A stretch of 31,252 nucleotides of DNA, from IMG/VR virus record IMGVR_UViG_3300032225_000030, positions 1 to 31,252 of that record; one strand, given 5' to 3'. Positions within the stretch are counted from its first letter, which is position 1. The number at the start of each line of letters is the position of its first letter. Position numbers and translations under genes: made by a program. The notes beneath the pieces are model-generated. The model made no database searches, was not told the origin of the DNA, and worked only from the letters and a program-made list of their open reading frames with translations. Below are positions 1 to 31,252 of this stretch, piece after piece. This DNA comes from a virus (lineage: Duplodnaviria; Caudoviricetes).

Positions 1-951
1 ATGTCTAAACGTATCGGGCGTTATCCGTCTTCTAAAGACGGTGGCCCGACATGGTTTGGGATGTGGGGCGACACCAACCCCCCGACGATGGACACTTGGT
101 GGTATTACCAGATGGAAGGCTTAGACCCTAAAGATGGCGTATCTCCCAATAACAACGGCTGGGATGTCTTCAAGCAACCGTCAGGTCGCTCGACTTTTGC
201 AGAGAACATCGAGAACCTACCCGACGGATACTACGATACACAGGGTCGGTCAGAAGAATACATCCGCGTATACATTGACGGCGAGTACGGGCTGTCCTCG
301 GCTGGTATGCCAGTCTATAAGTATTTCAGGGCGGACTACCATATGGCTAAGCAGAAGCTACGCTATATCAATAATGGGGTTCGACCCATTGTTATCGGGA
401 TGGACTTGGGGCTTACCCCCGCTGCCGTCATTGGGCAACATGATGCTCGTGGTAGGGCGGTAATACTTGGCGAGTGTGTATCGTTTGACATGGGTATACA
501 GCGCTTCGTACGTACGATGCTAAAGCCCATGCTATTTGAGAAGTTCCCCGGCTCTCCCGTCCTCGTAGTAGTTGACCCAGCAGGTATACAGCGGGCGCAG
601 ACTGACGAGCGCAGTGCAGTAGACATTATTAAGGCTGAGGGTTTAAGGGTAATCCCTGCCAAAACAAATAATGTCTCGGCTCGCATCAATGCGGTCGATG
701 AGTTCCTGATGCGTCAGGTGGACGGTGACCCGGCCTTTATTGTTAGCCCAGAATGTACGCAGCTTAAGGCGGCGATGATGGGTGGGTATCGTTACAAGCC
801 CAAAGGCGATGGCGACATTGATAAAAATAAACATAGTCACGTTGCTGAAGCACTACAATACCTTATGCTTCACATCACCGCAGGTGGTGAGGGGCATCTT
901 TTAGCCCGAAGAAAGGAAGTCAAGGGGGTTTCCGCCGCTGGCTGGACATGA
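1..951 (+). CDS. terL: Terminase large subunit, C-terminal part (5'-truncated by window edge)
   Basis: WGDTNPP coupling motif, ENIENLPDGYY, RNase H-like nuclease IGMDLGLTPA...VVVDPAG...HSHVAEALQY. Walker A/B absent, so the ATG at 1 is probably internal. Lies upstream of portal. Confidence 0.92.
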   Translation: MSKRIGRYPSSKDGGPTWFGMWGDTNPPTMDTWWYYQMEGLDPKDGVSPNNNGWDVFKQPSGRSTFAENIENLPDGYYDTQGRSEEYIRVYIDGEYGLSSAGMPVYKYFRADYHMAKQKLRYINNGVRPIVIGMDLGLTPAAVIGQHDARGRAVILGECVSFDMGIQRFVRTMLKPMLFEKFPGSPVLVVVDPAGIQRAQTDERSAVDIIKAEGLRVIPAKTNNVSARINAVDEFLMRQVDGDPAFIVSPECTQLKAAMMGGYRYKPKGDGDIDKNKHSHVAEALQYLMLHITAGGEGHLLARRKEVKGVSAAGWT

Positions 952-957
952 TATACT
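949..957 (+). promoter_or_regulatory. Extended -10 sigma70-type promoter (TGnTATACT) overlapping the terL stop codon
   Basis: TGATATACT at 949-957; the -35 position (TTTCCG, 929-934) is weak. Predicted +1 at A964 coincides with the start of a hairpin. Confidence 0.5.
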
Positions 958-963
958 TGCCGT

Positions 964-1044
964 ACTGCTTGCAGCAGTTGTCACCCGGCGAGAATCTCCT
1001 TCACGCCCTTGTACCCCGCGAGGAAACTCCGGGGTTCTTTTTTT
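964..1044 (+). ncRNA. Candidate ~80-nt small RNA with three hairpins and an anti-Shine-Dalgarno loop
   Basis: Hairpin 1: ACTGCT/AGCAGT (964-978). Hairpin 2: GGCG-A-GAA[TCTCC]TTC-A-CGCC (987-1007). Hairpin 3: intrinsic terminator. Bounded by an extended -10 and a U-tract. Confidence 0.5.
1013..1044 (+). terminator. Rho-independent terminator
   Basis: ACCCCG-c-GAG[GAAA]CTC-CGGGGT with a GNRA loop, followed by TCTTTTTTT. Confidence 0.85.
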
Positions 1045-1046
1045 CT

Positions 1047-1075
1047 TTGACTACCTGTATACTTGTTGCTATAAC
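1047..1075 (+). promoter_or_regulatory. Sigma70 promoter for the head operon
   Basis: TTGACT (1047-1052), 17-nt spacer, TGc extended motif, TATAAC (1070-1075). AGGAGG RBS precedes ATG 1109. Confidence 0.75.
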
Positions 1076-1108
1076 CACCCTACAATATCTAGTAGGCAGG
1101 AGGCCAAT

Positions 1109-1348
1109 ATGTCACACGGTGCGATTCAGAAGAACAAGGTAGTTCCCGATAACAAACGGATGATGGGTAATGGAGACCACATGCACTCTACCAATCCTGT
1201 GATGGCTAAAGATAAGCCACATAATCCTGCTGTCGGCTACGCTAAAGGTGGTATGGTTACTTCATGCACACATGCTGAAGGCGGCAAGCCTTACGCGATT
1301 ACTTCTACTAATCCAAAGATGAACGCAAGTGCGGGGAAACTAAAATGA
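1109..1348 (+). CDS. Small Met/Lys/His-rich protein with GYAKGGMV and STNPxM motifs
   Basis: Strong AGGAGG RBS; first ORF after the promoter; motifs shared with 1345 and 14809 ORFs. Confidence 0.75.
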   Translation: MSHGAIQKNKVVPDNKRMMGNGDHMHSTNPVMAKDKPHNPAVGYAKGGMVTSCTHAEGGKPYAITSTNPKMNASAGKLK

Positions 1349-1533
1349 AACTTGGTAAGAACGCGACAAAGCCTTTTAAGATTACCTCTACTAATCCGAA
1401 GATGTCCACCTCGTCAAGAGAAAACACCATCGGCTATAGTAAGAACGAGAAGGCTACGCTGTTTAACAAAGCGCTTCACCGTGAACCAGTAGGTATGGTT
1501 CTTCGTACACTTCGTGGCATTAACTCTCGCTAA
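1345..1533 (+). CDS. Small basic hypothetical protein (ITSTNPKM motif)
   Basis: ATGA overlap with upstream gene; fills the gap to portal; shares ITSTNPKM with 1109 ORF. Confidence 0.65.
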   Translation: MKLGKNATKPFKITSTNPKMSTSSRENTIGYSKNEKATLFNKALHREPVGMVLRTLRGINSR

Positions 1534-1543
1534 GGGTAATTAA

Positions 1544-3604
1544 ATGGCTGGTCTTAACTTCCTACGTGTCGTCAGTAATGCCGAACTTGCAAAGCAAGAG
1601 GAAGAATCTGCTACGGCTAAGGCATTAGCAGAGCGTCAAGCACAACCTTTGATGTTGGGTCTTGCGGCGTATCTGCGTGAGTGCTGGGATGTAGCAAAGC
1701 AAGCCAAGCGCCCTATCGAGCAGAAGATGCTCATGGCCTTACGTCAACGTAATGGTCAATACGAAGCTGACAAGTTACAACAAATTCAAGAACACGGCGG
1801 TTCACATATCTACATGATGGTGACTGAAGTAAAGTGTCGTGCAGCCGAGTCATGGTTGCGAGACATCTTGCTGGATAACGGTACTCCACCTTGGGACATT
1901 GTCCCTACTCCGATTCCTGACCTGTCTCCTAACGACACTAAGGCCATCCAAGATACTTTTGCAAATGAAGTATTGAAGATGTTGCAAGAGAGTGGTAGTG
2001 CTCCTTCTGCTGACCAGATGGCAGAGATTAAAGAAATGGTCTCCCAAGACTATCGCTTCAAAATTTTGCAAGACGCACAAAACCGTGCTGACAAAATGAA
2101 GATGAAGATTAGCGACCAGTTTGCTCAAGGCGGCTGGGCGGAATCGTTCAACGACTTCGTTACTGACTTAGTTACTTACCCTTCTGCATTTATCAAAGGC
2201 CCAATCGTACGTCGTCAACGTTCGTTAGGTTGGAAGACTGATGCAAGTGGTAAGACCATAGCTGAGCCAATTGAAAGACTCGCTCCTGAGTACGAGCGCG
2301 TTGACCCATTCCGCATCTATCCCGAGCCGGGTATCTCCCGTATCGAAGAAGGATACATTTTTGAACATCACCCGCTAACCCGTATGGACTTGGCGGATTT
2401 GATTGGTGTGCCCGGCTACGATGACGATGCTATTCGTCGCGCCCTTGAGGATGGCAACAACTCCTCATGGATTGGTCAGGACATCAAACTACTTAAAGAC
2501 GAGCAAGAGCGCAAGTTCTACTCGTACATGCGCCCAACTGAAGTGTTCGATGCACTTGAGTTCTGGGGCAAAGTTTCAGGCAAGATGCTCCTTGATTGGG
2601 GTATTGATGAAGCTGGAATCGAAGACGAAGCAAGAGAGTACGACGCTAATGTGTGGCTGGTTGGAAATATGGTCATCAAGGCTGTACTTAACTATGACCC
2701 ACTAGGACAAAAACCTTATGCAAAAACTTCATTCATTAAGTGCCCGGGTGCTTTCTGGGGTAAAGGAATTCCTGAAATCATTGAAGACGTTCAAAGCGTC
2801 TGTAATGCGTCGGCTCGGGCTTTAGTCAACAACATGGGTATTGCCTCAGGCCCACAGGTCGAGGTAAACCTAGAACGTATCCCGCCAAACGAGGACATCA
2901 CAGCGATGCACCCTTGGAAGATTTGGCAGGTCATGAACGACCCTGTTGGTTCAAGCGCACCCGCAGTACGCTTTACTCAGCCTGAGGATAATGCAAATAC
3001 ACTTATGGCTGTGTACGATAAATTTAGTAAGCTGGCTGATGACCACTCAGGCATCCCAGCTTACATGTATGGCGACCTGAATGTACAGGGCGCTGGACGC
3101 ACATCCTCTGGCCTATCTATGTTGATGGGCGCAGCAGGTAAAGGTATACGCCAAGTCGTAGGTCATATCGACTCTGATGTGATTAAGCCAGTTGTACAAC
3201 GTCAGTTTGTGTACAACATGCGCTACGACGAGGATGAATCAATTAAGGGCGATGCACAAGTTCTCGCCCGAGGCGCAGTTAACTTGGCAGTTAAAGAGAC
3301 TGTCAACGTGCGCCGCATCGAGTTCCTCAACGCAACCGCCAACCAAATCGACATGGAAATTGTCGGCAAGGATGGCAGGGCAGCGATTCTTCGTGAAATC
3401 GCTAAAGGGTTGCAAATGCCTGTGGATGACATCATTCCATCTCGGGAAAAAGCCACTGTCATGGGTGCTGTTGCTGCTCGCGCACAAGCTGCGCAACAAG
3501 CTCAGCAGGCGCAACAACCTGCGCCAACCCAGCCAGACGGTTCTCCCAAAGGTGGAATGGAAGGCAACACAGTCAGTAACCGTGTCTCGGGAGCAGCCGC
3601 ATGA
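1544..3604 (+). CDS. Portal protein
   Basis: 686 aa between terL and scaffold/capsid. Portal-like segments YERVDPFRIYPEP, FWGKGIPEII..VQ..CNASARALVNN, SGIPAYMYG, RTSSGLSMLM, plus a Gln/Ala-rich C-terminal tail. Confidence 0.9.
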   Translation: MAGLNFLRVVSNAELAKQEEESATAKALAERQAQPLMLGLAAYLRECWDVAKQAKRPIEQKMLMALRQRNGQYEADKLQQIQEHGGSHIYMMVTEVKCRAAESWLRDILLDNGTPPWDIVPTPIPDLSPNDTKAIQDTFANEVLKMLQESGSAPSADQMAEIKEMVSQDYRFKILQDAQNRADKMKMKISDQFAQGGWAESFNDFVTDLVTYPSAFIKGPIVRRQRSLGWKTDASGKTIAEPIERLAPEYERVDPFRIYPEPGISRIEEGYIFEHHPLTRMDLADLIGVPGYDDDAIRRALEDGNNSSWIGQDIKLLKDEQERKFYSYMRPTEVFDALEFWGKVSGKMLLDWGIDEAGIEDEAREYDANVWLVGNMVIKAVLNYDPLGQKPYAKTSFIKCPGAFWGKGIPEIIEDVQSVCNASARALVNNMGIASGPQVEVNLERIPPNEDITAMHPWKIWQVMNDPVGSSAPAVRFTQPEDNANTLMAVYDKFSKLADDHSGIPAYMYGDLNVQGAGRTSSGLSMLMGAAGKGIRQVVGHIDSDVIKPVVQRQFVYNMRYDEDESIKGDAQVLARGAVNLAVKETVNVRRIEFLNATANQIDMEIVGKDGRAAILREIAKGLQMPVDDIIPSREKATVMGAVAARAQAAQQAQQAQQPAPTQPDGSPKGGMEGNTVSNRVSGAAA

Positions 3605-3819
3605 TTCGGCCCGACCCAAAAGTCGTGAAGGCTTTCGCCATCACCAGTCGCCAGTACCCAGAGATTCTGGAGTATTTGGAGTCTTGGCGTATGCGAGAAC
3701 TTGAACAACTTCCGAGCGCAATAAACAACGCGGCATTGATGCAGGGGCGATGCCAAGTTTTGAACGAGCTATACAAGCTCGTTAAAGAGTCCCCTGAACT
3801 AGCGGCAAAGTCAGAATGA
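3601..3819 (+). CDS. Small helical protein following portal (head-associated, hypothetical)
   Basis: ATGA overlap with portal; QGRCQVLNEL motif typical of small post-portal genes in podoviruses. Confidence 0.75.
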   Translation: MIRPDPKVVKAFAITSRQYPEILEYLESWRMRELEQLPSAINNAALMQGRCQVLNELYKLVKESPELAAKSE

Positions 3820-3860
3820 CTCGCCGTCTAATCCACGCACACCGATAGGAGCGTTTTATC

Positions 3861-4898
3861 ATGGCACTTCCAGAGCAAATTCGTAAACAGACCGAGGCTG
3901 TACAAGAGTTGTACAAGCAAATCAATGGCGATAGTAACAATGGCGAGGGAACACCCGCCGATGGCAATACTACTATGTCCAGTGATGACGCTTTCAATTC
4001 TCCTGCTGCCGACGAGAACACTGTACAGAACGTAGCTACTCCGTCATCTGGCAATGAGCAAACGACAGATGATAGAAATTCAGACGAGGTATTGAGCCAA
4101 AAATACCGCACACTTCAAGGTATGTATAACGCCGAAGTTCCGCGCCTGCACTCGCAGAACAAAGAGCTTTCAGGCAGAGTACAGCAGATGGAGCAATTGC
4201 TGGCTACTTTATCTGCGCAATCCAATGCACCCCGTAACGCTGAGGTCACAAGTGACCCATTGATTACGGACAGAGACCAAGAGGAGTATGGTGAGTCGCT
4301 TGACGTTATGCGTCGTGTGACCCGCGAAGAACTCATCCCAGTCGCGCAAAAGATGGCACAGTTAGATAGACTAATTCAGCAGTTACAGATTAACGTCGTA
4401 CCTCAGGTAAATAACCTGACACAACGTCAAGCTGTGAACACTGAACAGCAATTCTGGACTGAGTTGACTTCCTATATTCCTAATTGGCGAGACATTAACA
4501 ATGCCCCTGACTTCCAGTCATGGCTATTGGAGATTGACCCGCTGACTGGTATTAGCCGTCAAACTATTCTAGAAGATGCCCAACGCAATACCGATGTGCG
4601 CCGTGTGGCTAATTTCTTCCGTTCATGGATGGAGTTAACTGGACAAGCTAATGTTGCTCAAGACACCAATCGGAGAGCGACTGCTTCCGAGTTGGAGAGA
4701 CAAGTTACACCGGGACGTTCCCGTAATACTGGTGCTCCTTCCAACTCAAACGCCAAGAGTTACAGTCCTGATGACATCAAAACCTTTTTCAACGATGTTC
4801 GTCAGGGTAAGTACAAAGGGCGCGAGGCAGAGCGTGACCGAACCGAACGCGATATTTTTGCAGCACAACGCGAAAATCGCATAATTGTTAACGCTTGA
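3861..4898 (+). CDS. Scaffolding protein
   Basis: Acidic disordered N-terminus, coiled coil (KYRTLQGMYNAEVPRL), directly upstream of capsid gene; AGGAG RBS. Confidence 0.75.
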   Translation: MALPEQIRKQTEAVQELYKQINGDSNNGEGTPADGNTTMSSDDAFNSPAADENTVQNVATPSSGNEQTTDDRNSDEVLSQKYRTLQGMYNAEVPRLHSQNKELSGRVQQMEQLLATLSAQSNAPRNAEVTSDPLITDRDQEEYGESLDVMRRVTREELIPVAQKMAQLDRLIQQLQINVVPQVNNLTQRQAVNTEQQFWTELTSYIPNWRDINNAPDFQSWLLEIDPLTGISRQTILEDAQRNTDVRRVANFFRSWMELTGQANVAQDTNRRATASELERQVTPGRSRNTGAPSNSNAKSYSPDDIKTFFNDVRQGKYKGREAERDRTERDIFAAQRENRIIVNA

Positions 4899-4914
4899 TT
4901 AGAGGAGTTTTATC

Positions 4915-5823
4915 ATGGGCTATCCCGTCGCATCAGGCCGCACGAACTACAGCGGCAATTTCATCCCCGAGATTTGGTCGGGCAAACTTATCGAGAATTT
5001 CTACGACGCAACTGTATTGAGCGCAATCTCTAATACAAATTACGAAGGTGAAATTCGCAACATGGGTGACACGGTCAATATCCGTACTACCCCAACCATC
5101 ACTATCAAGACTTACGTCAAGGGTCAGACTCTTGCCGTTGAGAATCCTGATAAGGAAAAGCTCCAATTGGTCATCGACAAGGGCGAGTACTTCGCTTGCG
5201 TTGAGGACGATGTGGACAAAGTTCAAGCAGACATCAACTTGATGGACACTTGGTCTAAAGACGCTTCTGAGCGTATGAAGATTAAGATTGACCAACGCGT
5301 GTTGACTGACATCCTGCCAGACATTTCTTCTTTGAATAAAGGTAGCTCTGCTGGTCGTATCACTGCTAACATTGACCTCGGTACTACTGGTTCTCCGTTT
5401 GCGATTACTAAGACTAACGTCTTGGAATATATCGTTGATATAGGTACTGTGTTGGACGAAGCTAATGCTCCTGAGAGTGACCGTTTTATCGTGATTCCAG
5501 CCAAAATGGCAGGCATGATTAAAAAGTCTGACTTCAAGAGTGCGTTGGTTACTGGTGATAACGTGTCTATTTTGCGCAACGGACAGTTGGGCATGATTGA
5601 CCGCTTCACTGTGTATATGAGCCACAACTTGAGTGTTACTAGCAGCAAGTTCAGCATCATTGCTGGTCACAAAATGGGCTTCACTTTTGCCTCACAAATG
5701 ACCAACATGGAAACTATCCGTTCTGAGTCTACTTTCGGCAACGTTATTCGTGGCTTGCAAGTTTATGGTTATAAGGTTGTAAAACCTGAAGCCTTGGCTC
5801 AAGGCGTTGTGACCCTTGCTTAA
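4915..5823 (+). CDS. Major capsid protein (HK97 fold, P22-coat-like)
   Basis: NFIPEIWSGKL...YEGEI...GDTVNI N-terminus and RGLQVYGYKVVKPEAL C-terminus typical of this capsid family; GAGGAG RBS. Confidence 0.9.
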   Translation: MGYPVASGRTNYSGNFIPEIWSGKLIENFYDATVLSAISNTNYEGEIRNMGDTVNIRTTPTITIKTYVKGQTLAVENPDKEKLQLVIDKGEYFACVEDDVDKVQADINLMDTWSKDASERMKIKIDQRVLTDILPDISSLNKGSSAGRITANIDLGTTGSPFAITKTNVLEYIVDIGTVLDEANAPESDRFIVIPAKMAGMIKKSDFKSALVTGDNVSILRNGQLGMIDRFTVYMSHNLSVTSSKFSIIAGHKMGFTFASQMTNMETIRSESTFGNVIRGLQVYGYKVVKPEALAQGVVTLA

Positions 5824-5846
5824 CTTTTTAACATTGGAGAAATAAA

Positions 5847-6320
5847 ATGGCTACATATACCGACTCGTACGGCTTCCAAAAAGGAAGCGCCGCCCCTCTT
5901 GCTCGTGGTCTTAATAAGACTTCACGCATTGAGGTAACTTTGGACTTTCCAAAAATCATTGCTGCTCGTTTGGCTGCGGGTGCAACTGCACTGGCTGCTA
6001 GTGATGTGATGGAAGTACTGCCAGTTCCTGCTAAGAGCATCATCTCTCAAGTAGGTATGGAAGTAACCACTGCCGCTGGTGTGACCAGCACGATTGCTAT
6101 TGGTGACGGTTCTGCCGCCGCTGGCTATCTTGCTGCAACTTCAGCTAACGCCACTGGCGTTTCTGGCGGTGTTCCAACTTTGACATCTGGTGCATTTGCT
6201 CCTACTTTGAGTGGTGGCAAGTTGTACTCAAGCGCTGACACTATCGACATTACCCTTGGTACTGCTGTACCAGCGGCTGCTGTTGTGCGTATCTTTGCAA
6301 CTTTGACAGATGTGTCTTAA
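5847..6320 (+). CDS. Probable capsid decoration/cement protein
   Basis: Ala/Thr/Gly-rich beta-type protein directly after the capsid gene and before the terminator, so co-expressed at high level; GGAG RBS. Confidence 0.6.
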   Translation: MATYTDSYGFQKGSAAPLARGLNKTSRIEVTLDFPKIIAARLAAGATALAASDVMEVLPVPAKSIISQVGMEVTTAAGVTSTIAIGDGSAAAGYLAATSANATGVSGGVPTLTSGAFAPTLSGGKLYSSADTIDITLGTAVPAAAVVRIFATLTDVS

Positions 6321-6327
6321 GTAACTG

Positions 6328-6357
6328 AGGATGGGGGGCTTGCCCCCCTCCTTTTTT
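6328..6357 (+). terminator. Rho-independent terminator after capsid and decoration genes
   Basis: AGGA-t-GGGGGG[CTTG]CCCCCC-TCCT then T-tract; G(CUUG)C stable tetraloop. Confidence 0.88.
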
Positions 6358-6367
6358 GGAGATTAAA

Positions 6368-6658
6368 ATGGCAGACCCAAATGGCGTTAAATCAGCGCAT
6401 TTAGAAGCAACAGGTACGTTAGTCACTGGTAGAGGTTATCTACAAAGCATGATTTTCTTATCTGGCGGTACAGCCGGAGATATTATTCTCCGTGATGGCG
6501 GTGCATCTGGTGCAGTGGTTGCCCAGTTTAATGTGCCTGCTAATACAAACAACCCTGTAACAATGCCGATTCCCGGCGCAGGTATATTATTTGAAACAGA
6601 TTTGCATGTAACTTTGGCTACAAGTTCAAAGATTACGGTGTTCTACTCGAAGGCGTAA
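6368..6658 (+). CDS. Small beta-rich virion protein (96 aa; start moved to ATG 6368)
   Basis: GGAG at 6358-6361 precedes ATG 6368. The track's TTG 6356 lies inside the terminator U-tract. IPGAGILFETDLHV motif is common in small phage head proteins. Confidence 0.7.
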   Translation: MADPNGVKSAHLEATGTLVTGRGYLQSMIFLSGGTAGDIILRDGGASGAVVAQFNVPANTNNPVTMPIPGAGILFETDLHVTLATSSKITVFYSKA

Positions 6659-6659
6659 C

Positions 6660-6917
6660 ATGGCTACGAAAAAGGGTGTTAATCTATCCGTAGGCCGTGG
6701 TGAGAAGTTACCTGTATCACAGGGTGCTGGGCTGACTGCTAAAGGTCGTGCTAAGTACAATGCAGCAACAGGCTCAAATTTAAAAGCCCCACAACCTGAA
6801 GGTGGTAAACGCAAAGATTCGTTTTGTGCTCGTATGTCTGGTATGCCCGGGCCTATGAAGGACGAAAAGGGAAAACCAACACGTAAGGCGGCGGCGCTTG
6901 CAAGGTGGAAATGTTAA
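6660..6917 (+). CDS. Small basic protein, DUF6321-like
   Basis: GLTAKGRAKYN...GSNLKAP...RKDSFCARM...ALARWKC, recalled as a widespread aquatic phage family. Confidence 0.75.
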   Translation: MATKKGVNLSVGRGEKLPVSQGAGLTAKGRAKYNAATGSNLKAPQPEGGKRKDSFCARMSGMPGPMKDEKGKPTRKAAALARWKC

Positions 6918-7111
6918 TGGCTACTAAACCTAAAACCAAGTCAACCGTAAATGCCGCAGGTAACTACACAAAACCTGAAGTGCGTAAGCGGATTGTGTCG
7001 CAAGTAAAAGCGGCTGCAACGCAAGGTACAGGTGCAGGTCAGTGGTCAGCGCGTAAAGCGCAACTTGTTGCAAAGAAATATAAGGCTGCTGGCGGAGGGT
7101 ATAAAGATTGA
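6917..7111 (+). CDS. Small basic protein, N-terminal half of DUF5872-like family (start ATG 6917)
   Basis: NYTKPEVRKRI...GQWSARKAQLVAKKYKAAGGGY; TAATG overlap with upstream gene. Confidence 0.75.
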   Translation: MATKPKTKSTVNAAGNYTKPEVRKRIVSQVKAAATQGTGAGQWSARKAQLVAKKYKAAGGGYKD

Positions 7112-7341
7112 AAGCCCCACAAAAGTCTCTTAAGGATTGGGGTGACCAGAAATGGCGTACCAAGAGTGGTAAACCTTCAAGTAAAACCGGAGAACGGTAT
7201 CTACCTGAAGCTGCAATAAAGGCGTTAACCCCCGCAGAGTATGCTGCTACAACGAAAGCAAAGCAGCAAGGCAAGGCAAAAGGTCAACAATTTGTAAAAC
7301 AGCCAGCTAAAATAGCGGCTAAAACTAGCAAGTATAGATAG
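7108..7341 (+). CDS. Small basic protein, C-terminal half of DUF5872-like family (TTG start)
   Basis: QKSLKDW..QKWRT...GERYLP..AI..L; GGAGG at 7094-7098; TTGA overlap. Confidence 0.75.
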   Translation: MKAPQKSLKDWGDQKWRTKSGKPSSKTGERYLPEAAIKALTPAEYAATTKAKQQGKAKGQQFVKQPAKIAAKTSKYR

Positions 7342-7350
7342 GAGATACAC

Positions 7351-7593
7351 ATGTCAGAACGCTTTTTACGTAACCGACGCGATGGTACGATTTACCACTG
7401 GAACGAAATCCTTGCAGAGAACATTCTGTGTGAGGAAGTAACTGAGGAAGAAGCTTTCCCAGAGAAGTTCATCCCTAAGAAACAAAAGGGTCGCAAGTCT
7501 GGTTTAGCGTTAGAGACTGAGGATATTCCTGTAGAACCTGAAACGGTTAACGAAGAACTCAACATCGAAGCATCTAGGGGTTTACCCGAATGA
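7351..7593 (+). CDS. Hypothetical acidic protein
   Basis: AGGAG RBS; ATGA overlap with next gene. Confidence 0.7.
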   Translation: MSERFLRNRRDGTIYHWNEILAENILCEEVTEEEAFPEKFIPKKQKGRKSGLALETEDIPVEPETVNEELNIEASRGLPE

Positions 7594-8234
7594 AACTCTC
7601 GTCAGTAATCACTGAGGCTCGACGCCTACTGCAAGACAACACAGTGCCGTATCGTTACAGCGACACGGTGCTATTGGGCTTTGCTAATCAGGCGCTTAAA
7701 CGCATGTCTGTACTGCGTCCTGACCTCTTTGCTTATCTGACGACTATTGCGACCACTGCTGGTACAAACATCCAGTCAATCCCTTCAGACGGCATCCGCA
7801 TCATGGAGATTTTCCAAGTTAATGGTGGAGATGCTATTACTGAAGCAAGCCGTGAGTCTCTTGATGAGACATACCCCGGCTGGATGAATGTTACCGCTGG
7901 CCCAACAGTCAACTGGATGCGACACACTCGTAATCAGTCTAAGTATTTTATTTACCCTAAAGCCCCCGCAGGGCAATCTTTGGTTGCAGAGTATGCCCAA
8001 GCCCCCCGTGACTACACGGCAGATGAGGATGTGGCATTGCTCTCTGATGCGTACTTCCCCGTTGTTCTTGACGGTACTGTGTATCTGGCGGAGACTATTG
8101 ACAACGAGCATGTGAACTCTAATCGTGCTCAGTTGTTCCAACAAACATTTACCCAAGCTCTCGGTGTCAGCGCACAGTCTCGTACCTTGACTGATACTGA
8201 AGAATCTGGGTTACCTAAAGAACAGGTAATCTAA
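7590..8234 (+). CDS. Head-to-tail adaptor-like protein (DUF6682-like)
   Basis: N-terminal helices ARRLLQD...RYSDTVLLGFANQAL...LRPD and FIYPKAP beta segment; position after head genes. Confidence 0.65.
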   Translation: MKLSSVITEARRLLQDNTVPYRYSDTVLLGFANQALKRMSVLRPDLFAYLTTIATTAGTNIQSIPSDGIRIMEIFQVNGGDAITEASRESLDETYPGWMNVTAGPTVNWMRHTRNQSKYFIYPKAPAGQSLVAEYAQAPRDYTADEDVALLSDAYFPVVLDGTVYLAETIDNEHVNSNRAQLFQQTFTQALGVSAQSRTLTDTEESGLPKEQVI

Positions 8235-8887
8235 TGGCGACACGTACATTCCTCTCACTAGCTCAACGGCTTTTGCCAAGTGTGCCGGGATGTCCGCAGC
8301 CCGTGATTGAACAATACATTCGTGACTCTGCGATTGAGTCGTGCGAGAAGACTCTTGCATGGCGCTATCAGCAGTTTCCAATTCGCTTGACCCCCGGGGT
8401 CTATGAGTATCAGTATGACAACCCAGCACAAACTGAGGTTCATGCGTTCTTGACTGCGTCAGTAAATGGTCAGCAGATACAGCCAGTCACACTAGAAGAT
8501 ATTCACAGACGTTACCCCGACTGGCCTAATCTTGACCCGACTAAACAGTCTGACCCACGATTCATATTCCAGTTAGACCCTGACAATCTATCTGTTGCGC
8601 CTATTCCTGATGCCCTTCATACGTATGACCTGAATATGGTCGTAGCGTTGAAGCCTTTGCGCTCTGCCTCAGGGATGGACAAGACTGTGTTTGACGACCT
8701 AGAGAACGTCATCATGCACGGCGCGTTGCAGTATCTACTGGTTCTGCCTAACAAGAATTGGACTGACCGAGAGTTAGCCACTTACCATGCCAAGCAGTTC
8801 ATATCAAAAACAACAGAGCGTCGTGCTCGCTCGAACATTGGTGCAGGTCGTGCCTCAGTGTTCGTAAGACAACGCCCATTCGCGTGA
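8234..8887 (+). CDS. Second adaptor / tail-tubular-A-like protein
   Basis: PSVPGCP..VI...IRDSAIE.CEKT..W, VAPIPD, I.HGAL..L...P...WTD pattern; helix-beta-helix layout like 7590. Confidence 0.6.
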   Translation: MATRTFLSLAQRLLPSVPGCPQPVIEQYIRDSAIESCEKTLAWRYQQFPIRLTPGVYEYQYDNPAQTEVHAFLTASVNGQQIQPVTLEDIHRRYPDWPNLDPTKQSDPRFIFQLDPDNLSVAPIPDALHTYDLNMVVALKPLRSASGMDKTVFDDLENVIMHGALQYLLVLPNKNWTDRELATYHAKQFISKTTERRARSNIGAGRASVFVRQRPFA

Positions 8888-8894
8888 GGACATT

Positions 8895-9230
8895 ATGGCA
8901 ACAGACGTTATCCGATTAACAGCAGGCGACGACAAGCCGCTTATCGTTGTGACGCTGACGGATGACCTTACTGGTCAGCCTATTGACTTGTCTTTGTCGA
9001 CAACAGTGGTCTCCGTTAAGTTCCGCAAAGCAGGTACTACAACGCTACTTTCAACAATTTCTTGTTCAAAATTGAGCGGCGGTACTACTGGACAAGTGCA
9101 ATTTGGCTTTTCTGGTGGCGTGCTTAATGTAGACCCCGGCATGTATGAGGGGCAGATTGTTGTCAACTTTAACGGTGATGACCAGAGTGTTTATGACACA
9201 CTGCGCTTTACAGTAAGGGACAAATTCTAA
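8895..9230 (+). CDS. Ig-like / BppU-N-like virion protein
   Basis: GDDKPLIVVTLTD...PIDLS...GQVQF...PGMYEGQIVV beta-sandwich pattern; GAGGA RBS. Confidence 0.55.
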   Translation: MATDVIRLTAGDDKPLIVVTLTDDLTGQPIDLSLSTTVVSVKFRKAGTTTLLSTISCSKLSGGTTGQVQFGFSGGVLNVDPGMYEGQIVVNFNGDDQSVYDTLRFTVRDKF

Positions 9231-10735
9231 TGAGAATCAGAGTCTCAGCAGTTACGACAACTATCCTTGCGGTTGCTGTGTCAACCGTGGTGATGACTGT
9301 TGCCGCCGCTGGACACTCGATTACTGCATCTGTTCGTCAGTCTGGACTAGGCATCAACGCTACGGCGTTTGTTGTCCCAATGGAGTACTTGGAAGAACAG
9401 ACAGTCATCATGTCAGACTTCCGGTATTTAAACTTTGGTAAAGGTATTGTTGACCCAACAGATTCTGTAGAACCAACTGAACAGATTGCATTTGCTCCTA
9501 CTAAGGTATTGACCGACTCGGTCACGATGTACGATGTGGTCTACAAGGATGTCACTGAAGTTGTTGACTACGACCGCAATGACGCAGACGTTGACCCAGA
9601 CCCAGTTACAGCTTCCGATACATTAAACCGTGATATAGGGAAAACCCTAACTGATTCATCTACTGCATCTGACTCTGCACCTATATTTGCGCAAAACAAA
9701 ACAACAACTGATACAGTCACTGCGTCCGACACAGTCAACACCAAAGATGTTGGTAAAGCCCTTACGGACACCGCTACAGCATCCGACGCGTCGCCAGTGT
9801 TTAACGCCTCCAAAGTTGTTGCTGATAGTGTGTCAATGGTAGAAGCAGCAGCGCTCAACGTAGACAAGGGCAATATTGCTGAGACTGTTACAGCTACAGA
9901 CTCTCCATCCCTACAACCTGACCTTGCTAAGACTGACTCTGTCACTACAGCAGATACACTGAATTTATTTGATATAGGTAAAAACCCTAGTGAAACAGTG
10001 ACCGCTTCTGACACGGTGAACTCCTTTGCCGTCCAGACTGTATTGACAGACTCAGTCACCATGACCGATGTAATCTACAAAGATTTCAGCGAGATGGTTG
10101 ACTATGACCGTAACACGGCAACGGCTGACCCAGACCCTGTCACAGTGGCAGATACAACGGCTATCACGTTCACAACTTCAAGGTCTGATAGCGCAACGGC
10201 ATCTGATTCTGTTGCTTTAAACCCTAATACAGTTCAAACTGATAGTGTTACGAGTAGCGACTCTGCCCCTGTGTTCTTGGTAAGTTCAGCCTATTCTGAA
10301 GCAGTAACGGCATCTGATTCTGCTCCTTTATCTCCGGGTAAAGTTACAACAGACACTGTTACGGCTTCTGATACAACCCCCGTATTCTTAATAAGCCCAG
10401 CCTACTCTGATACGGCAACAGCATCTGATAATGCTCCTGTGTTCACAATGGCTCAAGTGCTTACTGATTCAGCGACTATGGGAGATTCCATATCGCTTAC
10501 TGTACTTTTAGGCCAAACATCGCCACTGTACGATTTTGCATTTATGTCCGATGATAAGTTTACGTACTTCGCTGTGCCGGGTACAATTAACTCTCATCAG
10601 GTGCATCAACCCCTTGTAAACGGTGAATTTGTACTTGCGGTAGACCCCAATGCTGGTATCGTCTATACGATGCGCACGGAGTCTGCTGAATACACGTTTA
10701 ACGGGTACGGCATCAACTCTAACCAACTCAACTAA
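9230..10735 (+). CDS. Asp/Thr/Ser-rich repeat fibre or spike protein
   Basis: Many ~19-aa repeats with core (D/E)(S/T)(V/A)T(A/M)SD; TAATG coupling to 8895. Confidence 0.7.
   Translation: MRIRVSAVTTTILAVAVSTVVMTVAAAGHSITASVRQSGLGINATAFVVPMEYLEEQTVIMSDFRYLNFGKGIVDPTDSVEPTEQIAFAPTKVLTDSVTMYDVVYKDVTEVVDYDRNDADVDPDPVTASDTLNRDIGKTLTDSSTASDSAPIFAQNKTTTDTVTASDTVNTKDVGKALTDTATASDASPVFNASKVVADSVSMVEAAALNVDKGNIAETVTATDSPSLQPDLAKTDSVTTADTLNLFDIGKNPSETVTASDTVNSFAVQTVLTDSVTMTDVIYKDFSEMVDYDRNTATADPDPVTVADTTAITFTTSRSDSATASDSVALNPNTVQTDSVTSSDSAPVFLVSSAYSEAVTASDSAPLSPGKVTTDTVTASDTTPVFLISPAYSDTATASDNAPVFTMAQVLTDSATMGDSISLTVLLGQTSPLYDFAFMSDDKFTYFAVPGTINSHQVHQPLVNGEFVLAVDPNAGIVYTMRTESAEYTFNGYGINSNQLN
9506..10156 (+). 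repeat. Diverged internal direct repeat (~117 nt at 9506-9622 and 10040-10156)
   Basis: VLTDSVTMYDVVYKDVTEVVDYDRNDADVDPDPVTASDT vs VLTDSVTMTDVIYKDFSEMVDYDRNTATADPDPVTVADT; offset 534 nt. Confidence 0.8.
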
Positions 10736-10745
10736 GGAGTGAGAA

Positions 10746-11192
10746 ATGTTTAATGACGCAATCAAAATGACGGGTAATCTAAAGCTCGTACTGACTGATG
10801 AAAACGGTAACATCAAACAGGAAGAAGAAGTAAAAAACCTAGTGGTAACAGCAGGCAAAGGCTTCATCGCTTCACGCATGAAGGATGCGACTGCAACCGC
10901 TATGACCCATATGGAAGTCGGCACAAGCTCTACTGCTGCTGCCGTTGGTGATACAGCATTGGTTGCTGCTGTTGCTAGTTCACGTGTGACGTTGACTTCA
11001 ACTACTGTGACTACCAACTCTGTTGCATATGTTGCTTCGTTCCCAGCGGGTACAGGCACTGGTGCATTGACAGAAGCAGGTCTTTTCAACGCATCTTCTG
11101 CTGGCACTATGTTGTGCCGCACAGTATTCTCAGTGATTAACAAGGGCGCAGCAGATACGCTTGGAATTACTTGGACTGTGACTGTTAACTAA
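10746..11192 (+). CDS. Virion/tail structural protein (NLVVTAG...TEAGLFN family)
   Basis: NLVVTAGK, MEVGT, GTGALTEAGLFNA...INKGAADTL.ITW motifs; AAGGAG RBS. Confidence 0.65.
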   Translation: MFNDAIKMTGNLKLVLTDENGNIKQEEEVKNLVVTAGKGFIASRMKDATATAMTHMEVGTSSTAAAVGDTALVAAVASSRVTLTSTTVTTNSVAYVASFPAGTGTGALTEAGLFNASSAGTMLCRTVFSVINKGAADTLGITWTVTVN

Positions 11193-11203
11193 GGAGTCTG
11201 GGA

Positions 11204-12523
11204 ATGGGCATTAAAGTAGCCAATAACGCAAATGCTACGTTAGCCGCTAGTATCGCTAGTTCGGCTACTAGCATCACTGTGACCTCTGGTCAGGGTGCTC
11301 GCTTCCCTACTCTTTCGGCAGGCGACTATTTCTACGCGACTCTGATTGATGTTTCCAACAACTTGGAGATTGTCAAGGTCACTGCGCGTTCAACTGACGT
11401 ACTGACTGTAACTCGTGCGCAAGAGTCAACAACGGCTCGTGCGTATAGTACAGGTGACCGCATCGAATTACGTCTTACGGCACAGACTTTTGCTGATGCG
11501 ACGACTATTACTTCACTTGAGCCACATAAAGTAAGTGACCAAGTAAATAGCTCAACTGGGTACTTTGATTTACCTAATGGTACAACTGCTCAACGACCAG
11601 CATCACCTGATAACGGAATGATGAGGTTTAATACCACTACATCTCAGTCTGAAATATATCAGAACGGAGCATGGGTACAGTTTGCTGTTACTAGTGCCTC
11701 TGCTGTCAGTTATTTGATAGTTGCAGGCGGCGGCCCCGGAGGAAATGTCTCTGGGAATAGTCGTGGTGGAGCGGGTGGTGGCGGTGCTGGTGGATTGCTT
11801 TCTGGGACTCAAGCAGTTTCTTCTTCAACTGCATACACCATTACAGTTGGAGCAGGAGGTGCAGCAACAGCTAGTCCAAGTACTGTTCCATCAAATGGTT
11901 CTCCTTCTTCTTTTTCAGCTGTTTCAACCACAGCACAGGGTGGGGGTGCAGGGGGTACGAATAACATAAATAGCCCTGCTGGTCTTGGTTATTCAGGTGG
12001 CTCTGGCGGTGGCGGTGGTGGAAATGGAACTTCAGCTTCTGGTGGTTCTGGAACTTCTGGACAAGGAAATGCTGGTGGAACTGGAGACATAGCCTCGGCT
12101 ACTTATGGCGGTGGTGGTGGCGGTGGTGGCGCTGGAGCGGTTGGTGGAAACCAAGTAACTTCAACTGCTGGCGCTGGTGGCGCTGGTTTAGCGTCAAGCA
12201 TTTCTGGTTCTAGCGTAACTTATGCAGGCGGCGGTGGCGGTGGCGGTACTGACCAATCTAGTGGAAATGCAGGAGGCTCTGGCGGAGGTGGTGCTGGAGG
12301 AAACAATGGCGCAAATGGAGTTTCTGGAACTACAAACAGAGGTGGAGGTGGCGGTGCTGGTGGCTGTGCTGGTGGAGCAGCTGGCTCAGGTGGTTCAGGT
12401 ATTGTTGTAATTTCCTATGCAAATACTTTGAAACTTGCAACAGCTACAGGTACATATTCTTTTGCCAGTACAGGTGGAAACTATGTTTATACCTTTACTG
12501 GTTCTGGAACAATTACTTTCTAA
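11204..12523 (+). CDS. Glycine-rich tail fibre / receptor-binding protein with N-terminal anchor domain
   Basis: Anchor domain, LPNGTTAQRP...GMMRFNTT linker, then YLIVAGGG...GGSGIVVISY...YTFTGSGT glycine-rich domain. Confidence 0.78.
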   Translation: MGIKVANNANATLAASIASSATSITVTSGQGARFPTLSAGDYFYATLIDVSNNLEIVKVTARSTDVLTVTRAQESTTARAYSTGDRIELRLTAQTFADATTITSLEPHKVSDQVNSSTGYFDLPNGTTAQRPASPDNGMMRFNTTTSQSEIYQNGAWVQFAVTSASAVSYLIVAGGGPGGNVSGNSRGGAGGGGAGGLLSGTQAVSSSTAYTITVGAGGAATASPSTVPSNGSPSSFSAVSTTAQGGGAGGTNNINSPAGLGYSGGSGGGGGGNGTSASGGSGTSGQGNAGGTGDIASATYGGGGGGGGAGAVGGNQVTSTAGAGGAGLASSISGSSVTYAGGGGGGGTDQSSGNAGGSGGGGAGGNNGANGVSGTTNRGGGGGAGGCAGGAAGSGGSGIVVISYANTLKLATATGTYSFASTGGNYVYTFTGSGTITF

Positions 12524-12532
12524 GGGCGCATC

Positions 12533-12886
12533 ATGGGATTAAAAATATCTAACAACGCCTACGGAACACTGAACGCTAGTATCAACAGCAGTGTGACAAC
12601 GCTTGTGCTTAACAGCGGTGAGGGTGCTCGATTCCCTACGTTGACAGCTAGTGACTACTTCTACGCCACACTGATTGATACATCGAACAACCTTGAGATT
12701 GTGAAGGTCACAGCACGTAGTACAGATACTCTAACTATTGTGCGTGCTCAAGATAGTACTACCGCACGTGCGTACAGTACGAATGACCGTTTTGAACTTA
12801 GGCCCACCGCTGTTATGTTTAGCGAATTCGCAGACAAAGCAACGACTGGTAAAGCCATCGCAATGGCAATCGTATTCGGAGGATAA
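12533..12886 (+). CDS. Stand-alone paralogue of the 11204 anchor domain ending KAIAMAIVFGG
   Basis: 69/93 identical residues (manual count) to the N-terminus of 11204. Confidence 0.8.
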   Translation: MGLKISNNAYGTLNASINSSVTTLVLNSGEGARFPTLTASDYFYATLIDTSNNLEIVKVTARSTDTLTIVRAQDSTTARAYSTNDRFELRPTAVMFSEFADKATTGKAIAMAIVFGG

Positions 12887-12889
12887 ATC

Positions 12890-13243
12890 ATGGCAGCACC
12901 AAACATCGTAAACGTAGCAACCATTACAGGCAAAACGGCGGTGCAAGCTGTCGGTACTTCGGCAACTGCAATTGTTACTAACTCGGCTGGTAGCGGTAAA
13001 GTCTTTAAAGTCAATGCACTCTATGTAGCAAACATTGATGGCACAAACTCTGCTGACATTACAATAGACCTTTATCGTTCGTCAACTGCTTACCCTATTG
13101 CGTACACAATTGCTGTTCCCGCAGATGCGTCGCTAGATGTAGTATCTAAAGCGCTTTACCTTGAAGAAGGTGATGTACTACGTTGTACTGCTAGTAATGC
13201 TAGTAGGCTTACAGCCGTTTGTTCCTACGAGGAGATTTCATAA
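12890..13243 (+). CDS. Tail-fibre-module connector protein (MAAPNIVNV family)
   Basis: MAAPNIVNV...VPADASL...YLEEGD...SYEEIS; GGAGG RBS; sits between anchor and Gly-rich gene. Confidence 0.7.
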   Translation: MAAPNIVNVATITGKTAVQAVGTSATAIVTNSAGSGKVFKVNALYVANIDGTNSADITIDLYRSSTAYPIAYTIAVPADASLDVVSKALYLEEGDVLRCTASNASRLTAVCSYEEIS

Positions 13244-14115
13244 TGGGACTTTCATCCATATGGAAACTTAGAGATACTCAACAAGGTAAAAGCGACGCAA
13301 GTTATTTGCGTCCGTATTTTATTGAGTACCTTATTGTTGCTGGCGGTGGCGGTGGCGCGTCTGACTTAGCTGGCGGTGGCGGTGGCGGTGGATATATTGC
13401 TGGGTCTACAACTGTTGCAGGTAACACAAGTTTTTCTTTAACAGTTGGTGCTGGTGGCGCAAAAGGTACAGGACGAACCAGTACTGGGTTTACAAACGGA
13501 AGTAACTCAGTTGGATTTAGCAATACTGCTATAGGCGGTGGTTGTTCTATTGGATACCGCAATGGCTTAAATGCTCCGGGTAATAGTGGTGGTTCAGGCG
13601 GCGGCGGTTCAGGTTTTGATAGCGGGTATTCAGGACTAGGAGGGTCAGGTACATCTGGGCAGGGTAATGCTGGCGGTAACGACTGGGGGCCACCTTACTA
13701 TGCAGGCGGCGGTGGCGGCGGTGCGAGTGCTGTTGGTGGAAACGCCGTTAGTGGCGGTGGCGCTGGTTCTGGTGGCGCTGGTGTCACATGGGTAGATGGA
13801 ACAACATATGCAGGCGGTGGCGGTGGCGGTACTTATAACGCGTATCCCGTAACCCCTGCTCCCGGTGGCACTGGTGGCGGTGGCACTGGCGGCGGTAATT
13901 CAAATAGTTGGGCTGGACAAAATGCTACTGCTAATACAGGCGGTGGTGGCGGTGGCGGAGGATATGCTGTTACCCCAATAGATGGCGGTAATGGTGGTTC
14001 TGGCGTTGTAATTGTGCGTTATGCAGGTGGGCAACGTGCTACTGGCGGAACTGTTACCACAGTTAATGGCTATACATACCACACATTCACATCGTCTAGC
14101 ACATTCACATCTTAA
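13243..14115 (+). CDS. Glycine-rich receptor-binding domain protein (290 aa; start moved to ATG 13243)
   Basis: GAGGAG at 13229-13234 and TAATG overlap; EYLIVAGGGGG...GGSGVVIVRY...YHTFTSS. Confidence 0.8.
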   Translation: MGLSSIWKLRDTQQGKSDASYLRPYFIEYLIVAGGGGGASDLAGGGGGGGYIAGSTTVAGNTSFSLTVGAGGAKGTGRTSTGFTNGSNSVGFSNTAIGGGCSIGYRNGLNAPGNSGGSGGGGSGFDSGYSGLGGSGTSGQGNAGGNDWGPPYYAGGGGGGASAVGGNAVSGGGAGSGGAGVTWVDGTTYAGGGGGGTYNAYPVTPAPGGTGGGGTGGGNSNSWAGQNATANTGGGGGGGGYAVTPIDGGNGGSGVVIVRYAGGQRATGGTVTTVNGYTYHTFTSSSTFTS

Positions 14116-14127
14116 GGAGAAAAAGAA

Positions 14128-14487
14128 ATGTCGCATTTTGCAAAAGTTGTAAACGGCATCGTGACACAAGTCATCGTTGCTGAACAAGAATTCTTTGACA
14201 CATTCGTGGACTCTAGTCCCGGCGAGTGGATTCAAACATCCTATAACACTCATGGTGGTGTTCATGCAAACGGCGGTACGCCTCTGCGTAAGAACTATGC
14301 AGGTATTGGCTTTACCTACGATGCTGGACGCGATGCGTTTATCCCACCTAAACCATATAGCAAGTGGATTCTCAATGAGACCTCATGCTTGTGGGAAGCA
14401 CCAACGCAATATCCCGGCGATGCTGAGAATCGCTACTCATGGGATGACGCTGCGGGCAACTGGGTCTTAGTGACCGATGGACAGTAG
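14128..14487 (+). CDS. Conserved small protein accompanying Gly-rich fibres (possible fibre chaperone or tip)
   Basis: HFAKV.NGIVTQVIV...WIQTSYNT...RKNYAGIG.TYD..RDAFIPPKP...CLWEAP; AAGGAG RBS. Confidence 0.72.
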   Translation: MSHFAKVVNGIVTQVIVAEQEFFDTFVDSSPGEWIQTSYNTHGGVHANGGTPLRKNYAGIGFTYDAGRDAFIPPKPYSKWILNETSCLWEAPTQYPGDAENRYSWDDAAGNWVLVTDGQ

Positions 14488-14650
14488 AAGATTACCTCTT
14501 GTCATGTTCCCAAACGGGAGTTTGGCAAGGTGTGAAGTAGTACCCGAAGGCTGTGTATTTGTGGTCGAACCAGAGCCGGAGGAAGAAGAAGTTATCACAG
14601 TTATCGACCAAACGGGGGCAGTACTAGATGGCGACGAATCACGAACTTGA
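14477..14650 (+). CDS. Hypothetical 57-aa acidic protein (not in ORF track)
   Basis: MDSRRLPLVMFPNGSLARCEVVPEGCVFVVEPEPEEEEVITVIDQTGAVLDGDESRT; fills the gap exactly, but has no clear RBS. Confidence 0.45.
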   Translation: MDSRRLPLVMFPNGSLARCEVVPEGCVFVVEPEPEEEEVITVIDQTGAVLDGDESRT

Positions 14651-14807
14651 AGTGCAACTTACCTCGCATGAGGCAGTTTGTGCTGAAAGATACCAAACAT
14701 TTATCAAGCGGGTTGACCGTTTGGAAATGCTTCTAATCAAAACTGCTGGTGTGCTGATAGTTGGCATGGGCGGTATTGTAGTAACTATTCTTATGAAAGG
14801 GATTTGA
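14628..14807 (+). CDS. 59-aa single-TM membrane protein, HEAVCAERY family (possible holin or lysis regulator; not in ORF track)
   Basis: MATNHELEVQLTSHEAVCAERYQTFIKRVDRLEMLLIKTAGVLIVGMGGIVVTILMKGI: coiled coil plus C-terminal TM; GGGGG upstream; ends 1 nt before next ATG. Confidence 0.75.
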   Translation: MATNHELEVQLTSHEAVCAERYQTFIKRVDRLEMLLIKTAGVLIVGMGGIVVTILMKGI

Positions 14808-14808
14808 C

Positions 14809-15033
14809 ATGGCAATGATTAAAGAAGGTAAGGAAACTTACACATCTAAAGGTGCAATGAAGAAACACGAAAGTAAGGAGTCCAAGAAAGTGGAGTCCAA
14901 AGAATCGACTAAAGGTATGCACAAAATGCCAGATGGAAAGATGATGAAAAACTCAGGCATGAACATGGGCGGCATGGTTAAAAAACCAATGGGCTACGCC
15001 AAAGGTGGCATGGTCAAAGGCAAGAAGTGCTGA
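14809..15033 (+). CDS. Small Lys/Met-rich protein with two xxxGGMV motifs
   Basis: KGAMKKHESKESKKVE..., HKMPDGKMM, GMNMGGMV, GYAKGGMV. Confidence 0.75.
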   Translation: MAMIKEGKETYTSKGAMKKHESKESKKVESKESTKGMHKMPDGKMMKNSGMNMGGMVKKPMGYAKGGMVKGKKC

Positions 15034-15045
15034 TGAGGTGATGGT

Positions 15046-15711
15046 ATTGACCCCCTTACCTTATTGGCAATGGCTAATGCCGCTGTTGCAGCGGTAAAGA
15101 AGGGGTGTCAGCTTTACAAAGATGTTAAGAGTGCAGCAGGTAATGTTCAGGAAATTCTGGATGACTTACATGGGCAGTTTGCTGGTAAGAAATTATCTAA
15201 AGCACAGGTAACACAGTACGAGAAGGAAAAGGAACGCGTCAAAGAAATTGCCAAGGCTGACCCAAATGATGTGTTGGGTGAACTTGGACAACATCTTGGT
15301 ACTTTCTTTGATATGGTCGACCAAGTAGAGGCTTTGTTCTACGAGGAAGAAAAGAAGGCAAAAGAAGTTTATAGGGGGAATGATTCACCAAGTCGTCGTG
15401 CGTTGCAGCGAGTAATGATTCGGTCAAGACTAGAGTCATTGCATGTTGAGATGCGGGAGATGATGATTTATCAAACCCCTCCTGAACTAAAAGATTTATG
15501 GACACGCTTTGAACAGATGCGTGCCCAAATTGGAATAGAGCAAGCGGCAGCACGGAAAGAGGAGGAGCGGCAAGAAACGATTGCAAAGTACAAACGTAGT
15601 TTGTTAATCGCCAAGTGGCAAAGTAGAGCTTTGTATATTGCAGCAGTTTTAATTATGGTGCTAGAGATATGGGGTCTTCTAATCACAGTAGCGATGACAC
15701 GACGTTCATAG
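15046..15711 (+). CDS. Coiled-coil membrane protein with C-terminal TM; probable ATT start giving MDPLTLLAMA...
   Basis: In-frame ATT GAC CCC CTT ACC 5 nt after GAGGTG (15035-15040); in-frame stop at 15034; C-terminal hydrophobic helix. Confidence 0.7.
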   Translation: MDPLTLLAMANAAVAAVKKGCQLYKDVKSAAGNVQEILDDLHGQFAGKKLSKAQVTQYEKEKERVKEIAKADPNDVLGELGQHLGTFFDMVDQVEALFYEEEKKAKEVYRGNDSPSRRALQRVMIRSRLESLHVEMREMMIYQTPPELKDLWTRFEQMRAQIGIEQAAARKEEERQETIAKYKRSLLIAKWQSRALYIAAVLIMVLEIWGLLITVAMTRRS

Positions 15712-15890
15712 TTGTTCTAGTCATTTTTGCGATTGTCATTTTGTTAGCCTTGCCGTTTTGTGCGTGGATTTATTTGGAGACTATGGAGCAACGTATTATG
15801 GTGGAAACCTCGATACGAAAACTTAATAGGATGCAACAACAGTTTGAAAAGGACAAGGTAGAGAAGGAAAAAACAGAAGCTCATGACTAA
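15669..15890 (+). CDS. N-terminal TM plus coiled-coil protein (i-spanin-like topology)
   Basis: FIVVLVIFAIVILLALPFCAWIY followed by a charged helix; located in lysis region. Confidence 0.55.
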   Translation: MGSSNHSSDDTTFIVVLVIFAIVILLALPFCAWIYLETMEQRIMVETSIRKLNRMQQQFEKDKVEKEKTEAHD

Positions 15891-16317
15891 TGAAATTACC
15901 GCAGGCGCAAGACTGGCAGTAAAAGGTATCCGTGAAGGGTTAGAGGCTGGTAAGGAAGTCGAAGCTCTTGTAAAGGATATTGATAACTTTGCCACCAGTG
16001 AAGCCCAAGCCAGAGCCGCTATGCGGCGTAAGGCGCAGGTTGTCCAAGGTGATACAACCATTGTGAACGCTGTTGATGAGTGGCGTAGGTTGAAACAGAT
16101 TCATGACTTAGAAATGCAGCTTAAAACCGATGTAATAAAGAAACATGGGCAAGCAGAGTGGGATAAGATTGTTGCAATCAAAGAGCGGATGTTGAAGGAA
16201 AACAAAAACAACTTTGATGAATTTGGTAGGGATGTAAAAGCCCTACGTCGGTTGATGTGGTGGTGTTTTATTGCTGCTACACCTATTGCTTGGTACTTAA
16301 CTTGGGGAATTAAATGA
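15883..16317 (+). CDS. Coiled-coil protein with C-terminal TM (same architecture as 15046)
   Basis: Amphipathic N-terminal LAVKGIREG, G..EWDKI motif, C-terminal LMWWCFIAATPIAWYLTW. Confidence 0.7.
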   Translation: MTNEITAGARLAVKGIREGLEAGKEVEALVKDIDNFATSEAQARAAMRRKAQVVQGDTTIVNAVDEWRRLKQIHDLEMQLKTDVIKKHGQAEWDKIVAIKERMLKENKNNFDEFGRDVKALRRLMWWCFIAATPIAWYLTWGIK

Positions 16318-16673
16318 TTGAAAGATTTGTGGGGCTGCTCCTAACTAGCCGCAACATTGCGCACAAAGACCATTGGGCAACTACCAGTTTTGCTGAGCAC
16401 ATGACCCTCAACACTTTTTATGATGGTGTTCTTGAGTTGACTGATAGCCTAGTTGAGATGTATCAGGGTCGAAATGGCAAACTTAAAGCTATCCCCATCA
16501 TTGATGAACCTGCTACGGGTAATCCCTTAGAGACATTGATTACCCACTTGAAGTGGTTGGAAGACACCCGTTACTCAGTTGTACCTAAAGAAGATACTGC
16601 TATACAGAACCAGATTGATGAGATTGTGGGTCTGTACCTATCAACCATCTACAAACTAAGGGAGTTGCACTAA
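16314..16673 (+). CDS. Ferritin/Dps-like four-helix protein (DUF5856-like)
   Basis: AHKDHW.T.SFAEH..L..FYD....LTD.LVE..QG: His/Asp/Glu spacing of a Dps-type ferroxidase site; IDEI......TIYKL C-terminus. Confidence 0.7.
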   Translation: MIERFVGLLLTSRNIAHKDHWATTSFAEHMTLNTFYDGVLELTDSLVEMYQGRNGKLKAIPIIDEPATGNPLETLITHLKWLEDTRYSVVPKEDTAIQNQIDEIVGLYLSTIYKLRELH

Positions 16674-17086
16674 TGTTTCCACTCGGCGCACTACTAGATA
16701 TTGGCGGAAAGATTCTTGATAAAGTCTTTCCTGACCCTGCTCAGGCAGAACAAGCAAAACTGAAACTGTTGGAAATGCAACAGAACGGCGAGTTGGCGAA
16801 GATGAACGCTGACGTAGCTGAGGCTCACGAGTTGACTGCTCGGTTAGAAGCTGACATGGCGTCTGACTCTTGGCTATCCAAGAACATTCGCCCAATGACT
16901 TTGATTGCCATCCTTGCTGGCTATTTCATCTTTGCGTTCATGTCTGCATTTGGCATGAATACCAATGAAACTTACGTACAACTTCTTGGACAATGGGGTA
17001 TGCTTATCATGTCTTTCTATTTTGGTGGTCGTACATTAGAGAAGATTATGGATATGCAACAGAAGAAGAATGAGGATAAGAAATGA
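16673..17086 (+). CDS. Holin (3-TM, GTA-holin-like)
   Basis: GKILDKVFPDP...WLSKNIRP...TM...FYFGGRTLEK signature; directly upstream of endolysin. Confidence 0.82.
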   Translation: MFPLGALLDIGGKILDKVFPDPAQAEQAKLKLLEMQQNGELAKMNADVAEAHELTARLEADMASDSWLSKNIRPMTLIAILAGYFIFAFMSAFGMNTNETYVQLLGQWGMLIMSFYFGGRTLEKIMDMQQKKNEDKK

Positions 17087-17556
17087 ACTTAACCAAAAAC
17101 TTCACCCTTGAAGAACTGACTAAGAGCGAGACTGCTCTACGTCAGAACATTGACAACACTCCTGATGCCACAGTAACGGCAAACCTCACGTTGTTGGCTG
17201 AGAAAGTATTGCAACCTGTTCGTGAGTACTACGGCAAGGGTGTTAAGGTGAACTCAGGTTATCGTTCACTGGCAGTTAATGCTGCGGTTGGTGGTGTGCA
17301 AGGTGCTAAGCCTTCTGACCATACTCGTGGCATGGCAGCAGATATTGAAATTCCGGGTGTACCAAACCATGAACTGGCTGAGTGGATTGCGGCAAACATG
17401 TCGTTCACCCAAGTCATTCTTGAGTTCTACACCCGTGGCGTTCCTGACAGTGGTTGGGTGCATGTATCGTATGACCCATCGGACTTGAAGAAACAAACTC
17501 TAACGGCTGTGAAAGAGAACGGCAAGACTGTGTACTTGCCCGGACTCCACGCTTAA
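17083..17556 (+). CDS. Endolysin, peptidase M15A (Zn D-Ala-D-Ala peptidase fold)
   Basis: LTKNFTLEEL, SGYRS..VN.AVGG, SDH..GMAADI, WVHVS zinc-ligand motifs. Confidence 0.9.
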   Translation: MNLTKNFTLEELTKSETALRQNIDNTPDATVTANLTLLAEKVLQPVREYYGKGVKVNSGYRSLAVNAAVGGVQGAKPSDHTRGMAADIEIPGVPNHELAEWIAANMSFTQVILEFYTRGVPDSGWVHVSYDPSDLKKQTLTAVKENGKTVYLPGLHA

Positions 17557-17566
17557 AGGTGCATAA

Positions 17567-20185
17567 ATGGCAGCGGTAAAACTTGTCAAGTTCTTAGGCG
17601 AAGCACCTAAGATTTCTCCTGAGTTGCTGCCAGATGCGGCAGGACAGCTTGCGTTTAACGTCAAGTTGTACTCAGGTGATTTGATTCCTTACCGCCAGCC
17701 GTTGCTAGTAGATAATGTCGGTAGGACAGGCACAATCAAAACTCTGTATGGGCTGCATGACCCTGTTACCGATGATTTAAAGTACCTTACATGGGCTACT
17801 GATGTAGACATAGTAACCCCATCCGATTCAGTGGATGAGGAACAACGCTTTTACTACACAGGTGATGGTGTACCTAAGGTAAGTACCTATGCACTAGCTA
17901 CTGCTACGGGTGAACCCTACCCCAATAACTACTATGAACTTGGTTTGCCTTTACCGGAAACCAAGCTAACCACCACGGCAACTTCGTTTACTGCTTCAAC
18001 TACTGCATCGTATGCCCGTGACGCAGGTAATACTGGAACAATTATTACGGGCACTGCACACGGTTTAAAGACTGGCAACATCGTTACAGTAAGTGGACTA
18101 CCTACTGCAACCTCTAGTGTTGCTACGTTTAACGTGACCAATGCTGAGGTAACTGTAGTTAATACCACTACCTTCACTTATTACAGCCCCGGTGAGATTG
18201 TTACTACAACTGCAAGTGCCGCAGGTAAGGTGTCTCTTGCTGGTAATACTGTGCCACGTTCATATGTATATACATGGTATACACCGTGGAAAGAAGAATC
18301 CATTGCGTCTGAACCATCTGAGAACTTATATATCAAGGAAGGTCAGACTGTTACTGTTACCAATATCCCAACGGCTAAACCTGCTGGAAGTAACTTTATT
18401 GCGGGTGTAAAACTCTATCGCACACTAGCTTCTTCTGGTGGTACTGAGTATTACAATCTTGGCACTCTATGGTTTCCTATTACACTGGCTAAGGTTAAAC
18501 GCCTTGCTAACGTAGTTACTGTGACCACTGCGTCGCACCATAACCTAGCCATTGATGACCGAGTCAAAATCAGTGGTTGCACTGACTCTACATTCAACGT
18601 CACTAATGGCGTAGTGCTAGATGTCATTGACCACATGTCTTTTACCTTTGCTCAGGTTGCAAGTGATGTAGCTTTAAAAGTTGAGACTGGCGGTACGTTG
18701 TATCACGATGTTGCTGAGACTATTGATAAGACAGCACGTTATTGGGGTGATGGCGGTTACTCATTTACGGATGACTTTGATTACCGCAACCTAACTAACA
18801 TCCTGATTACCGATGAGTATGATGCACCTCCTGCTGACTTGCAGGGTTTGACGTCTGTACAGAACAACATCTTAATTGGCTTCACAGGGAATACCCTATA
18901 TTTTTCTGAGCCGGGTAAGCCTTGGGCTTGGCCTGTTAAGTACGCTCTAACATTCCCATATAACATTGTGGGTGTTGCATCAGTCGGTGGTTACATTCTT
19001 GTAATGACGACAAACTACCCATATCAAGTTTCAGGTAATAACCCTGCGACTATGGCGTTTGCCCGCATCGACACTCTATACCCTTGTGTTTCCAAGCGGT
19101 CTATTGTTAATATGGGTTATGGCGTAGCGTACGCTACCTACGGCGGTATCGCTGTGTACAGTCCTTCCGCTGGTATGGACTTGATTACTAAATTTGTCCA
19201 TGATTGGGATACTTGGGATGGCACACTTGACCCAGATACTCTTGCTGGTAAGTTCTTTAATGGTAAGTACTTCGGTTCACATTCCACTAACTCGTTCATG
19301 TTTGAACGTGAAGACCGCATTGGCGGCTTCTTTGTCAGTATCAACTACACATGGAACGCCGCATGGTATGACTCTAAGACAAACAACTTCTACTATATTG
19401 CCGATAGTTTAGGTAACCTATACCAGTGGGATGCGGCTACCCAGTCTCTTGGTGCTATGGAGTGGAAGTCTAAAGTCATTGTGACTAAAGACTATTTGAA
19501 CATTGGTGCAGCCCGTGTGATTGCTGACTATGCAACGTCTGATGCCGAGGCTGAAGCAATTGCCGCTTATAACGCTGGCGTGCCAGCCTATAACGCTCAG
19601 GTTTGGACAGACTATTCAACTCCTATACAGACTGCGTCTTATGCCCGTGCCTCTAACGTGGCTACCCTTGTGACTGCTACTGCGCATGGGTTAGTCACTG
19701 GTTCTCGTGTAGATATATCTGGTTTTGTAGGGGGTACAGCATCGACATTCAACGCACAACAAGTTGTCATAACTGTTGTAAATACCACGACGTTTACTTA
19801 TGCAAGCGTAGGTTCAACAGTTACAACTACGGCTGATACCACAGGTACAGTCATATGCCTAAAAGGCCTTGGCACTTTGTGTGGGCCATTTGACCGTACA
19901 ACAAGTTTGGGTATCCGCATCGAAAACTCCGGTACGTTTAACTCCACCATGTTCAATGCCGATAACCTCACCCGTACTAAGAAGGCAGTGGTTGGTACTC
20001 TCCCAATTACCTTCCGTATATGGGCAAACAAACAACTGGTGTTCCAAGGTACTGTGTCGGATAGCAACATTTTCCGACTCCCCTCTGGCTATCGCACTGA
20101 CACTTTTGAGGTGGCTGTCTCTGGTTCTGCTAGGGTACGTGCTATCCACATTGGTGAAACCCCTTATGGATTGAGGACTGCGTAA
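17567..20185 (+). CDS. Tail nozzle / tail-tubular-B-like protein with three inserted beta-barrel domains
   Basis: 872 aa; LYFSEP..P.AWP, CVSKRSIV, WKSK, FRLPSGYR motifs of podoviral propeller nozzle; three T..HGL..G..V.ISG inserts. Confidence 0.72.
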   Translation: MAAVKLVKFLGEAPKISPELLPDAAGQLAFNVKLYSGDLIPYRQPLLVDNVGRTGTIKTLYGLHDPVTDDLKYLTWATDVDIVTPSDSVDEEQRFYYTGDGVPKVSTYALATATGEPYPNNYYELGLPLPETKLTTTATSFTASTTASYARDAGNTGTIITGTAHGLKTGNIVTVSGLPTATSSVATFNVTNAEVTVVNTTTFTYYSPGEIVTTTASAAGKVSLAGNTVPRSYVYTWYTPWKEESIASEPSENLYIKEGQTVTVTNIPTAKPAGSNFIAGVKLYRTLASSGGTEYYNLGTLWFPITLAKVKRLANVVTVTTASHHNLAIDDRVKISGCTDSTFNVTNGVVLDVIDHMSFTFAQVASDVALKVETGGTLYHDVAETIDKTARYWGDGGYSFTDDFDYRNLTNILITDEYDAPPADLQGLTSVQNNILIGFTGNTLYFSEPGKPWAWPVKYALTFPYNIVGVASVGGYILVMTTNYPYQVSGNNPATMAFARIDTLYPCVSKRSIVNMGYGVAYATYGGIAVYSPSAGMDLITKFVHDWDTWDGTLDPDTLAGKFFNGKYFGSHSTNSFMFEREDRIGGFFVSINYTWNAAWYDSKTNNFYYIADSLGNLYQWDAATQSLGAMEWKSKVIVTKDYLNIGAARVIADYATSDAEAEAIAAYNAGVPAYNAQVWTDYSTPIQTASYARASNVATLVTATAHGLVTGSRVDISGFVGGTASTFNAQQVVITVVNTTTFTYASVGSTVTTTADTTGTVICLKGLGTLCGPFDRTTSLGIRIENSGTFNSTMFNADNLTRTKKAVVGTLPITFRIWANKQLVFQGTVSDSNIFRLPSGYRTDTFEVAVSGSARVRAIHIGETPYGLRTA

Positions 20186-20532
20186 TGGCACGCTTCACTG
20201 CTATCCCTTCTATACCATCAGGTACAGTTACAGACTGGCAGGTCTCATTGCTAAATGCAATGAAGGAAGACATTGAACTCTTATGCGGCATACGTGGTGA
20301 GGCAGACACACAAAGTCAAGCTGTTACCAAAGGTGATGTCCGCGTAAATTCTGTATCAAGTCCAGTATTTTCTCGTGTGTCCGCAACAGGTAACGGGTAT
20401 ACTATTAGCGGGCAACGAGTACCAGATTTAGACGACTATGGCAAGTTAATCACGGATGTCCAATTGCTTGCTAATGACGTCGCAACCTTACGGACAACCG
20501 TTAACGTACTCATTGCACAATTGAAAGGATAA
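20185..20532 (+). CDS. Small tail protein with C-terminal coiled coil (needle/plug candidate)
   Basis: TAATG coupled to nozzle; C-terminal heptads LANDVATLRTTVNVLIAQLK. Confidence 0.55.
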   Translation: MARFTAIPSIPSGTVTDWQVSLLNAMKEDIELLCGIRGEADTQSQAVTKGDVRVNSVSSPVFSRVSATGNGYTISGQRVPDLDDYGKLITDVQLLANDVATLRTTVNVLIAQLKG

Positions 20533-20535
20533 AAA

Positions 20536-21528
20536 ATGCCTGCACCAACCATAGCTCAACAACGCCCGATGTCAGTACCCCAACCGGGTATGCCACAGCC
20601 TACAGGGCCTGCGGCGGTTAATCTTAGCCAAGTTCCTGCACCTCAAATGCAACCTCCGCCTGCTGCGGGGATTGGTTCATTCCGTGCTGAACTTCCTGCG
20701 CCTACAACTTCTTTGGATTTGCCACAATCGTTGCAAGGTTTGCTAGGGTCTAATACTCCACAGACTACAGTGAATGAGCAAACTATCTCCTCTAACACGG
20801 AACTTGCTGGGGGTACAAATGCCACAAACCCTCAAGCCGCTACATTGGATTTCCGTATGCAACCTACGTATGCTCAAGGCGGTATGGTAGGGCAGAACGG
20901 TATGCCAGTTCAACCTGCTGGTATGCGTGCTTCGGGTGGCCCTCAACAGCGTATGTCTCCACAGATGTTGGAGATGCACCTTCAAGATTTCATGCGTAAG
21001 CAACCGCAACAAGTGCAACAGATTCAAAAAGCCATTATGGCTGGTCTTCAGACAGGTGAGATTACTCAGGAAGAACTGAACAAAGCTGGTCAGTTGGCTA
21101 TGACTGCTTTGCAAAATCCTGATATGTATCCATACATCCGCAACTTTGCTATCCAGCAAGGTATGGCAACTGAGCAAGACTTGTCTCCTCAGTACGATGA
21201 AGGTCTTATCTTTGTTTTGATTCTTGCCATTCGTGCTGCCGAAGCTGGTGGCTTATCAATGGGTGGTGGCGGTGCTCCTATGGGCGGCGCAGGTGCTACA
21301 CCTCCTCCTATGTCTAACAACCCTGTAATGGGTATGGCTGGTGGCGGTATGGTTCAAGTAGGCTCTAACGCTAAGAACGGCGGTGCTGTACATGGCCCGG
21401 GTACTGGCACAAGCGATAGCATCCCAATTCGTGTGTCCCACGGTGAGTATGTGATTCCTGCTCATGTGGTACAGATGAAAGGTAAAGAGTTCTTTGATTC
21501 ACTCTTACAGAAATACCAAAAAGCATGA
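20536..21528 (+). CDS. Pro/Gln/Met-rich internal virion protein with GGAVHGPGTGTSDSI...GEYVIP domain
   Basis: Disordered N-terminus; YAQGGMV and MAGGGMV motifs; C-terminal motif recalled from tape-measure and internal proteins. Confidence 0.6.
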   Translation: MPAPTIAQQRPMSVPQPGMPQPTGPAAVNLSQVPAPQMQPPPAAGIGSFRAELPAPTTSLDLPQSLQGLLGSNTPQTTVNEQTISSNTELAGGTNATNPQAATLDFRMQPTYAQGGMVGQNGMPVQPAGMRASGGPQQRMSPQMLEMHLQDFMRKQPQQVQQIQKAIMAGLQTGEITQEELNKAGQLAMTALQNPDMYPYIRNFAIQQGMATEQDLSPQYDEGLIFVLILAIRAAEAGGLSMGGGGAPMGGAGATPPPMSNNPVMGMAGGGMVQVGSNAKNGGAVHGPGTGTSDSIPIRVSHGEYVIPAHVVQMKGKEFFDSLLQKYQKA

Positions 21529-22013
21529 GCGATTTGCCAGCAGGGTATGACCCATTACCGCTCAGTGACTTTGAGCCTTTGCTCCTTTCAACCAAGGAGC
21601 ATTTTGACTTGTACTGGCACGCAACTAAACCTTTGCTTGAGAAATGTGTAAAGCGTGCAATGCACGGTGAGATGTCTATTGATGACATACACAGTGCTGC
21701 ACTAGCTGGCAAGATGTATATCTTTGTTGTAAAGTGTGATAAAACAATTACTAAGAGTGTGAAGTTAGCCTTAGTACTAGAGGTAGTGCAATACCCTAAA
21801 CTGGCAGCGATGAACATTGTTGCGCTAGGGGGTAATGACCTCGATGCCTTACATGCAAAGTATTGGAAGATGCTTTGTGGTTGGGCATACATGAATAGTG
21901 TCCGAGTCATTGAGGGATGGGTATCCCCAGCAATGGAGCGGGTGATTTCTCAATATGGATTTAAGCCTGTGTATACACACATGCGATTTGAATTAACGGA
22001 GGCTATGCAATGA
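21525..22013 (+). CDS. GNAT-fold-like virion assembly protein
   Basis: LEVVQYP...NIVALGG...WA...V..IEG......R.....GF pattern; position before first ejection protein, as for T7 gp13. Confidence 0.55.
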   Translation: MSDLPAGYDPLPLSDFEPLLLSTKEHFDLYWHATKPLLEKCVKRAMHGEMSIDDIHSAALAGKMYIFVVKCDKTITKSVKLALVLEVVQYPKLAAMNIVALGGNDLDALHAKYWKMLCGWAYMNSVRVIEGWVSPAMERVISQYGFKPVYTHMRFELTEAMQ

Positions 22014-23641
22014 ACTCAACTAAATATATTCGTATGCCCACCAGCAAACAAATGCTGATGATGGGTATCCCTGAACTACCAGAAGCGGCGTTTGGTGGAG
22101 ATACTCCACCAATGCAACGTAGAGCACTTGTCCAAGCAATGGGTATTAGACCTCAAGGCGGTGGCGGTGGCGGCTTAATGGCTGTTGTTGCTGTTGTCGC
22201 TGCGGTGGCTATTCCGTTTGCTGCTCCTGCGATTGCTGCATCTATTGGTATGTCGGGTGCGATTGCTGCTTCGGCGGCAGCGGCAGGATTGACTGCGGCT
22301 ACGGCTGCAACCGTTGGTTCAGTTGTTGGTTCAGCCATTGTTGGTGCTGGTCTAGGTGCAGTAAGTGCTGCGGTAACTGGCGGCAACGTCGGTCGTGGCG
22401 CACTGATGGGTGGTTTTGGTGGCGGCGTATCAGGCTACTTTGCTGCTCCTGATATTGCATCTACTGCTGGCGGTATGCCAACCGCAACTACTCCGGGTTC
22501 TCCTAATTATGTCGGCCCAGTTCAAACTCCTACTACCACAATGGGCGTTGCTACATTGCCTGACGGTACTGCGGCAGTTGCAACATTTGACCAAGCTACA
22601 GGTACTTACCTAACTGCTAGTGGTCAGGCAGTTCCTTCTTCTTCGATTGCTTATGGCGGTCAAGTTGATAGCCAACTCGCAGCACAACTCAGTTCTGCAA
22701 ACAATGTACAAGGTGCAGCCGATGCTATTCAATCATCTGGTACTTTGTCTGTAAACACTCCTACTGCAATGGGCGGTAACGCAGCTAACCTTGCAACGAC
22801 TAACTACTACAACGCAGGTCTGGACACTACGACTGCTGGTGCTGCTGGTGCTTCTCCTGCTTACGCACAGTCAGGTCAGGCTGTAAGTTCTGTTGCTGAG
22901 AACCAAGCGGCAATCCAAGCCGCAGCTAATCCTGCTACTGCTTCCAATGTGGCATCTCCTAAACCTGCTGGTGCTGCTGGCGGTACTACTGCTGCTGGTG
23001 GTACTAATGCTCCAGTTACATTATCTGAAGCACTCAAGGCTAAGTTTACTGACCCAAAAAACCAAGCGGATATGATTCTTCGTGCGGCTGGTCAGTTGGC
23101 TGGTTCTGCTATTGCAGGTGACGGCTTGTCTCCTGAGGAAAAACAATTGCTTGCTCAACAGAAAGCTGAGTTGGAGCAGTTGAAAGCAACTAACCAAGAC
23201 TTGTTTAACCAACGTGTTCAAGGCGCTCAAGACCTGATAGGTGAGTCTCGTTACTTTGACCCAAGCTACTTCGGCTTGCAGTCTGCACGTAATGTGATGA
23301 ACCAAGGTGCTCGTGCTAAGCAACAAGCTCTCCGTGATATTGGCCCGAACCGTGCAGGCTTGCGTGCTTCTGAAGCTCGCCGCTTTGACCTTGGTATTGG
23401 TACAGGTTCACAGACTGCTTACATGCAAGGCGCTGATAATGCTGAGCAAAATAAGATTCGTCTACAAACTGCTGGTCTTAGCGCATTGCCTACTACTGCT
23501 CCTGCTGGTGCATTGCAGTATGGTAACTACCTTGGCTCGCTCTACGATGCTGCGGATAAACGTCGTCGTCAAACCGCTTCGGATGTTGGCTCGTTATTTG
23601 GCTCATTCACAGGCGCTTCTAGTTCACGTTCTACTGGTTAA
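22010..23641 (+). CDS. Ejection (DNA-transfer) protein with leader, Gly6 run and long hydrophobic Ala/Gly segment
   Basis: 49-aa leader, GGGGGG, then ~90-aa hydrophobic Ala/Gly/Val stretch; helical C-terminus; follows GNAT-like gene. Confidence 0.65.
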   Translation: MNSTKYIRMPTSKQMLMMGIPELPEAAFGGDTPPMQRRALVQAMGIRPQGGGGGGLMAVVAVVAAVAIPFAAPAIAASIGMSGAIAASAAAAGLTAATAATVGSVVGSAIVGAGLGAVSAAVTGGNVGRGALMGGFGGGVSGYFAAPDIASTAGGMPTATTPGSPNYVGPVQTPTTTMGVATLPDGTAAVATFDQATGTYLTASGQAVPSSSIAYGGQVDSQLAAQLSSANNVQGAADAIQSSGTLSVNTPTAMGGNAANLATTNYYNAGLDTTTAGAAGASPAYAQSGQAVSSVAENQAAIQAAANPATASNVASPKPAGAAGGTTAAGGTNAPVTLSEALKAKFTDPKNQADMILRAAGQLAGSAIAGDGLSPEEKQLLAQQKAELEQLKATNQDLFNQRVQGAQDLIGESRYFDPSYFGLQSARNVMNQGARAKQQALRDIGPNRAGLRASEARRFDLGIGTGSQTAYMQGADNAEQNKIRLQTAGLSALPTTAPAGALQYGNYLGSLYDAADKRRRQTASDVGSLFGSFTGASSSRSTG

Positions 23642-23652
23642 GGAGTACCATT

Positions 23653-26133
23653 ATGGCGCTTAGCTTTGGTCAACTTGTAGGTGGAATGGGGATTGTTGCT
23701 AATTCCCAGCGTGAAGCTGAGGCTGCTGAACAGCAGAATCGGCTGAGTCTTCTACGAGTACAAGAACAAAATCGGCTTGAGAATGAGCGTGCGCAACAAG
23801 CTCCTATCACTGCTGACTACATCAACAACTTAAACTTCACTACCCCACAAACTGGTAACGTGATGTATGGTGAGGGGGTTCGTCAAATCCCCGTAGAAAA
23901 ACCTGCGGTTGTAGAACAACCACAGCAAGCACCTGTAGCCCCCGCACCTCAAGTACGTCCCGGACTGATTACAGTTCCTAAGGCTAGTGCAGTAACACCT
24001 CAAGCACAGACTGAGTTCAACCAGTCTGTTGCTATTCAGCCTGCTAAGGTTGAGCCATTCAAACCCGGCGTTGCTGTGTTTGCTGGTAAAAACTTTGACT
24101 TCTTGCGTGATGGTGCAACTCTTGTTAATCCTCTGCTGAACTCTCAAGGTCAGATGAACGAGCAAGCGTACACCGCTACTCGTGACGCATTGGCTAAGTC
24201 TATGCAAGATGCAAAGACAAAGATGCAAGCCGCAGGCCCATTTGCTGGTAACGAAGAACTGTTCTATTACAAGAATCAACTCGACTACCTCAACACCACT
24301 TACAACGCATTAAAGAGACAAGGCAAAGTTGTTGCTGCGACTGCACCTGCGGCGCAACAAGCGCCTGCACCTCTTGATAAGCGTGTGGCTGTAGATAGTC
24401 TCGGTGGTTATCAGTTGCCAAGCAATCAGCTTAAGCGTCTAAATAATCTGCAAGACTCCATGCCAACTCAGTTGCAAGCACCTGCTACACAAGCATTGGT
24501 TAAGCGAGCACAAGAGATGGGTGTTGACCCAGCCGCTGCTGTGGCTGTGTATGCGCTTGAGAATAACTATGGCGGTCAAAAGACCAGCGGCGCTGGTGCA
24601 GTAGGTTCAATGCAAGTAATGCCCGGCACTTATGCCGATGTACGCAGAATCTTTACTGACCCCAAATCAAACGTACCGCCTCAGTTACAACAGTTGGCTG
24701 CATCTTTGCCAACGGACATGACTAAGGCTACACCAGAGCAGTTGCGAGATGCTGGTCTGATGTACATGTACTACCTACAGAACGACAAGAAGATTCCTAC
24801 AAATATGTTGGGTGCTGCGTATCATGCTGGCCCTAACCGTGAAGACTTTGCTAAGGGTCTCGTTCCGAACGTCTACGACAAGACTGCTAAGACTTGGACG
24901 CCTGACTACAACGCCATGTATGTGTCGCTGTACAACAACTACATGCAGTTGAATGGTCAGACTCAGGCTTTAAATCAACCTCAAGTTGCTGCTGGTAAAG
25001 GTACTCTGACTCATGATGGCTTACCTGCTGTGCAAAATGCAAATGGGTCTTACTCCACAGAAATATCTATTACCGTAACCGACCCCCGACTAAACGGTGG
25101 CAAACCAACTAATATCCCATCTCTATGGGGAGGGAAAGTCGTTCCTGAAAACCAAGCAGTACAAAACGCTCTTGCTTCTGGAAAAACCTATCAGTCGTTT
25201 GATACTATTGACTCGGCTGTTGCGGCAGCAAAAGCACGCTCCAACGCTGGCGGGGCAGGCTCTGATAAAGCAGGTGTACGCACGGATATTGCGGCTACTA
25301 AAGATATTGGTCAGCCCATTATCCGTATGCCTGAAGCTGGCACTATTGACCCTAACAAATACGATGCCTACACACAGCAAGCCTTGGTTGACCGTGAGTT
25401 CGTCAAACGTCTAGCACTTGTGTCTGCACAAACTGGTAACCCTGCCAAAGCTATTGAGTTGGCTGGTCGTGTTCGCTCTATGGACATGGACTTGTATCGC
25501 ATGGCTGGTGAACGTGGCGTTGCTGAGTTCACTCGTTACAACGACCCAACCCGCATGATTGGTGTATGGAGTAAGTTCACTGGACAACAACTTCAAACTC
25601 AACCACGTAGTGATGGTAAGTGGGACTTGTATGCCAATGGCAAAATGCTAGGTGAAGGTCTAACTCGTGACGACTTGATGAGTGCGGCTCAAGAAGATAT
25701 GAGCGCCAAGTATCGTGAAGGTAAGGCTACGCTTAAAGAGTTTGTCTTTAAAGAGCAGTTCAAAACTCATATGGCTATCACTCAGGAATCTGCTAAACAG
25801 CAAGGTCAAATCTTTGTTGACACCAATAAGATTAACCGTGAGATGGTCAGCAAGATTTACACTGACATCAATAAGGGTAATGTCAACATGGCGGAAGAAG
25901 CCTTTAAAGCAGCCACCAACGTGGATGTTAAGATTTCTCCTGCTGGTGAGAACATGGCTATTGTGTCTTCCAAAGATGGTCGTAACATTGGGGTACTTGA
26001 TTTCCGCACTGGTCAGTTCCAAACTATGCCCGGCGGTGAGAAGATTGAGCAAGCACCAAACATCAAATATCTATCACAAGGTATGCCTGTTGCTAATCGC
26101 CCTGTTTGGGGCGGCGTACAAGTACCACAATGA
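23653..26133 (+). CDS. Ejection protein with lytic transglycosylase (SLT) domain
   Basis: Catalytic Glu in AVYALENNYG (24559), GAVGSMQVMPGT (24595-24630), AAYHAGP (24814-24834); AAGGAG RBS. Confidence 0.8.
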   Translation: MALSFGQLVGGMGIVANSQREAEAAEQQNRLSLLRVQEQNRLENERAQQAPITADYINNLNFTTPQTGNVMYGEGVRQIPVEKPAVVEQPQQAPVAPAPQVRPGLITVPKASAVTPQAQTEFNQSVAIQPAKVEPFKPGVAVFAGKNFDFLRDGATLVNPLLNSQGQMNEQAYTATRDALAKSMQDAKTKMQAAGPFAGNEELFYYKNQLDYLNTTYNALKRQGKVVAATAPAAQQAPAPLDKRVAVDSLGGYQLPSNQLKRLNNLQDSMPTQLQAPATQALVKRAQEMGVDPAAAVAVYALENNYGGQKTSGAGAVGSMQVMPGTYADVRRIFTDPKSNVPPQLQQLAASLPTDMTKATPEQLRDAGLMYMYYLQNDKKIPTNMLGAAYHAGPNREDFAKGLVPNVYDKTAKTWTPDYNAMYVSLYNNYMQLNGQTQALNQPQVAAGKGTLTHDGLPAVQNANGSYSTEISITVTDPRLNGGKPTNIPSLWGGKVVPENQAVQNALASGKTYQSFDTIDSAVAAAKARSNAGGAGSDKAGVRTDIAATKDIGQPIIRMPEAGTIDPNKYDAYTQQALVDREFVKRLALVSAQTGNPAKAIELAGRVRSMDMDLYRMAGERGVAEFTRYNDPTRMIGVWSKFTGQQLQTQPRSDGKWDLYANGKMLGEGLTRDDLMSAAQEDMSAKYREGKATLKEFVFKEQFKTHMAITQESAKQQGQIFVDTNKINREMVSKIYTDINKGNVNMAEEAFKAATNVDVKISPAGENMAIVSSKDGRNIGVLDFRTGQFQTMPGGEKIEQAPNIKYLSQGMPVANRPVWGGVQVPQ

Positions 26134-26141
26134 GGTAATTT

Positions 26142-29100
26142 ATGGCGACACCAAAGCCCACAGTAGATTCAACAGGGTTCTCCTTTGCTAACACTGGGTT
26201 AGGGGATATGGGGGCAGACTTAAATACTGTCCTCAATCCATATGCTGGTTTCTCCGGTATGCCCCGTACGGGCTTAGATAACCTTGTGCCATCGCAGGTG
26301 GACACCGCTGTTCTTGGGCAACAACTGGTTAAGCAAAGCCAGTTCACTATGCCTGAGATGAAGAAGCCCGCTATCGTAGCGTACAGCCCGTCACAACGTA
26401 AGATGTTTGTGAATGGTGCTACGTTTGAAGCGGACAACGATGCGGCTGCATTACAGACTGAGTCTCTCTTAGGTCAGCCCGGAACTGGTTTACCTCAGGG
26501 TGACTGGGTTCAACTTGATGCTGGCTCATATGGTCAGTACCTCAACACTATTAAGAATCCCGGTCTAGGCAAACTAGCCAAGAAAAACTTTGGCATTGGT
26601 CTTGACAACATGCAGATGTTGGCTGGTCGTGGTTTGCAGTTGGCTGGTGCAGAAGAAACTGGTCAAGGTATCGTTGACCAACAAATTAAAGACCTGTCAA
26701 AGACTTCGCCATATGTTCGTGAGTTCTCTGATGTTAAGGATGCAGGCACTGCCATTGACTGGCTTGTTGCCAACTTTGCTCAGCAAGGCCCGAACATCCT
26801 TGAGTCTATTGCCACTGCGGCTATTGGCTTTGGCTTAGGTACTGTTGCTGGTGGAAACCCATTTGCAGGAGGCGGTGCAGCACTTGCTGGCTTGGCTGGC
26901 AAAGAAGCGTTCAAACAATCTGTTGCTGCTGCTATTAAAAAGCGTGCCGCAGGTGAAGCACTCTCTGCTGTTGAAACCAAACTGTTGCGTGAAGCCGCAG
27001 GTATTGCTGGTGCAACTGCGTTGTCATTCGTGAACAACGTGCAGACAGGTGCATCTGACATCTATGGTGAACTGCGTGACCGTGGTGCTGACCCTAATGA
27101 TGTATCCGCAAAGATGACTGCCCTTGCTGGGTCGTTGCCTTATGCGGCTCTCGAATCTCTCCCTGAGTTCTTGCTCGCCTCTCGTTTGTTTGGTGGTGGG
27201 AAGTTGACTCACGGTGGTACTAGCGTAGCCATGAAGGATATTCAAGGCACAAACATGCTGACCACTGGTATCAAGCGAGGTGGTGAACTTCTTAAACGTG
27301 GTGCTATTGGCGGTGTTGTCGGCGGTACTGCTGAAGGTACAACTGAACTTGGACAAGAGGCTCTACTTGTTGGACTGAGTGGTCAAGACTTCTCTGCTCC
27401 TGATGTACAAAAGCGTTTGCTTGAATCCTTTGCCGCTGGCTTTGGTACTGGCGGCATCATGGGTGCGGCAGCTAACTTACGCCGTGGCCCAATCGGTAAA
27501 GAACCTACCAACCTACTAAACCCCGGACAAACAACTGAGCCATCTTCTTCAGAATCTATTATTCCACCTGCCGTACCTGTTGGCGAACCAATGCAGACTG
27601 GTGGCATGGGTGCGAAACCTAACTTTATTGCAGGCCCTGAGGGTGTACGTGGTGCAGTTCCAAGTGACCGCATCTTCACAGGTGAGGTTGCTCCCGGTCA
27701 ATTTGGTGGTGCTCAAGGCGTTCTTGACCTTGGTGGCGCGACCATTGGTGAGTTGCAACAACGTAGTAACCAGACTGGTGAACTTGCTCCACGCATGGTG
27801 TGGAATCCTCAGACCCAGCAATACGAACAACAAGCAATAACTGCTCCACCATCTGACCGCTTAGCATTGCCTTCGCCTCAAGCCCCCGTTGACTCTCGTC
27901 AAATGGCGTTGCAGTTTGCGCCGCCTGCTCCGTCAGGTGTGCAGTTCACTGAGCAACAGCCTTTGCCTAACACAGTCATGGCTCAGCAGATGCAAGATGC
28001 GCAACGTAAGTTACAGCTAGACCAAGCGTTTGCAGCAATGGCGCAGCAACAAGCTGCACAGAAACAAGCAGACATGCAGCGCTTAGGAGTACAAGCACAG
28101 AACCAACGCCAACTAGATTTTGCTGCACAGCAACAAGCCGCTCAACAACCGCAGCCCCCTGTGATGCCTATGAAACAAGTGCCTGTGCGCCAACCACAAC
28201 AACTATCGTTGTTCAAACGTGGTGAGTTGCCAGTGCCTTCATCGGCTGAGCGTCTACGTCGTGGTATCAATCCACCTGTGGCTGAAACACCAATTACTAT
28301 TGCACGCCCTACCCCCGGAGAGTTCCTCAAGGCAGGGCAGTTGTCTTTGTTTAACCAGCAAGGTCAACCTTCCGTAGCTGCGCTTAAGAGTGCAGGCACA
28401 CGACAACAAGTTGTACCTACTGTGCAGGCAGGTGCGGCCCAGATTAAGCCGACAGGGAAGCCTGTCACGGCTGTAACCGCAACTAAGGCGAAAGCCGCAG
28501 TGCTTAAAAAAGGAGCAGCAAATGCCACTGAAAAAGGGAAGCAGCAACAAAGTAGTCAGCCAAAACATCAAGAAAATAATGGACGAGTACAAGGCGGGGG
28601 GAACGCTGGGCAAAAGTCCACGACCCAAAACAAAAGCGGCAGCAATCAAGCAAGCAGTAGCGGCAAGTCTCTCCAACGCGGGAAGAAGCAAGAAAAAGTA
28701 GTTGCCGCACCTGTTGTAACTACTAAACAGGAGACGCCTCCACCGACTCCACCAAAAGGTGGCAAGGATAAACTTGCCAAGGGTGCTGCAAAAAAGTCCG
28801 AAGCAAAGGCTAAGGCAACTCCTGCCAAAGCCGCTCAGTTGCAGAAAGGCCCTAGCGGTCTAGCTGCAATGGTCAACCAACTTGTTGGCGTGAGAACTCA
28901 AGCCCCTGTAGTTGAAAGTAAAAAGGTCGTTGGAGAAGTAAGTGCTGAAACACAAGCAGAGAATGATGCTCTTGATGAGGCTATCGAAACCCACGAGACA
29001 ACCAAGAATCCTGCCGCTTACGCCGAGGCTTTGTTTGACATCGTCTCCGCATTTGCTCTGGAGTCCAACCCTCGTAAGTACACTCGTAAGACAGCCGAGA

Positions 29101-31252
29101 ACTATCTATCCGATGGCGGCGTACCACCAAGCGACTTCCAAGCTGCGCTCAAAGAGGTTGCACTAAACGAAGAATCTATTGGGACTAAGACTCGTCTGTA
29201 CTCCTTACTGGCTGACCACGGGTTACTCAGTGATGCTGATGTACAAGCGAAGGTTCGTACCCCCGGTGCTAAGGTCAAACAGGCTGCGGTTATTGACGAG
29301 CCTGTTAACTCTAAGGTTACACCTGAGCAACGCTTGGCAGACCTCATCAACAACCGTGATGGCTACCTAAACAAAGGTCAGCTAAATCGCAACGCCCTTA
29401 TCCTCTACGCAGATGTAGACAACGGGCAGTTTGCCGTAGGTGAACGTGGTTTGATTGACGACTTCTTTGATGAAGATGGTGACCCAATCATTGTGCAAAT
29501 TCCCGGAACTAACCGCTATGTTCTTGCCACACAGGCAGAGTCAGAAGTATCCACTGAGGATTACGCTAAGCGTCATGCTGAAGCACGACAAGCGCTGCGG
29601 GAGTTAGAAGACGAGGAATCACAAACAACTTTAGACGACTTGCAGTACGACCCACTCTACGACAATGCTCGTAGTGACCGTGGTGACTTAGAGTTCTTCC
29701 GTGTTGACGGCAAGCCAGCAGCACCAATGAAGACTGGTGCGCTCAAACTTGTTGTAGCAAGAGCGATTTCCAAATACGCCAGAAAGCCTAAGGTTGCAGT
29801 GTTTGCCAATCTTGCTGACATGAAAGCCAGCAACCCCGCTTTGTTTAAGGCGGCAGCGCAAGCACGAAAAGCAGGCGACATCGAGCATGTCAACGCAGCA
29901 GGTATGGCGTGGGGAGATAACGTAGTTCTGTTTGCTGACTTCATTGAGTCTGAGCATCAGGCACGTTTCATTGTGGCTCACGAAACCCTTGGTCACGTTG
30001 GTTTCCGTGGATTGATTAACGGGCGTGCGCTTGACGCAGTGCTCCAACAACTGGCAGACAATGATGAACAACTCAAACATGCCGCCGAAGTCTACGCCGC
30101 AGGACGAAACATCCCATTCACTGAGGCTGTCGAAGAAGTTTTGGCAGACCGAGCCGCAGCCATTGAAACCAATACCATCATCAGATTTTGGAACTGGATT
30201 AAGAACCAACTCAACAAGTTGGGCTTTACGTTTAATGACGATGCGGCTCGATTCCTGATTGGCCTATCACGCCAGTACATCCGTAAAGGAACTGGTCGTA
30301 GTGAATTCAACCTATCAGGTATCTACAAAGACATCAATGCTGCATTGCAAAACGAACTGTCTAGCGTAGAAGTCCTACGCTATTCTTCCTATGCACCACA
30401 AGGGCAAGCAACTTTTGCATTAGGTAACTTGAACCGCAATGCCGCTATTTATGGTGGCATGGAGCGTGTGTTTACCCACATCATTGAAGCCAAGAACAAG
30501 TTTGATGCCGCTCGTACTCAGGGTACAGGCATGAAAATGAACGCTGGCAATATCATGCAAAAGGTCTTTGATGGTATTAAGACTCAAGATAACCTTGCTC
30601 GTGAGAGTAAAGGTCTTGCAAAGATATTTGCCAAGATTCAAGACAAAGCCTCCATGCAGACTGTGCTTAAGACACGCTATGCTGAAGGTACTAAAACTGC
30701 ACACGGCGCACCATTCCTTGGCTTTGGCGAAGGCCCACTGCCTGAGGAACTAACCCGTGCAGGTGAACTCATGGCGTACGCATCTATCTACAAGATGCGC
30801 CAGTACAGTGACTCCGACTTGGATAAGTTCACGAACCCTGTGTTCTATGACTACGAAGCCAAGTTGCAATCAGAAGCGTTTGATGAACTCAAAGCTGCTG
30901 GCTTGATTACACCTGAGGAATTTCAAAAAGGATTTAAGGTTCAGCAAGGTACTGTTGAAAAGAACATGACCCCTGAGGAACAACAACGTCTAGGTGCTGA
31001 GAGTGATAAGCAGGTGGCTTACCTTGAAAACGCTAAGGCTCGCGCATTGGCTCGTCATGACAAGAATATAGCTACTGCTGAAGACGAGGATGCTAAAGCT
31101 GAAGAAGCAGTTAAACGCCGTCGTACTGAAAAGAGTTATGACGCTGACATCAAGGCAACTAAGACTGAATACACCAAGCGTATCAATGCTCCCTCATACG
31201 AAGCTGCCAACATGGTGGATATTAGTACTATCCCTGAGTTGGCATGGATGAA
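26142..31252 (+). CDS. Giant (>=1703 aa, 3'-truncated) polyvalent-type ejection protein with membrane segments, clamp-binding-like motifs and zincin-like metallopeptidase
   Basis: GAGGT RBS, ATG 26142 (MATPKPTVDSTGFSF...), no in-frame stop to window end, hence absent from the track. Gly/Ala hydrophobic helices in first ~450 aa; AHETLGH at 29976-29996 plus AVEEVLAD at 30126. Confidence 0.88.
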   Translation, partial: MATPKPTVDSTGFSFANTGLGDMGADLNTVLNPYAGFSGMPRTGLDNLVPSQVDTAVLGQQLVKQSQFTMPEMKKPAIVAYSPSQRKMFVNGATFEADNDAAALQTESLLGQPGTGLPQGDWVQLDAGSYGQYLNTIKNPGLGKLAKKNFGIGLDNMQMLAGRGLQLAGAEETGQGIVDQQIKDLSKTSPYVREFSDVKDAGTAIDWLVANFAQQGPNILESIATAAIGFGLGTVAGGNPFAGGGAALAGLAGKEAFKQSVAAAIKKRAAGEALSAVETKLLREAAGIAGATALSFVNNVQTGASDIYGELRDRGADPNDVSAKMTALAGSLPYAALESLPEFLLASRLFGGGKLTHGGTSVAMKDIQGTNMLTTGIKRGGELLKRGAIGGVVGGTAEGTTELGQEALLVGLSGQDFSAPDVQKRLLESFAAGFGTGGIMGAAANLRRGPIGKEPTNLLNPGQTTEPSSSESIIPPAVPVGEPMQTGGMGAKPNFIAGPEGVRGAVPSDRIFTGEVAPGQFGGAQGVLDLGGATIGELQQRSNQTGELAPRMVWNPQTQQYEQQAITAPPSDRLALPSPQAPVDSRQMALQFAPPAPSGVQFTEQQPLPNTVMAQQMQDAQRKLQLDQAFAAMAQQQAAQKQADMQRLGVQAQNQRQLDFAAQQQAAQQPQPPVMPMKQVPVRQPQQLSLFKRGELPVPSSAERLRRGINPPVAETPITIARPTPGEFLKAGQLSLFNQQGQPSVAALKSAGTRQQVVPTVQAGAAQIKPTGKPVTAVTATKAKAAVLKKGAANATEKGKQQQSSQPKHQENNGRVQGGGNAGQKSTTQNKSGSNQASSSGKSLQRGKKQEKVVAAPVVTTKQETPPPTPPKGGKDKLAKGAAKKSEAKAKATPAKAAQLQKGPSGLAAMVNQLVGVRTQAPVVESKKVVGEVSAETQAENDALDEAIETHETTKNPAAYAEALFDIVSAFALESNPRKYTRKTAENYLSDGGVPPSDFQAALKEVALNEESIGTKTRLYSLLADHGLLSDADVQAKVRTPGAKVKQAAVIDEPVNSKVTPEQRLADLINNRDGYLNKGQLNRNALILYADVDNGQFAVGERGLIDDFFDEDGDPIIVQIPGTNRYVLATQAESEVSTEDYAKRHAEARQALRELEDEESQTTLDDLQYDPLYDNARSDRGDLEFFRVDGKPAAPMKTGALKLVVARAISKYARKPKVAVFANLADMKASNPALFKAAAQARKAGDIEHVNAAGMAWGDNVVLFADFIESEHQARFIVAHETLGHVGFRGLINGRALDAVLQQLADNDEQLKHAAEVYAAGRNIPFTEAVEEVLADRAAAIETNTIIRFWNWIKNQLNKLGFTFNDDAARFLIGLSRQYIRKGTGRSEFNLSGIYKDINAALQNELSSVEVLRYSSYAPQGQATFALGNLNRNAAIYGGMERVFTHIIEAKNKFDAARTQGTGMKMNAGNIMQKVFDGIKTQDNLARESKGLAKIFAKIQDKASMQTVLKTRYAEGTKTAHGAPFLGFGEGPLPEELTRAGELMAYASIYKMRQYSDSDLDKFTNPVFYDYEAKLQSEAFDELKAAGLITPEEFQKGFKVQQGTVEKNMTPEEQQRLGAESDKQVAYLENAKARALARHDKNIATAEDEDAKAEEAVKRRRTEKSYDADIKATKTEYTKRINAPSYEAANMVDISTIPELAWM
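28522..28701 (+). CDS. Nested 59-aa basic protein (DUF6496 / MPLKKG-like) in the +1 frame of the giant gene
   Basis: AAGGAG at 28510-28515, 6 nt, ATG. Translation MPLKKGSSNKVVSQNIKKIMDEYKAGGTLGKSPRPKTKAAAIKQAVAASLSNAGRSKKK. Confidence 0.75.
   Translation: MPLKKGSSNKVVSQNIKKIMDEYKAGGTLGKSPRPKTKAAAIKQAVAASLSNAGRSKKK

Follow-up and report, generated by a model that had tools for sequence, protein, structure and literature searches.

A small basic phage gene nested in the +1 frame of a putative giant virion-protein gene occupies a dual-coding slot with exchangeable contents

Introduction

Among the described systems closest to the locus analyzed here is the lambda spanin pair, in which Rz1 is a small gene embedded in the +1 frame of Rz, the shared DNA encodes a flexible linker and the embedded gene often goes unannotated (PMC6139136). 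The available portion of that survey of spanins reports no family in which some members are embedded and others separated. Other internal same-strand overlaps, such as E within D of phiX174 and the spacer of the HBV polymerase, illustrate how a disordered linker can relieve the constraint imposed by dual coding; in the account consulted, the HBV spacer is described as a linker that arose de novo, and the classic overprinted de novo proteins as lacking homologues (PMC8227390). A further point of reference is provided by phage polyvalent proteins, which are portrayed as very large, late proteins with HEXXH MPTase and LPD-type domains that are predicted to be packaged and injected (PMC5512222). 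A term search of the accessible text of this last paper returned no instance of "overlap" and only unrelated uses of "nested". In the literature listings searched, no report was found of giants of this kind with small basic genes inside them, nor of allelic swapping of nested genes.

The stretch of DNA under study (hereafter the window) is a 31-kb linear phage fragment (31,252 nt) estimated by CheckV to be 57% complete. The original prediction, made on the letters of the window, placed a complete small basic gene within the last gene of the fragment, and interpreted it as a normally independent gene overprinted in a disordered linker. The follow-up analysis described here examined that gene in its relatives. 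What the prediction had missed is that the site is an exchangeable slot, used by this gene or by an unrelated one.

Results

The giant host gene and its linker

PHROG profiles identify terminase, portal/adaptor, capsid, tail-fibre, lysis and internal-virion genes in the window, which ends in a giant gene that follows an SLT gene and is interrupted by the end of the contig (Table 1). Full orthologues of this host gene encode proteins of about 2650-2710 aa. Judging from its context and motifs, the product is a putative polyvalent or ejection-type virion protein, and may be packaged: it contains a zincin-type HExxH motif, and its full-length orthologue L001 harbors the PLxRFG domain NF032893 (180.7 bits versus a cut-off of 100). 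No LPD Pfam domains were found in the giant host family of the window. A weak, below-cut-off match to the zincin-type Pfam family ATLF (21.2 versus 27.4 bits), seen in a host (L157, 2159-8905) of the second nested family described below, agrees with a HEXXH peptidase domain. Upstream of the slot, the host gene encodes three QL.(L)F motifs, which we take to be candidate clamp-binding motifs; they start at positions 28110, 28200 and 28338, with the last one ending some 170 nt before the nested ATG, and similar motifs persist in the giant orthologues.

The slot lies in a hypervariable, basic and low-complexity linker (net charge +22) that differs in both length and sequence between orthologues. 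Order-promoting residues make up 8% of host aa 801-900 and 5% of the host frame within the overlap, versus 19-33% in the 100-aa blocks elsewhere. A MORN-repeat insert is located immediately before the cassette in one host sub-clade (P0010; L430, L432, L414, L442). The giant gene is split in some relatives (L304, L353, L363/L457; proteins P0012, P0014, P0017, P0019), and the cassette is then found near the end of the N-terminal half or near the start of the C-terminal half; other genes lie between the two halves in L304 and L363.

Two further features of the window were recorded outside the giant gene. Its head module includes five further small Lys-rich stand-alone ORFs (1109-1348, 1345-1533 and 6660-7341), and the two that precede the portal gene have a repeated ITSTNPKM motif in common. 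Between positions 11204 and 14115, a tail-fibre-like gene of 439 aa is followed by ORFs of 117, 117 and 298 aa that repeat the N- and C-terminal PHROG matches of the tail-fibre gene, as if a second fibre had been split.

Table 1. Coordinates of the giant host gene, the nested gene and associated features in the window
Feature	Position	Strand	Remarks
Giant host gene	26142..31252	+	1703 aa, 3' open at contig end; last gene of window
QL.(L)F motifs (three) in giant host, upstream of slot	28110..28352	+	Starts at 28110, 28200 and 28338
Hypervariable basic low-complexity host linker holding the slot	28480..28930	+	About aa 780-930
Shine-Dalgarno (SD) AAGGAG of nested gene	28510..28515	+	6 nt before ATG; host frame reads K-K-G-A
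Nested family A gene (PHROG2423; MPLKKG type), 59-aa basic product	28522..28701	+	ATG start, TAG stop
HETLGH zincin-type HExxH motif of giant host	29979..29996	+	aa 1280-1285

The nested gene and its family

As predicted, the linker contains a complete ORF of 59 codons in the +1 frame of the giant ORF, spanning host aa 794-854, with AAGGAG at 6 nt from an ATG at 28522 and a stop codon ending at 28701, and the giant frame stays open across it, from 26142 to the contig end. The atypical codon usage attributed to the host frame in the overlap is also apparent from direct counts: GGG accounts for 5 of 9 Gly codons inside the overlap versus 14 of 150 outside, GGT for 0 of 9 versus 78 of 150, and AGY for 7 of 9 Ser codons versus 21 of 77. 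The predicted product comprises 13 K, 2 R and 2 acidic residues (pI 10.75, net charge +13). It has neither Cys nor a hydrophobic signal, and holin and endolysin are encoded about 11 kb upstream, on which grounds an embedded spanin pair was rejected.

The peptide had been assigned to a widespread family resembling DUF6496. A profile search did recover a family, PHROG2423, matched over the full length of the peptide (residues 1-59; E 5.7e-9), but the match to DUF6496 itself (PF20106) scored 15.4 bits, under the gathering cut-off of 24. Among 50 members of the family, designated here family A, 12 match DUF6496 at E<=0.1 (best 3.4e-5); on these profile scores, family A is related to DUF6496 and not a member of it at the cut-off. 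No paper naming DUF6496 was found in the literature.

Out-of-frame ORFs of comparable make-up are rare: only 22 others of at least 45 codons, with SD and start codon, were detected in the 557,874 nt of 89 host genes. This rarity and the PHROG2423 match argue that the nested ORF is more than a chance occurrence, and we consider it almost certain that the nested gene is real. A separate out-of-frame ORF of 82-124 codons, near host aa 1835-1875, is shared by L004, L082 and L088.

Contigs from several sequencing runs were compared with the window. A contig of run X1, which may be the run that the window itself derives from, spans the nested-gene region without difference, and contigs of runs X3 and X6 cover the SD and ATG with no difference listed there. 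Just after the cassette (window 28691-28746), 144 other letters replace 54 nt in the X3 contig, suggesting that the 3' border of the cassette is variable within populations. RNA runs X18 and X19 yielded only short contigs, which derive from relatives, cover a portion of the cassette and reveal nothing of strand or expression. Scans for promoters and terminators gave results at chance level, and the RNA structure predicted at the nested start showed nothing special (z 0.09). The product is predicted to fold into two helices (residues 9-25 and 38-52; pLDDT 81.7). No fold or sequence link to solved proteins was found for it (best VIA, Z 5.0); its Foldseek viral matches, among them proteins of 195-554 aa, are almost all uncharacterised, and none reaches E<=0.001.

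Selection on the two reading frames

Ratios of pN/pS were computed over seven pairs, for the flanks and the overlap and for the host and +1 frames. The flanks show values of 0.18-0.24 in the host frame and 1.41-1.57 in the +1 frame, and the overlap values of 1.32 and 0.31, respectively. Selection thus passes from the host frame to the nested one precisely where the two overlap, in line with the dual coding originally proposed. Counts taken over related sequences, which are not independent events, give ratios of 0.27 in the small frame versus 1.96 in the host frame for 31 distinct nested A copies, and of 0.43 versus 1.65 for 46 nested copies of the second family. Differences between the window and L001 in the overlap are distributed 5/5/18 over the small-frame codon positions, and host third-position divergence falls from 0.51-0.59 to 0.09 in the overlap.

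The host frame is held open through the overlap. At wobble sites where T would create a stop codon in the host frame, T is found at 0 of 519 sites in nested A copies versus 285 of 929 in stand-alone copies, these sites again coming from related sequences rather than independent events, and none of 65 stand-alone family A genes is open in the host-equivalent frame. Since T is rare in nested copies at safe wobble sites too (25/715), the recoding is partly attributable to a residue preference of the host.

The wide stand-alone family and the stop-avoiding recoding point to the small gene as the likely older frame, to which the host linker would have adapted, an inference for which the underlying trees are unrooted. 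The linker invoked by the original prediction is present and of low complexity; the term "overprinted", on this view, has the direction reversed. Homologues outside the overlap, which a protein overprinted de novo would lack, do exist, including an annotated stand-alone homologue in phage DSL-LC04.

The slot holds family A, family B or no small gene

In the orthologous host L087, the same site and SD serve another small basic gene, of the MPFKS type and with a GTG start (family B), and the orthologues L083 and L088 have no small gene at the slot. Host orthologues were gathered by their N-terminal 264 aa alone, yielding 158 loci: 41 with A, 66 with B, 12 scored empty and 39 too short, none of them with two hits. 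Intact cassettes were present in 107 of the 119 informative survey loci (two collections). After addition of the earlier loci and dereplication at 95%, 89 hosts were retained, with 31 A, 50 B, 8 scored empty and none with both. The score of "empty" conceals, in L363, a split host with a divergent B nested in the downstream half; L404 is cut by the contig end, and in L353, where the host is split, B lies in the second ORF. B-like cassettes that are strongly diverged (20-29 bits) and in part lack the usual start were seen in L333, L334, L445, L448, L353, L358 and L457, and may represent a third subfamily or decaying copies.

The 78 cassettes with a located start (L353, L358 and L404 being left out of this analysis) all occupy the +1 frame, between host aa 669 and 1139, and begin with ATG (53) or GTG (25). 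An SD-like sequence precedes 28 of the 30 orthologous cassettes with nested A and all 48 of those with nested B (76/78), versus 679 of 11,415 other +1 ATG or GTG codons (5.9%); the strict SD core is found in 73 of the 78, and the spacing is 6-7 nt in 50.

Closely related hosts with different contents delimit the exchanged segment. Between L430 (A) and L432 (B), identity in blocks of 150 columns is 93-100% upstream and 85-99% downstream, and divergence is confined to the stretch from start to stop codon. Start and stop codons are also the borders of divergence in L414/L442 and L317/L393; in L319/L435, the fourth pair, the differing region is far longer. The host tree, from which L304 and L363 were left out for this count, implies 16-17 A/B switches, 11 of them forced by strongly supported branches (shuffled mean 25), and a tree with all A hosts in one clade is rejected (p-AU 0.00066). 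Over 56 aa, L001 and L082 have the same A protein sequence, in hosts that are 24-55% identical. Terminal repeats were not seen at the swap borders when three pairwise alignments were inspected by eye, making exchange by recombination in shared flanks likely. A transposable or self-mobile element was rejected because the swapped block comprises only the segment from start to stop codon, with no repeat seen in these three alignments.

The possibility that A and B are distant homologues was likewise discarded (hhalign probability 0.9%, E 0.058), their predicted helix layouts being different. Net charge ranges from +10 to +15 in A and from +6 to +25 in B. A single A, without B, is found in each of the five near-complete A genomes, and a single B, without A, in each of the four complete B genomes. 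Both genes are absent from two complete genomes (G006, G007), which indicates that the small gene is not essential.

Nested and stand-alone members of both families

The view of family A as usually stand-alone is borne out by the 80 best viral loci for the peptide, 73 of which are not nested and 7 of which are nested in long ORFs (L001-L006, L047). Nesting also occurs in giants without detectable similarity to that of the window (L005/L006, an LPD38 protein; L047; L186). Even in a pattern sample enriched for stop-free copies, the host-equivalent frame is open in only 18 of 120 loci, of which just 6 run at least 99 codons upstream without ending soon after, and most A genes can therefore be considered to stand alone. 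Several independent nestings of family A are suggested by the tree, which requires three changes, but one origin shared by all nested A copies is not rejected (p-AU 0.13). Engulfment through fusion of flanking genes was ruled out as a route, since the gene of about 790 codons that precedes many stand-alone A genes is the portal, with no match to the giant. Cultured phages with the nested form were not seen among the matches; the seven records examined are all non-nested or fused.

Family B is nested in 57 of 81 loci (L092 repeating L087 within this set), mostly in AT-rich giants and often with Arg-rich tails. PHROG1375 is matched at E<=0.01 by 28 of 42 B members. By similarity, the 71 nested loci that have long flanks form 7 groups, or 26 at 50% identity, redundant contigs included. 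At five loci (L097, L106, L108, L120, L142, ~5001), the start of B lies just a few bases from the giant's stop codon; B here directly follows, instead of nesting in, a giant that is homologous to B-nesting giants elsewhere. The host-frame shadow of B matches 286 clusters (50% identity) at E<=0.001, and many of the 150 listed matches are 1,000-3,900 aa long. What appears as a protein motif in hundreds of giant virion proteins is therefore likely the shadow of a hidden gene.

Putative function of the nested product and alternative explanations

We favor, as the probable reading, a dual-coding slot in which a basic gene with its own ribosome-binding site is kept under selection, exchanged from start to stop codon and likely initiated internally, and encodes what is likely a non-essential, head-packaged DNA-binding protein. 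Ribosomes would initiate at the internal SD on the late mRNA as other ribosomes read the host frame through the Gln/Gly/Ser/Lys linker, so that both proteins would be co-expressed late from one mRNA. Homologous recombination in the flanks would swap A for B from start to stop codon, the older small gene having presumably been recoded to avoid host-frame stops, and the small basic product would be packed into the head with the giant protein and bind DNA non-specifically, by charge. Such a non-specific role is favored because A and B, though unrelated, take each other's place in near-identical hosts, with size and charge as their only common properties. The nested product, a putative DNA-binding protein, is small and strongly basic, as are basic virion core (DNA-condensing) proteins.

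The original prediction had proposed a head or DNA-binding gene. Genomic context is consistent with the first part, as head genes occur near stand-alone A; virion presence and DNA binding we infer. When the nearest ORF of at least 120 codons within 900 nt was taken as neighbor, 53 stand-alone A loci showed a head, packaging or connector neighbor in 21 cases, with the portal upstream in 10, along with 3 tail, 4 lysis and 5 DNA-metabolism or other enzyme neighbors and otherwise unknowns, a mixed context given here in raw counts without a background rate. Also in keeping with a place in the head are an A-like module at the beginning of an annotated head maturation protease (phage WCHABP1) and the five loci at which B comes right after the giant. 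A complex prediction for A and the major capsid protein gave no answer (score 0.00) and is not evidence either way.

Instead of binding DNA, the product could bind protein as a head-assembly factor, a scaffold-like helical module with the portal, the giant or the inside of the procapsid as its docking site. The A-like module that forms the N-terminus of an annotated head maturation protease in phage WCHABP1 (L454 2501-2623; 33.3 bits) would accord with this, as would the upstream portal genes, the two-helix model and the fact that B adjoins the giant even when un-nested. The interchange of unrelated A and B between hosts with 93-100% identical upstream flanks is, however, a poor fit to a specific interface and, with two complete genomes lacking both genes, leads us to regard an assembly factor as unlikely. 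We hold it to be distinctly unlikely that the product has an intracellular role instead, in nucleic-acid or ribosome binding, in counter-defence or as a host-specific accessory, with its alleles under frequency- or host-dependent selection. Repeated swaps among near-identical hosts, the empty allele and the A protein shared unchanged by the divergent hosts L001 and L082 would all accord with such a role, and the giants carry features of polyvalent proteins as these are described in the accessible part of PMC5512222. The genes are, however, placed in late structural modules, and no defence-related neighbor or family match was seen.

Translation of the +1 frame need not, in principle, begin at the nested start codon. 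SD-like elements can stimulate ribosomal frameshifting, which would here produce a shortened giant with a basic tail, and the N-terminal half of the giant is indeed a separate protein of 900-1070 aa in some relatives. Frameshifting is nonetheless very improbable, given that the first codon is always ATG or GTG with the SD at initiation spacing, that a slippery-like run is found in only 7 of 78 cassettes, that 24 of the 78 have an in-frame stop at most 5 codons upstream and that stand-alone homologues begin at the same Met. Although all loci were assembled from environmental DNA, an unexpressed vestige, a by-product of host-frame constraint or a mis-assembly is the least credible explanation of all, with the +1 frame under purifying selection, the host frame relaxed in the overlap, intact cassettes throughout most of the survey and a PHROG2423 match.

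Discussion

The reading of the locus as a dual-coding slot for a head-packaged basic protein may, more tentatively, be extended to giant ejection genes at large. These could serve as a general cargo slot for pre-recoded basic cassettes, from at least two unrelated families, that would move as whole units, start codon to stop codon, both between giants and within them and be co-expressed and co-packaged with the giant, and the A, B and empty states might be under balancing selection, since the peptides could condense or shield injected DNA in a host-dependent manner. The locus illustrates a route to overlapping genes that is unlike de novo overprinting: an old gene would enter a linker and then undergo allele swaps, with the outer frame remaining open. 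The A/B swap amounts to a natural experiment, in which A and B likely share a role, and provides a handle on two large, functionally uncharacterised phage families, PHROG2423/DUF6496 (A) and PHROG1375 (B). Nested genes of this kind are dropped by gene callers that allow one gene per locus.

Among known basic virion proteins, phiX174 J and baculovirus P6.9 are small, strongly basic proteins proposed to neutralise packaged DNA. The nested product resembles them in composition alone, no sequence or fold link to them having been found. As to the host, the window's giant resembles the polyvalent proteins, as far as these are set out in the available text, in its HETLGH motif, and the L006 host in its LPD38 domain; unlike them, the window's giant family has no LPD Pfam domain.

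The overlap itself invites comparison with the spanins and with overprinted genes, as portrayed in the portions of the respective sources consulted. Like Rz1 within Rz, the nested gene is fully embedded in the +1 frame and shares its DNA with a flexible linker of the outer gene. Spanins, however, are interacting partners of one lysis machine, unlike the nested A and B genes, and the locus further differs from Rz/Rz1 in that both families occur embedded as well as stand-alone, the host is as large as about 2,700 aa and its site alternates between two non-homologous genes. The host linker is similar to the HBV spacer in that the linker appears to be the newer frame; in contrast to classic overprinting, stand-alone homologues of nested A are numerous, and the gene is moved as a cassette. 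Embedded genes are thus already known, and it is the exchangeable slot that sets this locus apart.
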